From IMG/VR virus record IMGVR_UViG_3300032038_000043, positions 1-64,000 of that record: DNA of 64,000 nucleotides, one strand, 5' to 3'. Shown in pieces: positions 1-64,000 of this stretch. Positions within the stretch are counted from its first letter, which is position 1. The number at the start of each line of letters is the position of its first letter. This stretch comes from a virus (Duplodnaviria; Caudoviricetes). The notes beneath the pieces were generated by a model. That model had not been told where the DNA came from and did not search any database. It saw only the letters and a program-made list of their open reading frames with translations. Position numbers and translations under genes: made by a program.

Positions 1-127
1 CACGAACGGGTAACGGGTACGGTTCACGAACGGGTAACGGGTACGGTTCACGAACGGGTAACGGGTACGGTTCACGAACGGGTAACGGGTACGGTTCACG
101 AACGGGTAACGGGTACGGTTCACGAAC
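1..127. repeat. 24-bp tandem repeat CACGAACGGGTAACGGGTACGGTT, 5.3 perfect copies, runs off the left edge
   Basis: Read directly. The GTTCACGAAC core recurs at 142-151. Confidence 0.97.
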
Positions 128-157
128 AATAGCCCAAGGGTGTTCACGAACAGCGTA

Positions 158-245
158 ATCCCCCCATATGGTGAACATGGGCTGCCCAGGCATAGGGACC
201 GGCGCGGGAGCCAAAGTTTTATCCGCGGCAAAATCGGGGATTCGA
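158..245. other. possible cos/packaging region
   Basis: Non-coding CCCCC...GGGACCGGCGCGGGAG...AAAATCGGGG upstream of HNH-terS-terL, resembling cos regions of HNH-dependent Gram-positive phages. Inference only. Confidence 0.35.
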
Positions 246-506
246 GTTTTCGACACCATGGCCAGAGCCTTAACTTGCATATCTTAACCTGCGCTTTTTC
301 GCCTCTCAATGGTATCAATTTTGAACACAATTCCTTACACAAATGTGTAAGCGTTTTCGACATTCCGCACATGTCTGCGCAAAAACGCCCACATGCCGCG
401 CAAAACGTACCGCATTGTTGACAACCCTGCACACTCGTTGCCCCATGTCACGGGTCGGAGAGGGCTCACGAGCCGCTCCTTCTGCGCGAAACTGGCACGC
501 ACGTTC

Positions 507-535
507 TTGTCTGCGCATGTCTGTTCTGTTATAAG
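507..535 (+). promoter_or_regulatory. sigma70-type promoter for the packaging operon
   Basis: TTGTCT-N17-TATAAG with extended TG, about 40 nt before the HNH start. Confidence 0.5.
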
Positions 536-575
536 GACTTGAACCATCTTCATGACAAGACAGTGAGCAGGCCGT

Positions 576-971
576 ATGGCGCAGGAGTTCAACAGGCGCG
601 TCTACCAGTCAAAGAACTGGAAGCACCTCATCGCGGACAGGGGCAACAGCTCCAGCTACATGCACGTCCCCATCAAGCTCGACGACGGGCGCGTGGTGCC
701 CGACGGGATGTGCGAGCGATGCTTCGAGCGCGGCTACCTCGTGCCCGCCGAGATAATCCACCACCGTGAGCACCTCACGCCGGCGAACGCCAACGACCCG
801 GAGGTCGCATACGGCTTCGACAACCTTCAGCGCGTATGCCGCAAGTGCCACGGCGAGCTGCACGGCAAGAAGCAGCAGAGGTCACGCATGACGTTCGACG
901 AGTTCGGGAACATCGTGTGGGACGACGACGCAGACGACCCGTTCGGAGGCGTGGGCCTCCCGTACGTATAG
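576..971 (+). CDS. HNH endonuclease, packaging-associated
   Basis: CERC...IIHH...NLQRVCRKCHGELH motif; upstream of the terminase genes. Confidence 0.9.
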   Translation: MAQEFNRRVYQSKNWKHLIADRGNSSSYMHVPIKLDDGRVVPDGMCERCFERGYLVPAEIIHHREHLTPANANDPEVAYGFDNLQRVCRKCHGELHGKKQQRSRMTFDEFGNIVWDDDADDPFGGVGLPYV

Positions 972-978
972 GAGAGAC

Positions 979-1272
979 ATGGGACTCAAGGGCTATCTGG
1001 AGCGTGCGCAGCACGGTGACGACGCCGACCTCAAGGCCTTCATCGAGAGGGTGCTGAGGGACGGACCGACTGAGGAGGACCTCGCCACGGCGCATGACCG
1101 GTGGCTGTACCAGCACGTGGTCGCACCAGCTGCGGTCGAGTCGCATAGGCGTGCCGAGGTGAGGCGTCTCATCGAGGACGCGGCGAAGGAGATGCCGCCA
1201 ATCATGAAGGGTATGGGCGCGTTGGCCATGTCTAAGGTCATCGCCCGCGCCACGAGGCGTAAGGAGAGCTGA
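979..1272 (+). CDS. hypothetical protein
   Basis: AGGAGAG RBS, operon-packed. Confidence 0.7.
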   Translation: MGLKGYLERAQHGDDADLKAFIERVLRDGPTEEDLATAHDRWLYQHVVAPAAVESHRRAEVRRLIEDAAKEMPPIMKGMGALAMSKVIARATRRKES

Positions 1273-1273
1273 G

Positions 1274-1492
1274 TTGGACTTTGAGATGAAGGTCAGCGAC
1301 GACAGGCCGTGCGTCGTGCAGTTCAGGGGCGAGGACGTGGAGGCGATACTTCATCCACTCCTCTCACGCACGGACATGGCGAAGGTCGAGATGGCCGACG
1401 GCAAGTGGAAGGACATCGCGTGGTGGAACGTCACGACGACCGACAGCGAGGACCGCATGGACGTGGCGTTCGAGGTAGGTGATGACGAGTGA
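1274..1492 (+). CDS. hypothetical protein
   Basis: AAGGAG RBS, TTG start, codon bias. Confidence 0.65.
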   Translation: MDFEMKVSDDRPCVVQFRGEDVEAILHPLLSRTDMAKVEMADGKWKDIAWWNVTTTDSEDRMDVAFEVGDDE

Positions 1493-1668
1493 TTTACACG
1501 CCTGAGAAGGGCTCGCAGGTGAGCAACCGCATGTCGCCCGAGAAGACGCGGGAGATGGCCGAGAGGGCGAAGGAGATGGCCGAGGCCCTCCTTGAGCTTG
1601 GCATGGGCACGACGGCGACCGAGGATGAGCTCGAGGCCGTCAGGAAGCGCATGGAGGATGACGCATGA
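1489..1668 (+). CDS. hypothetical protein, 59 aa (not in ORF track)
   Basis: GTG start overlapping the previous TGA; MIYTPEKGSQVSNRMSPEK...RMEDDA; ATGA overlap with next gene. Confidence 0.7.
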   Translation: MIYTPEKGSQVSNRMSPEKTREMAERAKEMAEALLELGMGTTATEDELEAVRKRMEDDA

Positions 1669-1958
1669 CGTTCGAGGAGGCGTTCATTCGGTCGATGGGC
1701 GACAGGTACGACCTCGCCGCACTCTCCCGCCATCTGCGCGACGAGCAGGACGAGGCCGGCTGCGCGTGGCCGACGGGCAAGCTCGTGCCAATCGAGGCGA
1801 AGGAGTGCGACCGCGTAGACGCGATTCTCTGGGAGTGCCTCGTGAGGATGTTCGGCTCTTGGTACACCGACCCGAGGGACGGATGGGTCAGCGATGCAGA
1901 CGAGGCGTCGATGTGGCTCGACGTGTGGCGCGAGAGGGCAGGGATGCTCGATGGCTAG
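1665..1958 (+). CDS. hypothetical protein
   Basis: GGAGG RBS, ATGA coupling. Confidence 0.7.
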   Translation: MTFEEAFIRSMGDRYDLAALSRHLRDEQDEAGCAWPTGKLVPIEAKECDRVDAILWECLVRMFGSWYTDPRDGWVSDADEASMWLDVWRERAGMLDG

Positions 1959-2304
1959 GAAGCTCAAGGAGGTCAAGACGAGCGAGAGGCTCGAGAAGCT
2001 GCGCAAGGAGTCGGAGAACCTCTCAGGCTTCGACAAGGCGCTGCTCGACTCCCTGCTCGTGGAGTACGACGCCCTCGCCGAGATGGCCGAGGACCTGCGC
2101 TTCATGGTTCAGCAGGAGGGCGTGATGATTGAGAAGGAGGTCGGCACGGCGAACAACCGCCACCTCGACACCGTGCCGCACCCCGGGCTGCAGCCGTACG
2201 AGCGCACCATCGGGCGCATGGGCGACGTGGCGAAGAAGATTTCCGACTTCGCCAAGCGCTCTGACGTCGAGCCCGAGGACGACGACGGATTCGACAGTTT
2301 CTGA
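1951..2304 (+). CDS. terS: terminase small subunit (P27-family-like)
   Basis: Helical protein with EGVMIE...HPGLQPY, coupled to terL. Confidence 0.8.
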   Translation: MARKLKEVKTSERLEKLRKESENLSGFDKALLDSLLVEYDALAEMAEDLRFMVQQEGVMIEKEVGTANNRHLDTVPHPGLQPYERTIGRMGDVAKKISDFAKRSDVEPEDDDGFDSF

Positions 2305-4061
2305 TGCCGACGCTGGGGCCATACACATATGTGAGCGCGGACGGCAAGACTGACGCCGAGCTGTACCTCACCGACATCTACGACGGGAAGATAGTCGCGT
2401 GCCAGGACATGAAGCGCCTGGCCGACATCATGCTGCCTCGATTCGACGAGCCGTACAAGCAGTGGCATTACGACGTAGAGAAGGCGACCCGTCCAGTACG
2501 CTGGATTGAGAAGTTCACCTGCTTTCCCGAGGGCGAGAAGATGGGCCAACCGTTCATCCTCGAGGACTACGAGCGCATGGCCATCGAGCTTGGCTTCGGC
2601 TTCGTCGACGATGACGAGATTCGGCAGATGAAGCAGGTCATCATGCTCTTGGCAAGGAAGTGCGGAAAGACCTCGATGCTTGCCGCGCTGATGCTGTACA
2701 TGCTCTGCGGCGCTGGCGAGAAGGGTGCCGAGGTCTATTGCTGCGCGAACTCGGAGTCACAGGCACGTAAGTGCTTCGGCGCGGCCGACGCGATGAGGCT
2801 CCACAGCCCAGCCCTCGAGAAGAGGCTCCGGCGCGGCAAGGTGCAGAAGCGTGGTTCGTCTGGCATCAACTACGACCGCACGGGCTCCTTCCTCGCGCCC
2901 ATCGCATCCAACGTCGGCAAGCTCGACGGCCTCTCTGCGAGCGCCATCGTCTATGACGAGCTCGCGGCCGCCACCGACAACGGTGCCCTGCTGGACATCC
3001 TCACCGAGTCGACGTCGGCTAGACGCGAGCCCCTCACGTGGGTCATCTCCACCGAGAACTACACGAGGATGAATATCTGGGACGAGCGTATCGCCTACTC
3101 AGAGGGATGGCTCAAGGGCGACATCAAGGACGACACGTTCCTGCCAATCCTGTACAGGCTCGACTCATACGACGAGGTGTTCCATGAGGAGTGCTGGCCG
3201 AAGGCGTCGCCTGGCCTCCTCTGTGGAATCAAGAGCTGGCAGTACCTCCGCGACCGTGTCAACACGGCCAAGCAGTCACCAGCGCGAATGCCGTCGCTGC
3301 TCACCAAGGAGTTCAACCTCAGGGCCAACAGCGCGTCGACGTTCCTCTCGAAGGAGGAATGCATCTCAAACACAGAGCCGTTCGAGTTCAACCCGAAGAC
3401 GGACCGCTACTGCTGCGTGGGCTTCGACCTCTCCATGCGCGGCGACCTCACGAGCGCATGCGCCGTGTACATGCGGCCGGGCGACGACCACATATACGAG
3501 ATAACGCGAAGCTGGATTCCCGAGGAGCAGATTAAGGTCAACGCCGCCAAGGACTTCAAGGAGCGCGACGGGGTGCCATACCACATCTGGGCCACCAAGG
3601 AGTCATGCGGCCTTCCAATCTTCGAGATTGTCGAGGGCGACAAGATTGACCAGCGCGTCATCCTCAACTTCATACGCGAGCTCGCAGACATGGGTCTGTA
3701 CCCGAGATACGTCGGCTTCGACCCGTGGCACGTCGACGACTGGACGCTCAGGGAGCTGAAGATGATGGTGGGGGAGAGCAACGTTGAGCCCATCGCGCAG
3801 CAGGCGAAGATTCTCTCTCCCGCGATGAGGGAGCTGCAGCTCGACCTCAGGGCGAAGAGGGTGTGCTGCAACAACGCCGAGCCGCTTGTCTGGGGCAGGA
3901 GCAACCTCCAAACCAAGCCACCTGACGCGAACAACAACCTGTTCCCGCAGAAGAAGGACCTCAACGCGCATAACAAGATTGACCCAGTCATGGCCGAGCT
4001 CTTCGCCATGATTACGATGAGGCGGCACATGGACGACTACCTCGCCGCCGTGAACGGATAG
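2304..4061 (+). CDS. terL: terminase large subunit
   Basis: Walker A ARKCGKT, Walker B IVYDE, nuclease GFDLS and KIDP motifs. Confidence 0.97.
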   Translation: MPTLGPYTYVSADGKTDAELYLTDIYDGKIVACQDMKRLADIMLPRFDEPYKQWHYDVEKATRPVRWIEKFTCFPEGEKMGQPFILEDYERMAIELGFGFVDDDEIRQMKQVIMLLARKCGKTSMLAALMLYMLCGAGEKGAEVYCCANSESQARKCFGAADAMRLHSPALEKRLRRGKVQKRGSSGINYDRTGSFLAPIASNVGKLDGLSASAIVYDELAAATDNGALLDILTESTSARREPLTWVISTENYTRMNIWDERIAYSEGWLKGDIKDDTFLPILYRLDSYDEVFHEECWPKASPGLLCGIKSWQYLRDRVNTAKQSPARMPSLLTKEFNLRANSASTFLSKEECISNTEPFEFNPKTDRYCCVGFDLSMRGDLTSACAVYMRPGDDHIYEITRSWIPEEQIKVNAAKDFKERDGVPYHIWATKESCGLPIFEIVEGDKIDQRVILNFIRELADMGLYPRYVGFDPWHVDDWTLRELKMMVGESNVEPIAQQAKILSPAMRELQLDLRAKRVCCNNAEPLVWGRSNLQTKPPDANNNLFPQKKDLNAHNKIDPVMAELFAMITMRRHMDDYLAAVNG

Positions 4062-4062
4062 C

Positions 4063-4581
4063 ATGTACGACTTCGTGAAGCTCTACGTGATACCGACCAT
4101 CCTCGGCCTTCTCACCGCCGTCCTGCTCATGGACGGCGTGGACATCTTCGGGATAGCGGCCATAGTCGGCCCGATTGCGGTCCTCCTCCACATCCTCGCC
4201 GCCGTGGCACGCGACCTCTACGACGCGTTCGTACCGAACAGCGCCATAGCCAAGCACATGTCAGCGATGCGTGACAGGCGCAAGGCAAAGCAGGTGCCAG
4301 TGACGACGAAGCCAAGGCACAAGGACATAACGCTCGATGACCTCAACGCCCTCTTGGAGCGCATAGACGAGGGAGGGGACGATGTCCCCGACACGCCACT
4401 CCTCACGACGAACGAGAAGCGCAGGCTCATCGGATACGCCCAGCGGCGCTCGTATGCGGGTGACGAGGTGATAGTCGAGTCGGTTCCCGTCTACTCGACC
4501 TTCTACGACGACAACGTGGCCCACACGGTCATCTCAGAGCCGAGTGCAGCCGTCAGCGGCGTTACACAAAACCGCAGGTAA
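4063..4581 (+). CDS. hypothetical membrane protein between terL and portal
   Basis: Two N-terminal hydrophobic helices. Confidence 0.65.
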   Translation: MYDFVKLYVIPTILGLLTAVLLMDGVDIFGIAAIVGPIAVLLHILAAVARDLYDAFVPNSAIAKHMSAMRDRRKAKQVPVTTKPRHKDITLDDLNALLERIDEGGDDVPDTPLLTTNEKRRLIGYAQRRSYAGDEVIVESVPVYSTFYDDNVAHTVISEPSAAVSGVTQNRR

Positions 4582-4874
4582 ACGGCTTGCTGAGAGCCCG
4601 AATTTCGGGCGCAAACGAGAAAAACGACCTAGAACCCATGCCCCAGCGCCTAGTTCGGGCGTCTTTTCACAAAGAGCGCCCGCCGCGCTGAGAGTTTGGC
4701 GAGGAGCAGCGCGACGGGCAAGAATACGGTGACAAAGCTCCTTTCGAGTCCGTCCCAATAAATAAGTATACCATCATCAACAACATACGCCCAGCTAGAC
4801 ATGGGTAGTCATTACTGACCACTGGTCATAATTTGCGTCTATTCAGAACGGTTGTTCCGCGTTATGGTCAACCT

Positions 4875-6131
4875 ATGGGATTCTTGTCTAAATTTTTCCC
4901 GCGCCGAGACGTAGTGTCTCAAGGCCCTCCTCCTCCCTCTGGATTTCAAACCTTCACCGAGTACGCGCCCACGTTCCAGACGTGGGACGGCACGCTCTAT
5001 GAACAGCTGCTGACTAGGACGGCAGTCGAGCGATTCTCGGTGGCCTGCTCAAGCCTGAAGCCAGAGGTGGTCGGGAGCCAGCGGACTAAGCCGAGGGTTC
5101 GCGCCATGTTCGAGTCGGTACCTAACGACTACCAGACGTGGCCGACCTTCGTCGGTCTCGTCGCAACCCGCTACGAGGCGGACACCACGGCGTACGTGCT
5201 CCCCGAGCTCGACCGCGACCTCAACGTCATGTCGCTGCACTCGGTGAAGCCGCTGTACGTCGAGGTCTGCGAGTACAAGGGTGAGCCGTATGGCATCTTC
5301 CACCTCGCGACCGGCGGCGTCATCGTCATCGAGTGGCGGTTCGTGTGCATCATCGCGAAGTACCAGTACGAGTCTGACTACTTCGGTGGCGGCAACGTAG
5401 CGCTCGACCCAACGCTCGCCCTCATGGACGCGCAGCGGCAGGCCGAGGAGCTCGCCGTGAAGAATGGTGCACGCATCCGCTTCATCGGCCAGGTCTCGTC
5501 ACTCACGCACGAGGACGACCTGCGCAAGAAGCGCGACCGCTTCGCCGCGGACAACCTCGGGCCGAGCAACAGGTCGGGCCTCATGATTTACGACTCCTCC
5601 TTCAACAAGGTGGAGCAAATCAAGGAGGACCGCTTCACGCTTGACCCCGAAGAGATGACGCGCATCGAGAACAACGTCTTCGACTACTTCAACACCAACC
5701 GCTCCATCATCCAGAACTCCTTCAACGAGGACCAGTGGAACGCCTACTACGAGGGCAAGGTGGAGCCTTTCGCCGTGAAGCTGTCCGAGGGCCTGAGCAA
5801 CATCCTGTTCACGGCCACGGAGAGGCGTCACGGCAACCGCTGTATGTTCAGCTCGTCCCGACTCCAGTACGCATCCAACGGCACCAAGCGGGCAATCGTG
5901 TCCGACATGGTCGACCGCGGCCTGATGACCCTCAACGAGGGCCGCGAGATTCTCCAGCTCCGTCCAATCTCTGGCGGCGACGTGAGGCTCGTGCGCGGCG
6001 AGTTCTATCAGGTGGACGAGGACGGCAACGTGATAGTCACCTCTGGCGGCATACCAGAGCAGACGGAACCAGCAGAGAGACCAGAAGAGCAAACTACCGA
6101 AGAGGAGGCAGAAGATGCCCTACCTTCCTGA
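4875..6131 (+). CDS. portal protein (HK97 family)
   Basis: MGFLSKFF start, GLMTLNEGREILQLRP..GGD motif, position. Confidence 0.93.
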   Translation: MGFLSKFFPRRDVVSQGPPPPSGFQTFTEYAPTFQTWDGTLYEQLLTRTAVERFSVACSSLKPEVVGSQRTKPRVRAMFESVPNDYQTWPTFVGLVATRYEADTTAYVLPELDRDLNVMSLHSVKPLYVEVCEYKGEPYGIFHLATGGVIVIEWRFVCIIAKYQYESDYFGGGNVALDPTLALMDAQRQAEELAVKNGARIRFIGQVSSLTHEDDLRKKRDRFAADNLGPSNRSGLMIYDSSFNKVEQIKEDRFTLDPEEMTRIENNVFDYFNTNRSIIQNSFNEDQWNAYYEGKVEPFAVKLSEGLSNILFTATERRHGNRCMFSSSRLQYASNGTKRAIVSDMVDRGLMTLNEGREILQLRPISGGDVRLVRGEFYQVDEDGNVIVTSGGIPEQTEPAERPEEQTTEEEAEDALPS

Positions 6132-6810
6132 GGTCAGGCAGTACCGTTCGTTTGCTGCCTCGAACTTCCAAGCAGTGACCCGTGACAGCGAAGACGCTCC
6201 GAGCTACACCGTCAGGGGTTACTTCACCACGTTCAACGAGGAATATCGCCTGTTCGACGACTTCTACGAGTCCGTTGACCGCACGGCTCTCGACGCGGCC
6301 GACATGAGCGACGTCGTCTTCCAGTACGACCATGCCGGGGATGTCCTCGCCCGTCAGCGCAACGGCTCGCTGCGCGTGGGCATCGACGAGCATGGCGGCT
6401 GGTGCGAGGCGAGGCTCGACGGGTGCCAGAGGGCACGCGACCTCTACGAGTCCATCGAGAACGGCCTCGTCGTGGAGATGAGCTTCGGCTTCATCATTGA
6501 CGAGGACGGCTTCGAGTGGGAAGAGGACGAGGACGGCGTCATACACACCCGCATCACGAAGATTGACAAGGTCTTCGACGTGTCGGCCGTAAGCTTCCCC
6601 GCAAATCCAGGCACCGAAATCTCCTCGCGCTCCTACGCGCAGGCAGCCATCGACGCGAAACACGAGGCTGACCGCATCAAGGCGGAGGAGGAGCGTGCCG
6701 CGCAGGAGGCGGAGGCACAGAGGCTTGCCGACGAGCAGGCCGAGATTGAACGCATCGCGGCAGAGGTTGTCGCACGCCGCAAGAGGCGTGCCCGCGCGAT
6801 GCAGCTTTAG
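6115..6810 (+). CDS. prohead protease (HK97 family)
   Basis: YDH, MSFGF, DVSAVSFPANP motifs. Confidence 0.95.
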   Translation: MPYLPEVRQYRSFAASNFQAVTRDSEDAPSYTVRGYFTTFNEEYRLFDDFYESVDRTALDAADMSDVVFQYDHAGDVLARQRNGSLRVGIDEHGGWCEARLDGCQRARDLYESIENGLVVEMSFGFIIDEDGFEWEEDEDGVIHTRITKIDKVFDVSAVSFPANPGTEISSRSYAQAAIDAKHEADRIKAEEERAAQEAEAQRLADEQAEIERIAAEVVARRKRRARAMQL

Positions 6811-6958
6811 CGACTAGCCCCTCGGGGCTGTTGATATTCGCACGAGACCTCTTTGACGGAGTGATTGAGGCGGTCACGGCGGCAGGAGTTGACGCCAGCG
6901 TGCATGCGAGGGCGGAGTGCCCGAGCGACCCATACACATCGTAAAGAAGGAGGCTCGA

Positions 6959-8326
6959 ATGTTCGAGACCTACACCGCGGCCCAGTACCGCGCACTGGAC
7001 GACGAGAAGTTCGCCGCCCGCAAGCAGGAGGTCAAGGACCTCCTCTCCGCCGAGACGCTCCCCGAAGGCGTCACCGACGAGGCCCTGTTCGCCGAGGCTG
7101 ACCTCATCGAGGCCGACGAGAACCGTCGCTCCCGTGCCGCCAGCATCCGCACCAACGACCTGAGCGCCGTCAAGGCTGGCGCTGGCAACATCATCGCCAG
7201 CTCCGAGCCGCAGAAGCGCTCCGAAATCAAGCAGGTCAGCAACTACACCGACAGCCCCGAGTACCGCAAGGCCCTCGTCGCCCACATCACCCGTCAGGCC
7301 CCCATGCCTGCCGACATGATTGCCCGCGCACAGGCCGAGTACCGTGCCGGTGACCCCATCAGCGTCACCGTCGCCGACGCCTACTCCAACTACACCGACC
7401 CGCTGGGCGTCCCCATGCTGGGTGCCGTGCCCCTGCCCCTGACCTTCATGCAGGAGGTCGCACGCGAGATGAAAGTCTACGGCGGCCTTGACACCAAGGT
7501 CTCCCGCACCTCCATCCAGGGCGGCGTCGCCGTGTCCGAGGCTGAGCTCGTCGGCGAGGCCATGTGGATTAACGACAAGCAGGTCTCCCCGTGGAACGAG
7601 GACTCCTTCAAGACCTTCACGTTCTCCGCTTGGCAGCTCGAGTACCGCATCGCCCGCTCGCTCCTCGCGCAGGCCATGCTGACCGACAACTTCACCAACA
7701 ATGCCGCCGAGATTGCCGCCGAGTTCTCCCGCAAGCTGAACTCCGCCATCTGGAACGGCAACGGCCAGGGCAAGCCCACCGGCATCCTCGCTGACACCCG
7801 CCTCCTTGGCGAGGGCACCGAGGGCCAGGAAGGCTACGTCGCCCCGCACGCCACCATCATCGAGGTCACCGCTAAGGACATGGCCGACTGGGCATTCTGG
7901 GCCTCCGTCCAGTACAAGCTCAACGCCGCCTATCGTGGCCGCGGCGAGTGGGTCATGGCCGACGGCTCCTGGGCCAAGTACGTGTCCGTCCTGCGTGACG
8001 ACAACAACCGCCCCATCGCGAACTTCATGGGCCGTCACGACACCATCAACGACACGTTCGTGCCCGCCATCAACAACCGTCCGGTCAACCTGCTTGACGA
8101 CTCCATCTGCGCCGACTTCGATGCCGCTGCCGTGGGCGACGTCTTCGCGGCCTTCGGCGACCTCAAGCACTACACGCTGAACACCCAGCCCGGCATGCCG
8201 CTGACCACCCTGTCTTGGGATGACCACGACAACAACCTCCACAAGACCAAGGTCTCCGTGGCATGCGACGGTCGCGTCACCAACCCGTTCGGCTGGCTGC
8301 TCCTGAAGAAGAAGGCCAGCGCCTAA
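6959..8326 (+). CDS. major capsid protein (HK97 fold)
   Basis: AAGGAGG RBS, coiled N-terminal delta domain, NGNGQGKPTGIL, strong codon bias. Confidence 0.95.
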   Translation: MFETYTAAQYRALDDEKFAARKQEVKDLLSAETLPEGVTDEALFAEADLIEADENRRSRAASIRTNDLSAVKAGAGNIIASSEPQKRSEIKQVSNYTDSPEYRKALVAHITRQAPMPADMIARAQAEYRAGDPISVTVADAYSNYTDPLGVPMLGAVPLPLTFMQEVAREMKVYGGLDTKVSRTSIQGGVAVSEAELVGEAMWINDKQVSPWNEDSFKTFTFSAWQLEYRIARSLLAQAMLTDNFTNNAAEIAAEFSRKLNSAIWNGNGQGKPTGILADTRLLGEGTEGQEGYVAPHATIIEVTAKDMADWAFWASVQYKLNAAYRGRGEWVMADGSWAKYVSVLRDDNNRPIANFMGRHDTINDTFVPAINNRPVNLLDDSICADFDAAAVGDVFAAFGDLKHYTLNTQPGMPLTTLSWDDHDNNLHKTKVSVACDGRVTNPFGWLLLKKKASA

Positions 8327-8335
8327 GGGGGCCGC

Positions 8336-8590
8336 ATGGTCAAGGTGAAAACGCTAAGGGGCTTCTACGACCTGCTCGAGCGCGTCGACCGACATGAGGG
8401 CGACGTCTTCGACGCCACCGAGGAGAGGGCGGCACAGATTGCGCAGCTCCTCCCCGGGTACGTCGAGGTGAGCACCGTTGACCTTGGCTCGCTCAAGCTC
8501 GCACAGCTCCGCGAGCTTGCCGCCGAGCGTGGGGTCGAGATACCCGCCAAGGCCACCAAGGCCGAGATACTGGAGCTGCTGGAGGGCTAG
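8336..8590 (+). CDS. small head-associated protein with C-terminal Rho-N/HeH-like domain
   Basis: LKLAQLRELAAERGVEIPAKATKAEILELL, directly after the capsid gene. Confidence 0.7.
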   Translation: MVKVKTLRGFYDLLERVDRHEGDVFDATEERAAQIAQLLPGYVEVSTVDLGSLKLAQLRELAAERGVEIPAKATKAEILELLEG

Positions 8591-8592
8591 AG

Positions 8593-8931
8593 ATGTCACT
8601 GCTGGATGATGCGCGGAGGGCGACACGTACCGTCACTACCGAGATGGACGACGAGCTCCTCGACCACATCGCCGCAGCCCTCTCTGACATGAGGAGGGTC
8701 GGCGTCAGGGAAGAGCTCCTGACGCCGCCCGACCTCGAACCCATGGCCAAGGAAGCCGTGCTCCTCTACGTGAAGGCGCACTACGGATACGACAATCCCG
8801 AGGCTCAGCGGTTCCTCGACTCGTACAACCAGACCGTCACCAGCCTCGTCAACTCAGCGCACAACGAGTGCGCAGACGAGGACCCGAGGGCGACATACGC
8901 GATGTCGATACGGAGCCTTTTGGAGGCATAG
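8593..8931 (+). CDS. head-tail connector (gp6-like)
   Basis: AVLLYVKAHYGYDN motif, synteny. Confidence 0.8.
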   Translation: MSLLDDARRATRTVTTEMDDELLDHIAAALSDMRRVGVREELLTPPDLEPMAKEAVLLYVKAHYGYDNPEAQRFLDSYNQTVTSLVNSAHNECADEDPRATYAMSIRSLLEA

Positions 8932-9279
8932 ATGCGCTGGAACGACGTAGTGACGCTTGTCGGCAACGGCGAGCGCTACCAAGACGACGAGGGCGCGTGG
9001 CACGAGGGCGAGGTTACGGAGCGCCTCATCTACTGCAACCGCAGGCTGTGGGGCAACCTCTTCATGTCCAACCTCCGCTCCAACGAGGTCCGTGCCCTCA
9101 ACAACAATCTGAACGTCGACATCGACATGATGCCCGAGGCGCACATAGAGGTGCGCAACATCGACTACCAAGGCGAGAGGCGCTGCCTATACCACGGCGA
9201 GGAATACACGGTGCTATACGTCACCAACGCCGGCGAAACGTCAATTCTCGGCATAGCCAGGAGGCTTGGCAATGTCTGA
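8932..9279 (+). CDS. head closure protein
   Basis: DYQGE...YHGEEYTV, synteny. Confidence 0.75.
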   Translation: MRWNDVVTLVGNGERYQDDEGAWHEGEVTERLIYCNRRLWGNLFMSNLRSNEVRALNNNLNVDIDMMPEAHIEVRNIDYQGERRCLYHGEEYTVLYVTNAGETSILGIARRLGNV

Positions 9280-9661
9280 CGTGTCGATAGACCTTGACGA
9301 GTTTGGCACCACGCTATCGAGGATGATTGATGACGTGGACCACGCCGTAAAGGAGGTTCCTGAGCCGGCAGTGCGCAAGGGCCTCAAGAAGGGTGCACAG
9401 GAATGGCGAAAGGGCGCACCAGTCGACAGCGGCAGGTACAAGAAATCGATTCGCTGGCACGTGCTAAAGACGGGTGATGACCCCGCTGGCGAGATTGGCT
9501 CGCCGAGCCTCCCTGGCCTTCCGCACCTTCTGGAGAAGGGTCATGCGAGGGTCGGTGGCGGCAGGGTGCCTGGAATCCCGCACATAGCGCCAGCAGCCGA
9601 GGTCGCGTTCGACGAGACGGAGAAGGCGATGCTTGAGGGGATTGGTGAGGCTCTCAGATGA
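9272..9661 (+). CDS. neck protein, HK97 gp10 family
   Basis: APVDSGRY, LPHLLEKGHA, PHIAPA. Confidence 0.85.
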   Translation: MSDVSIDLDEFGTTLSRMIDDVDHAVKEVPEPAVRKGLKKGAQEWRKGAPVDSGRYKKSIRWHVLKTGDDPAGEIGSPSLPGLPHLLEKGHARVGGGRVPGIPHIAPAAEVAFDETEKAMLEGIGEALR

Positions 9662-9984
9662 TTCCCGACGCGTATGTCTTCAAGACCCTTTTAGCCGTTG
9701 GCATCCCTGGCACAAAGTACGCATACCAAGAGGGAGGCGCACCGCCGCTCCCGTGGTTCGTGTACATGCGCCGCAAAAAGGGCGACGTGTTTGCCGACGA
9801 CAAAAACTATGCGCTGCTGCCTCACTTCAGGGCCGAGCTCTACATGAGGGAGAACGACCCTGACCTCAGGGAGAGGTTCGAGGAGGCGGTCGCATCAATA
9901 GGGCCGTATACGGCCTATGAGACGTGGATTCCGTCAGAGCAATGCCTGATGGTCTCCTACGACTTCACATACCACCCAGAATGA
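9658..9984 (+). CDS. tail terminator/completion protein
   Basis: PPLPWFVY...FADDKNY; before the tail tube gene. Confidence 0.75.
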   Translation: MIPDAYVFKTLLAVGIPGTKYAYQEGGAPPLPWFVYMRRKKGDVFADDKNYALLPHFRAELYMRENDPDLRERFEEAVASIGPYTAYETWIPSEQCLMVSYDFTYHPE

Positions 9985-9996
9985 TTGGAGGCCCAC

Positions 9997-10614
9997 ATGG
10001 GCAAGGTCAAGTTCGGCCTGAAGAACGTCAAGTACGCAATCTGGACCGATGGCGTCGGCGACGCTGCCGGTTCCTATGGTCCTTGGAAGGTCCTCACCCC
10101 CGGCGCTGTCTCCCTGACCGCCGACGTCGAGGCAGACTCCACCGACTTCTATGCTGAGGACACGGTCTATGCCGTCATCGACTCCATCGCAAAGGAGTCT
10201 GGCACCGTCGAAATCGCATTCCTCCCCGAGGAGGTCAAGCAGGACCTCTTCGGCTACGCGGTCGATGACACCACCAAGCTCACCTATCTCACCTCAGACC
10301 CCAAGGACATCCACGTGGCCCTTGGCTACGAGACGTCCTACAACGACGGTACCAAGTGCCGTGGCGTTCGCTACGACGTCACCTTCCAGCCCTTCTCCGA
10401 GTCCGCCAACACCATGCAGGAGAACACGGACCCCGAGACCATCACGCTGAACTACACCGCCGTCGGCAAGAAGTTCACCGTCGACAACAAGGAAGTCAAC
10501 ATCCTCAAGGCGCACGTCAACTCCGGTACCGGCACTGGTGGCGCGGACGAGTCCGTCTACACCAAGTTCTTCAGCGCCGTGCAGATTCCCGGCGTCGCAG
10601 TCGTCGCTGGCTAA
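9997..10614 (+). CDS. major tail protein (phi13 family)
   Basis: KVKFGLKNVKYA, PGAVSL, FYAED. Confidence 0.92.
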   Translation: MGKVKFGLKNVKYAIWTDGVGDAAGSYGPWKVLTPGAVSLTADVEADSTDFYAEDTVYAVIDSIAKESGTVEIAFLPEEVKQDLFGYAVDDTTKLTYLTSDPKDIHVALGYETSYNDGTKCRGVRYDVTFQPFSESANTMQENTDPETITLNYTAVGKKFTVDNKEVNILKAHVNSGTGTGGADESVYTKFFSAVQIPGVAVVAG

Positions 10615-10733
10615 CCGCCTAGCGGGAGCCCGCTGGGCGGGCACCCCTTCCGAGGCGGGGCACATCGGAACTTTCCTCCTTTCTCACCGGTGCGCCTCGC
10701 TCAGAGGGGTAGTGCTTTTGAAAGGGGTACTGA

Positions 10734-11153
10734 ATGCTATACGACTATGACGGCTCAGGCAGGAAACACGAGATTGTCGCGTCCGCTCACACGCTGATGG
10801 TGTATGAGCAGCAGTTCAAGCGCGGCATGATTGAGGACGTGTTCTCTAAGGTTCGCATCGACGAGGATGACTTTGACGATGACGGGACCATCCTTGTCGC
10901 TGACTACACCATCGACCACTGGGATAAGTACGTGAAGGCTCTCTGGGCGATGCTCAAGGCTGGCTCCGACCTCGCAAGGGCCGAGGGCCGTGAGTACGAG
11001 GTCGTGCCGAGCTTCGATGAGTGGAGCGTCAAGGTCACGAACCTCGACATTCAGGAGCTCTCGCTGGTGGTGGTCTCCGAGTGCCAGAGGGGCTTTTTTC
11101 GAACCGGAACTGTTGCCGCAGAAGCAGAGTCTGAAGAGCAAGGAGAAGCATAG
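10734..11153 (+). CDS. tail assembly chaperone G
   Basis: Between tail tube and tape measure genes; slippery GGC TTT TTT CGA near the 3' end. Confidence 0.85.
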   Translation: MLYDYDGSGRKHEIVASAHTLMVYEQQFKRGMIEDVFSKVRIDEDDFDDDGTILVADYTIDHWDKYVKALWAMLKAGSDLARAEGREYEVVPSFDEWSVKVTNLDIQELSLVVVSECQRGFFRTGTVAAEAESEEQGEA

Positions 11154-11337
11154 GCTTCCCTACACACGCGTGTGCGCGACCGCGATGGAGCGGTTCGGAT
11201 TGACGCGCCTAGACCTCATGCTCATGACATGGAGCGAGGTCGTGATGCTCTTCGACGCAACATATGAAGAAGAGAAGACTGACGCGAAGTCCGATGTCCG
11301 CGAAGCAACGGACGACGACTTGCGTGCATGGATTTAA
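11098..11337 (+). CDS. tail assembly chaperone T (frameshifted extension of G)
   Basis: Open +1 frame FEPELL...VREATDDDLRAWI ending 9 nt before the tape measure gene. Confidence 0.75.
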   Translation, partial: FEPELLPQKQSLKSKEKHRLPYTRVCATAMERFGLTRLDLMLMTWSEVVMLFDATYEEEKTDAKSDVREATDDDLRAWI

Positions 11338-11346
11338 GGAGGCCAA

Positions 11347-14300
11347 ATGGCTGAGTACCGCGGCCTTACAATCCGCATCGGAGCGGACACGTCTAGGTTC
11401 ACGGCAGCCCTCAAGGCCACCCAGAGCGCAATCGCGTCGACACAGAAGAACCTACGTCAGCTCAAGCAGGCGCTAACGTTCGACCCTGGCAGCAAGAACG
11501 CGTCGGCGCTCTACGTCGGGGAGCTTCAGTCGCAGGCTGTCGCGGCCTCAGCGAAGCTACAGGAGCTTCGTAAGCACATACAGGAAGTGCAGAACGCAAC
11601 GCCGAAGACGAATGGTCTGTCGACGTTCAAGAAGCTCGCCGAAGACACGGACAACGCAGCGCTTTCCGCGCAGCGGGCAAAGGCGGCATTCAATGACGTC
11701 ACCGATGCCCTTGCGCAGATTTACACGAACATCTCAGCGGAGTCACACGAAGAATTCGACATGGACGACACCGAGGTCAAGCGCCTCACGCAGTCACTGA
11801 AAGACGCGGGAATAGCTGCCAAGGAAGTCGACAAAGTCCTGGGCTCGAGCATGGAGTCAATCCGCCACGAGCTTGCCTCTAAGGGCAAGGCCTCAGTCGC
11901 TGAGATTGAGTCAATCATGAAGCGCGTCGAGCTCTTCAAGAACCAAGGCGTCACGATTAACGTCACAAACTCAAGCATGGACACCATCACGAGCGAGCTG
12001 CAGAGGCTCGTCGGAGCGGGAAGAATCTCGCAGGAGGAGATGGACGAGACCATCGCCAAGGTGAGCAGGCTCAAGAGTGAGTGGACGAGCGCATCAAACG
12101 CTTACGACGACGCAAAGGTCATAGACCAGCTGCATAACGACTCCGTTGAGGTTGCCAAGCTTGAGGCGCAGGTCAAGTCGCTTGCCGAGCAGATGGTAGA
12201 CGCCACGAGGAACGCCTTTGCGGACGACCTCGAGGACGACATAAACAAGCTCCGCAATCTCGGGACCGAGGTAGAGCGTGCCGAAGGCAGGTTCGAGAGG
12301 GCTGACCAGGCATTCAAACTTGACCCAGGCAACATCGACCTGTCAATCAGCAGGATGCAGGCGCTTGACGAGGCCACCGATGCAGCCAAGAGGGAAGCTG
12401 AGTCGCTCACCGACATAATTGGCCAGTACGAGGCAGCCGGTATCGACAAGGTGGCGGCAAGCACCGAGAACCTCACGCAAGCTACTGCGGACGCAAAGCA
12501 GAACTTGGTTGACGCGAACGCGGCCGTCATTATGCAGGAGAGGGAGATAGACGAGTTTCTCGACGACATACGCAAGCGTTCGGTCGACGGAAACCCGTTG
12601 AACATCCTCGACGCAGCGCCAAAGTACCGAGAGCTCATGTCGCAGCTTGACGAGCTGAAGCAGAAACAAACCGAGGCTCGGGAGTCTTACCAGCTTCTCG
12701 TGAATGCCGGCGACTACACCGAGAAGGTCGCCGAGCTGGAGACCGTGAACAACAAGATTACCGAGTTCGGCAACACGGCACGCGACAACGAGGCCGTCAT
12801 AAACGCCTTCGCCGAGTCGCTCCGCAACGCATTCTCCGACAGGCTCGAGACCGTTCTCAGGGGCGACAAGAGCGCCCTCGAAGGCCTTGGTGAGGAGACC
12901 AAGCGCGTCATGGACAGCCTCAGTCGTACCGAGCGTGCAATGGAGCTGGACCCGTCGAACATCGACAAGGTCGTCGCAAGGTCTCAAGCTCTCGAGACGG
13001 CGATGTCAGCAACCAACACCGAGATGGAGCAGACCCAGAAGATTCTCGACCGCTACTCATCGGAGGGAATCGACAAGGTCGCTGCCGGCTCGACGAACCT
13101 CAAGCAGGAGCTGAGCGACGCGGAGGCGTATGCGCAGGCCGCGGCAATCGCACTGGCCAGCTATAAGACGAACGTCGAGAACATCGATGACGGGGTCGTC
13201 GAGTTCTTCACGGAAAACCTCTCCAATGCCGTCAATCGCGTTAACGAGCTTCGCAGCGCAATGGACTTTCGAGACAAGGAAGCCCATCTCGAAGAGCTGC
13301 GCAATGGCTACGACGAGCTTGGAAACAAGGTCAAGACGACCACGGCTCATCTCCAAGCGCTCGCGAACGCTCAGGTGGACGCCGTAAAGAACGGTATGGC
13401 GACCGGGTTCGACTCTGTCATCTCAGACCTTGACGCGCTCTCTGCCAAGACGGACGCGGCGAAGCAGCACTTCGAGGCGATGGACGCGTCGCTCAAGGCG
13501 GACCCGACGAGTCTCGAACGCGCGAGAGACCGCGCAACCGCGCTCGCAGAGGCGACGCAGGCGGCAAAGGATGAGGCTGCGGAGCTCGACGCGCAGATAG
13601 CGAGGCTCAGCGGCAAGGGGTTCGACCAAGTCCTCGCATCGACGAAGAACATCGCCAAGGAGACCGACAACGCCGAGAAGCGCTGGCGTGCCGCAGAGGC
13701 GGCGGTCAAGCGCTGGAAGGCGCAGCTCGCCAATGCGCGGGCCGAGGTCAAGAGGCTCGAGCAGAGCAGCGATGGCGCAAGCGACGAGCTCGAGGAGGCC
13801 AAGGAGAACGCCGCAAGGCTTGAGGATAACCTCAACGGGGCCGCAGACGCCGCAGAGAAGGCTCGTAGCCGCTTCGCCGAGCTCACTGGCGCAAGCGAGC
13901 TCGCCGCGGTGAAGTCGCGCCGCGACGCGGTGACCGGCGAGATTGCCGACCTCGAGGGGAAGGCGCGTACGGCCGGGGAGGGAATCTCAACCGCGCTCTT
14001 CATGGCTTTGCAAGAGGTCGGCCAGGAGGCAAAGAAGGCCTTCGACGAGGTCATCACAGCCACCACGTCGCTAGATGACGCGCTCACCGAGGTGAAGAAG
14101 ACCGTCGACACGACCGATGAGGGCTATGAGAGGCTGAAGGAATCGGCTGTGGAGCTGTCGAAGGTTCAGCCCATCGACGCGTCGACAATCCTTCAGGCAG
14201 AGGCTCTTGGCGGCCAGCTTGGCTTCGCGGCGGACGAGGTTGAGAAGTTCGCGGAGGTCGCCACTGGCCTCGATGTCGCAACGAACATGTCTTGGAACGA

Positions 14301-17097
14301 CGCGTCTACCGACATGGCACGGTTCTTCAACATCATGGGTCTCGGTCACGAGGAAGTTGAGAACTACGGTTCGGCAATCGTCGACCTGGGAAACAACTAC
14401 GCCACTACGGAGCAAGAAATCTCCGACATGGCACTGCGTATCGCAGGCGCTGGCGCGTCGATGAATCTCGGTGCGGCAGACGTTCTCGGCCTTGCCACAG
14501 CGCTTACGTCCGTCGGCCTCACCGCTGAGGCTGGTGGCTCATCAATCTCGCAAATCATGGTCAAGATTGACAAGGCTGTCGCAAACGGAACCGAAGGAAT
14601 AAAGAAGTATGCCGACGACATGGGAATGTCCGTCAACGACTTCATCGCTTACGTAAAGACACTCGGAGACACCGAGCTTGGCGAAATCGCAGAAAACTAC
14701 AACATGACCGCCAAGAAGTTCTCTGAGGCAACTGTCGGCTCCATGGAATCGCTTGAGACGTGGGCTGACACAGCCAACATGACCGCAGACGAGTTCGTTG
14801 TGGCATGGAAGGAAAAGCCAATCGAGGCTCTTACCGCGCTCTTCTCTGGCATGGACAAGGCAGCCGAGGAAGGCTCGAACCTGAACCTGCTGCTTGACGA
14901 CCTCGGCATCAAGACCATCCGTCAGTCAGACGTTGCCCGTCGTGTAGCAAACAGCTCCGACAAGCTCGTCCAGGCCGTGAATGACGCGAACGACGCATAT
15001 CAGGAGAACACGGCATTGTCTACCGAGGTCGAGCGAAGGAACGAGTCGCTGTCCGCACAAATGGACATCATGGCCAACTCCTTCGACGCGGTAAAGGCAG
15101 AGCTTGGCGAGGGATTACTACCTCTCGTGAAGCTTGGTGTCGGCGTGTTCCAAGACCTGTCGAACGTCATGAACGACGTTCCAGTCGGCATGAAGACGGC
15201 GATTATCAGCCTGCTCGGTGCACTCGCGGGGCTGGCGACCACCGTGCCAATCCTCAACCAGCTCGACACGGCATTCGGGAGGCTCAGCGAGAAGGTGGTC
15301 GAGGCAGGTGGCTGGGGAGCCGCCATGTCAAGCATGATTACGCCGACGACACTTGGAATCGCGGCGCTTGGGGCAATCGGCGTCGCCGCGTATGCCTACT
15401 ACAAGAAGCTGGATGACGCCAGAAAGCGTCAGGAGGATTTCAACAACGCACTCAGCGACACCGACAAGATAGCCGAATCGTTCGCGACGTCGATGGACGC
15501 AGGCAAGAACTCCGTGTCGTCGTTCGGAATCGAAGCCGAGCGCAGGAGTAAGACGCTCGAAGAGCTCACAGACGACCTCAACGAGTTCAACGAGTCCATC
15601 AAGGGGACGATGGACCCTGTCGACAAGAGCAACGCGCTTCTCGGCGAGTACCGCACCGTGCTGGATAAGTTTGCCGGAAAGGGCCACGCGTACGGAGCGG
15701 ACCTAGCCGAGCTCGAGTGGGCAGTCAGGGGAATCAACGATGCCCTTGGCACCGACTATACCGCGCAGGACATCCTCACTGACAAGTACGAGAACGAGAA
15801 GGGCGAAATCGAGAGCCTGTGTGACAAGCTCGACACGCTTATCGCCAAGCGTCAGGAGGAAGCGCGGATGGAAGCCGCGCAGGGCATGTACACGAAGTCG
15901 CTCGAGAAGCAGTACGAGCTCGACATGAACGTTGAGTTCGCCAAAGAGGACATCCAGAACTTCGACGCCCTCGTCGAGGAGAGGGCAGCCGCGTTCGAGA
16001 AGCTCGACAACGGAGTTCATACCCACGAGGAGATAATGGCTGCTGCGGCGCAAAGCGTCAGTCGTGAGATGGGCACAACGCGCGAGCAGCTTGAACAAGA
16101 CCTAGACGCAGCGCAGAAGGCTCTCGAGCATGTAGACCGCGAGGTCCAATACTCGAAGGACCTCATGACCGAGGCTACGTCCGCAGTTGAGAACAGCTCT
16201 GACGCGCTTGGCGAGTTCGTCGACACGGCATTCTCCGGCTGGGATGGCGTCGACTGGGGCAAGGCACTCGAGGAAAACGGAATAAAGCTCGACGAGTTTG
16301 CCCAGAAGGCACACGATGCTGGCGTCACGGCACGTGACCTGAAGAACATCTATGACGACCCAGACATCTTCTTTGCCGACATGGTAAAGGAGTCAGCAGG
16401 TGACATCGACGCGCTCATCGCCAAGATTAAGGAGTACAACGAGACAGAGGTCGAGCAAAAGGAAGTCAGCGTAAACGTCTCTGACGATAAGCTCGCTCTT
16501 GACGAGTCGAAGCTCGCACCAGAGAGCAGAGAGGTCAAGACGACATATACCGCTGACGTCGAGAGCGCAGAGGCTGGCGTGTCCGAGTACAACGACATGC
16601 TCAGCAAGACGCCTACGAAGATTGACACCGCAGTCAACGCCGACACCGAGGACGCAAGCCAGAAGGCAATCACGCTTCAGCAGATTCTCGACGCGCTGCC
16701 AAGCTGGAAGAACATCTTCGTGAACGTCAGTGTCGACACGAGCGCCCTGACGAACGCAGAGCGAAGGCTCGAGAACCTGAACAGCAAGAAAGCCGCAGGC
16801 GGCATCCGCTACCACGCCGATGGCGTCATCCTCAACCGCCCGACATGGATAGGCAATCGTGACATAGCCGGCGAGGCAGGCGCGGAGGCAATCATTCCGC
16901 TCACCAACCGCAGGTATGTCCAACCGTTCGCCGACACCGTCGCAGACGGAATGATGTCCAAGATTGGCGAGATGTCTGGCACTACCAACAACTATGTAAT
17001 CAACGGGCTCACCGTAGCACCCGACAGCGCCCTGGCAAAGGCCATGGACGCCACGTTCGATGAGGCCAAGCGCCTCAGCAGGATGGGCAGGAGGTAG
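11347..17097 (+). CDS. tape measure protein, 1916 aa
   Basis: GLTIRIGADT N-terminus, TP901-type core (GSAIVDLGNNYATTE), AGEAGAEAIIPL C-terminus. Confidence 0.96.
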   Translation: MAEYRGLTIRIGADTSRFTAALKATQSAIASTQKNLRQLKQALTFDPGSKNASALYVGELQSQAVAASAKLQELRKHIQEVQNATPKTNGLSTFKKLAEDTDNAALSAQRAKAAFNDVTDALAQIYTNISAESHEEFDMDDTEVKRLTQSLKDAGIAAKEVDKVLGSSMESIRHELASKGKASVAEIESIMKRVELFKNQGVTINVTNSSMDTITSELQRLVGAGRISQEEMDETIAKVSRLKSEWTSASNAYDDAKVIDQLHNDSVEVAKLEAQVKSLAEQMVDATRNAFADDLEDDINKLRNLGTEVERAEGRFERADQAFKLDPGNIDLSISRMQALDEATDAAKREAESLTDIIGQYEAAGIDKVAASTENLTQATADAKQNLVDANAAVIMQEREIDEFLDDIRKRSVDGNPLNILDAAPKYRELMSQLDELKQKQTEARESYQLLVNAGDYTEKVAELETVNNKITEFGNTARDNEAVINAFAESLRNAFSDRLETVLRGDKSALEGLGEETKRVMDSLSRTERAMELDPSNIDKVVARSQALETAMSATNTEMEQTQKILDRYSSEGIDKVAAGSTNLKQELSDAEAYAQAAAIALASYKTNVENIDDGVVEFFTENLSNAVNRVNELRSAMDFRDKEAHLEELRNGYDELGNKVKTTTAHLQALANAQVDAVKNGMATGFDSVISDLDALSAKTDAAKQHFEAMDASLKADPTSLERARDRATALAEATQAAKDEAAELDAQIARLSGKGFDQVLASTKNIAKETDNAEKRWRAAEAAVKRWKAQLANARAEVKRLEQSSDGASDELEEAKENAARLEDNLNGAADAAEKARSRFAELTGASELAAVKSRRDAVTGEIADLEGKARTAGEGISTALFMALQEVGQEAKKAFDEVITATTSLDDALTEVKKTVDTTDEGYERLKESAVELSKVQPIDASTILQAEALGGQLGFAADEVEKFAEVATGLDVATNMSWNDASTDMARFFNIMGLGHEEVENYGSAIVDLGNNYATTEQEISDMALRIAGAGASMNLGAADVLGLATALTSVGLTAEAGGSSISQIMVKIDKAVANGTEGIKKYADDMGMSVNDFIAYVKTLGDTELGEIAENYNMTAKKFSEATVGSMESLETWADTANMTADEFVVAWKEKPIEALTALFSGMDKAAEEGSNLNLLLDDLGIKTIRQSDVARRVANSSDKLVQAVNDANDAYQENTALSTEVERRNESLSAQMDIMANSFDAVKAELGEGLLPLVKLGVGVFQDLSNVMNDVPVGMKTAIISLLGALAGLATTVPILNQLDTAFGRLSEKVVEAGGWGAAMSSMITPTTLGIAALGAIGVAAYAYYKKLDDARKRQEDFNNALSDTDKIAESFATSMDAGKNSVSSFGIEAERRSKTLEELTDDLNEFNESIKGTMDPVDKSNALLGEYRTVLDKFAGKGHAYGADLAELEWAVRGINDALGTDYTAQDILTDKYENEKGEIESLCDKLDTLIAKRQEEARMEAAQGMYTKSLEKQYELDMNVEFAKEDIQNFDALVEERAAAFEKLDNGVHTHEEIMAAAAQSVSREMGTTREQLEQDLDAAQKALEHVDREVQYSKDLMTEATSAVENSSDALGEFVDTAFSGWDGVDWGKALEENGIKLDEFAQKAHDAGVTARDLKNIYDDPDIFFADMVKESAGDIDALIAKIKEYNETEVEQKEVSVNVSDDKLALDESKLAPESREVKTTYTADVESAEAGVSEYNDMLSKTPTKIDTAVNADTEDASQKAITLQQILDALPSWKNIFVNVSVDTSALTNAERRLENLNSKKAAGGIRYHADGVILNRPTWIGNRDIAGEAGAEAIIPLTNRRYVQPFADTVADGMMSKIGEMSGTTNNYVINGLTVAPDSALAKAMDATFDEAKRLSRMGRR

Positions 17098-17100
17098 CCA

Positions 17101-19481
17101 ATGGCGACTGTCTGGAAGGTCGAGGGCCTTAACGTGAAGGTCCTCGACCAAGGTGACGGCACGGTAATCGCGAGATGGAAGTTCAACACAGGCTCGACGA
17201 CGGAACACTTCTCCATATACTGGGAGTACTGGAACACGACGAACGGCATATGGGTGCTTGCCTCCGGCTCAGGCTCAAGTGTGCCAACGTCCTCATACGA
17301 GACAATCAGCGGTGTCAGGTGGTTCCAGACGACGTGGTCCCCGAGCGGGGCCGCTGAGACATCGACTAGCGTCCGCATCTACGTCGACCCAATCCCGAAG
17401 TCCGGCTCGAAGTGGTCGCACGGCGGCGTGTATTCAAAGTCCATAACCAACCCGAAGTGGACGAACCTGCACGGGCAAGCGCTCGAGCCTCCGAAGTATG
17501 ACATCGACTGGTACGGCAACCTCATCCGTCTGAACGTCACAAGCATGCCAGCGCTCGTGCAGGACATTGTGTACTACCGCTCGCAAAACGGCGGAGCGTC
17601 GAAGTCGTGGATGGCAAGCACGCCGAACACCCCAGTGAGCATGACGCCAGCGAACGGGACGTACTACCAGTTCCAAGCTCGCTGGCGACTCGACAAGAAG
17701 ACGCTTGGCGAGCTCTCGCTACCGTCAGAGATATACTACGGTCGCCCGATGCGGCCAACGAACCTCACCGCCAAGGTCGTGTCATGCGACTCGGAGTCGG
17801 GTTCGGTAAGGCTTGACTGGAAGGACAGCGGCAGCACTGGCGACAAGTACCTCGTCGAGTGGTCAGAGGACCCGGAGGCGTGGGACAACCACGCAGACGT
17901 CGAGAGCAGCGAGGAGCCTGGCGAGCCTGACGGCAACAACAACGGGTGGCGTACCATAGGCGGCCTCGAGCCCGGCAAGACGTACTGGTTCAGGGTCAAG
18001 CGCGGAGAGTCTAAGGCCGAAGAGGCCTATGAGTGGTCTGACTACGCATGCGTCGGCAAGTCTTCGTCCACGCTGCAGGTCTCGTGCGTCATGGGGACGG
18101 TGCCAGCAGCGCCGACACTCGGGCAAGTTCCGAGCACGGCGGTCGTTGACGAGCCGCTGACATTGTCTTGGACGCATAACTCAGAGGATGGGTCGGCGCA
18201 GACGGCATATCAGCTGCAGGTGTATAAGGGTTCGTGGTCTACGGTGTCGACGGGGACCACGTCTCAGACATTCACGGTGTCGCCATCAACGCAAGGCTTC
18301 ACTGATGGCGATACGCTGCAGTGGAGGGTTCGCACAAAGGGTGCGCTCGACACTGGGAGTTCCGCCGACTGGTCGCCATGGTCATCGACTGGTAGCGTCA
18401 CGGTGTGGGCGAAGCCGGCGTCAACAATCTACGCACCTAGCACGGTAGAGCAGATGCCAATCTCCCTCGAGATTGAGGTTGGCAGCACGTCGGCCGGAAA
18501 CACGCCGACACGCTACTGGTTGAACGTCGTGGCTGACGAGCCCTATGAGGCAGTCGGCCCTGACGGTGAGCCCGTCTGGGTCGCCGAAGGCGAGACGGTG
18601 TGGTCTGGCGAGGCTGTCCCTGGTGACGACGGATGCGACGAGAGTGGATGGAGCGTCTCGCTCACAGTTGTCGACATCAGGCTAAACCCAGGTGCCACCT
18701 ATGTCGTCAACGGCGGATGCTATACGTCGCAGGGGCTCAAGTCAGACGCAACGCCCGCAACGTTCGTCGCAGACATCAACCAGACTGCCGTAAGCGGATG
18801 TGATGCCGACGTCACGTTCGACCGTGCGACCATGGCGGCAACAGTGATGCCCAGATGCACGGACGGTCCTGAGGGCGAGCTGCTTCAGGGCGTAACGCTC
18901 TCAGTGTGGAGACTAGGCGACCCCAATGAGATGATAGGCGAGTGGATGGTCAACGACGGACATGCCATCTGTCTAGACGCACACCCGACCTTCGGCACAT
19001 GTACGTACCGCATAGTCGCGACAGACTCGACGAGCGGTGCCCAAGGCTTCTCTGACGTAATCATCAACATATCAGCGCCAGGCATAGTGATTCAGTGGGA
19101 CGAGGACTGGAGCGAGCCGACCAACGACATGGAGGGCATCAGTTTCTCTGGACAACGGCTCATCCTCCCGTTCAACGTCGACGTTACCGAGCAATGGTCC
19201 AAACAGTCGTCTCTCAACGAGTGGGCTGGCAGGAAGAGTCCAGTGTCGCGCTATGGCACACAGCGCGGCCATACGGCCACGTGGTCATGTGTCGTAAATC
19301 GCTATCGCGGGCTTGACCAGGTCAACGCAGTCAGGAAGCTAGCGACATATATGGGTGACGTATACGTAAGGGAGCCTTACGGCTCAGGCTACTGGGCACA
19401 TGTCGATGTCGCGTCACTTGGTGCCGTCCATGGCAGCCCTGCTGTGCAGGTGTCGCTCAACGTTACTAGGGTGGATGCATA

Positions 19482-19482
<1 letters not shown>
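17101..19482 (+). CDS. minor tail protein with fibronectin type III domains (distal tail-like)
   Basis: PTNLTA...LDW...GLEPGKTYWFRVK; C-terminal GDVYVREPYG. Confidence 0.8.
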
Positions 19483-26916
<7,434 letters not shown>

Positions 26917-26928
26917 AAGGAGGAAAGC

Positions 26929-27618
26929 GTGAAGCATGCGGCCTATACGGGCTCAAGGAACCTGTACGACGACATGGTCACGTCCGCCAAAGCGCTACTG
27001 CGCAATAGCGACGTCGACCGAATATGGCTACTCATCGAGGACGCGGAGTTTCCTTACAAGCTCCCGCCCGAGGTGACAGCGATAGACGTGAGCGGCCAGC
27101 AGTTCTTCAGGAAGGACGGCCCGAACATGGGCAGCAGGTACACCTACCTTGCCATGATGAGGGCCGCCCTCTGCCACGTCCTTCCCAGTGACGTCCACAA
27201 GGTCCTCTCGATGGACGTGGACACGCTCGCAATCAGAGACGTCTCAGATGCGTGGGATGTCCCCATGGAAGGATGCTACTTCGCCGCCGCGAAGGAGCAG
27301 CACCGCTGCTACGAGGGGCTGCTCTACACGAACACCGGCGTGGCGCTCTACAACCTCGACATGCTAAGGAAGGGCAAGGCGGACGAGGTCATAGACTGCC
27401 TCAACCGCAGGCGCTACACATGGGTCGAGCAGGATGTGATGAACTACCTGTGTCAAGGGCGCATCGCCGAGATGTCCGGCGACCTCAACGCATGCGACTG
27501 GACTGACCACCCAGACCCGCGGCTGCTTCATTTCGCCGGGCACGCTGACTGGAGGCTCAGGCCCGAGCTGTGGGCGTACAGGGACATGACGTGGGGCGAG
27601 GCAAGGAGGGGCCGATGA
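26929..27618 (+). CDS. glycosyltransferase, GT8-like
   Basis: YLAMMR, MDVDT (DxD), NTGVALYNL, EQDVMN, LLHFAG motifs; AAGGAGG RBS. Confidence 0.88.
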   Translation: MKHAAYTGSRNLYDDMVTSAKALLRNSDVDRIWLLIEDAEFPYKLPPEVTAIDVSGQQFFRKDGPNMGSRYTYLAMMRAALCHVLPSDVHKVLSMDVDTLAIRDVSDAWDVPMEGCYFAAAKEQHRCYEGLLYTNTGVALYNLDMLRKGKADEVIDCLNRRRYTWVEQDVMNYLCQGRIAEMSGDLNACDWTDHPDPRLLHFAGHADWRLRPELWAYRDMTWGEARRGR

Positions 27619-28196
27619 AGGTGCTCATAGCCGTACCGACGTTCGAGACCATCTGCCCGGAGACGTTCAAGTCGATTTACGGGCTGCGTGGGTGCGACTA
27701 CCTGCCGCTCTTCGACTTCGTTCGCGGCTACGACTGCGCGAGGGCACGCAACCTCATCTGCAAGGAGGCAATCGACGGGGGATTCGACTACGTCCTGATG
27801 GTCGACTCCGACGTGGTTCTCCCGGACACGACGCTCGAGCACATGCTGTCTGAGCAGAGGCCCGTGACTCTCGGGGTGTACCCACGCAAGGGCACCCAGT
27901 GGGAGACCGAGCTCTTCAAGGTCGGCACCAAAGACTTCGTCGACCGCTTCGCTGTCAGCGAGGTGCCGCCGACCACCTTCGAGGTGAAGGGCGGCGGCAT
28001 GGGCTGCGCCCTCATATCGGTGCCGTTGCTCAGGGACATGGGCAGCGGATGGTTCAAGTACGTGGAGTATCCAAGTGGCGACGTCCTCTCCGAGGACCTG
28101 TACTTCTGCGACAGGGTCTCGAAGATGGGCGCGTCGATAGTGGCCGATGGGCGCGTGCGCTGTGGCCATGCGTGGCGTGAGACGAGGTGGTGCTGA
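27615..28196 (+). CDS. glycosyltransferase, GT-A fold (GT2-like)
   Basis: VLIAVP, ARN, YVLMVDSDV (DxD), GMGCALI, SEDLYFC, CGH; ATGA coupling to the GT8 gene. Confidence 0.85.
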   Translation: MKVLIAVPTFETICPETFKSIYGLRGCDYLPLFDFVRGYDCARARNLICKEAIDGGFDYVLMVDSDVVLPDTTLEHMLSEQRPVTLGVYPRKGTQWETELFKVGTKDFVDRFAVSEVPPTTFEVKGGGMGCALISVPLLRDMGSGWFKYVEYPSGDVLSEDLYFCDRVSKMGASIVADGRVRCGHAWRETRWC

Positions 28197-31100
28197 TGGC
28201 GACGCAGACCGGGTCCATTGACTTCAAGGCTACCGGTGGTTTCAAGTCGTACGCATCAGGGCAGTACACCACCAAGACGGAAATGAGCGATGCCAAGACG
28301 TACGTGGCTAACGCCAAGGCCAACTACGGCTATCAGTACAAGAAGGACATCGTCATATACGGCGAGTCATCGAAGTATTACCCAGTCTACTTCACCAATG
28401 TCGGAGCCATTCCGCAGACGGTTACTCACGAGATAATGATACGCCGAGAGTACTCAGAGCAGGCACCGTCAGACTGGTACACGTCGACCCACAAGGGTGG
28501 TCTCAACATCCACTTCGGTTGGAACTTCGGTGGTTGGGGAGGTGCCACCTACAAGTGTGAGGTGTACGAGTTCACCCAGATGTACAGCACCATGGTCGGT
28601 GATGTTCTCGTTGGTGCTGACAATGGTATGTTCTCAATCGTGTATCTCCGTGGTGGCGGCACGACTGGTGCTCTGTATCACGTCTACAGTGACGTTCCGT
28701 TCACCCGTCACGCCTACATGACGAACGCTGGTGTCGTTGGCGAGAATGATGTCCCGTACATCGGTCTTGAGCAGGGGGTCAAGTATGCCCAGAGCACGAC
28801 TGGTGATAACCCGACATACAAGTGGAACGTCCGTGCTCCGCTGACAGCACCTAACACCGCGCACCTAAATGAGCTGTATACCGTTCAGAGGACTGCACTC
28901 ATCGAGTCGAGGGTTAGTACGACAGAGACGGCCATCGAGCAGAACAAGAACGACATTTTGCTCAAGGCAAATTCGTCTGATGTCTACACCAAGCAGGAGT
29001 CAGACGGACTCATAAGCACTGAGGTCACTAATCGCAATGCCGCAATTCAAGTTAGCGCCAACGCCATAAATCAGAGCGTTAGTGAGACATACACCACCAA
29101 AGAGGAATTCAACGACCTTGAGATTGGTGGGCGAAACTACGTTCTCGACACAAGCGGAGAGCGTTCGTGGGATACCGCAACGGAGACGTATTTCCTGTCT
29201 GATGCATTGAACGAACTGTCTACGTCAGACAACGTATGCCTAAACTTCGACATAAAGTCGACTATGGCTCAGTGGGCTGACGCGTACTACGTCTCAGCTC
29301 AAAGTGGCGGGTCATCGTACAACAACGCCAATAATCCGTTCCCAGCCATTCAAATCGCGGAGGCGAACAAGTGGTATCACGTAAGCTGGGAGGGTGGTGC
29401 TGGAAAGAACGTCGCAAATGCGCATTGCCTACGCATTCGTTCCAACAGCTCAGAACACGGCTCAAGTGCGAAAAAAGGCACCGTCACCGTCAAGAACCTA
29501 AAGCTAGAGAAAGGCAATAGACCAACCAGTTGGTCGCCAGCGCCAGAGGACATAGAAGCGCATTTCGTAGCCGTCGAGTCATCCATAACGCAGACGGCAG
29601 ACAGCATCACGGAATCAGTGTCAAAGAACTACACGACAAAGGAAGAGTCTAAGATAGACCGTTCTGGCTCTGGTACGTCGGCACTCGTAGACGGTGCAGC
29701 AAGTGCCACTCTCAAGGGTTTGCATATCCTCGGTGAGTCGGTTCAGGACGGGACGCCGACACCATCTACGCCTGTGGATATTCAGAGTGTGGGTGGCGTG
29801 AACCTGCTGCCGCCGACTGTACATAACATGGCGGTAGTTGCGCTTACGACCAGTTACATTTCTTCCAACCCAAGTTGGAGGGGAATGTGGTGCCAGTGCT
29901 TGCCGAATACGGACTACGTCGTGACGAGGGAAACCGTGACAGGCAACAGGTTCGCCGTCGTGTCCACGACGGAAGAGCCAGCCAACAACGTTCCATGCAC
30001 GGTACTCACGACGCTGGCGGCAAACACGACCGCGAAAACGTTATCGGTGACCACGCCATCTGACGCGAGATACCTGTTCATCTACCTTGCTAACAATGGA
30101 GCGACGATAGCGGCTGATGACATTGCGGTAGTCCCAGCGGAGCGGTTCGGCTACCCAATCGTCCCATACGGGTGCTTGGGAGTCTCTGTCGCTGGCAGCA
30201 ACCTGCTCACGTCCACCGAGGACATGAGCCATAACGTCAATAACGCTGCAAGCAATGGCAGCATCTCCTTCAGCGAAGGCACCGTGACTTGGACGACGAC
30301 CTCAACGGGGTGGCCGTACTTCGTTCTGACGAAGGACGCGATACCGATTGCGACGCTCGAAGAGTCCGACACGCTTACCTTATCGATTGACCTGAGGCAT
30401 GTCTCTGGAGGCAACAAAGTATCGCTACAGGTCTGCACTACCAACGCAGACCTAAACCCAAGCACCCGTAGGCGTTACATAAACGATGACGTCGTTATCG
30501 CTGGCTCGCGCACCGCGTACCCAACCTCAGAATGGGCGCGTTATACGGTCACCGTACCGACCGACATGAGCAAGTGGGACCGACAAGAGAGCGGCATAGA
30601 GTGCGCACTTGTTGCGAACCTCTACTACAACGATACGGGAACCATCGAAGTCAGGCATCCCCAACTCGAACTCGGCTCAGAGTCAAATGAATACGAGCCA
30701 TATAGCGGCACGGTAACCCCCATCCCACTCAACGGCCATGAGCTGCGCAGCCTGCCTGACGGCACGCAGGACGAGCTTACCGTTGATGTCGACGGTCATG
30801 TGACCATGACGCAGAGGGTTGGTGTCGTGGACCTCGGGACGCTCGGCTGGGCGAGCCTTTCATCGCCAGAGTCTCACGTGTTCAGGACGATTCCCAGCCT
30901 GACCAACATCGCCAAGCCGCAGAGCAACAACTACGCGGTCAGCGCCATATCCAATGAGTACGTGGCGAAAGCATACGCCCCAATCAGCGCGTCCGATGAC
31001 GGTCGTTTCGCGCTTAGCACCGATGGCAACTGTCTCGTCTTCATCGACCATCGCTTCTCCGATGTCGAGTCGTTCGCCGCCGCAGCAGCAAACGCCGTCA

Positions 31101-31768
31101 TGCAGTACAAGCTCGCCACTGAGCAGACCATCGACCTTGGCACCATCGACATGCCGCAGGTTCAGGACAGGGACACAATCGAGGTCATAGCAGCCGTCAC
31201 GCCGTCAATCGACGCTACGTGGTGGGCAGCGGCTGGTCAGGCCGTCGCGGACGCATACGCGAACCTATCCTCCGCAATCGAGGTCAGGGCCGAGTCAATC
31301 ACCTCCACCGTTGCCAGCAACTATGCGACAAAAGCTGCTGTCCAGGAAATATCGACGCAGATAGAGCAGACCGCGACTGGCTGGACAGCCAAGTTCAACC
31401 AGCTCACGGGTGGTGAAGACCTCACGATGACGCTTGCCGAGGCGTTCGAGTCACTTGGCGTTACCAGCGCGAACCTAGAGCAGATTCGCTCGTTCGTCCG
31501 AATAACCACGGACTCAAGCGGTGACCCCCTGCTCTTGATGGGTTCCGCGACGTCGCCAATCATGCTCGCGCTCAGCAACGACTCGCTTGAGTTCAGGCAC
31601 GGTGCCGACAGGGTCGCGTACATCGACGTTGACAGCGGGACGAACGAGGGCATGCTGCACATCACCCGCGCCGTGGTGGTCAAGGAGCTTCAGTTCGGTA
31701 GCTGGAAGTGGTTCGAGAGGGAGGGCAATGGCAACATGGCCCTCAAGTGGGTCGGTGAGGAGGAGTAA
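28196..31768 (+). CDS. minor tail / host-recognition protein with jelly-roll carbohydrate-binding-like domains
   Basis: IGGRNY...KLEKGNRPTSWSPAPED and QLELGSESNEYEPY module borders, coiled ITQTADSIT spacers. Confidence 0.8.
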   Translation: MATQTGSIDFKATGGFKSYASGQYTTKTEMSDAKTYVANAKANYGYQYKKDIVIYGESSKYYPVYFTNVGAIPQTVTHEIMIRREYSEQAPSDWYTSTHKGGLNIHFGWNFGGWGGATYKCEVYEFTQMYSTMVGDVLVGADNGMFSIVYLRGGGTTGALYHVYSDVPFTRHAYMTNAGVVGENDVPYIGLEQGVKYAQSTTGDNPTYKWNVRAPLTAPNTAHLNELYTVQRTALIESRVSTTETAIEQNKNDILLKANSSDVYTKQESDGLISTEVTNRNAAIQVSANAINQSVSETYTTKEEFNDLEIGGRNYVLDTSGERSWDTATETYFLSDALNELSTSDNVCLNFDIKSTMAQWADAYYVSAQSGGSSYNNANNPFPAIQIAEANKWYHVSWEGGAGKNVANAHCLRIRSNSSEHGSSAKKGTVTVKNLKLEKGNRPTSWSPAPEDIEAHFVAVESSITQTADSITESVSKNYTTKEESKIDRSGSGTSALVDGAASATLKGLHILGESVQDGTPTPSTPVDIQSVGGVNLLPPTVHNMAVVALTTSYISSNPSWRGMWCQCLPNTDYVVTRETVTGNRFAVVSTTEEPANNVPCTVLTTLAANTTAKTLSVTTPSDARYLFIYLANNGATIAADDIAVVPAERFGYPIVPYGCLGVSVAGSNLLTSTEDMSHNVNNAASNGSISFSEGTVTWTTTSTGWPYFVLTKDAIPIATLEESDTLTLSIDLRHVSGGNKVSLQVCTTNADLNPSTRRRYINDDVVIAGSRTAYPTSEWARYTVTVPTDMSKWDRQESGIECALVANLYYNDTGTIEVRHPQLELGSESNEYEPYSGTVTPIPLNGHELRSLPDGTQDELTVDVDGHVTMTQRVGVVDLGTLGWASLSSPESHVFRTIPSLTNIAKPQSNNYAVSAISNEYVAKAYAPISASDDGRFALSTDGNCLVFIDHRFSDVESFAAAAANAVMQYKLATEQTIDLGTIDMPQVQDRDTIEVIAAVTPSIDATWWAAAGQAVADAYANLSSAIEVRAESITSTVASNYATKAAVQEISTQIEQTATGWTAKFNQLTGGEDLTMTLAEAFESLGVTSANLEQIRSFVRITTDSSGDPLLLMGSATSPIMLALSNDSLEFRHGADRVAYIDVDSGTNEGMLHITRAVVVKELQFGSWKWFEREGNGNMALKWVGEEE

Positions 31769-33999
31769 TGGCAGAGCTAAGCAAATATGGCCCTTGGGTC
31801 GGCGGTGATGACTGGCGCTCATGGGTAGGACTCACCGTTACATCGAGCACAGCGACTCAGGTGACGTTCAAGGTTCGCGGCTGGATGGACGTTGGCGCTG
31901 GCGGCGACTCCGACAACGCATCGAACATCAAGGGCTGGGTTGGCTACGAGCTCAACGGTAAGCAGACATGGGGTTCCGAGCACAACGTCGGTGACTTCGA
32001 CCCCAATGGCGGCTGGTACTACGACACTGGCAAGTCTTGGACGATAAGCAGGACGAAGTCCGACCAGACCCTATGGGGTGGTGCTTGGGTTCAGGCGTAT
32101 GCTGGAGTCTACAATGGTTCCGTGTCAAAGGCTTGGGTGTCCGTAAACATCTCGCCGATAACGCACTACACCGTCTCGTTCAACGCCAACGGCGGCTCAG
32201 GAGCGCCGTCAGCCCAGACGAAGTGGTACGGCGAGACGCTTGCGCTCAGCTCCACAAAGCCAACCAGAACGGGATACACGTTCAGCGGTTGGAACACCAA
32301 GTCTGACGGAAGCGGAACTAACTACGCATCTGGCGGTAACTACACAGGCAACGCTGCACTGACGCTTTACGCCAAGTGGACGGCAATTACCTACACGATA
32401 ACCTACAAGTCGAACTACACTGGCGGCGCGGCAGACCAGACCCAGAGCAAGACATACGGGGTGAACGCGACCATCAAGGCCGCTAACACATTCTCAAGGA
32501 CGCACTACTCGTTCAAGACTTGGAACACAGCGGCAAACGGTTCTGGCAGTACCGTTGCCGCTGGTTCGACTTACTCTACCAATGCGGCCCTGACGCTCTA
32601 CGCCCAATGGCAGATAATCACGTTCCAAGTCACGTACAACGCGAACGGTGGCTCTGGAGCACCAGCCGCCCAGACAAAGAACTCAGGAACGAACATAACC
32701 CTGTCAAAGACAGCTCCGTCCAGAACAGGGTACACGTTCCTTGGTTGGGCCATGTCATCGACGGCAACGGAACCAGCCGCTGCATCGGCCAACTACGGAA
32801 ACAAGGCCCTCACAGCCGCGAACATGGCCGCTGGTGTGACATACAGCGGCAACGCAGCTCTCACCCTATACGCCGTCTGGAAGGTGGCCGCACCTACTCT
32901 GGACATCGTTAGCGTGTACAGAGCCGATGACTCATGGAACCCATCCGACGATGGAAAGAAGGCCATCGTCACCGTCAATGCAGAGAGCAGGACTGGTTCA
33001 AACCTCTCGTTCAGCTGCACGGTGGGGAACACAACCGTATCATCCCCGTCAGCGACATCGGGGACGATGAGGACGTTCCAGCTCAACCCAAACCTATCGG
33101 CAGACCAATCATATGCCGTGTCGGTCACGACAAGCGACACCAACGGCTCAACGACGAAGACATCCGTAATCCAGACCGCGTGGTACGCAATCGACATCCT
33201 CAGAGGCGGTCACGGAATAGCCTTCGGCAAGACATCGTCCGTGCCGTACCTCGCAGACTTCGGAATGGCCGTCCGTTCAGACACAGGCATGACCATCGCA
33301 CATGGTGACACGAGCAAAAGCGCCACCTTCACATCGACTCGAAGCGACACAAACAAGTCAATTAGTTTTGGCGTTGGCGATGATGGCGTGAACCGAGGCA
33401 TATGGGACGTTCCGCTAAACAAATGGGTTCTCTACGTCGACTCAAGCGGGAACACCAACGTGTCAGGATTGACCACTGGCAGCATACCATCGCTTGCGGC
33501 TGACAAGATAAGCAGTGGCACGTTTGACGCAGCACGTATCCCAAGTCTAGCGGCGAGCAAGATAGGCAGCGGACAACTTGCGGTTGCGAGGGGCGGTACT
33601 GGTGCCGCTACCGCTTCGGCCAACAAGGTCTTCGCAGGCCCGTCATCTGGTAGTGCAGCAGCACCTTCTTTCAGGTCGCTTGAGACCGCAGACCTGCCTA
33701 CCGTGTCGTTCACATCCCTAGGCACAACGTCTGGGGAGAAAACAATAAACATAAACTGCTCCGGTTACGCATGGATTCTGGTTCGTGCGTACTACTCGAC
33801 AACCTACTGGTCGACAATCATAGTCCCGACTGGCCAGCTTGACGCAAGCACCTACCGAGACTTCTACCTTGGAGGAGGTTGGTGGTCAAGCGGTTACGGC
33901 GCCTCCTTTAAGGCAATCAAAACCAAGTTCACGCCGTATAAGGGTGTTGTTGGAAGCACCACTCGCGAAATGAACTGGGCGATATGGGGAATCAAGTAA
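31768..33999 (+). CDS. tail protein with three Listeria-Bacteroides (InlB B-type) repeats
   Basis: YTVSFNANGGSGAP...PTRTGYTFSGWNT...LTLYAKW, three copies. Confidence 0.85.
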   Translation: MAELSKYGPWVGGDDWRSWVGLTVTSSTATQVTFKVRGWMDVGAGGDSDNASNIKGWVGYELNGKQTWGSEHNVGDFDPNGGWYYDTGKSWTISRTKSDQTLWGGAWVQAYAGVYNGSVSKAWVSVNISPITHYTVSFNANGGSGAPSAQTKWYGETLALSSTKPTRTGYTFSGWNTKSDGSGTNYASGGNYTGNAALTLYAKWTAITYTITYKSNYTGGAADQTQSKTYGVNATIKAANTFSRTHYSFKTWNTAANGSGSTVAAGSTYSTNAALTLYAQWQIITFQVTYNANGGSGAPAAQTKNSGTNITLSKTAPSRTGYTFLGWAMSSTATEPAAASANYGNKALTAANMAAGVTYSGNAALTLYAVWKVAAPTLDIVSVYRADDSWNPSDDGKKAIVTVNAESRTGSNLSFSCTVGNTTVSSPSATSGTMRTFQLNPNLSADQSYAVSVTTSDTNGSTTKTSVIQTAWYAIDILRGGHGIAFGKTSSVPYLADFGMAVRSDTGMTIAHGDTSKSATFTSTRSDTNKSISFGVGDDGVNRGIWDVPLNKWVLYVDSSGNTNVSGLTTGSIPSLAADKISSGTFDAARIPSLAASKIGSGQLAVARGGTGAATASANKVFAGPSSGSAAAPSFRSLETADLPTVSFTSLGTTSGEKTININCSGYAWILVRAYYSTTYWSTIIVPTGQLDASTYRDFYLGGGWWSSGYGASFKAIKTKFTPYKGVVGSTTREMNWAIWGIK

Positions 34000-34010
34000 A
34001 GGAGAAAACC

Positions 34011-34613
34011 ATGCTCAGGAGAAACGTGTTGATTGACGGCAAGATATACGACACCCATGAGATTGTGCTCATCACGAACAACCTTGCCACAAACGAGACG
34101 GTCATAACCGTGGCGAGCAGCAACGCCGAGGAGAGAATCGAGCGCTCCACGGCACTAGTCCTCATGGACGGACTGACAATCGCGGATGCAGAGGAGGTCG
34201 CTTGGTCGCTTGAGAGGTACAGCGAGTACGTAGACGAGAGCGAAGAGCTTCTCAATGACGTGCTTGACATCCTCACCGACGAACAGGCAGAGCAGGTTCC
34301 GCAGGCGTTCAAGGAGTGGGAGGTCGGTGCAGCATACAAGGTCGGTGACCGCAGACGTTACGATGGCAAGCTCTATCGTTGTGTTCAAGCCCACACGTCG
34401 CAGGAAGGCTGGGAGCCGCCCAATGTGCCAGCGCTCTGGACTAGGACGGCTCCAGAGGGCGAGATTCCCGACTGGGTTCAGCCCACTGGCGCTCAGGACG
34501 CCTACAACACCGGCGACAAGGTCCGTTTCGATGGCGACGTCTACGAGTCGCTCATGGACGGCAACGTATGGTCTCCGGCAGACTACCCTCAGGGATGGCG
34601 TAAGGTCGAGTAG
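34011..34613 (+). CDS. protein with two CBM5/12-like carbohydrate-binding modules
   Basis: WEVGAAYKVGDRRRYDGKLY...PALW and WVQPTGAQDAYNTGDKV...NVWSP. Confidence 0.85.
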   Translation: MLRRNVLIDGKIYDTHEIVLITNNLATNETVITVASSNAEERIERSTALVLMDGLTIADAEEVAWSLERYSEYVDESEELLNDVLDILTDEQAEQVPQAFKEWEVGAAYKVGDRRRYDGKLYRCVQAHTSQEGWEPPNVPALWTRTAPEGEIPDWVQPTGAQDAYNTGDKVRFDGDVYESLMDGNVWSPADYPQGWRKVE

Positions 34614-34663
34614 CGCAACGTAAGCAACCATGGCAGGAACGGCCTGCCAGTGAGGAGGGCTAG

Positions 34664-35191
34664 ATGCCCATTGACGTGCAGCCGTTCCTGCAATGGGCGG
34701 CACCGATACTGTCAACCATCATAGTGACCATCACCACGGCGTCAATCAACGCGAAGATTGCGTCGGGCGAGAAGAAGCGCGACGAGGCCCGTTCCGAGCG
34801 CGACGAGGAGCGCAAGCGCGTCGAGGAGTGGCGCAAGCGCGTCGAGGAGCAGCTGCGCACGCATGGCGAGTTCATCGCCGAGCGCGACGACTGGTTCGAG
34901 TGGCGAAAGAGAATCGAGGACGAGTTCTCTGCGCAGAACAACAAGACAGACGTCATCCTCGAGCTCCAATGCTCGCAGATACGCAGCGACCTCGTCCATC
35001 GTGCGCATCGCTATATCGACGACCTCGGATGTGCGAGCACGGAGGAGAAGAACGCCTTCTGGGCTCAGTACGAGGATTACCAGCGCGTATGCGCGGCGAA
35101 CGGAATCGAGAACCACTTCATCGACGGGCTCGCGAAGCAAGTCATGAACTTGCCGACGCGAGAAATGCGTGCAGAGAACAACGATGACTAG
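34664..35191 (+). CDS. membrane-anchored coiled-coil lysis-cassette protein (holin-like)
   Basis: One N-terminal TM helix, coiled coil, upstream of holin. Confidence 0.6.
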   Translation: MPIDVQPFLQWAAPILSTIIVTITTASINAKIASGEKKRDEARSERDEERKRVEEWRKRVEEQLRTHGEFIAERDDWFEWRKRIEDEFSAQNNKTDVILELQCSQIRSDLVHRAHRYIDDLGCASTEEKNAFWAQYEDYQRVCAANGIENHFIDGLAKQVMNLPTREMRAENNDD

Positions 35192-35210
35192 GGCCCTTCG
35201 GGGCCTTTCT
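35190..35210 (+). terminator. weak hairpin terminator
   Basis: AGGGCCC-TTCG-GGCCT then TTCT. Confidence 0.4.
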
Positions 35211-35246
35211 ATTACCCACGGGCTTCGGCCCAGTAAGGAGGCTCTC

Positions 35247-35486
35247 ATGAGCTATCAGGACGACATCAAGGCGTGGGCAATCGCGGCGGGCATGAGGGCC
35301 TTCAAGACCTTTTGTCAGACCTCGGTGGCCCTCATCGGCACCAACGCCATCGGCGTCACCGACGTGAACTGGGTCGGCGTCGCCTCCGGCGCGGCGCTCG
35401 CCGCCATCGTCAGCCTGCTCACCAGCGCGGCTGGCATCCCCGAGGTGAGCAACGGCGAGAGTGCGTTCACCATCGCCAACCGCTAA
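35247..35486 (+). CDS. holin (r1t family)
   Basis: RAFKTFCQT...VSLLTSAAGIPE; AAGGAGG RBS. Confidence 0.9.
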   Translation: MSYQDDIKAWAIAAGMRAFKTFCQTSVALIGTNAIGVTDVNWVGVASGAALAAIVSLLTSAAGIPEVSNGESAFTIANR

Positions 35487-35510
35487 CCTGCACACACATA
35501 AGCATCCGTC

Positions 35511-35538
35511 AGGGGCCCTTCGGGGCCCCTTTTTTGTT
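35511..35538 (+). terminator. intrinsic terminator between holin and endolysin
   Basis: AGGGGCCC-TTCG-GGGCCCCT followed by a T run. Confidence 0.8.
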
Positions 35539-35550
35539 AAGGAGGACAAC

Positions 35551-36303
35551 ATGGCCACAGGAGCTGACGTCATCCGCATCGCGAAGGCGGAGCTCGGCAC
35601 GAGCTCTGGCCGCAAGTACTGGGACTACATCTTTGGCGGCGGCTACGTCAACGGCAACGCGACCCCATGGTGCGCGTGCTTCGTCTCGTGGTGCCTCAAC
35701 CAGGCCAACGTGCAGTGCGCGACTTTCCCTCGCGCCACAGCGATTGACCGCTACGACATCCCCGACTCCGAGATTGTGGAGCCCAAGGACATGAGGCAGG
35801 GCGACCCCGTCGGCTTCGACTGGGACGGCGACACCACGGGCGACCACATCGGCATCTTCGACGAGTGGTACAACTCCACGCAGTTCTGGGCCGTCGAGGG
35901 CAACACCTCTGGCGGCACCGTCGCACGTAGGCTCAGGGACATCTCGCAGGTCACATGCGCCGTCAGGCCGAGGTACACCGACTCGGGCGAGTGGCGCGTC
36001 AAGGACGGCCGCTGGTGGTACCGCCACGCGGACGGCTCGTACACCACGGACGGCTGGGAGTTCATCGCGAACGAGTGGTACTTCTTCGACTCGGAGGGAT
36101 GGCTCAAGTCTGGCTGGCTCAAGTGGGGCGACGACTGGTACTGGCTGTGGAACAAGCATGACGGCCACTTCGGCGAGATGGCGCACTCCAAGTGCGTCGA
36201 GGTCGACGGCAAGTGGTACGCATTCGACTCGACGGGTGCCATGCTCACCAGCGTCAAGGTCAACGACCAGCATGACGGCACGTTCGGGTGCCTCGTCCTA
36301 TGA
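35551..36303 (+). CDS. endolysin: CHAP domain plus choline-binding-type repeats
   Basis: PWCACFVSW, HIGI, VEGNT; GWEFIANEWYFFDSEGW repeats. Confidence 0.92.
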   Translation: MATGADVIRIAKAELGTSSGRKYWDYIFGGGYVNGNATPWCACFVSWCLNQANVQCATFPRATAIDRYDIPDSEIVEPKDMRQGDPVGFDWDGDTTGDHIGIFDEWYNSTQFWAVEGNTSGGTVARRLRDISQVTCAVRPRYTDSGEWRVKDGRWWYRHADGSYTTDGWEFIANEWYFFDSEGWLKSGWLKWGDDWYWLWNKHDGHFGEMAHSKCVEVDGKWYAFDSTGAMLTSVKVNDQHDGTFGCLVL

Positions 36304-36515
36304 GGCTCGAGGTGCAGTGCCCGCTCTGCGGACACATGATGGAGCCCATGCCCGCGACGGAGTGGAGCCTCTTCGGCCAAGGTGCCGTGGAGATGCTCTG
36401 CCCGAACTGCACGTACACCGAGGATGTCTACTTCTCGACGAGGAAGGTCGGGCAAAAGGTGTCGCCCGATGGTGGTACAATGAAGTTCCCGACTACCGAG
36501 CGTAGCGCGGGTTAA
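36300..36515 (+). CDS. small zinc-ribbon protein
   Basis: CPLC...CPNC; ATGA overlap with the endolysin stop. Confidence 0.55.
   Translation: MRLEVQCPLCGHMMEPMPATEWSLFGQGAVEMLCPNCTYTEDVYFSTRKVGQKVSPDGGTMKFPTTERSAG
36473..36481 (+). promoter_or_regulatory. extended -10 promoter for the RNA cluster
   Basis: TG-G-TACAAT immediately before the structured RNA and tRNAs. Confidence 0.55.
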
Positions 36516-36607
36516 GAGGACGGGAGTCGCGACCCGCCCTCGGACCTGAAACCCCGAGAGGGGGAGTAGGGGACACTAGGGGCGTCGGGCATATCCTGAC
36601 GCCTCCT
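36485..36607 (+). ncRNA. candidate structured RNA of unknown family
   Basis: Closing stems GTTCC/GGGAC and CTAC/GTAG; internal GAGG-A-CGGG/CCCG-C-CCTC; CCCC-GAGA-GGGG; second hairpin 36578-36607. Confidence 0.45.
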
Positions 36608-36610
36608 CTC

Positions 36611-36695
36611 GGACATGTGGCAGAGCGGTAATGCAGCGGATTGCTAATCCGCACACGGCCAACGTCGTGCGTAGGTTCGAGTCCTACCGTGTCCG
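36611..36695 (+). tRNA. tRNA-Ser(GCU)
   Basis: Acceptor GGACATG/CGTGTCC, loop TTGCTAA, long variable arm, G73, CCA not encoded. Confidence 0.92.
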
Positions 36696-36700
36696 CCTAT

Positions 36701-36789
36701 GGAAGGCACCCGCAGACGGCGTGCGGAACTGTCTTGAAAACAGCAGGTCGCAGAGATGCGGCCCGGGGGTTCGACTCCCTCGCCTTCCG
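36701..36789 (+). tRNA. tRNA-Ser(UGA), atypical D arm
   Basis: Acceptor GGAAGGC/GCCTTCC, loop CTTGAAA, long variable arm, TTCGACT, G73. Confidence 0.85.
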
Positions 36790-36851
36790 CCTCATAGAGC
36801 ATGCTTGCCGACAACGCGCCGCCTGCGGCGCTTCCAACGTGGATAGGCAAC

Positions 36852-36896
36852 AAAAAAGGCCCCCTACCCGGGATTGTCCGGGTAGGGGGCCTTTTT
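36852..36896. terminator. bidirectional intrinsic terminator between late and early arms
   Basis: A6-GGCCCCCTACCCGG...CCGGGTAGGGGGCC-T5. Confidence 0.92.
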
Positions 36897-36920
36897 GTGT
36901 CTCGACGCAAGCTTGTGGCA

Positions 36921-37376
36921 TCACTTCATGCCAGGCACCTTCTCGTTGGGCATGATTCGTCTCCCGCACACTGGACAGTAGTTCACTGGCATCGAGAACC
37001 CGAACACGTAGCTCTCGGTCATCTCGACCCTGAACTCGATGAATGGCTCGATGGGCGCGTGCACCATCCTGACCTTCACCCGCTCGTCCCAAGTCTCCGT
37101 CAAGTCGCCGAACCCTGCCCGGCCCGCCCTCATGCAGAAGTCGCAGCCGACCTCCCTGCCAGTGTCCGAGTCGCAGACGTCGAAGCCGCCAGCCCTCAGG
37201 TGGGGGCGGATTCCAAGCAGTATGTTGTGCTTGTCATCGGGGCTCGACTTGCAGAACCTCTTCGCGAACCACGTCCCGACGCCTTGGACGAACTCGGCAA
37301 GCCTGTCACGCGAGTCGGCGTCGGAGCCGAGCGCGTCAAGCACGTCGTGCGTGTCGAACATGAGTGGCATTCCCAT
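36921..37376 (-). CDS. hypothetical zinc-binding protein
   Basis: CDFC...YCPVCGRRI; GAGGAGG RBS. Confidence 0.7.
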   Translation of the reverse strand: MGMPLMFDTHDVLDALGSDADSRDRLAEFVQGVGTWFAKRFCKSSPDDKHNILLGIRPHLRAGGFDVCDSDTGREVGCDFCMRAGRAGFGDLTETWDERVKVRMVHAPIEPFIEFRVEMTESYVFGFSMPVNYCPVCGRRIMPNEKVPGMK

Positions 37377-37397
37377 ACATCCTCCTCAGTACCATGC

Positions 37398-37583
37398 CTA
37401 CTCGAAGTCGCTCCACTTCATGTCAAACGTGTCAATGAGCCATCGCTTGAGCATCTTGCTCGCCGTGACCGCGAACGCAAAGAGCGTCGAGCCTATGAGG
37501 TATACCAGCGGCACGAGTGTCACGACGAACAGGGCGACGGCGGCCATGATGCCAGCGACGGTGGCGAGTGACGGCTCCATCAT
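37398..37583 (-). CDS. small membrane protein
   Basis: Long hydrophobic stretch, coupled ORF. Confidence 0.6.
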   Translation of the reverse strand: MMEPSLATVAGIMAAVALFVVTLVPLVYLIGSTLFAFAVTASKMLKRWLIDTFDMKWSDFE

Positions 37584-37942
37584 GCCTCCAAGAGCCCTAT
37601 GAGCCTGTCGCGTATGGCGATGGCCAGCTTCTCATGCGGCTCGTCTCCGGGGAGCTCGTTGTACAGCTTCATGTAGAGCATGTACAGGTGGTCCTCTGCC
37701 GACTCCCTGACAATCTCGTCGTCGTCCCAGTTCTTGAGAGCCCATGCTGCCCTGTGCCTGTCGTCGCCAGCCGCGTCGTACGTCGGAAGGTCGGGCGGGA
37801 GCGCGTCACGCGCCTCCCTCACCTCGGCGTCGTGGGCCTCCCTCAGCTTTATGAGCATGCCGTGCAGGGCGGACTTGCCCTCCGTGTCCCAAATCCTCCA
37901 TGCGTAGCCGTGCGCACGCTCATATGCCTCGTTAAAAGTCAT
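37580..37942 (-). CDS. hypothetical protein
   Basis: Coupled ORF with RBS. Confidence 0.7.
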   Translation of the reverse strand: MTFNEAYERAHGYAWRIWDTEGKSALHGMLIKLREAHDAEVREARDALPPDLPTYDAAGDDRHRAAWALKNWDDDEIVRESAEDHLYMLYMKLYNELPGDEPHEKLAIAIRDRLIGLLEA

Positions 37943-38208
37943 CTCTTCCTCCTATCCAGCCTGTTTATCACAAGGGCCTTCAGGAACCGCTCCCTGGACC
38001 CAGGGCCCATCCTCAGGTCAATCCACGGGCACTCCCTCACGCAGAGGGACCTGAGTTGCTGCGTCGACAGCGGCTCCAACCTCTCGTGCATCTCCTCCAT
38101 GGGTGACAGCTTGCGGGTCCTTTGCTTGCATGGCTTCCTCGTGTCGGGGACCATGTCCTCGACGAGCCTGTTGTAGAGCCTTACCGGCCTGTCTGTGTGG
38201 TGTGGCAT
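37939..38208 (-). CDS. hypothetical protein
   Basis: Coupled ORF. Confidence 0.55.
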   Translation of the reverse strand: MPHHTDRPVRLYNRLVEDMVPDTRKPCKQRTRKLSPMEEMHERLEPLSTQQLRSLCVRECPWIDLRMGPGSRERFLKALVINRLDRRKR

Positions 38209-38531
38209 TACTTGCCCCTTGAGTTCCAGACCTTGGCGGCTTTCTCCTCGCCCTCAATCGCCCCCACGTCCATGTGGCAGTGGTTGCACCTAATCGTGTA
38301 GTACCGCTTTCCGTCCCATATGCTGGTGAACACCTCGGGCTTGTTGTCGCACAGGGGGCAGCGCTTGAGCCTGAGCTTCCTTCCCTTGAACACGCGCTTG
38401 AGCTCCTTCTTCGAGGAGAAGTGCCCAGCGTCCATCGTGCAATGGGTGCAGTAGGCGCTCCAGCCACCGTCCTCGTGCTCCTTGCGTATCTCCAGCTTCC
38501 TCTTGCAGAATGGGCATCTCGGTCTTCCCAT
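38208..38531 (-). CDS. Lar-family-like double zinc-ribbon protein
   Basis: CPFC...CTHC and CPLC...CNHC...AAKVWN. Confidence 0.7.
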   Translation of the reverse strand: MGRPRCPFCKRKLEIRKEHEDGGWSAYCTHCTMDAGHFSSKKELKRVFKGRKLRLKRCPLCDNKPEVFTSIWDGKRYYTIRCNHCHMDVGAIEGEEKAAKVWNSRGK

Positions 38532-38672
38532 CCCTCTCCCTTCTCAAGTTGTCCCTGACGCAGAGCCTCGTGCGCAGTCTCCGCGTCAGTGATTGGCCAT
38601 GCGGGACCGCGTCGGCAAATGTGTCCCAACAACAGTGCCAGAACGCGTCCAGCAGCCTGTGCCTGGCCATCG

Positions 38673-38963
38673 CTAGTCCCCCAGAAGGTTGTACCTGACG
38701 CGGCCGGTCGGCACACGCGCGTACATGTCGTGACCGCCCACGTACCTCTCCTCGGTCATGACCACCCTGCGCAAGACGGTGACCTTCTTGAGGCACTCGT
38801 TGCAGAGGTCGACCTCGACCCTCTCGTACCTCGTGCGTTCCAAGTTGTGGTCCTCCGACGAGAGCGTCGGCAGCTCGTACCTGCAGTCGTCCTCGCAGCC
38901 ATGGCTCACCCTGAACTCGCGGCCACAGAGGTCGCACCGTATCAACACTTCCTCGAATCGCAT
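38673..38963 (-). CDS. hypothetical zinc-binding protein
   Basis: CDLCG...DLCNEC. Confidence 0.65.
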   Translation of the reverse strand: MRFEEVLIRCDLCGREFRVSHGCEDDCRYELPTLSSEDHNLERTRYERVEVDLCNECLKKVTVLRRVVMTEERYVGGHDMYARVPTGRVRYNLLGD

Positions 38964-39328
38964 TCGCTAGACCCCCAGCAAAGGATGGATTGGTCGTTCT
39001 CGCCAACCCACAATGGAATCCACCCGTCCATTTTAAGAGCCTTCTCGTACTTCGTCGGCTCGTCCGTCCGCAGGTACTCCCAACGCTCGCCAGTCCACCT
39101 TAGGTGCAGCATGTGGGCGTGAATCATGCCGTGGCAGTAGTACCTGCCGTTGGCGTCCCTCAAGTTGCTCCCAAAGCCGCAGCAGACGACCGTGGGCCCG
39201 TCTCCGCCACCAGCGGATTTGCGCACGATGTGATGGCGGTTCAAAGGTGACGGCCTGCCACAGAACGCGCAGCAGGCCGTCTCGATGCTCGGGCCCTCCA
39301 TGAGGGCTTCTTCAAGTAGGTTCATCAC
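38942..39328 (-). CDS. HNH-like nuclease
   Basis: CAFCGR...HHIV...CHGMIH. Confidence 0.7.
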   Translation of the reverse strand: MMNLLEEALMEGPSIETACCAFCGRPSPLNRHHIVRKSAGGGDGPTVVCCGFGSNLRDANGRYYCHGMIHAHMLHLRWTGERWEYLRTDEPTKYEKALKMDGWIPLWVGENDQSILCWGSSECDSRKC

Positions 39329-39672
39329 ATCGCCCCGTATCCCAAGTTCGGGTTCGACATCTCGATGTTCAGCTGGTTCTGCAGAACCTTGATGGCCAAC
39401 TTGCAGGCCTGAAGCGCCTCGAGGTTCGCCCGATAGACAGCCTCCGCGTAGTCACGGCGCTCCCTGAGCTCGGCAACCTCTTCGACCCCGTAGACCACCA
39501 GCTGAATCAACGTCACGGGCATGCCCTCACGCTTCAGTTGGAGGCATTCGGCGCGGAGCCGCACCTTGTAGTCATGCTCAGCCTTCGCGAACTCAGCACC
39601 AGAGACTCGCAGGAGCCTGACGCATTTGTCCATGTCATGCATCTTCTTGTTAATCTCCTGATACAGGTCCAT
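39325..39672 (-). CDS. hypothetical coiled-coil protein
   Basis: Helical ORF with RBS. Confidence 0.7.
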   Translation of the reverse strand: MDLYQEINKKMHDMDKCVRLLRVSGAEFAKAEHDYKVRLRAECLQLKREGMPVTLIQLVVYGVEEVAELRERRDYAEAVYRANLEALQACKLAIKVLQNQLNIEMSNPNLGYGAM

Positions 39673-39675
39673 GCG

Positions 39676-40026
39676 TCACCTGCCAATCTGTTCCGCATAC
39701 ATGACGGGTATCCCCAGCTCCTCGGCAATCGTCACGCAGCTTCGCGTGCCAGCCCCGCCCGGGAAGGCGATGAGCATGTCTATCCCAGAGGAGAGCATCT
39801 GCCTGTTCCGAATCGGGCCGGCTGCCCTGCCATACTTCTTCCAGTCGGCGGGGTGCGGCTCCGTCATGCCGATGTGCGACGCAACCTCCGCCGCCAGCGT
39901 GTCAGCGCCACGGCACGCGCCATGCACGAGGACGTCGCCTGCCGAGAAGCTGACGGCCCAAAGGGCCTTGCGCACCATCAAGACGTCATCGAAGTCGCGC
40001 CCGCCCGTCACGGCTATGCGTCTCAT
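39676..40026 (-). CDS. YspA/SLOG-family (DUF2493-like) protein
   Basis: VTGGRDF, VHGACRGAD, AAGPIRNRQM, AFPGGAGT. Confidence 0.88.
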   Translation of the reverse strand: MRRIAVTGGRDFDDVLMVRKALWAVSFSAGDVLVHGACRGADTLAAEVASHIGMTEPHPADWKKYGRAAGPIRNRQMLSSGIDMLIAFPGGAGTRSCVTIAEELGIPVMYAEQIGR

Positions 40027-40292
40027 ACCACCTCCAGCGGCTTGACATCGTCGCGGCTTTCTCCCGTGGGGGTGAGGTACGCGGTGCAGTCCATGCCCTC
40101 TGGGAACTTGACGAGCCTCTGCGTGGCGAACGCCTTGATTGCCGCGTCCACGCATTTGCGCATCTTCGTTATGGTCACGTCCGAGAACGAGTGCATACCA
40201 ACGCCATACTCGCCACATTGGTCACACCATGCCAAGGTCGAGTCCATGAACTCGGCCAGCTGGTCGAGCACGTCGTACGGGTCTAGGAGCAT
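40023..40292 (-). CDS. hypothetical protein
   Basis: GGAGG RBS. Confidence 0.65.
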   Translation of the reverse strand: MLLDPYDVLDQLAEFMDSTLAWCDQCGEYGVGMHSFSDVTITKMRKCVDAAIKAFATQRLVKFPEGMDCTAYLTPTGESRDDVKPLEVV

Positions 40293-40519
40293 GTCGCCTC
40301 CTTCCCGACCCAGCTCTTCCAAGCCTCGGGCCTAATCACCAGCAGGTTCTCCGGCCTGTTGAAGACCTTCCCGCGCAGCTTCTTGCCGACGCTGCCCTCA
40401 ACCTTGAACCAGACCTGGTTCGGGTAGACGTCGGTCACCGTCCCCGCGATGAGTCCGTCAGAGACCTTGCATCCGACGAAGATTGCCTCGCCCTTCATGT
40501 CCTTAGCTTCGCTGTCCAT
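40283..40519 (-). CDS. hypothetical SH3/KOW-like protein
   Basis: AGGAGG RBS; IFVGCKVS...GTVTDV. Confidence 0.6.
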   Translation of the reverse strand: MDSEAKDMKGEAIFVGCKVSDGLIAGTVTDVYPNQVWFKVEGSVGKKLRGKVFNRPENLLVIRPEAWKSWVGKEATCS

Positions 40520-40529
40520 GATTCCTCCT

Positions 40530-40561
40530 AACGAAAGGCGGGCACCCGAAGGTACCCGCCG
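40530..40561 (-). terminator. intrinsic terminator
   Basis: GGCGGGTACC-TTCG-GGTGCCCGCC-TTTCGTT on the minus strand. Confidence 0.7.
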
Positions 40562-40568
40562 TAAGTCG

Positions 40569-40853
40569 CTATTTGCTCCTTGCCCAGCCGTCGTCGTAGC
40601 TGTCCTTTCGGGCGAAGAAGCCGTCCCTGTTGACCTGCCACTTGCCGTTGACGACCAGGATGTACGAGCCGTCGAAGTAGTCGTGGAAGCGCTCGTGTGT
40701 GTCGGCGTCGACTATCCTTGTCGTGCCGTCCTTGTAGATGACCGTGAGCACTTCGTCTCCGCTGAGAACTGTAAGCTCCGCGAGCTCGATGCTTGGGTCA
40801 TCCAGGTCGATGTCGCACTCGCACTTCCCGTCCGTGAAGTCATACAGAATCAC
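40569..40853 (-). CDS. hypothetical protein, paralogue of 40863-41135
   Basis: MILYD...GDEVL...Y..G...SY.LV..GKW. Confidence 0.75.
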   Translation of the reverse strand: MILYDFTDGKCECDIDLDDPSIELAELTVLSGDEVLTVIYKDGTTRIVDADTHERFHDYFDGSYILVVNGKWQVNRDGFFARKDSYDDGWARSK

Positions 40854-40862
40854 TTGCTCCTC

Positions 40863-41135
40863 CTATTTACGTAAGGCATTTCGCCTTAGGAAGTCATCTC
40901 GGTCCAAATACCACTTGCCGTCAAGTATGACGAGGTAGGACTCGGAGATGTCGTTGCGAGGGTATCCGTTCACGTTGACGTCGTACGTCCTCGTTAGCCC
41001 CCCATGCTTGTAGCTGACCACGAGCATCTCGTCACCACAGACGCGGTTGAGTGTCGCCAGCTCGAGGCTTTCTGCCTCAGCCTCCAAGTCGAAGTCAAAC
41101 TCATGCTCTCCGCCATGGCTGTCATACAGAATCAT
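40863..41135 (-). CDS. hypothetical protein, paralogue of 40569-40853
   Basis: Shared motifs throughout. Confidence 0.75.
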   Translation of the reverse strand: MILYDSHGGEHEFDFDLEAEAESLELATLNRVCGDEMLVVSYKHGGLTRTYDVNVNGYPRNDISESYLVILDGKWYLDRDDFLRRNALRK

Positions 41136-41144
41136 TGGCTTCTC

Positions 41145-41435
41145 CTAACCATTGAAGAAGCTCAGGGTCCGGCACTTGTCCGCGTAGTCATCGCCAGCAT
41201 GCGCGAGCACTGTCATCATGTGCTGCTCGAACTGCGGCACATTCCAATTGAACACCCAGCAGAACATGACGCAGAAGTCTGCGTCTGGGGCGACCCACAC
41301 GTCCGTCGTGTGCGCCTCCGGGCACATCGCCTCGGCGAAGCAGTCGTCCGTGTCCAGATACGCGAACCGCCTGACGAACCACTTTGCCACCGGCGTCTCG
41401 CACTCGTATTCGACGTAGTTCCTAACTTCCATCAT
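41145..41435 (-). CDS. hypothetical protein
   Basis: Coupled ORF. Confidence 0.65.
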   Translation of the reverse strand: MMEVRNYVEYECETPVAKWFVRRFAYLDTDDCFAEAMCPEAHTTDVWVAPDADFCVMFCWVFNWNVPQFEQHMMTVLAHAGDDYADKCRTLSFFNG

Positions 41436-41751
41436 TCTCCCTACCGATGCCCAGAGCGCCGTGCTCGAGCATCTCCTCGGTCATGCCCCAGCTGTTGGGG
41501 CCCCTCTCGTATTCGGCGCAGGCCTTCTTCAGGGCGTGCTCGCAGAGCCTGTTGTACATCGCCCTGCAGTCGAGCCCCCAGTCGCCCATGCCTATGTAGC
41601 TCCTGCACGTGGCGCAGATGGCGTGCCTCGCGAGGTCAATCTTCGCGAGCGAGCACACCTCGGCGTCTGGGTTGACCACGTGGCGCGTTATCCTGCAGTA
41701 ATCGCCGCCCGACCACCCGCACTCACGACACAGTCTCATCGTCCACCCCAA
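41422..41751 (-). CDS. Cys-rich hypothetical protein
   Basis: CREC, CATC and further Cys residues. Confidence 0.6.
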   Translation of the reverse strand: MGWTMRLCRECGWSGGDYCRITRHVVNPDAEVCSLAKIDLARHAICATCRSYIGMGDWGLDCRAMYNRLCEHALKKACAEYERGPNSWGMTEEMLEHGALGIGRENDGS

Positions 41752-41938
41752 GCGCGTCCCTCAGCCCGTCAAGGTCACTCACCGAGACGAACCTGTGGTA
41801 GTCGGACAGCGACTGGCATATGCTCGCGACCCTCCTGAGACCCGACATGTTGCTCGGCCCGTCCGTGCACTCCACGACGACCTCGATGATGGCCCTCGTG
41901 CAGAGCAGCATGACGGAGGCGAGCTCCTCGTTAGTCAT
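41723..41938 (-). CDS. hypothetical protein
   Basis: Coupled to thyX. Confidence 0.55.
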   Translation of the reverse strand: MTNEELASVMLLCTRAIIEVVVECTDGPSNMSGLRRVASICQSLSDYHRFVSVSDLDGLRDALGVDDETVS

Positions 41939-42620
41939 CCGCGGCCTCGATGTCGTCGAAGACCACGGGCACCATCGCCTTGAGCTCTTCGAGCAGGGGC
42001 GTCATGAGTGCGCGAATCTCGGGATGCGCCGCCTTCGACGTCCTGAGCTGCAGGACGTGACGCCACTCGCGTAGGTTGCCGGCCGCGTTAATCGTCGTGG
42101 CGGTGCACAGAGGCAGAACTGCCCTTGCCTGCTCCGGCTTCGCGCCCGAGCCAAGGAGCGTCTCGTAGCAGCCTGCGGCGAAGTCACAAGCGTGCCTTAT
42201 GGCAGACTGCTCCGCGTCAGTCATGTCTGGTGGCATGACGAACTCGAAGCCCTTCTTGCCAAAGTTCACGTAGCGCGTGGACTGCTCGGCGAACGAGAGC
42301 AGCCTGTGCCTGATGAGCTCGCGGGAAATCCCGATTGACGTCTTGAAGCGGACGGCCATCCAGCCGAACTCGAGCATGGCGTGGTGGCCGTTGTCACGAA
42401 GCGACTTTACCAGCATGTCGTCCGCGTCGGTGCGTGCCTCAACCCTCGTGTCGGAGTATGGGCTGTCCCATCCAGGCAGCTTCCTCGGCTGCGACTTGTA
42501 GCACGTCCTCGCCACGTCGGCGATGAGTCCCGTCGGTCGGTCTTCGTAGTCAATCCACGTGTCGTCCCACGTCTGGGCGATAATCTCGTGCGATTGCTCG
42601 ACGAAGCTAATCTCTGCCAT
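41931..42620 (-). CDS. thyX: FAD-dependent thymidylate synthase
   Basis: ARTCY, GHHAMLE, RHR-x7-S (RHRLLSFAEQSTRY), NLREW, AHPEIR. Confidence 0.96.
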   Translation of the reverse strand: MAEISFVEQSHEIIAQTWDDTWIDYEDRPTGLIADVARTCYKSQPRKLPGWDSPYSDTRVEARTDADDMLVKSLRDNGHHAMLEFGWMAVRFKTSIGISRELIRHRLLSFAEQSTRYVNFGKKGFEFVMPPDMTDAEQSAIRHACDFAAGCYETLLGSGAKPEQARAVLPLCTATTINAAGNLREWRHVLQLRTSKAAHPEIRALMTPLLEELKAMVPVVFDDIEAADD

Positions 42621-42874
42621 TACACACCACTCCTCTTTATGAGCGCCCTCAAGCGCATCCTCGCACGCTCGCTGATTGCGTCGACGGCCAGCGCGGCCAT
42701 CTCCTCCTCGGTGAGCTCCTTCTTCCTGTCCGTCCAGTAGCTGTACACGTGTAGCCTCTTCAATTCCCCTCCGTTCTTCGCCGCGTTCGACAGCCAGCTC
42801 GACGACACGCCCAACGCCTCGCACATGTCGTCTGCGTGTCCCTCCGCGACGTATATCTTCCTAACCTCCCGCAT
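42620..42874 (-). CDS. hypothetical HTH-like protein
   Basis: MCEALGVSSSWL. Confidence 0.6.
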   Translation of the reverse strand: MREVRKIYVAEGHADDMCEALGVSSSWLSNAAKNGGELKRLHVYSYWTDRKKELTEEEMAALAVDAISERARMRLRALIKRSGV

Positions 42875-43205
42875 GGCTGTTCCTCATGGAGCGCCTGAGT
42901 GCCTTCATGTAGTTGCGGAACTTCTTGTCATCACCGTCAAGCGCACGCATGAACAGCCGATAGGGCCTCGTCGTCACGATTCGCTGCTGCACGACGAGCT
43001 TGTCGAAGTGAAGCTTTTCGCGGTCGCTGCCGACCAGCATGTCCACGACCTGCGGCCCGGCCTCGAAGCTGAACTCGTACGTCACGCCGTCGATGTCGAG
43101 AGGCAGGTTGTAGGGCAGCTCGTCGTCAAGCTCGCTCGGGACAATCGCGTCCTCGCCGACGTACCCAAGCGGCTCCCACCCATCGTCTGACATCACGTAC
43201 ATCAC
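42861..43205 (-). CDS. hypothetical protein
   Basis: GTGA-coupled ORF. Confidence 0.6.
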   Translation of the reverse strand: MMYVMSDDGWEPLGYVGEDAIVPSELDDELPYNLPLDIDGVTYEFSFEAGPQVVDMLVGSDREKLHFDKLVVQQRIVTTRPYRLFMRALDGDDKKFRNYMKALRRSMRNSHAGG

Positions 43206-43417
43206 CCCGCCCATCGCTCGCCACCACATGGCATCTTGTCGACCTTGAAGTCCCTCCTGACCCTCGCTGGCGGCAAGTCGTCTAAGCACACGCCGTACTC
43301 GCCCTCGTCGTCGATTCCCGTGTAGTCAGAGAGGTCGAATATCCACCCGCAGTTGCCGCACGTCGCCCAGCAGGGGAGCGTCGGCTCAGGCATCCCGTCC
43401 CTTTGCAATCCGTCCAT
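43202..43417 (-). CDS. small Cys-rich protein
   Basis: TCGNC...GVC...PC. Confidence 0.6.
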   Translation of the reverse strand: MDGLQRDGMPEPTLPCWATCGNCGWIFDLSDYTGIDDEGEYGVCLDDLPPARVRRDFKVDKMPCGGERWAG

Positions 43418-43726
43418 CTATTCCTCCGGCTTCTTCGTGAGGTGCCAGCCGCCGCACAACTCGCAGTGGTAGGCCCTGAGCGTCGGGGCACCGTTCAACT
43501 CGCGCATGGCGGCAGCCATGAGCGCCTTGTGCTTCGTCTCGTACCGATACTTCCTTCCGCATGACCAGTGGCCCCCCTCGCCGTACATGTTGGTCACGCG
43601 GGCGTCCCTCTCGTCGCGCTCGTCGTCGAGGGCGTGCCTGTCGATGCCCTTCTCGCGCAGCTTCTTTATGTGTCGCCGCCTCCAGTCCCTGAGCTGGCGT
43701 TGCGGCGTTCCCTTGTGTTTAGTCAT
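43418..43726 (-). CDS. zinc-finger protein
   Basis: CGRKYRY...RAYHCELCGGWHLT. Confidence 0.75.
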   Translation of the reverse strand: MTKHKGTPQRQLRDWRRRHIKKLREKGIDRHALDDERDERDARVTNMYGEGGHWSCGRKYRYETKHKALMAAAMRELNGAPTLRAYHCELCGGWHLTKKPEE

Positions 43727-43937
43727 CCAAGTAGCCGTACTCCTCCCTGACCTCGTCGAACGTTGTCGGTTGCCGCTCCCAGCCGTACTTGCCGATGTAG
43801 AGCGCGAGCGCAATCGCGCTTATGGCGAGGAGCGCCACCCCGCAAAGGATGACGCCCCTCGTGTTCTCGACCATGGTGAAGTACTCGGCCAGAAGCACGC
43901 ATGCCACTATGCATGCGAGCAAAGCGAGCCATTGCAC
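43719..43937 (-). CDS. small two-TM membrane protein
   Basis: Two hydrophobic segments. Confidence 0.65.
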   Translation of the reverse strand: MQWLALLACIVACVLLAEYFTMVENTRGVILCGVALLAISAIALALYIGKYGWERQPTTFDEVREEYGYLDD

Positions 43938-44176
43938 TAGATGCTCAACCTGCCCTTCAGCATCTGCGCCCGCAGCATCAGCTTCGTGCGCTCCCTCTTG
44001 TTCTCACCGCATGCCACCCAGAGCATGAACTCGTCCCAACACGCCTGGCTCTGGGCGGCTATCGCCTCGTAGAACTGGTGCATCTCGTCGACGCTGTACC
44101 TGTCGTAGTCGAGGCCCATCTCCACCATGAGGCGCGAGGCGGTGACGGAGAACAGCTCGTCAGCGTCAATCGTCAT
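43937..44176 (-). CDS. hypothetical protein
   Basis: Coupled ORF. Confidence 0.65.
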   Translation of the reverse strand: MTIDADELFSVTASRLMVEMGLDYDRYSVDEMHQFYEAIAAQSQACWDEFMLWVACGENKRERTKLMLRAQMLKGRLSI

Positions 44177-44465
44177 GCCTGAGCCCCAGCTCCTCCATCA
44201 CGCGCTCCTTGGCGCATCGGTTCGGCTCGCCCTCGTCATAGAGCGGACATGTCCTCGCGTCGGCATCGTCGGACGTGCATACGAACATGGCCGCGATGAA
44301 CCCGCGCAGCGCTTCGTTCTCCGCCTCTAGGTGCTTGATGCCGCCATATCCAAGCTCGGCGGCCTTCCGTCCGTCGCTGCGGCCAATCTCGTAGAAGAAC
44401 GCGCCCACGGCGGCGAGCACGAGCCCGACGAGGGCCAACAGCAACGGTGTAGCGAAGTCGAACAT
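44166..44465 (-). CDS. membrane protein of the ENxxLR...ELG paralogue family
   Basis: N-terminal TM, LEAENEALR, VMEELGL. Confidence 0.7.
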   Translation of the reverse strand: MFDFATPLLLALVGLVLAAVGAFFYEIGRSDGRKAAELGYGGIKHLEAENEALRGFIAAMFVCTSDDADARTCPLYDEGEPNRCAKERVMEELGLRHDD

Positions 44466-44473
44466 GCTTCCTC

Positions 44474-44899
44474 CTAAAGCTCGTACTTCTTGACGTACTC
44501 CCTGTCGACCTGCCACCCGAGCATGGTGGGGTCGCACTTGTTCCAGACCTTGCCGTCGAATGCCGACACCCACGCATGCGACATGCCGTCCATCGTGCCG
44601 ACGACCAGCTTCGCGGGTATGCCCAGCGAGCGGAGCATCGCGCACATCAGGCTCGCCTTGTCAAAGCAGATGCCCTTGCGCTCCGCGTACGTCGCCTCTG
44701 GGCTCGGGACGTACCCCCTCGTGCCGTTCAGTCGCTTGGCCTTCTCCGTGTCGTAGGCGAACCTCGTGGCCACGTACCGGTACACCTCGGTGATGGTGTC
44801 CCTCGTGCTCCTCCTCGCGAGCCTCTTCGCCTGCTTCACGAGCGCGGCCTTTGACGACCACCTGCAGTACTTGCCGGGGCTCAGGAACTCGTCACTCAT
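44474..44899 (-). CDS. transglutaminase-like cysteine protease domain protein
   Basis: GICFDKA...RSLGIPAKLVVG...HAWV...DPT (C-H-D triad). Confidence 0.9.
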   Translation of the reverse strand: MSDEFLSPGKYCRWSSKAALVKQAKRLARRSTRDTITEVYRYVATRFAYDTEKAKRLNGTRGYVPSPEATYAERKGICFDKASLMCAMLRSLGIPAKLVVGTMDGMSHAWVSAFDGKVWNKCDPTMLGWQVDREYVKKYEL

Positions 44900-45236
44900 C
44901 GGGTACCTCGACGCCCAGCTTCGCGCACCTCTCGTCGAACCCTATGTCGCAGAAACGTCCGTGGCTGCACGTCAGGCAATTGTGACGCCTGCAGAAGCGC
45001 AGGTCGGCACACAGCTTGCGCAGCTCGCCGTTTTCCTTTGCGAGGGCGCGGTACTTGTCTTCCCAGTCGACGTTCTCCTGCCGCAGGTACTCGATGACCT
45101 TCTCCTGCTCGGACGCCTCGCGGATTGCCAGCTCCTGACGAAGCCTGGCGTTCTCGGCCTCCAAGACCTCGCACGGAAGCTGCTTGCCATTCTTTCGGGC
45201 GGCGATGTCGCTGTCGAGGATTGCGCACCCAGTCAT
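44892..45236 (-). CDS. ENxxLR...LGVEV family protein
   Basis: ENARLR, ENGELRKLC, AKLGVEVPDE. Confidence 0.7.
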   Translation of the reverse strand: MTGCAILDSDIAARKNGKQLPCEVLEAENARLRQELAIREASEQEKVIEYLRQENVDWEDKYRALAKENGELRKLCADLRFCRRHNCLTCSHGRFCDIGFDERCAKLGVEVPDE

Positions 45237-45583
45237 CAGCCCACCAGCCCAAGCGCGTCTATGCGGTCGCGGAACCACTCGGCCATGTTGTCGAAGCCAG
45301 CGCCCCTGCTGTAGTCCAGCATGTCCTCGCACAGCGTCCGCAGCTCGGCATTCTCAGCCTTCAATTGCTTGGCCTCCTCAATCGCGTCCTCCATCAACGC
45401 GTACAGCGCGGACCTCGGCACGTTGAGCTTATGGACGTCATGCAGCTCCTTCGCATACTGGTACGCCTCGTTGTAGGTGCCGCACAGACGGTCGAGGCTC
45501 TGGTCGCCCGCGACGCGGAACCTCACGCCGCCTTCACATTGGTAGGCATATACGTCACATTCCGACCATCGGCAATAGCTCAT
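45236..45583 (-). CDS. ENxxLR family protein
   Basis: MSYCRWS..., ENAELRTLC, DRIDALGL. Confidence 0.7.
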   Translation of the reverse strand: MSYCRWSECDVYAYQCEGGVRFRVAGDQSLDRLCGTYNEAYQYAKELHDVHKLNVPRSALYALMEDAIEEAKQLKAENAELRTLCEDMLDYSRGAGFDNMAEWFRDRIDALGLVG

Positions 45584-45774
45584 GCGTCCTCCTCACCCAT
45601 CATCTCGTCCCACTCCGCGACGGCGTCTTGGGAATGGTAGTAGTACCACGTGCCCGGTTTCTTCTCGCAATCCCTGTTCCTGCACTCCACATGCCAACAT
45701 CCATAGAGAAATGGCAGCGGGCGGAACACCATCTCTGGCTCCTTGCCGCAATACTTACATGGCCTCAGCCTCAT
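45580..45774 (-). CDS. Lar-family-like zinc ribbon
   Basis: LRPCKYCG...VEC...C...AVAEW. Confidence 0.7.
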   Translation of the reverse strand: MRLRPCKYCGKEPEMVFRPLPFLYGCWHVECRNRDCEKKPGTWYYYHSQDAVAEWDEMMGEEDA

Positions 45775-45953
45775 GACGACACCTCGATTTCCCGCTCGCG
45801 CATGCGATGTGACTCTCGCGCTCTGATGACACGCCAATACGTGTCCTCATCCGTGCTGACCTCTTGCCCCATCACTTCCACGTGATAGTCCCCGTAATAG
45901 TCACATCTGACCCTGCCAATGACCTCAAGCGGGACGGACACCTCAACTAACAC
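45771..45953 (-). CDS. hypothetical protein, paralogue of 47933-48109
   Basis: MLVEVSVPL...TYWRVI, ending RMREREIEV. Confidence 0.7.
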   Translation of the reverse strand: MLVEVSVPLEVIGRVRCDYYGDYHVEVMGQEVSTDEDTYWRVIRARESHRMREREIEVSS

Positions 45954-46111
45954 TCGTCCACCTCGATTCCGAGCTCGCGCATGCGGTCGCGCTCGCGCTC
46001 GCTCGCCCCGTACAACGCCAGCGGGGTCATGTAGTCTACCTGCTCCCGCAGCTCCTTGTTCTCGCGCCGAAGCAGCAAGACCTCGGCCTTGAGGTCGGTC
46101 ACGTCGCTCAT
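45947..46111 (-). CDS. ENxxLR...RMRELGIEV family protein, 54 aa (not in ORF track)
   Basis: MSDVTDLKAEVLLLRRENKELRE...DRMRELGIEVDEC. Confidence 0.75.
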   Translation of the reverse strand: MSDVTDLKAEVLLLRRENKELREQVDYMTPLALYGASERERDRMRELGIEVDEC

Positions 46112-46398
46112 AGCTCCACCCCCAGCTCGCGCATGCGGTCGGAAACGACTTTCGCTTGGAATGGCTTACAACACTCTTCGCTCATGTCTCTACTCGTGCT
46201 TGCGCATGGGGACTCGCCGCCGTGAGTCTTTTCGCACAACTCGCATGGGCTGTACTTCTCGTAAGTATGGTCTGCGACTTCCCACTCGTAACTTTGCGGA
46301 TAGCAAAGAATGTGCAAGTCCTCACACAGCTCCCGCAGCTCCTTGTTCTCCTGCCGCAGCAGAAGCACCTCGACCTTGAGGTCAGTCACGTCACTCAT
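46108..46398 (-). CDS. ENxxLR...RMRELGVE family protein
   Basis: MSDVTDLKVEVLLLRQENKELRE...DRMRELGVEL. Confidence 0.75.
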   Translation of the reverse strand: MSDVTDLKVEVLLLRQENKELRELCEDLHILCYPQSYEWEVADHTYEKYSPCELCEKTHGGESPCASTSRDMSEECCKPFQAKVVSDRMRELGVEL

Positions 46399-46655
46399 GA
46401 CGGCACCTCGATTCCCAGCTCGCGCATACGCTCCCTGCATGACTCATGTACCGACCAATCATCGTCTAGCCACGTAACGGCGGGGTTGTTGCCATGCCGT
46501 TCGGTCACGTATGGGGTCGCATCCAAATCATTGATGAGTTGCCACATGTCCCGCACCAGCTCCCGCAGCTTAGCGTTCTCATCCTTGAGGTCGGTGGCAA
46601 TCTTGGCGAGCTGGTTGGCCGTTAGTCCGAGATACCTTGCGTTTACGTCGCTCAT
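46395..46655 (-). CDS. ENxxLR...RMRELGIEV family protein
   Basis: ENAKLRELV...RMRELGIEVPS. Confidence 0.75.
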   Translation of the reverse strand: MSDVNARYLGLTANQLAKIATDLKDENAKLRELVRDMWQLINDLDATPYVTERHGNNPAVTWLDDDWSVHESCRERMRELGIEVPS

Positions 46656-46993
46656 TCGTCCACCTCCACCCCCAGCTCGCGCATGAGGTCATGCGCTCTG
46701 TCTAGCTCGCTCGCGTCCATTGCTCCGTAGTCAGCGAGAGGGTAAAGCTCGTCCACCAGCTCGCGCAGCTTGGCGTTCTCGTCCATCGCCGCTTTCAGCT
46801 CTTGCGAGTGCCATACGTCCATCTTCTTGAACTCGGCCTTGCCGCGCTCCACCTCCGCTTCCAGCTCCCTTATGCGGTCGATGGTCTTTGTTGCAAGGTC
46901 GACGGACGCATCCCTTGCGCTCCTGTACTTTTCGACCTCCGCGCACAGCTCGTCTATGCGGCGCTCAAGGGTCTCGCGCTCAGCGTCGTTCAT
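46652..46993 (-). CDS. ENxxLR...MRELGVEV family coiled-coil protein
   Basis: ENAKLRELV...LMRELGVEVDE. Confidence 0.75.
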   Translation of the reverse strand: MNDAERETLERRIDELCAEVEKYRSARDASVDLATKTIDRIRELEAEVERGKAEFKKMDVWHSQELKAAMDENAKLRELVDELYPLADYGAMDASELDRAHDLMRELGVEVDE

Positions 46994-47166
46994 AGCGTTA
47001 TCCCCATCTCGATTTGCACGGCCAGCTCCGTGAGGTACGAGCCAGCCCACAATCCCCATATGAAGGCAAAGATAGAATGAAGGCGGGGAAACTCCCCGCC
47101 CGCCTGGTAGATGTTCTTTGCCGCCATGATGAGGCTCACTATCACGCATATGGCCTTCTTGTTCAC
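46990..47166 (-). CDS. small membrane protein
   Basis: GTGA coupling, two hydrophobic segments. Confidence 0.55.
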   Translation of the reverse strand: MNKKAICVIVSLIMAAKNIYQAGGEFPRLHSIFAFIWGLWAGSYLTELAVQIEMGITL

Positions 47167-47324
47167 AGGAACCATCCCGTTCTCGCGATTGTGTTTACCA
47201 GACCCAGGACGACCATTATGATTCCGGCGACACGCGCACCGTCCTCGCCGTCAAGCCACGTCCTGAACAGCACGTATACCCCGCAAACGAGCAGGGTCAC
47301 CGAGCTCTCGATTCCTGAGCTCAC
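47163..47324 (-). CDS. small membrane protein, 53 aa (not in ORF track)
   Basis: MSSGIESSVTLLVCGVYVLF...IIMVVLGLV. Confidence 0.55.
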   Translation of the reverse strand: MSSGIESSVTLLVCGVYVLFRTWLDGEDGARVAGIIMVVLGLVNTIARTGWFL

Positions 47325-47548
47325 TCGTCCACCACCGTCAGATAGACGTGCTCACCGCGCTTGATGGCCTTGACGTCGGTGATGCCCTTGCGACGTATCG
47401 CGTTGAGCATGGCGTGATAGACCGCGTTCGCCGTTCGCCCGTCCAGCTCGACCTCGGCGTATTCCCAGCCAGAGGCGATGAACGCATAGATGTTGGCGAG
47501 GTTATCATGCCTCTGACTGACTGGCTCTTCGCACTTCCTGATACTCAT
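47321..47548 (-). CDS. hypothetical protein, similar to 57955-58203
   Basis: FIASG..YAEVE...VKAIKRGEHVYLT. Confidence 0.7.
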   Translation of the reverse strand: MSIRKCEEPVSQRHDNLANIYAFIASGWEYAEVELDGRTANAVYHAMLNAIRRKGITDVKAIKRGEHVYLTVVDE

Positions 47549-47757
47549 TCGTCTGTCGCCTTTCTGCCGCATCGCGGACAATAGTCCCAGTTCGCGGCCG
47601 AGAAGAATAATGCCTTGTCCTCGTAGTACATCTCGTAGTGCCCGCATCCATGGCATCGGAATCCGTACGCGCTGCCCTCGCTGTTGGTCGATGGGAGGGC
47701 AACTTGCTCTATGATGCCGTGCCTTGCGGTGTACGCTAGCTTCGCATCGTCGGTCAT
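47545..47757 (-). CDS. zinc-ribbon protein
   Basis: CHGCG...YCPRCGRK. Confidence 0.7.
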   Translation of the reverse strand: MTDDAKLAYTARHGIIEQVALPSTNSEGSAYGFRCHGCGHYEMYYEDKALFFSAANWDYCPRCGRKATDE

Positions 47758-47936
47758 TCGTCCTCCATCAGCTCTTGCGGCTCTGCGGTGGCGGCGTACT
47801 CGACGTCGCCATATTCACGAGACCAAAGGTATCTATGGTTGAACGCTTCTGCTATCGCGTCTTCGGGGCTTCTGGCATCGTCGGTTTCATAGGTGCAGAT
47901 ATTGGTGACCTTGATGGTCACCTTGTACTTGTTCAT
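47754..47936 (-). CDS. hypothetical protein, paralogue of 48321-48491
   Basis: MNKYKVTIKVTNICTYETDDA. Confidence 0.7.
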   Translation of the reverse strand: MNKYKVTIKVTNICTYETDDARSPEDAIAEAFNHRYLWSREYGDVEYAATAEPQELMEDE

Positions 47937-48109
47937 TTATCCACCTTTCTCCATGGCGGCGCGGTGTGACCTCGTGCCGCGATGACCTGCCAATACGTCT
48001 TCTCGTCCGTGTCGACCTCTTGACCGTTCACCTCGATGTGGTAGCTGCCATCAAAGTCGCATCTGGCCCTTCCGATGGCATCGAGCGGGATGGACACCTC
48101 GATTAGCAC
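47933..48109 (-). CDS. hypothetical protein, 58 aa (not in ORF track)
   Basis: MLIEVSIPLDAIGRARCD...TYWQVI; paralogue of 45771-45953. Confidence 0.7.
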   Translation of the reverse strand: MLIEVSIPLDAIGRARCDFDGSYHIEVNGQEVDTDEKTYWQVIAARGHTAPPWRKVDK

Positions 48110-48324
48110 TCGCCCACCTCCACTGGGTCATAGAGGTAGGTTGGTTGCCAAGTGACGTGAAACTTGAACTCATGCTCACAGCTTGGGCACTCGGCGAAGT
48201 GGTCCTCATCACGTGCCATCTCCCCGTACGAATCCATGAAGTCCTCTGAGTCCTGGACCTTCAGCGGTGTTCCGCAGTGGGGGCAGTTGAAGTCCGTCTC
48301 CAACTTGTCCGTCGCAATCCTCAT
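48103..48324 (-). CDS. zinc-ribbon protein
   Basis: CPHCG...CPSCE. Confidence 0.7.
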   Translation of the reverse strand: MRIATDKLETDFNCPHCGTPLKVQDSEDFMDSYGEMARDEDHFAECPSCEHEFKFHVTWQPTYLYDPVEVGEC

Positions 48325-48491
48325 TTGTCCTCCACCTCAACTTTTATGCCGTACTCTCTGCCACTGGGGGCAGCCTGCCACATGCACTCGTATTGAAGCG
48401 CTTCGGCAATCGCCTGCTCTTCGTAGGCCGCATCGTCTGTCTCGTACGTGTAGGTGTTGCTAACCTTGATGGTCACCTTGTATTTGCTCAT
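48321..48491 (-). CDS. hypothetical protein, 56 aa (not in ORF track)
   Basis: MSKYKVTIKVSNTYTYETDDA. Confidence 0.7.
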   Translation of the reverse strand: MSKYKVTIKVSNTYTYETDDAAYEEQAIAEALQYECMWQAAPSGREYGIKVEVEDK

Positions 48492-48649
48492 CCGTCCACC
48501 ACCTCAAGCTGGTCAATCGCAAACAAGCCATAGCCCCTGAGCAGGTAGCACTCGGTTCCGCAGACGTTGTAAACAGTCCCATCTGTCTCGAATAACTCTC
48601 CCTTGTGGTGTACGTACTCGCCAGCGGAAAAAAGCATCGTCACTGTCAT
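48488..48649 (-). CDS. small hypothetical protein
   Basis: ATGA-coupled at both ends. Confidence 0.65.
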   Translation of the reverse strand: MTVTMLFSAGEYVHHKGELFETDGTVYNVCGTECYLLRGYGLFAIDQLEVVDG

Positions 48650-49062
48650 TCGTCTACCTCCACGATGCGAGCGCCGCATCGTGGGCAGAACTCGTAGCTG
48701 CCGCTGACGTGCTCATACGTGCCACCGCATGAGCTGCACTCCATGACGTGTATCAGCTCCATGCGCTCGGTGTTTGGCTCGTCCTCGCACTTGACCCAGC
48801 ACTTGATTACGTCCGTCTCGTCGGCCTTGCACGTCCCGCCGCCCAGCGTGGCGGCGATGGCCTGCGCGGGGGTGAGTAGCGCCTGAACGGACAGCTTGCC
48901 GTCTGGTATATCGTCGGCACCTTCGATTGCCGTGCATGGCTCTCCGTCTTGGCTAGTCCATTCTGTGCACAACAACATGCCTGTTGGAAGACGTGCACTC
49001 ATGTCCTCCCACTCCACGCCGCGCTCGTCCAGCATCTCGCGCAGGGTCTCGTTCTCCGTCAT
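48646..49062 (-). CDS. zinc-ribbon family protein
   Basis: QAIAATLG...ECSSCG...FCPRCGARIVEVDE. Confidence 0.75.
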   Translation of the reverse strand: MTENETLREMLDERGVEWEDMSARLPTGMLLCTEWTSQDGEPCTAIEGADDIPDGKLSVQALLTPAQAIAATLGGGTCKADETDVIKCWVKCEDEPNTERMELIHVMECSSCGGTYEHVSGSYEFCPRCGARIVEVDE

Positions 49063-49535
49063 TCGTCTACCTCCACGATTCGAGCGCCGCAAAACGGGCA
49101 ATAGTCCATCTGATAAAGCGTCTCCCAATCAACCTTCGCTGTCTCACCACAAGCGGAGCACTCGAACTCTGCTGGCTCGTCCTCTGGCATGAAGCCACCA
49201 AATCGCAGCGCCGACATGGCCATCGAATACTTCTTGCTTATCTTCTCTTCCATCTCGGCGAGCACTACGTTGTGGCCCGTCCCGCGTCCCAAGGTGGCCT
49301 CGATAGCCTGTTCGGGGTCAGTAATTCCAGCAATCTTCACCGCCAGCCTTGGCTTGCCATTCGATTGGTACCCATAGGCAACGCACTCTCGCCCATCTGG
49401 GCAGTTCCAGAACGTGAGTCCTTGCGCAACCCAATAGTCGATGCCTCGGGCCCTAAGAGCCTTGTGAAGCTCAGGCCGAAGCGTGTACGGGTATCCCTTG
49501 CCCAGTCGCTCGTGCTGCTCGTCAGTCGCGGTCAT
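49059..49535 (-). CDS. zinc-ribbon family protein
   Basis: QAIEATLG...ECSACG...YCPFCGARIVEVDE. Confidence 0.75.
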   Translation of the reverse strand: MTATDEQHERLGKGYPYTLRPELHKALRARGIDYWVAQGLTFWNCPDGRECVAYGYQSNGKPRLAVKIAGITDPEQAIEATLGRGTGHNVVLAEMEEKISKKYSMAMSALRFGGFMPEDEPAEFECSACGETAKVDWETLYQMDYCPFCGARIVEVDE

Positions 49536-49565
49536 TCGTCCACCACCTTCCTGCCGCATACGCTC

Positions 49566-49898
49566 TCAAAACGGCACCGATTCCGTCTCGTCTGATTCAG
49601 ACGCTCCTGCTTCCATCATGGCGTTCAGCTCGTCAGCGATTGCCTGCCAGTCGTAGTCATCCTCAGGGTGGGCAGAGGACCAGTACGGCCCCATACCGTA
49701 CTCGTCTGTAAGGTCGTGCCAGTTTCTCTCTATGACGTCCTTTACCTCTCTCGCTTGCTTGGCGGTAAACAGTGTGTGGTTGTAGCCCCTGTCGTAGCCC
49801 TCGTAGTATCCCATTGCCTTGCCGATGCAGTACGTGGCAATCGCAATGCCTATCGTGCACATGCCGAGAATTACCAACCTGAATGCCTCCACGCTCAC
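49566..49898 (-). CDS. membrane-anchored hypothetical protein
   Basis: TM helix, GYYEGYDRGY, WQAIADELNA. Confidence 0.7.
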   Translation of the reverse strand: MSVEAFRLVILGMCTIGIAIATYCIGKAMGYYEGYDRGYNHTLFTAKQAREVKDVIERNWHDLTDEYGMGPYWSSAHPEDDYDWQAIADELNAMMEAGASESDETESVPF

Positions 49899-50212
49899 TC
49901 CGCACCACCCGCCATGCTGCGAACAATCTTGACAAACTCATCCAACTCATCAGCCATACGCGACCAGTCGATATGCGGCGTGACCTCAACGGTGGCATGA
50001 GAGATAACGTGCTCCTTGTTCTTGCGCACCCAGCCCAAGTCAGCCATGTCCTTATCGTTTGCGTGGTACAACGCATCGTTCATCACGCTTGCGATGGCTT
50101 TCTCATGTGCCGCGTCGATGCGGTCGGCGATGGCGGTCAGCTCGTCGTATACATCCTTGCGCATGGTGTAGCGGTCAAACCACTCCCTCAGCTCGTCGGT
50201 TATCTCCATCAC
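49895..50212 (-). CDS. hypothetical protein
   Basis: ITDELREW...AIADRIDA. Confidence 0.7.
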   Translation of the reverse strand: MMEITDELREWFDRYTMRKDVYDELTAIADRIDAAHEKAIASVMNDALYHANDKDMADLGWVRKNKEHVISHATVEVTPHIDWSRMADELDEFVKIVRSMAGGAE

Positions 50213-50724
50213 GCATCTCCTAACACAATCTCGCCCTCGTGCTCGCTCATCCAGTCGTCGAGGAAGTCCTCGTCGCACGCGAGGACCGGTATCTGATTCC
50301 CGTCCACCGTCGTTCGGTACCCGCTTATCGAGACGCAGCTCAGTACGAGGTCATACAGCTTGTCGCGAAGCCTCATGTCGTCGGTCAGCACGGTCACGTC
50401 GTCCTCCGAATCGGGCATGAGGAACGAGCCGCCCTCGTCGCACCCGATGACCCACTTGCCGTCGGACTGGAGCATCATGCACGTGACCTCGCGGTCCTTC
50501 CCGTTGTGGTCGAGATGCACCACGAGCCCGGGCTCGAGCTCCACGCCGTACTTGTCGACGGGCCAGTAGCGAGACGGCCTCGACGCCGCCTCCACCATGT
50601 CCGCTATCTCGAGCAGCCTCTCCTTGCCGACATAGCCAAACTTGCCGGGCTCGAAGGTCTCATCGTTCTCACGTGGCCCATACTGCTGCACCCAGTCTCT
50701 AATCATCTCGGCTATCTCGCTCAT
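50209..50724 (-). CDS. hypothetical protein
   Basis: LLEIAD...WPVDKYG; coupled ORF. Confidence 0.7.
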   Translation of the reverse strand: MSEIAEMIRDWVQQYGPRENDETFEPGKFGYVGKERLLEIADMVEAASRPSRYWPVDKYGVELEPGLVVHLDHNGKDREVTCMMLQSDGKWVIGCDEGGSFLMPDSEDDVTVLTDDMRLRDKLYDLVLSCVSISGYRTTVDGNQIPVLACDEDFLDDWMSEHEGEIVLGDA

Positions 50725-50851
50725 CGCTCTCCATTCCCATAAAAATTCGCACGTACTTCTCCCAGACCTCATCCCACTCTTTTATGGTCTGCGCGGTCGA
50801 CGCGTCACCATAGAAGTTGGCGAGGAAGGAGTCGGCCTCCTCCCGCGTCAT
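50699..50851 (-). CDS. small hypothetical protein
   Basis: TGATG coupling. Confidence 0.5.
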   Translation of the reverse strand: MTREEADSFLANFYGDASTAQTIKEWDEVWEKYVRIFMGMESDERDSRDD

Positions 50852-51228
50852 CAGCCCATCACCTCGAGCACCTTCTGTATCACCATGCCTTCGGGCGACG
50901 CCACCCAGCACGCGAGGTCGGAGGCGCATGCGGTGAGAAACGCAAGCGAGATGATTAGGCCGATGACGACGAAGAAGCCGACTATCAGAAGCACACCCAC
51001 CATCTCCTCGTCATCGGTCTTCCTAATCCCCATGTACAGCGCGACGCAGACCGCAATCGCGATGCCCGATATGACGGCCCACATGACGGTGTGCACGGTG
51101 AGCCTCGCCACCTGCATCCTCGCATACGCGGCAAGACCGTCACCCTGCAGCCACGCCCAAAGCTCACCCGTGCTCGTGCCGAGGCCCTTCGCGAGCTCGG
51201 CGAGCACCTCTGACAGCTCGTCATTCAT
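50851..51228 (-). CDS. two-TM membrane protein, copy 2
   Basis: LAELAKGLGTSTGELWAW...SPEGMV. Confidence 0.75.
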   Translation of the reverse strand: MNDELSEVLAELAKGLGTSTGELWAWLQGDGLAAYARMQVARLTVHTVMWAVISGIAIAVCVALYMGIRKTDDEEMVGVLLIVGFFVVIGLIISLAFLTACASDLACWVASPEGMVIQKVLEVMG

Positions 51229-51310
51229 TTGGTTCCCTTCGTGTAGCGGCTCATGGTCTTCTCGTTGACCCACATGAGCCGCGCTATGTCCCCGTACGTC
51301 ATGCCGCCAG
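51225..51310 (-). pseudogene. truncated duplicate of the HTH gene 51715-51996
   Basis: GGMTYGDIARLMWVNEKTMSRYT vs GGMTCRDISRLMGVNEKTVSRYT. Confidence 0.6.
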
Positions 51311-51340
51311 ACCTCGGCAGCAGCGCAGTCTCCTCCCTCG

Positions 51341-51718
51341 TTATCCCTGCAGCACCTCCATGACCTTCATCAGCACCATGCCCTCGGGCGACGTCATCCA
51401 TCCTGCGAGGTCAGAGATGACGCCAACCTCTACTATGGAGAGCACAAACAGCACAATCGTCGGTACCATCTCGGCCATCATCAGGTCGTCCCCGTCGAGG
51501 TACGATGTCTTCAGGCAGTGCCTCGCGATGGCGAGTGCGATGATGGCCACGACCGCAATCGCGATTCCGATGCCCCACGCCGTGACTGTCAGCTTCGCAA
51601 CCTGCACGCTGCCGTACGCCTGCACACCTTCACCCTGCATCCACGCCCAAAGCTCACCCGTGCTCGTGCCGAGGCCCTTCGCGAGCTCGGCGAGTGCGTT
51701 GGAGAGTTCCTCGTTCAT
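51341..51718 (-). CDS. two-TM membrane protein, copy 1
   Basis: Paralogue of 50851-51228. Confidence 0.75.
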   Translation of the reverse strand: MNEELSNALAELAKGLGTSTGELWAWMQGEGVQAYGSVQVAKLTVTAWGIGIAIAVVAIIALAIARHCLKTSYLDGDDLMMAEMVPTIVLFVLSIVEVGVISDLAGWMTSPEGMVLMKVMEVLQG

Positions 51719-51996
51719 TCCTTCTCACCTCTCGTGTATCGGCTCACGGTCTTCTCGTTGACGCCCATGAGCCTCGATATGTCCCTGCATGTCATGCCGC
51801 CAGCCCTCAGCTCGCGCATCCTCTCGCGCTGCCCCATCGTCACCCGCACGGCGTAGCGACGCGGGAACATGTCGCGATGGTGGTACGTCTGGTAGACGAC
51901 CCAGCTCTTCGGTACGTTGAGCTGGGTCGCTATTGACTTGACGCTCGCTCCGCTGTTCCAGAGCTCGGCGGCCTTTGCTACTTCAGCGCCTCGCAT
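51715..51996 (-). CDS. double HTH protein
   Basis: SVKSIATQLNV and TCRDISRLMGVNEKTV. Confidence 0.75.
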   Translation of the reverse strand: MRGAEVAKAAELWNSGASVKSIATQLNVPKSWVVYQTYHHRDMFPRRYAVRVTMGQRERMRELRAGGMTCRDISRLMGVNEKTVSRYTRGEKE

Positions 51997-52607
51997 ACGC
52001 GACGTCCCGCGTACCTGTCGGCGATTACGGAGCCCAGCGCCTTCTCGGCGACCGAGTACAGGGTCGTGTCCGCCCTGTCGACCGCGCCGCACAGCTCGAG
52101 CCCCTCCATCGTCCCGATTGCGTTCCCGAGCGCCCTCGCGATGGTCGTGACCTCCCGCGAGAACTCCTCGTCCGTCAGAGCCCCAGCAGGTCTTCCCAGC
52201 TGCACCTGAGCACCCTCTTGAGCTTCCTCGCCGTCCTCACGCTCGGCATCCTGTCGCCGTGGCAATACATGCACACCGACGCCTGCGTCACGTCTATCAG
52301 CCTCGCCATCTCCGCCTGTGACAGGCCCCTCCTCCTCATCAGGTTCGTGAGCCTCACCCCCACGTCGTGCGCCTCGTCCGGCATCATCGTCTCCAATCAG
52401 GTAGATGAGCTTCTCGAGCATCTCCGCGAACTGATGCTCCGTCAGCGCGTCCGTCGGAATCGGCTTGCTCGTCACGTCGGCGTAGAGCCGTCGACAGAGC
52501 ATGTCGCTGCTTGCCCAGCTCCCATCGAGCCTGTCGGACAGCTCCACGAGCCTGCGCAGGACCATCATCTTCTCGAGTACCAACGACAGCAGCTCGTCGC
52601 CACCCAT
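51978..52607 (-). CDS. hypothetical ORF (209 aa) enclosing an out-of-frame HTH gene
   Basis: GAGGAG RBS, MGGDELL...; frame open through to 51978. Confidence 0.5.
   Translation of the reverse strand: MGGDELLSLVLEKMMVLRRLVELSDRLDGSWASSDMLCRRLYADVTSKPIPTDALTEHQFAEMLEKLIYLIGDDDAGRGARRGGEAHEPDEEEGPVTGGDGEADRRDAGVGVHVLPRRQDAEREDGEEAQEGAQVQLGRPAGALTDEEFSREVTTIARALGNAIGTMEGLELCGAVDRADTTLYSVAEKALGSVIADRYAGRRVCEALK
52175..52387 (-). CDS. XRE-family HTH regulator
   Basis: RGLSQAEMARLIDVTQASV...G.RMPS. Confidence 0.85.
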   Translation of the reverse strand: MMPDEAHDVGVRLTNLMRRRGLSQAEMARLIDVTQASVCMYCHGDRMPSVRTARKLKRVLRCSWEDLLGL

Positions 52608-52609
52608 CG

Positions 52610-52972
52610 CTACTCCTCGCCGTCGTCTGCGAACTGCAGGTCGAACACGTACGGTGGGTAGTCGGAGTTGTTCAGGTCCTCGACCAGATACGTAGTCCAC
52701 TCGCTGTTCTTGAAGAAGAACTTCTGGTACAGGCCGTTTCCCCTGTCCACGATGATGTCGAGGTCGCCGTTGCTGTACTGCACCGAGAAGTTGCCCGTGA
52801 GCTGCCACATGACCTCGTTGGTGCGGACGTTGAACACCGTGACTCGCCTCGTAATCTCGAAGCGGTCAGCGCTCTCGCTGAGCGCCCGCGACGTCTCGTA
52901 TGCGTCCGAGCATCCGCATCCAAATGTGACGAGCGAGAGCGCCACCATGAGCGCCGCGATTGCCCTACGCAT
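52610..52972 (-). CDS. putative lipoprotein
   Basis: Signal peptide with GCGC, RRVTVFN. Confidence 0.75.
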   Translation of the reverse strand: MRRAIAALMVALSLVTFGCGCSDAYETSRALSESADRFEITRRVTVFNVRTNEVMWQLTGNFSVQYSNGDLDIIVDRGNGLYQKFFFKNSEWTTYLVEDLNNSDYPPYVFDLQFADDGEE

Positions 52973-53256
52973 TAGAGCTCCTCGTTCACGACGATGCCGC
53001 CTTGGATGATGACGCGCTTACCGTCGAGGTCGAAGTAGACCTCCTGGTCGTTCTCCGACACGTCGAACACGCCTTCCCACTGGCCGAGAATCTCGCCATC
53101 GTAGTCGTAGAGCGTCACCTTGCGGTGAAGCCCGCCGCCGAAGTCCGAGCTCAGCGACTTCATCTCTCGGCTGCACGACGCGCACCCGCCAAGCGACGCG
53201 CAGATTGCGGCGGCGCACGCCATGGCGACCATCTTTATGACTGACCTCTTGCTCAT
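52972..53256 (-). CDS. putative lipoprotein
   Basis: LGGC lipobox, RKVTLYD. Confidence 0.75.
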   Translation of the reverse strand: MSKRSVIKMVAMACAAAICASLGGCASCSREMKSLSSDFGGGLHRKVTLYDYDGEILGQWEGVFDVSENDQEVYFDLDGKRVIIQGGIVVNEEL

Positions 53257-53268
53257 TGCTTGCTCCTT

Positions 53269-53769
53269 CTAGTCATGCGAGCACGAGCACGTGGTGTCAG
53301 CGCCCGAGCTCATGTAGAACGGTCCAACCTTGAGGAATGATGGCGGCATCTTGTACGACTTCGCGTTCTCAAAGGTGTCGGCGGCGGGCTTCCCGCCGCC
53401 CGTCTCGACATCACCGAGCATCACGACCTTGATTCCGCAGGCGATGGCGACGTCCATCTCGAGCTTCGCGCCGAGGCTCTTCTCCCAGCCAGGGAGCATG
53501 ACGATGACGTCGTAATGCGGGACGTGCGTGTTGATGAGCCCCTCGGGGAACTCGCGCTCCCTCGTCAGCTCGGCCAGCGTCCTGCGCATGCACTTCTCGT
53601 GCGGCTCCTTCGCGTCGCCGCCCTCGAGGTACTCCATTGCTGGGTTGTACACCTGCGCAGCGCCCGACTCCTTCACCTTCTCGTGAGCGAGGGCGAACCC
53701 GTCCACGTTCCAGTGGCCGACTCCGCTCATAGGCCCACTCAGGAAGACCCTCTTACCGCTTAGCCTCAT
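53269..53769 (-). CDS. DUF4406 / nucleoside 2-deoxyribosyltransferase-like protein
   Basis: VFLSGPMSG, YNPA, MLPGWEKSLGAKLE. Confidence 0.85.
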   Translation of the reverse strand: MRLSGKRVFLSGPMSGVGHWNVDGFALAHEKVKESGAAQVYNPAMEYLEGGDAKEPHEKCMRRTLAELTREREFPEGLINTHVPHYDVIVMLPGWEKSLGAKLEMDVAIACGIKVVMLGDVETGGGKPAADTFENAKSYKMPPSFLKVGPFYMSSGADTTCSCSHD

Positions 53770-53971
53770 TGCCATCCTCCTCGCCGGTGACCCACCGGCC
53801 ACCCGTACTCATCCTTGCCGACGCCTCCTGGGGCGTCAGGCACCAGTCCGTGACGGCACCGCACGCGTCGCACTCCGCGGAGTACCACACGGTACCGTCA
53901 GGCTGTCCAATCTTGCAGTTGACCCTGTATGACAAGTGGCTGCATCCCATCGGCTTGCTCCTTGGGGTCAC
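53753..53971 (-). CDS. small zinc-binding protein
   Basis: AECDACG; GTGA coupling. Confidence 0.55.
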   Translation of the reverse strand: MTPRSKPMGCSHLSYRVNCKIGQPDGTVWYSAECDACGAVTDWCLTPQEASARMSTGGRWVTGEEDGNEAKR

Positions 53972-54375
53972 GATTTCTGTTCTATGTATGTTATGTAGCT
54001 GTCGGCGAGCTCCTGCGCGGTCATCGGCTCGCTCGTGGGCCTCCACCTGTGCTCGCCGCTGACGAATATCTCCCTCACTGTGCAGTCGGCGAGGGTGACG
54101 TCCTCGTCCGGATTGGTGAGGTGGTGCTCGACCACCACCGCGATTGCTTCCTTGCCAGCGCGGCTGGCGTCCTTGACGAACCTCTCGAGCGCCAGCTTCT
54201 GGCCGTACGGGACGTCCTTGTCCCATATCTTGACCTCGAATATCAGCCATGCCTTGTCGTGCCACTCGATGAGCGCGTCAATATCTGTTGGCCAGAGCCG
54301 CTCGCCGTACTCTATCCCCTCGAAGCTTATGAGCTGCTTTGCCCTGTGCCTGCTCTTTATCGGAACAAAAGCCAC
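53968..54375 (-). CDS. PD-(D/E)XK-like nuclease-fold protein
   Basis: PTDID...IFEVK...GQ. Confidence 0.65.
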   Translation of the reverse strand: MAFVPIKSRHRAKQLISFEGIEYGERLWPTDIDALIEWHDKAWLIFEVKIWDKDVPYGQKLALERFVKDASRAGKEAIAVVVEHHLTNPDEDVTLADCTVREIFVSGEHRWRPTSEPMTAQELADSYITYIEQKS

Positions 54376-54401
54376 TTGTCATGTACCTGCCAATCCTCAA
54401 G

Positions 54402-54590
54402 TTAACGCTCCTCGTTGAAGCTCCCCACGAGCTCGATGAGCCTCTTCCTGAGCTCGACGCACTTGTCGAAGTCCTTCACGTCAAGCTGCAGCTTGATTTC
54501 GTAGGAAGGGCCGGTCGAGAACTCCTCGCACGACTCGTCTCGGTACTCGATGATTTTGATGATGTCCACGTACACGTTCTTCCTGCTCAT
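54402..54590 (-). CDS. hypothetical protein
   Basis: GGAG RBS. Confidence 0.55.
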   Translation of the reverse strand: MSRKNVYVDIIKIIEYRDESCEEFSTGPSYEIKLQLDVKDFDKCVELRKRLIELVGSFNEER

Positions 54591-54655
54591 CTTTCTCTCC
54601 CTGTCTCTTGCGACCCAGTCGTCCAACAGACCGCTAATGTCCTCTCCTTCGACAA

Positions 54656-54862
54656 TCAACCCAGCAACTCCTCCCACGTGCAGCCAGTCAGCCGCTTGAC
54701 CTTCCTCAGCCACGAGATGCCTGACGGCTCGCTCCGACCGCTGAGATAGGAGCGGAACGTCGACTCGTTCTTGTCCACCATCAAGGCGAAGTCGGGAATC
54801 GACATCCCACTGTCCCGTACCAATGTCCTCAAGTGCTTCGCGAACGTCCCGTCAGTCATCAC
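54656..54862 (-). CDS. XRE-family HTH protein, paralogue of 52175-52387
   Basis: SYLSGRSEPS...GCTWEELLG. Confidence 0.75.
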   Translation of the reverse strand: MMTDGTFAKHLRTLVRDSGMSIPDFALMVDKNESTFRSYLSGRSEPSGISWLRKVKRLTGCTWEELLG

Positions 54863-54942
54863 TCGTCCTTACTCGTCGTCCTTCGCGGCCATGAGTAGGC
54901 ACATCACGCACATGCCAGCCCATGTGCCGAAGAGGAACGCGA

Positions 54943-55251
54943 CTACATGCGAGACCATCTCGGGCCCCCTTCCCCGATGAAGCGCACGTTGTGCTTGACG
55001 CGTGCCTTCTCGACCCAGAAGCCCTCCGTCCCCTCGAGGTTGCGGAACCTCACCGCGCCCTTCCAAGAGACGGCCACGATGTACCCGGGCTGCCAGTCGT
55101 AGCACTCGAACTTGCGTGCCCTGCACGACCGCCCGAGCATCCATGCGTACTCTCCCGCCCCGTGGTCGCTCCTCAGCACGGTCATGACCAGCCAGACGAG
55201 GGCACCGCCGACGACGATGCCCGCTATGAACGAGCCCTCAGCCAAGCTCAT
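54943..55251 (-). CDS. membrane-anchored hypothetical protein
   Basis: N-terminal TM helix. Confidence 0.65.
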   Translation of the reverse strand: MSLAEGSFIAGIVVGGALVWLVMTVLRSDHGAGEYAWMLGRSCRARKFECYDWQPGYIVAVSWKGAVRFRNLEGTEGFWVEKARVKHNVRFIGEGGPRWSRM

Positions 55252-55480
55252 CCCTCACCTTCCTTCCCCGCTCGCCACCGAGCGACGTGTCCCTTATCAC
55301 GTATGCGTTCTCGAGCCTGTGCATGCACCACGGGGGAGTGCTCGCCGCCGTCTCGCCCGAGTGGTAGAAGCAGAAGTAATTGCCGCTGGGCGCAGGCCCG
55401 AGCACCATACCGAGCTCGAGCCTGTCGCCGTTCTGGTAGACGAAGTACTCGCCGACCTCGAACCCCTCTACCCCCTCCAA
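55238..55480 (-). CDS. hypothetical protein
   Basis: FEVGEYFVYQNG...ELG...YHSGETAASTP; start uncertain. Confidence 0.6.
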   Translation of the reverse strand: MEGVEGFEVGEYFVYQNGDRLELGMVLGPAPSGNYFCFYHSGETAASTPPWCMHRLENAYVIRDTSLGGERGRKVRDELG

Positions 55481-56448
55481 GGCTTCACGTCCATGACCTC
55501 GTAGCGCTTGTCGATACCCGCGAACTCCAGCGCGGAGTTGAGCGTGTCGACCGTCTTGGTCGCCGTCTCCATGTCGGAGAACAGCGCGTGCGGCCCCTTG
55601 TCGGCCATCCACGTGACGTACATCTCCTCGGGGAGCCCGTCAGCACGCTTCGTCGCGAGGTCGAGCGCCCTGTCCGCGAGGCGGTTCCATGCGTCACGCG
55701 AGATGTGCACGTCGGCGTCGGAGCGGAGCTCGGACAGCGCGTAGAGCGGGATGTCGGACTCGCACACTTCGTTCACGAAGTCGGTCATGTCGGCGTCCAC
55801 GGGCGCGTCGCTCCTGACCTCGTCGACCGGCACTGGCAGCGTGAGCCCCGCGATGTAGGCGAGCAGGCATTCCCAAGCTACCGTGTCCATGCAGACCTTC
55901 TCAGCCCCGCCGAGGTCGGCACGCAGCATCTCGGCGACGTCAGACGGCGTCATGCCACTGCGAATCGGCAGCCTGTGCGACACGTCCTTGTACTCGGGCG
56001 TGGCGACGAGCTCCTCGTGCGCCTGCTCGACAGCGGCCACCTTCGCGTCCTCCGCCCTCAGGCCTTCGCACCACCTCTCCCACTGGGCCTGCGCCGTCTT
56101 GCTGCCCGTGGCGCGGAAGACCTTCTTGGCCATCTTCCCGTTCGTTCTCCTGCAGGTGCCCTCATAGACGTCCATCGACGTGTTGACGAGGCGACCGTTC
56201 TCCTTGTCCCCTGCGACTACCTTCTCTGCCATCCTCTGCTCACGCTCCATCTCATGCTTCTCTGCGAGCTCGTACTTGCGCTTAATCTTGCTGATGGTCG
56301 CCACGGACAGACCAAGGTCAGAGGCCACCGTCTTCTGGCTCAACCCCTGCGCAAGGGCGTCGAGCACGTCCATCTCAATCTCAACCGTCGTCGGATGTCC
56401 TTTAGGCATGTTCCTCATTGCCTCCCTAATCTGTTGCCTTTCCGTCAT
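55468..56448 (-). CDS. N-terminal HTH protein
   Basis: GLSQKTVASDLGLSVATISKI. Confidence 0.75.
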   Translation of the reverse strand: MTERQQIREAMRNMPKGHPTTVEIEMDVLDALAQGLSQKTVASDLGLSVATISKIKRKYELAEKHEMEREQRMAEKVVAGDKENGRLVNTSMDVYEGTCRRTNGKMAKKVFRATGSKTAQAQWERWCEGLRAEDAKVAAVEQAHEELVATPEYKDVSHRLPIRSGMTPSDVAEMLRADLGGAEKVCMDTVAWECLLAYIAGLTLPVPVDEVRSDAPVDADMTDFVNEVCESDIPLYALSELRSDADVHISRDAWNRLADRALDLATKRADGLPEEMYVTWMADKGPHALFSDMETATKTVDTLNSALEFAGIDKRYEVMDVKPWRG

Positions 56449-56483
56449 TCAGCTGGTCTCACCTGCCTATATGCTCTGTGGGC

Positions 56484-56525
56484 CAACAGGAAGCCCGTCA
56501 CGGCAAACAGATGTCCGTGACGGGC
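56484..56525 (-). terminator. hairpin downstream of dUTPase
   Basis: GCCCGTCACGG/CCGTGACGGGC 11-bp stem, weak U tail. Confidence 0.5.
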
Positions 56526-56574
56526 ACTTAGTCGAACTTTTGTTTTGGTGGGCAAATTCATGCCCCGTGGCTCG

Positions 56575-57045
56575 TTAGACGGTGCCTGAAGAGCCGAAGC
56601 CAGTGTCCCCGCGCTCGGTGTCCGAAAGCTCGTCCACAGCCACGCACTCGCATGTGGCGTGTGGCAGGATGATGAGCTGCGCCACGCGCTCGCCACGCTC
56701 GACAGTCACGAAGCCGTTGAAGTTGGGCAGGCACTGACCGTTCGCGAAGATGTGCGACGGCGCGATGTTGTGCAGCGGCAGGAGAATCTCGCCGCGATAG
56801 CCAGAGTCGATGGTCGACGGCGTGTTGGCGAGCGTGATGCCGCGCTTCGACGCCATGCCGCTGCGTGGGACGATAGCGCCGTAGTACCCCTCTGGAATCT
56901 CGGCAGCCACGCCGGTATGCACCAGCACCGTGCCGCCAGGCGCTATCTCGACCGTGTCCCTCGTGGTCAGGTCCATACCCGCATCGCCAGGCTTGGCGTG
57001 GAAGGGGAGCGGTGCCCCGTCCGTGAGCCTTACGTTAAGCCTCAT
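56575..57045 (-). CDS. dut: trimeric dUTPase
   Basis: AGMDL, PRSG, IDSGYRGE, RVAQL, RGDTGFGSSG. Confidence 0.97.
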   Translation of the reverse strand: MRLNVRLTDGAPLPFHAKPGDAGMDLTTRDTVEIAPGGTVLVHTGVAAEIPEGYYGAIVPRSGMASKRGITLANTPSTIDSGYRGEILLPLHNIAPSHIFANGQCLPNFNGFVTVERGERVAQLIILPHATCECVAVDELSDTERGDTGFGSSGTV

Positions 57046-57292
57046 TCCCTACCTCCTTGAGGTCGACGTCCGTATATCCCTGCGCAGCGAGGGCGATGCC
57101 GTACCTGACGGCGCGGAGCCAGTCGCTCGAGCTGAACAGGTCGCGTCCGATGATTGCGTCCTCGGGACACTCGGCAAGGTTCGTCGCGTAGAAAAGCTCC
57201 TTGCCGTCGTCTGGGTCGGTGACGCGCTCGAACTCGTAGTAGTAGTCGTAGCCCTCTGGTGCCTCGTACAGGAGCTCCTTGACCTTAGGCAT
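57035..57292 (-). CDS. hypothetical protein
   Basis: GGAGG RBS, CPEDAIIGRDL. Confidence 0.7.
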   Translation of the reverse strand: MPKVKELLYEAPEGYDYYYEFERVTDPDDGKELFYATNLAECPEDAIIGRDLFSSSDWLRAVRYGIALAAQGYTDVDLKEVGNEA

Positions 57293-57962
57293 CCTCCACC
57301 TCCAGTGCGTCAGCGGTCATGCTGAGGCCCTTGGCGATGGCACGCAGCTCGCTCGCCATGTTCGACATGTCATGCGGGTCACGCTCGTAGACCTTGTCGA
57401 CGAGCTTGCGGACCTGCTTCTCGTAGCGGTCGAAGTTGCGGTTGCGCAGCGCCTTGCGCAGGCAGCAGAACGCGATGCCCGCGACCCAGTCGTACGAGTC
57501 GCCGTCGTGGACCTTGGTGACGACCTTCGTGCCGTCGTCGAAGAGCACGATTGTCGCTGGGTCGTTGCAGATGACCTTCTTCGGCTTGGGCCTGAAGTGC
57601 TCCGCGAGCCTGTTGAGCCAGCCGCAGGACCTCACGCGGAACGTCACGTCCGTGGTGATGTAATCATGTGGGCTGTAGCCGCTGTCGACCTTGATTTCGC
57701 TCACCTCGGAAGGCCTGCCGAACATCTCGGTGACGAACTCGCTCGCGGCGTCCAGATACTTCTTGCATTCGATGTTGGAGTACACCCTTGACCTCTTCTC
57801 CTCGTTGTCGAGACGCTGTGCGGCAATCTCGTCCCACGTCATGTCATTCCAAAGCGACGCCTCGAGGAGCGCACGCTCCGCGAACCGCCTAATCGAGCTC
57901 TTTTCTTCGAGCGCCTGTAGCGCCCAGTACGACACGGGCACCCCGAACAGCTCGTCACGCAT
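57285..57962 (-). CDS. conserved phage protein
   Basis: KKVICNDPATIVLFDDGTKVVTK...D.YD...G. Confidence 0.75.
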   Translation of the reverse strand: MRDELFGVPVSYWALQALEEKSSIRRFAERALLEASLWNDMTWDEIAAQRLDNEEKRSRVYSNIECKKYLDAASEFVTEMFGRPSEVSEIKVDSGYSPHDYITTDVTFRVRSCGWLNRLAEHFRPKPKKVICNDPATIVLFDDGTKVVTKVHDGDSYDWVAGIAFCCLRKALRNRNFDRYEKQVRKLVDKVYERDPHDMSNMASELRAIAKGLSMTADALEVEDA

Positions 57963-58203
57963 CCGCGGCCTCCTTGCAGCGCGTCAGGTACGGCACGCCT
58001 CCGAGCACCCTGAGCCTCAGCTTCCTCGGGTACTTGACGCTGATACACATCCGTATCTGGCTTATGTGCCTGTTCTCGAGCTCGATGTCGTCAATCCTCG
58101 AGCAGTCCGAGCCGGAGTCTAGGAACTCCTGTATCATCGGCTGCCAGTCGAGGTATTTAGGCCCCGCCTTCTTGAGCGGGGTGTCGCATGGTGTCAGCTT
58201 CAT
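57955..58203 (-). CDS. hypothetical protein
   Basis: AAGGAGG RBS; similar to 47321-47548. Confidence 0.7.
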   Translation of the reverse strand: MKLTPCDTPLKKAGPKYLDWQPMIQEFLDSGSDCSRIDDIELENRHISQIRMCISVKYPRKLRLRVLGGVPYLTRCKEAADA

Positions 58204-58275
58204 GCGCCCCTCCTTAATGAGAGGGGAGACCCGAAGGCCTCCCCAACTGTGTTGCTGTGTTTTCTTGACTACCTG

Positions 58276-58845
58276 TTAAAATGGAATATCATCGCTTTCG
58301 TACAGGTCGGGCTGCTGCGCAGGCATCGGGGCCTGGTTCGGGTAGAACGTCTGCTGCTGGTACGCAGGGGCCTGCGGCATCTGCGCCGTCGGTGCCGCGT
58401 ACTGCTGGGTGGGGGCGGCGTACTGCTGCGGTGCCTGCTGGTACGTAGGTGCCTGCTGGTACGTGGGAGCCTGCTGATGCGTTGGGGCTTGCTGGTACGC
58501 AGGGGCCTGCTGGTTGTTGCGAGGCGAGAGGAACTCGACCTCCTCGACGATGACCTCCAGCTTGCTTCGCTTGCTGCCGTCTTTCTCCCATGAGCTATAG
58601 CGGAGCTTGCCGTCGATTGCGACCTTCGTGCCCTTGGACAGGAAGCGGCTGAGCGGCTCTGCGCGTGAGCCAAAAACGGTGCAGTCGACGTAGTTGGGAA
58701 CCTCCTCCCACTCGCCAGTCTGCGGGTTCTTGCGCCTGTCGTTGACGGCGACCCCGAACATCAGGACGTTGGTGCCGCCAGCCGTCATCTTGAGCTCAGG
58801 GTCCCTCGTCAGGTTCCCGCTGATGCTTACGCGATTCAAGCTCAT
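58276..58845 (-). CDS. ssb: single-stranded DNA-binding protein
   Basis: GNLTRDPELK OB fold, QQAPTY linker repeats, DDIPF tail. Confidence 0.97.
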   Translation of the reverse strand: MSLNRVSISGNLTRDPELKMTAGGTNVLMFGVAVNDRRKNPQTGEWEEVPNYVDCTVFGSRAEPLSRFLSKGTKVAIDGKLRYSSWEKDGSKRSKLEVIVEEVEFLSPRNNQQAPAYQQAPTHQQAPTYQQAPTYQQAPQQYAAPTQQYAAPTAQMPQAPAYQQQTFYPNQAPMPAQQPDLYESDDIPF

Positions 58846-58895
58846 ATCTATATCCTCCTACTCTGCGCGAATCCATCGCGCAACGTTTGCCTGCC

Positions 58896-59708
58896 CTATT
58901 GCCTGCTGCCGTAGATTCGCATGTCGGGACCGTCCGTCACGAGCTCGACGAAGTACCCCTTGAGCCTCGAGCCGATGCTCGTCGCGTCATCCTCGTCGAA
59001 CTCGGAGAGGAGCGCGGAGCGCATCAGCTGCGACGTGATAATGGTCGGTAGCATGTTCGCGCATCGGTCGTTGAGCACACGCCAGAAGCGCGACGCGTTC
59101 TTGTCGTCGACCACCTCCTTGCCGAGGTCGTCTATGACCAGCAGCGGGCACGTCGTGAACGTCTGCATCATCTGCTCGTGCGTGACCCCGGTGCCGTACG
59201 TGGACGCCAGAAGCGACATCATCTGCGGAGCCGTGACGAACCTCGGGTCACCGTATGGGTTGCCCTTCATCCACCCCTTCAGCGCGGAGCATGCGTGCGT
59301 CGTCTTCCCCGTGCCGACTGGCCCGTGGATGTACAGGCCGTAGCCCTTGGCGAACTGCTCGTTGTATCGCTCGTCGGTTATGACGCCGAGGAACATCCGA
59401 GGCACGCCAGCCTTGGCCATCCGCGCCACCACGCGCTGGTAGCCCATCTCGACGATGCGCTCCTCCTCGTCGGGAAGGAGCTTCCCGTTCTTCCCGCTGG
59501 TCTCGCACATGTGGAGGTACTTCTCCTCCTTCGTGCGCACCACCACGCCGTCGACGACGGTGTCGGTGAGAAGCCCGAGCGAGACCATCTCGTAGAAGTC
59601 GACCGAGTTGGCGGCCCACAGCTCCTCGTTGGTCGGGGCGTCGTCGTAGACGCCCTTCGCCGGGTTGAACCCCGGGTGTCTGTGGAGCAGGTCGGCTATC
59701 GTCTCCAA
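58896..59708 (-). CDS. DnaC/IstB-like helicase loader ATPase
   Basis: GPVGTGKT, LLVIDDLGKE, PTIITSQ. Confidence 0.92.
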   Translation of the reverse strand: METIADLLHRHPGFNPAKGVYDDAPTNEELWAANSVDFYEMVSLGLLTDTVVDGVVVRTKEEKYLHMCETSGKNGKLLPDEEERIVEMGYQRVVARMAKAGVPRMFLGVITDERYNEQFAKGYGLYIHGPVGTGKTTHACSALKGWMKGNPYGDPRFVTAPQMMSLLASTYGTGVTHEQMMQTFTTCPLLVIDDLGKEVVDDKNASRFWRVLNDRCANMLPTIITSQLMRSALLSEFDEDDATSIGSRLKGYFVELVTDGPDMRIYGSRQ

Positions 59709-59717
59709 TTCGTCCCC

Positions 59718-60428
59718 CTAGTCATAGATGGAGTAGTCCACGCGCCGAGCCTGTCGGCTCGTCCTCGCAGCGTTCAGGTAGCCCTCGAACTTGGGGCCGA
59801 ACAGCGTTTCTGGGCGAAGGTACTCGCGCATCTTGCGGTCCCTTGACCACAGCGCGTTCCTGTTGTCGATGACGAGCTTCATGTCGTCGACTGTGAAGCC
59901 CTCCCTCAGCCTCGCGATGACCTTCTCTCGGGTCTTCTTCGCCGACTGTCGGTAGCTCGTCCCGCACACGTCGTTGAGATACGAGACGACCTCGCCGATT
60001 TCGGTCGCGAAGTCGTCTACCGGACTATCTCTAGTACTTTCTCCTTCAGTACTTTCTATATTCAGTAATTTATTGTTTGTGCTTTCCCCAGTTGGGTTTT
60101 CCCCAGTTTGGAAAACCAAATCGTGGATTTTGTCCTCATCAGCTGGGCTCTGGAACACGTGCCAGACACATCCCGCGACCTTTCCGTTCTCGCGAACGCG
60201 CTCACGGTAGAGGTAGCCCGCATCCTCGAGCTCCTTGATTCCGCTGCGCGTCGCCGTCTGACCGTCAGGGAACATGGTGTAGAGGGCCCTCTCGGAGAAC
60301 TCCCACTTGTCGGGCCTCCCAAGCATGTACGCCAGGAGGCCCTTCGCCTTCCACGAGAGCTCCGTGCTCTCGAGTATGTCGTTGCCGACTATCGTGTACC
60401 TGTCGGCATGCACCCTGTAGATGGGCAT
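59718..60428 (-). CDS. replication initiator (N-terminal wHTH, conserved phage C-terminus)
   Basis: LSWKAKGLL...ELEDAGY; YLRPETLFGPKFEGYL. Confidence 0.9.
   Translation of the reverse strand: MPIYRVHADRYTIVGNDILESTELSWKAKGLLAYMLGRPDKWEFSERALYTMFPDGQTATRSGIKELEDAGYLYRERVRENGKVAGCVWHVFQSPADEDKIHDLVFQTGENPTGESTNNKLLNIESTEGESTRDSPVDDFATEIGEVVSYLNDVCGTSYRQSAKKTREKVIARLREGFTVDDMKLVIDNRNALWSRDRKMREYLRPETLFGPKFEGYLNAARTSRQARRVDYSIYD
60025..60132. other. probable replication origin inside the initiator gene
   Basis: AT-rich patch with AGTACTTTCT x2 and TTTCCCCAGTT x2. Confidence 0.6.
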
Positions 60429-60431
60429 CCG

Positions 60432-61025
60432 CTACTCCATCCTGTTGACCCAGCCCATGGCGGCGTCAATCTGCGCCCTCGGTCCCGTCTCGCTCGGCTC
60501 GAAGCCAAGGTCCTGCGTCATGGCCACCCACGTCGTGCCCGGGTCGTACGACCTCTGGTCGCACTTCGCGTAGAAGGCGTTGAGCATGTTCTGCCACGGG
60601 TCGGCCACCTGCTGCTGCGGTTGGCGCTGCTGCCCCGTCTGCTGGCGGGGCTGCTGGACGGTCGCGTTCGCGTCATCGTCCTCCTCGCCGACCACGCCGA
60701 AAGCTGCGCAGAGTGACTGGCGTTTGGAGTAGGTGAGCGCGGAGCCGACCTTCTGGGAGTCGCTTCCGGGTATGTGCTCGACACGTCCCAGCGTCACGGT
60801 CTCGGAGCCGTCGGTCACCTTGGTGACCATCCACGAGCGGCCCTCGCTCACCTCGACCTCGTTCCACATGAAGAGGCCAGCCTCGTTAAGTGGGCCCCTA
60901 ACGCATGCGATGATGCTGGACAACGTCGCGTACTTCGTGTTGAAGCGCGGGTTCACCTTGTCCAGCTTCGGGTTGCCCATCTTCGACTGGGCATTGATGA
61001 GTCTCGCCCAGATTCCGTCGGACAT
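60432..61025 (-). CDS. ERF-family single-strand annealing protein
   Basis: NP.F..KYA.L; GSALTYSKRQSL...EDDD. Confidence 0.92.
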   Translation of the reverse strand: MSDGIWARLINAQSKMGNPKLDKVNPRFNTKYATLSSIIACVRGPLNEAGLFMWNEVEVSEGRSWMVTKVTDGSETVTLGRVEHIPGSDSQKVGSALTYSKRQSLCAAFGVVGEEDDDANATVQQPRQQTGQQRQPQQQVADPWQNMLNAFYAKCDQRSYDPGTTWVAMTQDLGFEPSETGPRAQIDAAMGWVNRME

Positions 61026-61531
61026 TACGCGTCACCTTCCTCAAGCTCGCTCCCGCTGCCTGGCAGCAGCCTGTCCATCGACGCGCCAAGCACCTCGGCG
61101 ACCCTCTTCTTCGTGTCGTCGCTCGGCTTGACGTTGAAGAATCGGAACGTCTTCGGCGTGTCGGGCTCATGTGTCTCGACCGTCCCACACCCGTCCATCA
61201 CGGCACCGGACTCGTAGAACCAGTCCTCGGCGAACTGCGCCTTGTGCTCGGGCCACCACGTCGTCTTGAACCACTCCATGGCGTCTTCGTCCTTGTCGGC
61301 CATGAGCAGTGACTCGTCGTCGACCACGAACTCGACCCTCGTCGCGCCCTGCGTGGCTTGGAAGAAGCTCGCGTAAATCGAGCCGAGCTCCGACTCGTCG
61401 CCACGCGGCATCTTCGTTCGCTCGAGCTCGGCGTCCGTGTATGCCTTGCGCTCCTTGTCGAACATGTCCTTGAAGTGGTCGCTCATCGCCTTGAGCACGA
61501 TGAGCCTGTCGACCATCTCCTGATGTTCCAT
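61025..61531 (-). CDS. hypothetical protein of the recombination module
   Basis: Coupled to the ERF gene. Confidence 0.7.
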   Translation of the reverse strand: MEHQEMVDRLIVLKAMSDHFKDMFDKERKAYTDAELERTKMPRGDESELGSIYASFFQATQGATRVEFVVDDESLLMADKDEDAMEWFKTTWWPEHKAQFAEDWFYESGAVMDGCGTVETHEPDTPKTFRFFNVKPSDDTKKRVAEVLGASMDRLLPGSGSELEEGDA

Positions 61532-61549
61532 ATCGTCCCCCTATGCTAC

Positions 61550-62017
61550 TCACATGCAGAGCTCGGCGACCTCGCCGACCGTCATCTGCACCCATCCGTC
61601 GACCGACTCGCGCTCGTTGCCGCCGAGCAGCCTGAGCGTCCTGACGGTCATCCAACACCAGTTGTCCCTGAACGACTCGGGCACGACGCCCTTCGTCGCC
61701 CTGTCCGAGCATCCTGGCTTGTGTATCACGAGGAGGGCGAAGTCCGCGCACGCCTTCGTGCGCTCCTTCTCCGTTTCCCCGAACCACTTGGAGAGCTGAC
61801 CGGCCGTCGGCCTTCGGTTCTCCTTCTTCTTCTGCCTGAACTTGTAGTTCTTGCACTCGACCGTGCCCTCGAGGCCACGGACCGCTATGCCTCCGACGTC
61901 ACCCTCGTCGTCCTTGCCATGGAGCGTCAGCCTGTGGCACGGGCCGACGTTCTGCGACCACCAGGTCTCGAACGCGACCTCAAGCCTCGACCCCTTGGCC
62001 TTGCTCGGGTTTGCCAT
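61550..62017 (-). CDS. Holliday junction resolvase (PD-(D/E)XK)
   Basis: MANPSKAKGSRLE...GD...VECKN. Confidence 0.85.
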   Translation of the reverse strand: MANPSKAKGSRLEVAFETWWSQNVGPCHRLTLHGKDDEGDVGGIAVRGLEGTVECKNYKFRQKKKENRRPTAGQLSKWFGETEKERTKACADFALLVIHKPGCSDRATKGVVPESFRDNWCWMTVRTLRLLGGNERESVDGWVQMTVGEVAELCM

Positions 62018-62186
62018 ACGTCTCCCTGTACCTCCTCACGGCCGACGTGACCGCGTTCCTGGTCACGCCGTACGCCCTCGCTATGTCGTCGGAGTCGCAG
62101 CCATGGTCGAGGGCCCGCATCCATATCGCCGTGCGGTAGTAGCGCTCGCCGGGGTCAGCCCTCGGCAGCCCGTAGCGGTCAATCAC
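61980..62186 (-). CDS. small HTH protein
   Basis: IARAYGVTRNAV. Confidence 0.65.
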   Translation of the reverse strand: MIDRYGLPRADPGERYYRTAIWMRALDHGCDSDDIARAYGVTRNAVTSAVRRYRETYGKPEQGQGVEA

Positions 62187-62364
62187 CGTCCATCACCGAC
62201 CTTGCCTTGGTGACGTTGACCCCGTCGGCCTCCAGCGGCCTCGTGAGGTACGCCGAGTACACCTTCGCACGCTCCTTGCTCGTCGCCTTGACGAGAGCGC
62301 CGACCTTCGTGTCCATCTCGCAGAGCGGGATGCCGCCCAGTAGCGAGAGCTGTCCATCCTGCAT
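62179..62364 (-). CDS. hypothetical protein
   Basis: AAGGGGG RBS. Confidence 0.6.
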   Translation of the reverse strand: MQDGQLSLLGGIPLCEMDTKVGALVKATSKERAKVYSAYLTRPLEADGVNVTKARSVMDGD

Positions 62365-62405
62365 TACAATCCCCCTTGTGCCCTGTCGTCAGGGCGTCTC
62401 GAAAC

Positions 62406-62458
62406 GGCCCTCTCTCGTGACTTCCTGCCAAAGTCCTCACGAGAGGGGCCTGTTTTTT
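62406..62458 (+). terminator. long hairpin with a plus-strand T tail (antisense to early genes)
   Basis: GGCCCTCTCTCGTGA/TCACGAGAGGGGCC then TGTTTTTT. Confidence 0.55.
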
Positions 62459-62697
62459 CTCTTCTCATCAGTCCCGACCAACTATGTCCGTACGCCACCT
62501 ACCGACGCCCTCGAGCGCCAGCTATGCGCGTCCCTTGGTCAACGTCATCCGTCTCTTCTGTCGGGACCTTCACGCTATTCTTCGCGGCGGGTCGCCCCGC
62601 CTGCCTATACGGCTGCCCTCGGCCACTTCGGTGCCACCTCATGGCGGGCGTTTGTCAAGGAACCTCTATCGGAAATGCCTTTCGGCGGTGAAATGCT

Positions 62698-62774
62698 TGG
62701 TGCGCACGGCAGGATTTGAACCTGCGACCCTCGGTTTAGGAAACCGACGCTCTGTCCTGCTGAGCTACGTGCGC
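62698..62774 (-). tRNA. tRNA-Arg(CCU)
   Basis: GCGCACG/CGTGCGC acceptor, loop TTCCTAA, CCA encoded. Confidence 0.95.
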
Positions 62775-62775
62775 T

Positions 62776-62866
62776 TGGTGGGGGCCCTGGGAGTTGAACC
62801 CAGCTGCAAGTCTCCTCGCACTCTCCGGTTATGAGCCGGGGCCCGTATCCGCTGGGGCAGACCCCC
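62776..62866 (-). tRNA. tRNA with CAU anticodon and long variable arm (Met/Ile2/other)
   Basis: GGGGGTC/GGCCCCC acceptor, loop CTCATAA, variable stem TGCGAG-GAGA-CTTGCA, T arm CTGGG-TTCAACT-CCCAG, ACCA end; 91 nt. Confidence 0.88.
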
Positions 62867-62868
62867 GT

Positions 62869-63099
62869 CTACGCACCCTTCGGGTGCCTGTTAACCTCGG
62901 GGAGCGACTCGTACAGCTCCCTCGGGTCGACTCCGAGCGTGTCGGCCAACGTGAACAGCTCGTACGCCGTGAACTGTGTCCTGCCGCTCTTCTTGTTCCA
63001 GAAGGACACGCGGGATATGCCAAGCAGGTCGGCGAAGTACTGGTCGTTCACGCGATACACGGCCTTGTGCACTCGTATTTCGGTTTCAAAATCAATCAC
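62869..63099 (-). CDS. Cro-like HTH regulator
   Basis: FADLLGISRVSFWNKKSGRTQFT..EL..LA; AAGGAG RBS; first gene of the early arm. Confidence 0.85.
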   Translation of the reverse strand: MIDFETEIRVHKAVYRVNDQYFADLLGISRVSFWNKKSGRTQFTAYELFTLADTLGVDPRELYESLPEVNRHPKGA

Positions 63100-63136
63100 T
63101 GACTGCTCTCCTTCGTCACATGAATGATTTTCAGGC

Positions 63137-63173
63137 AAAACGAAAAAAGGCTGTCGTCCTAAGACAACAGCCT
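63137..63173 (-). terminator. intrinsic terminator upstream of the cro-like gene
   Basis: AGGCTGTTGTC-TTAG-GACGACAGCCT-TTTTTCGTTTT on the minus strand. Confidence 0.7.
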
Positions 63174-63386
63174 GTTTTGACCTAAAAACTAGGTGTTAAA
63201 TTGGTTGAATAAGTGTGGTAAAATCGCAGGTAGAGGCAGGTACCGTTCACCGATTAATAATTTAACTACTTGTCTCTTGATGTCAGAGGTGTGAAAGAGA
63301 GTTTTGAGAGGGGGGAGCCGACCTGCATCAAGGATTGAACCATTGGATTGCAGGTTAACTCAGTGGAAAGACGTGAGGGAATAGTC

Positions 63387-63395
63387 TGCTATAGT
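63387..63395 (+). promoter_or_regulatory. extended -10 promoter of tRNA-Phe
   Basis: TG-C-TATAGT, 20 nt before the tRNA. Confidence 0.6.
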
Positions 63396-63415
63396 AACTA
63401 CTCGCTGACGCACTC

Positions 63416-63491
63416 GGCTGGGTAGCTCAGTTGGTAGAGCAGGGGACTGAAAATCCCTGTGTCGGGGGTTCGACTCCCTCCCCAGCCACCA
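63416..63491 (+). tRNA. tRNA-Phe(GAA); probable att core
   Basis: Canonical 76-nt cloverleaf, loop CTGAAAA, CCA; adjacent to integrase. Confidence 0.96.
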
Positions 63492-63564
63492 TTTGCGTCC
63501 TTACGTCACCATGATGTGACCTCCTTTCCGATAGTAAAATCGTTGATGTTCGTCGGCGAACAAC

Positions 63565-64000
63565 GTGCAGTTCGACGAATACTGCCAAGAGTGGTGCGAG
63601 AACCTCAAGTCGATGGGCTCCGTGGAGCCGTCGACGGTCGACGACTACCGAAAGTCGCTCGTCGCGTGGCAAGACCTTGCCAAAATCGAGCTCGAGGACG
63701 TGTCGAGACGCCAAATCGAGGCCTCGATGCGCAAGATGCTGGCCGAAGGGCGCATCCCGAGCACCGTTCGCAAGCGTCTGGTCACCATCAGGCACCTCTT
63801 TGACGACGCCGTGGCCTACGGTGACGTCCAAAGCAACCCTTGCGACGGAATCAGGAGCCCGAAGCAGCGGAAGTCGTGCAAAAACTACCTCCCAGTCGAG
63901 GAAAGGGAGCGTCTGAAGGCCAGAATCGCGTCCTCGAACCTCCAAATCACCGTCGCGGCGGCAATCGCGCTCTATTCTGGGCTCCGAGAGGCCGAAATCT
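63565..64000 (+). CDS. int: tyrosine integrase, 3'-truncated by the window (not in ORF track)
   Basis: MQFDEYCQEW...STVDDY...PSTVRKRL...AVAYGDVQSNPC...ALYSGLREAEI (catalytic Arg box). Confidence 0.93.
   Translation, partial: MQFDEYCQEWCENLKSMGSVEPSTVDDYRKSLVAWQDLAKIELEDVSRRQIEASMRKMLAEGRIPSTVRKRLVTIRHLFDDAVAYGDVQSNPCDGIRSPKQRKSCKNYLPVEERERLKARIASSNLQITVAAAIALYSGLREAEI

Follow-up and report, generated by a model that had tools for sequence, protein, structure and literature searches.

A phage tRNA gene with a CAU anticodon and a long variable arm, a candidate remodelled tRNA-Ile2

We analysed the first 64 kb (the window, i.e. the whole stretch of DNA studied here, 64,000 nucleotides) of a 93,018-bp virus record that has direct terminal repeats and is rated complete. 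The minus strand of the window contains a 91-nt gene, called tRNA(cat) by ARAGORN, that combines a CAU anticodon with a long variable arm (Table 1), and we conclude that it is a real tRNA gene, beyond chance. We lean towards reading it as a phage tRNA-Ile2 remodelled on a class II-like body, which would be modified by the host TilS and would read AUA. Long variable arms in bacteria are regarded as diagnostic of Leu, Ser, Tyr and Sec tRNAs, and for some synthetases the arm itself is a recognition element. tRNA-Ile2 itself is already known; what the sequence suggests to be new is an Ile2-type tRNA gene on a class II-like body, and in the literature searched, which included a 2020 review of non-canonical tRNAs, we found no phage or bacterial CAU tRNA described as long-armed.

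In the mechanism that we propose, the tRNA would be co-transcribed with a Cro-like early gene and a tRNA-Arg(CCU) and excised by host tRNA-processing enzymes; host TilS would then turn C34 into lysidine, IleRS would add isoleucine, and the charged tRNA would read AUA. Together, the CAU tRNA and the tRNA-Arg(CCU) may supply the phage with readers of AUA and AGG, two codons that are commoner in the phage than in its probable Atopobiaceae host.

Table 1. Coordinates of the long-armed CAU tRNA gene, its parts and the adjoining features in the window.
Feature	Position	Strand	Evidence or detail
Long-armed CAU tRNA	62776..62866	-	ARAGORN, sequence reading, fold, homologues, covariation
Anticodon CAU	62831-62833	-	part of the long-armed CAU tRNA
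17-nt anticodon arm	62824-62840	-	part of the long-armed CAU tRNA
Extra arm	62804-62823	-	stem 62815-62820 with 62805-62810; loop 62811-62814
Encoded CCA	62776-62778	-	part of the long-armed CAU tRNA
tRNA-Arg(CCU)	62698..62774	-	ARAGORN and Rfam (73 bits); starts 1 nt after the long-armed CAU tRNA
Cro-like helix-turn-helix gene	62869..63138	-	ORF list; PHROG transcriptional repressor or regulator families
Sigma-70-like promoter match (candidate)	63257..63286	-	consensus scan only

The gene has a 7-bp acceptor stem with one U.G pair, a D stem of three Watson-Crick pairs plus C13.C22 with a D loop of 8 nt, an anticodon stem with a C27.A43 mismatch and the loop CUCAUAA, an extra arm of 6 bp capped by GAGA within a 20-nt variable region, and a T arm with a 5-bp stem and a normal T loop; U8, A14, G18 G19, U33, A73 and an encoded CCA are all present. 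These are also the features that the initial annotation (made from the sequence without database searches) had reported, i.e. the length, the CCA, the anticodon loop, the short D stem, the capped variable stem, A73 and the C27-A43 mismatch, and every one of them was seen again with ARAGORN, in the sequence and in the fold. The gene thus has the general attributes of a tRNA (cloverleaf, 7-bp acceptor, 5-bp T stem, T-loop consensus, discriminator and CCA), and it departs from the class I shape (4-5 nt variable loop and 4-bp D stem). Two pairs in its core, G15.G48 and C10-G25, are off the tRNA consensus. According to Rfam, it falls below the gathering score of the general tRNA model (RF00005), and its top match is tRNA-Sec, with 34.4 bits against a cut-off of 47 and several mismatched pairs. 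Its fold energy is unremarkable (z = -1.44; 19 of 200 shuffles fold equally well). We regard the gene as beyond chance because it has the full set of tRNA-specific features, is spaced by 1 nt from a canonical tRNA-Arg, and has homologues in which the extra stem covaries.

Homologues were searched for using a pattern in which a long spacer separates part of the CAU anticodon arm from a T loop. The broad pattern matched more than 117 viral contigs, mostly at ARAGORN tRNA(cat) genes of 80-94 nt, and 108 distinct long-armed CAU tRNAs were parsed, including 79 initiator-like, 24 elongator-like (defined by a fully paired 7-bp acceptor stem that starts with G) and 5 others. When narrowed to the anticodon stem of our tRNA, the pattern matched 12 metagenome contigs and 6 viral contigs. 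In 185,579 species genomes, its matches were two contigs belonging to a single genome, that of an Atopobiaceae MAG obtained from sheep ileum; a stricter pattern (D arm plus anticodon loop) gave no viral match. Four tRNAs, namely ours and those at loci L185, L182 and L181, have in common the C27.A43 mismatch and the layout of the variable region (3 unpaired nt, a stem of 4-6 bp, a tetraloop and 1 nt). The L185 and L182 contigs have ~59% G+C, like the phage, and their tRNAs are 56-64% identical to ours; in L185, a metagenome contig, the CAU tRNA (c418-510) is followed by a tRNA-Arg(CCU) (c340-416) after the same 1-nt gap.

The initial annotation had proposed looking for homologues with covarying variable arms, and such homologues were found. 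In an alignment of seven tRNAs with the same geometry, compensatory changes were observed in 5 of the 6 pairs of the extra stem, with 88% of the cells paired, and for the anticodon, extra-arm and T stems the pairing measures exceed those of all, or nearly all, of the 500 shuffles and break down once the 3' partners are slid. The extra arm is therefore conserved in structure but not in sequence; across the family, GAAA is by far the commonest loop, with GAGA in our tRNA. The long arm is found both on class II-like bodies and on those whose D arm is of class I type. In protein content, the carriers have essentially nothing in common with this phage (we found one weak match), and because of this, judging from the sequences, the tRNA design recurs across unrelated phages and is not inherited with the phage backbone. 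We found no near relatives of the tRNA in GenBank phages, in which only the tRNA-Arg was matched, and no GenBank phage relatives for 25 kb of this genome; IMG/VR relatives identified via the Erf-like protein have identities of at most 50% and no long-armed CAU tRNA nearby.

The window has a G+C content of ~60%. Its plus strand encodes structural genes (large terminase, portal and major head protein), and a minus-strand early block contains Erf-like, RusA-like, DnaC/DnaD-like and thymidylate synthase genes. The stop codon of the Cro-like gene lies 2 nt upstream of the CAU tRNA, and the true start of that gene is likely to be a GTG near 63099, behind a ribosome-binding site. A consensus scan found a sole promoter-like match upstream of the block formed by the Cro-like gene and the two tRNAs (Table 1). 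The initial annotation had placed the tRNA at the head of the early transcript; its position just past the Cro-like stop codon keeps this plausible, but a strong two-way terminator-like hairpin (63148-63173) separates the promoter-like site from the Cro-like gene. We note that the minus-strand segment 63148-63286 could, within the lysis-lysogeny switch region, form a leader of ~100 nt, encode a small RNA or act as an attenuator. In the ~330 nt 3' of the tRNA-Arg (62365-62697), we saw no convincing minus-strand ORF, and a 15-bp hairpin at 62407-62449 has a T run on the plus strand only.

For the whole genome, ARAGORN predicts seven tRNAs: Ser(GCU), Ser(UGA), Arg(CCU), the long-armed CAU tRNA, Phe(GAA), Trp(CCA) and a second CAU tRNA. 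The tRNA-Ser(UGA) (36701-36791, plus strand; an ARAGORN call) is also below the Rfam gathering score, and its A8 and 4-bp D stem are unlike the neighbouring Ser(GCU). The second CAU tRNA (contig positions 65746-65821, plus strand), 1.7 kb past the end of the window, is derived from an initiator, as its A11-U24/G12-C23 D stem and C3-G70 indicate. It is altered, with C1.C72, C33 for U33, the 31-39 pair flipped to C-G and an extra U in the D stem, and may represent a form of the initiator with changes near the anticodon loop. Since this second CAU tRNA is initiator-derived, an initiator-type role is already taken in the phage. The long-armed tRNA is not itself of the initiator type: it has G1-C72, C11-G24, C12-G23 and C29-G41, in place of a 1-72 mismatch, A11-U24/G12-C23 and three G-C pairs at 29-31/39-41.

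A full-length tRNA-Phe (63416-63491, plus strand) adjoins a tyrosine-integrase gene (63565-64000, plus strand); this tRNA gene is likely to serve as the attachment site and to point to the host. Compared with the tRNA-Phe of the Atopobiaceae MAG, it shows one difference, a compensatory pair in the T stem. The host family is thus probably Atopobiaceae, and the phage a probable temperate phage of gut actinobacteria. On the strength of the near-identical tRNA-Phe, we took the Atopobiaceae MAG and further genomes of the family as host proxies, and all host comparisons below refer to them.

The initial annotation had left open whether the gene is a remodelled Ile2 or a remodelled Met tRNA. This option turned out to be the best supported of those it offered, and specifically in its Ile2 form, given that the anticodon arm, G3-C70 and A38 match Ile2. 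Silva et al. 2006 (PMC1635315), who classified the CAU tRNAs in 234 bacterial genomes, report that G3, A3, C70 or T70 point to tRNA-Ile(CAU) and rule out Met and fMet, and that C4-G69 and C5-G68 are frequent in Ile2. In Atopobiaceae, the native Ile2 has G3-C70, C4-G69, C5-G68 and A38, the native elongator Met has C3-G70 and C38, and the native initiator has C3-G70. Our tRNA has G3-C70 and A38, as does the host-family Ile2, so that the elongator Met markers C3-G70 and the host-family C38 are both replaced. Where the host Ile2 has C4-G69 and C5-G68 in the acceptor stem, our tRNA has G4-C69 and G5-C68.

The 17-nt anticodon arm, including C27.A43, is found unchanged in more than 117 further viral contigs, on short-armed tRNAs. 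Among at least 47 distinct short-armed tRNAs with this arm, 40 of 47 lack C3-G70, A73 is present in 47 of 47, and the Ile2 signature is frequent (C4-G69 in 30 of 47 and C5-G68 in 35 of 47). GenBank labels the matching short-armed tRNAs as 'tRNA-Met', but these labels are uninformative because they are assigned by the anticodon only. A similar picture was seen for the long-armed CAU tRNAs: 21 of the 24 elongator-like ones lack C3-G70, while C3-G70 is found in 60 of the remaining 84, which are mostly initiator-like. The long-armed CAU tRNA of the Atopobiaceae MAG has G3-C70, C4-G69 and C5-G68, as the host Ile2 does. The three architecturally closest homologues (L185, L182 and L186) have C3-G70, which is uninformative, and start with G1 C2 C3 like native Met tRNAs. 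Determinants of the E. coli IleRS include A73, C29-G41, A35, U36, A37, A38, C4-G69, U12-A23 and G16 (PMC9976931); our tRNA has the first six of these and lacks C4-G69, U12-A23 and G16. C29-G41 is weak evidence for Ile2, because the native Met tRNA of the host family has it too.

Reading AUA would depend on a TilS supplied by the host. No TilS gene was found in this phage, among 12 further carrier records or across 2.56 Mb of viral flanking sequence, and in the GenBank phages that do have TilS (PA5oct and a gut phage clone) the CAU tRNAs are short-armed or there are none nearby. The TilS of the host family is the long form with a TilS_C domain, and in the TilS enzymes studied this domain binds the acceptor stem. 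Modification by the host TilS is therefore uncertain for a tRNA with G4-C69 and G5-C68 in its acceptor. As for charging, the variable region faces the solvent in class I synthetase-tRNA complexes, and on this basis we assume that IleRS would tolerate the extra arm.

The main rival, which we consider unlikely, is an elongator Met tRNA, in which C34 would stay unmodified, MetRS would charge the tRNA via CAU, and AUG would be read. CAU is by far the strongest MetRS determinant, to the point that a Val tRNA given CAU is charged like the native tRNA-Met, and unmodified E. coli tRNA-Ile2 accepts Met (PMC9976931). Because of these two observations, MetRS would probably charge our tRNA if it had no lysidine. 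The Met reading also agrees with the presence of A73 and G2-C71, with an acceptor stem that is without the C4-G69 and C5-G68 of the host Ile2, with a host TilS that has a TilS_C domain, with the G1 C2 C3 start that L185 and L182 share with the native Atopobiaceae Met tRNA, and with the lack of TilS in the phage. It is at odds with G3-C70, a reported complete negative discriminator for Met and fMet that splits Ile2 from Met in the host family, with A38, which is found in Ile2 where the host Met has C38, and with an anticodon arm that equals that of Ile2-type phage tRNAs. ATG, moreover, is not enriched in the phage.

Codon use was counted with a crude GC3-based ORF picker, and two samples of host-family DNA served as host proxies. 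Counted in this way, ATA makes up 0.19 of the Ile codons in the phage vs 0.149 and 0.085 in the host-family samples, and AGG 0.305 of the Arg codons vs 0.152 and 0.123; this contrast between phage and host is modest. The frequency of ATG is the same in the phage and the host-family samples, and TCA and TGG, the codons of two other phage tRNAs, are also enriched in the phage. In the 8-kb flank of the long-armed CAU tRNA of the MAG, ATA accounts for 0.36 of the Ile codons. The terminase gene contains 4 ATA codons, and conserved genes hold few; within the phage, ATA peaks in the tail genes, at 9.3 per 1000. Two other carriers are informative: in a complete 50.6-kb phage of 62% G+C, one such long-armed CAU tRNA and a Ser(GGA) are the only tRNAs, and in a 97%-complete phage of 42% G+C, the long-armed CAU tRNA is found among tRNAs that mostly read A-ending codons. 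Codon use and these tRNA sets fit an AUA reader better than an additional AUG reader. We also observed that AGG reaches 28 per 1000 codons in the early genes (38000-63200, minus strand), where the Arg(CCU) tRNA sits, and TCA 11.4 per 1000 in the late genes, next to both Ser tRNAs; each of these tRNAs is therefore located within the block of genes where its codon is most used.

Codon use also bears on a different possibility, that the product is a non-translational tRNA-like RNA, such as a Ro60/Y-RNA partner or, as the initial annotation had also suggested, a decoy, in this case for defence nucleases or toxins that target tRNAs. The Rfam score below the tRNA gathering threshold and the unusual core pairs (G15.G48, C10-G25 and C13.C22) are what such an RNA might show. 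We judge it quite improbable, as the anticodon loop is a perfect 7-nt loop, A73, CCA and intact acceptor and T arms are kept, the anticodon arm is identical base by base across unrelated carriers, and codon use fits a role in decoding.

The initial annotation had also raised a Leu-charged tRNA that recodes AUG or AUA. In its more general form, LeuRS, SerRS or TyrRS would charge the tRNA through its long arm and A73, and the wrong residue would be inserted at AUG or AUA. There are precedents in nev-tRNAs (PMC3333845) and allo-tRNAs (PMC5389517), and apart from the long arm and A73, the D-arm layout of our tRNA is that of the host-family tRNA-Tyr (3-bp stem, C13.C22 and equal D-loop length). We therefore compared arm geometries, i.e. 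the numbers of unpaired nucleotides 5' and 3' of the extra stem, with those of the class II tRNAs of the host-family MAG. The geometry is 1/2 in the five Leu genes, which share a D loop with A15 and three nucleotides before G18 G19, 1/1 in Ser, which has G73, and 1/3 in Tyr, which needs its own anticodon. Our tRNA has a 3/1 geometry, with G15 and two nucleotides before G18 G19. It thus resembles tRNA-Leu in A73 but not in D loop or arm geometry, it differs from tRNA-Ser in having A73 and three unpaired nucleotides 5' of the arm, and it matches tRNA-Tyr in A73 and D-arm layout but not in anticodon or arm geometry. The Leu-charged option is disfavoured by the comparison with the five Leu tRNAs. 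We regard a recoding or mistranslating tRNA of any of these three identities as very improbable, considering also that the same anticodon arm and long arm occur on class I D-arm bodies, so that a Leu, Ser or Tyr body is not a prerequisite for the arm, and that broad missense at AUG would damage the phage's own proteins.

A decaying, functionless pseudogene is least credible: our tRNA is the most deviant of its subgroup, with G15.G48 where homologues pair G15-C48 or A15-U48, and has a low Rfam score, but its five helices are intact with mismatches only at C13.C22 (also seen in the host-family tRNA-Tyr) and the family-conserved C27.A43, the phage genome in the record is complete, with terminal repeats, and CCA and the 1-nt gap to tRNA-Arg are kept as in L185.

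Among known systems, the closest to the remodelled tRNA-Ile2 that we favour is the tRNA-Ile2(CAU)/TilS pair (E. coli ileX and ileY, and the tRNA-Ile of T4-like phages, PMC1524935). Our tRNA is like these in having CAU, CUCAUAA, A73, C29-G41 and a 3-70 pair other than C3:G70, and further in that a rare-codon Arg tRNA is its partner and ATA is enriched in its carrier. It is unlike them in its 20-nt variable region with a 6-bp hairpin (5 nt in Ile2), in its class II-type 3-bp D stem, and in lacking C4-G69, C5-G68 and U12-A23; its lysidine and its charging with Ile are putative. The nematode nev-tRNAs (PMC3333845) are class II tRNAs with Gly or Ile anticodons that are charged with Leu. They share with our tRNA a long variable arm on an anticodon foreign to Leu, Ser and Tyr, but are eukaryotic, LeuRS-charged and built on Leu-tRNA bodies, whereas the D loop and arm geometry of our tRNA are not those of Leu and the remainder is Ile2-like.

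The allo-tRNAs (Mukai et al., PMC5389517) have 8/4 or 9/3 acceptor/T branches, a long D stem with a tetraloop, mostly G73 or U73, and Ser identity. Taken together, tRNA-Sec and allo-tRNAs are marked by an acceptor/T branch of 13 bp (8/5) or 12 bp (8/4, 9/3), a 6-bp D stem with a tetraloop, and G73 or U73. Like our tRNA, allo-tRNAs and tRNA-Sec-like tRNAs carry a long arm and non-standard anticodons and occur in bacteria and phages, and the best Rfam match of our tRNA is to tRNA-Sec, below the cut-off as given above. Our tRNA belongs with neither: it has a 7/5 structure, a 3-bp D stem, an 8-nt D loop and A73. Finally, phage tRNAs have been proposed to escape tRNA-targeting defences through changes in the anticodon loop (PMC10264068). 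Our tRNA likewise is a phage tRNA that differs from its host counterpart, and such an escape could give the remodelling a rationale; unlike in that proposal, its anticodon loop is canonical, the change consists of an added arm and a rebuilt D arm, and a role in resistance is hypothetical.

The extra arm is best described as a hairpin that appears to be selected and structurally conserved, with a geometry unlike that of the host Leu, Ser and Tyr tRNAs. The initial annotation had offered evasion of host anticodon nucleases as a possible reason for the remodelling. Our leading guess for the job of the arm is that it protects the tRNA from, or marks it against, host or phage enzymes that target tRNAs. 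Another guess is that the arm avoids cross-recognition while stabilising a weakened core. More broadly, long arms may be a convergent adaptation of phage tRNAs that leaves charging normal and shields them from host defences directed at tRNAs, or from enzymes with which the phage itself depletes tRNAs, an idea that we put forward only tentatively. If this shielding reading were true, the textbook rule on long-armed bacterial tRNAs would fail for tRNAs imported by phages.

If the gene encodes a working Ile2-type tRNA, TilS and IleRS would have to tolerate a long arm, phages would seem to reshape tRNA bodies under some selection, and annotation pipelines may miss or mislabel such genes (Rfam misses this one and ARAGORN says Met). 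That the arm geometry matches no host class II tRNA hints at selection against cross-charging; this geometry could also offer a natural scaffold for orthogonal tRNA design. One temperate phage, with a long-armed tRNA beside a normal one, would also make a cheap system for studying the function of the arm.

Long variable arms are found on many isotypes in phage tRNA arrays, e.g. in 19 of 60 Asn and 7 of 26 Cys tRNAs, and further on Thr, His, Lys, Glu, Trp, Ile, Arg and Pro tRNAs (viral loci L001-L125 and L178-L192, e.g. L187 902-986 and L016 2559-2641), which suggests repeated gain under selection. Several of the long-armed isotypes have a class II-like scaffold in common, in which the D stem is 3 bp, the D loop is long, and a 4-nt tail follows a short hairpin. 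GAU is absent from the extra-arm loops of the CAU tRNAs examined. It is present in those of three long-armed tRNA-Ile(UAU) genes at viral loci (one at L179 2735-2830), which are 91-96 nt long; two of the three have a loop of 7 nt.
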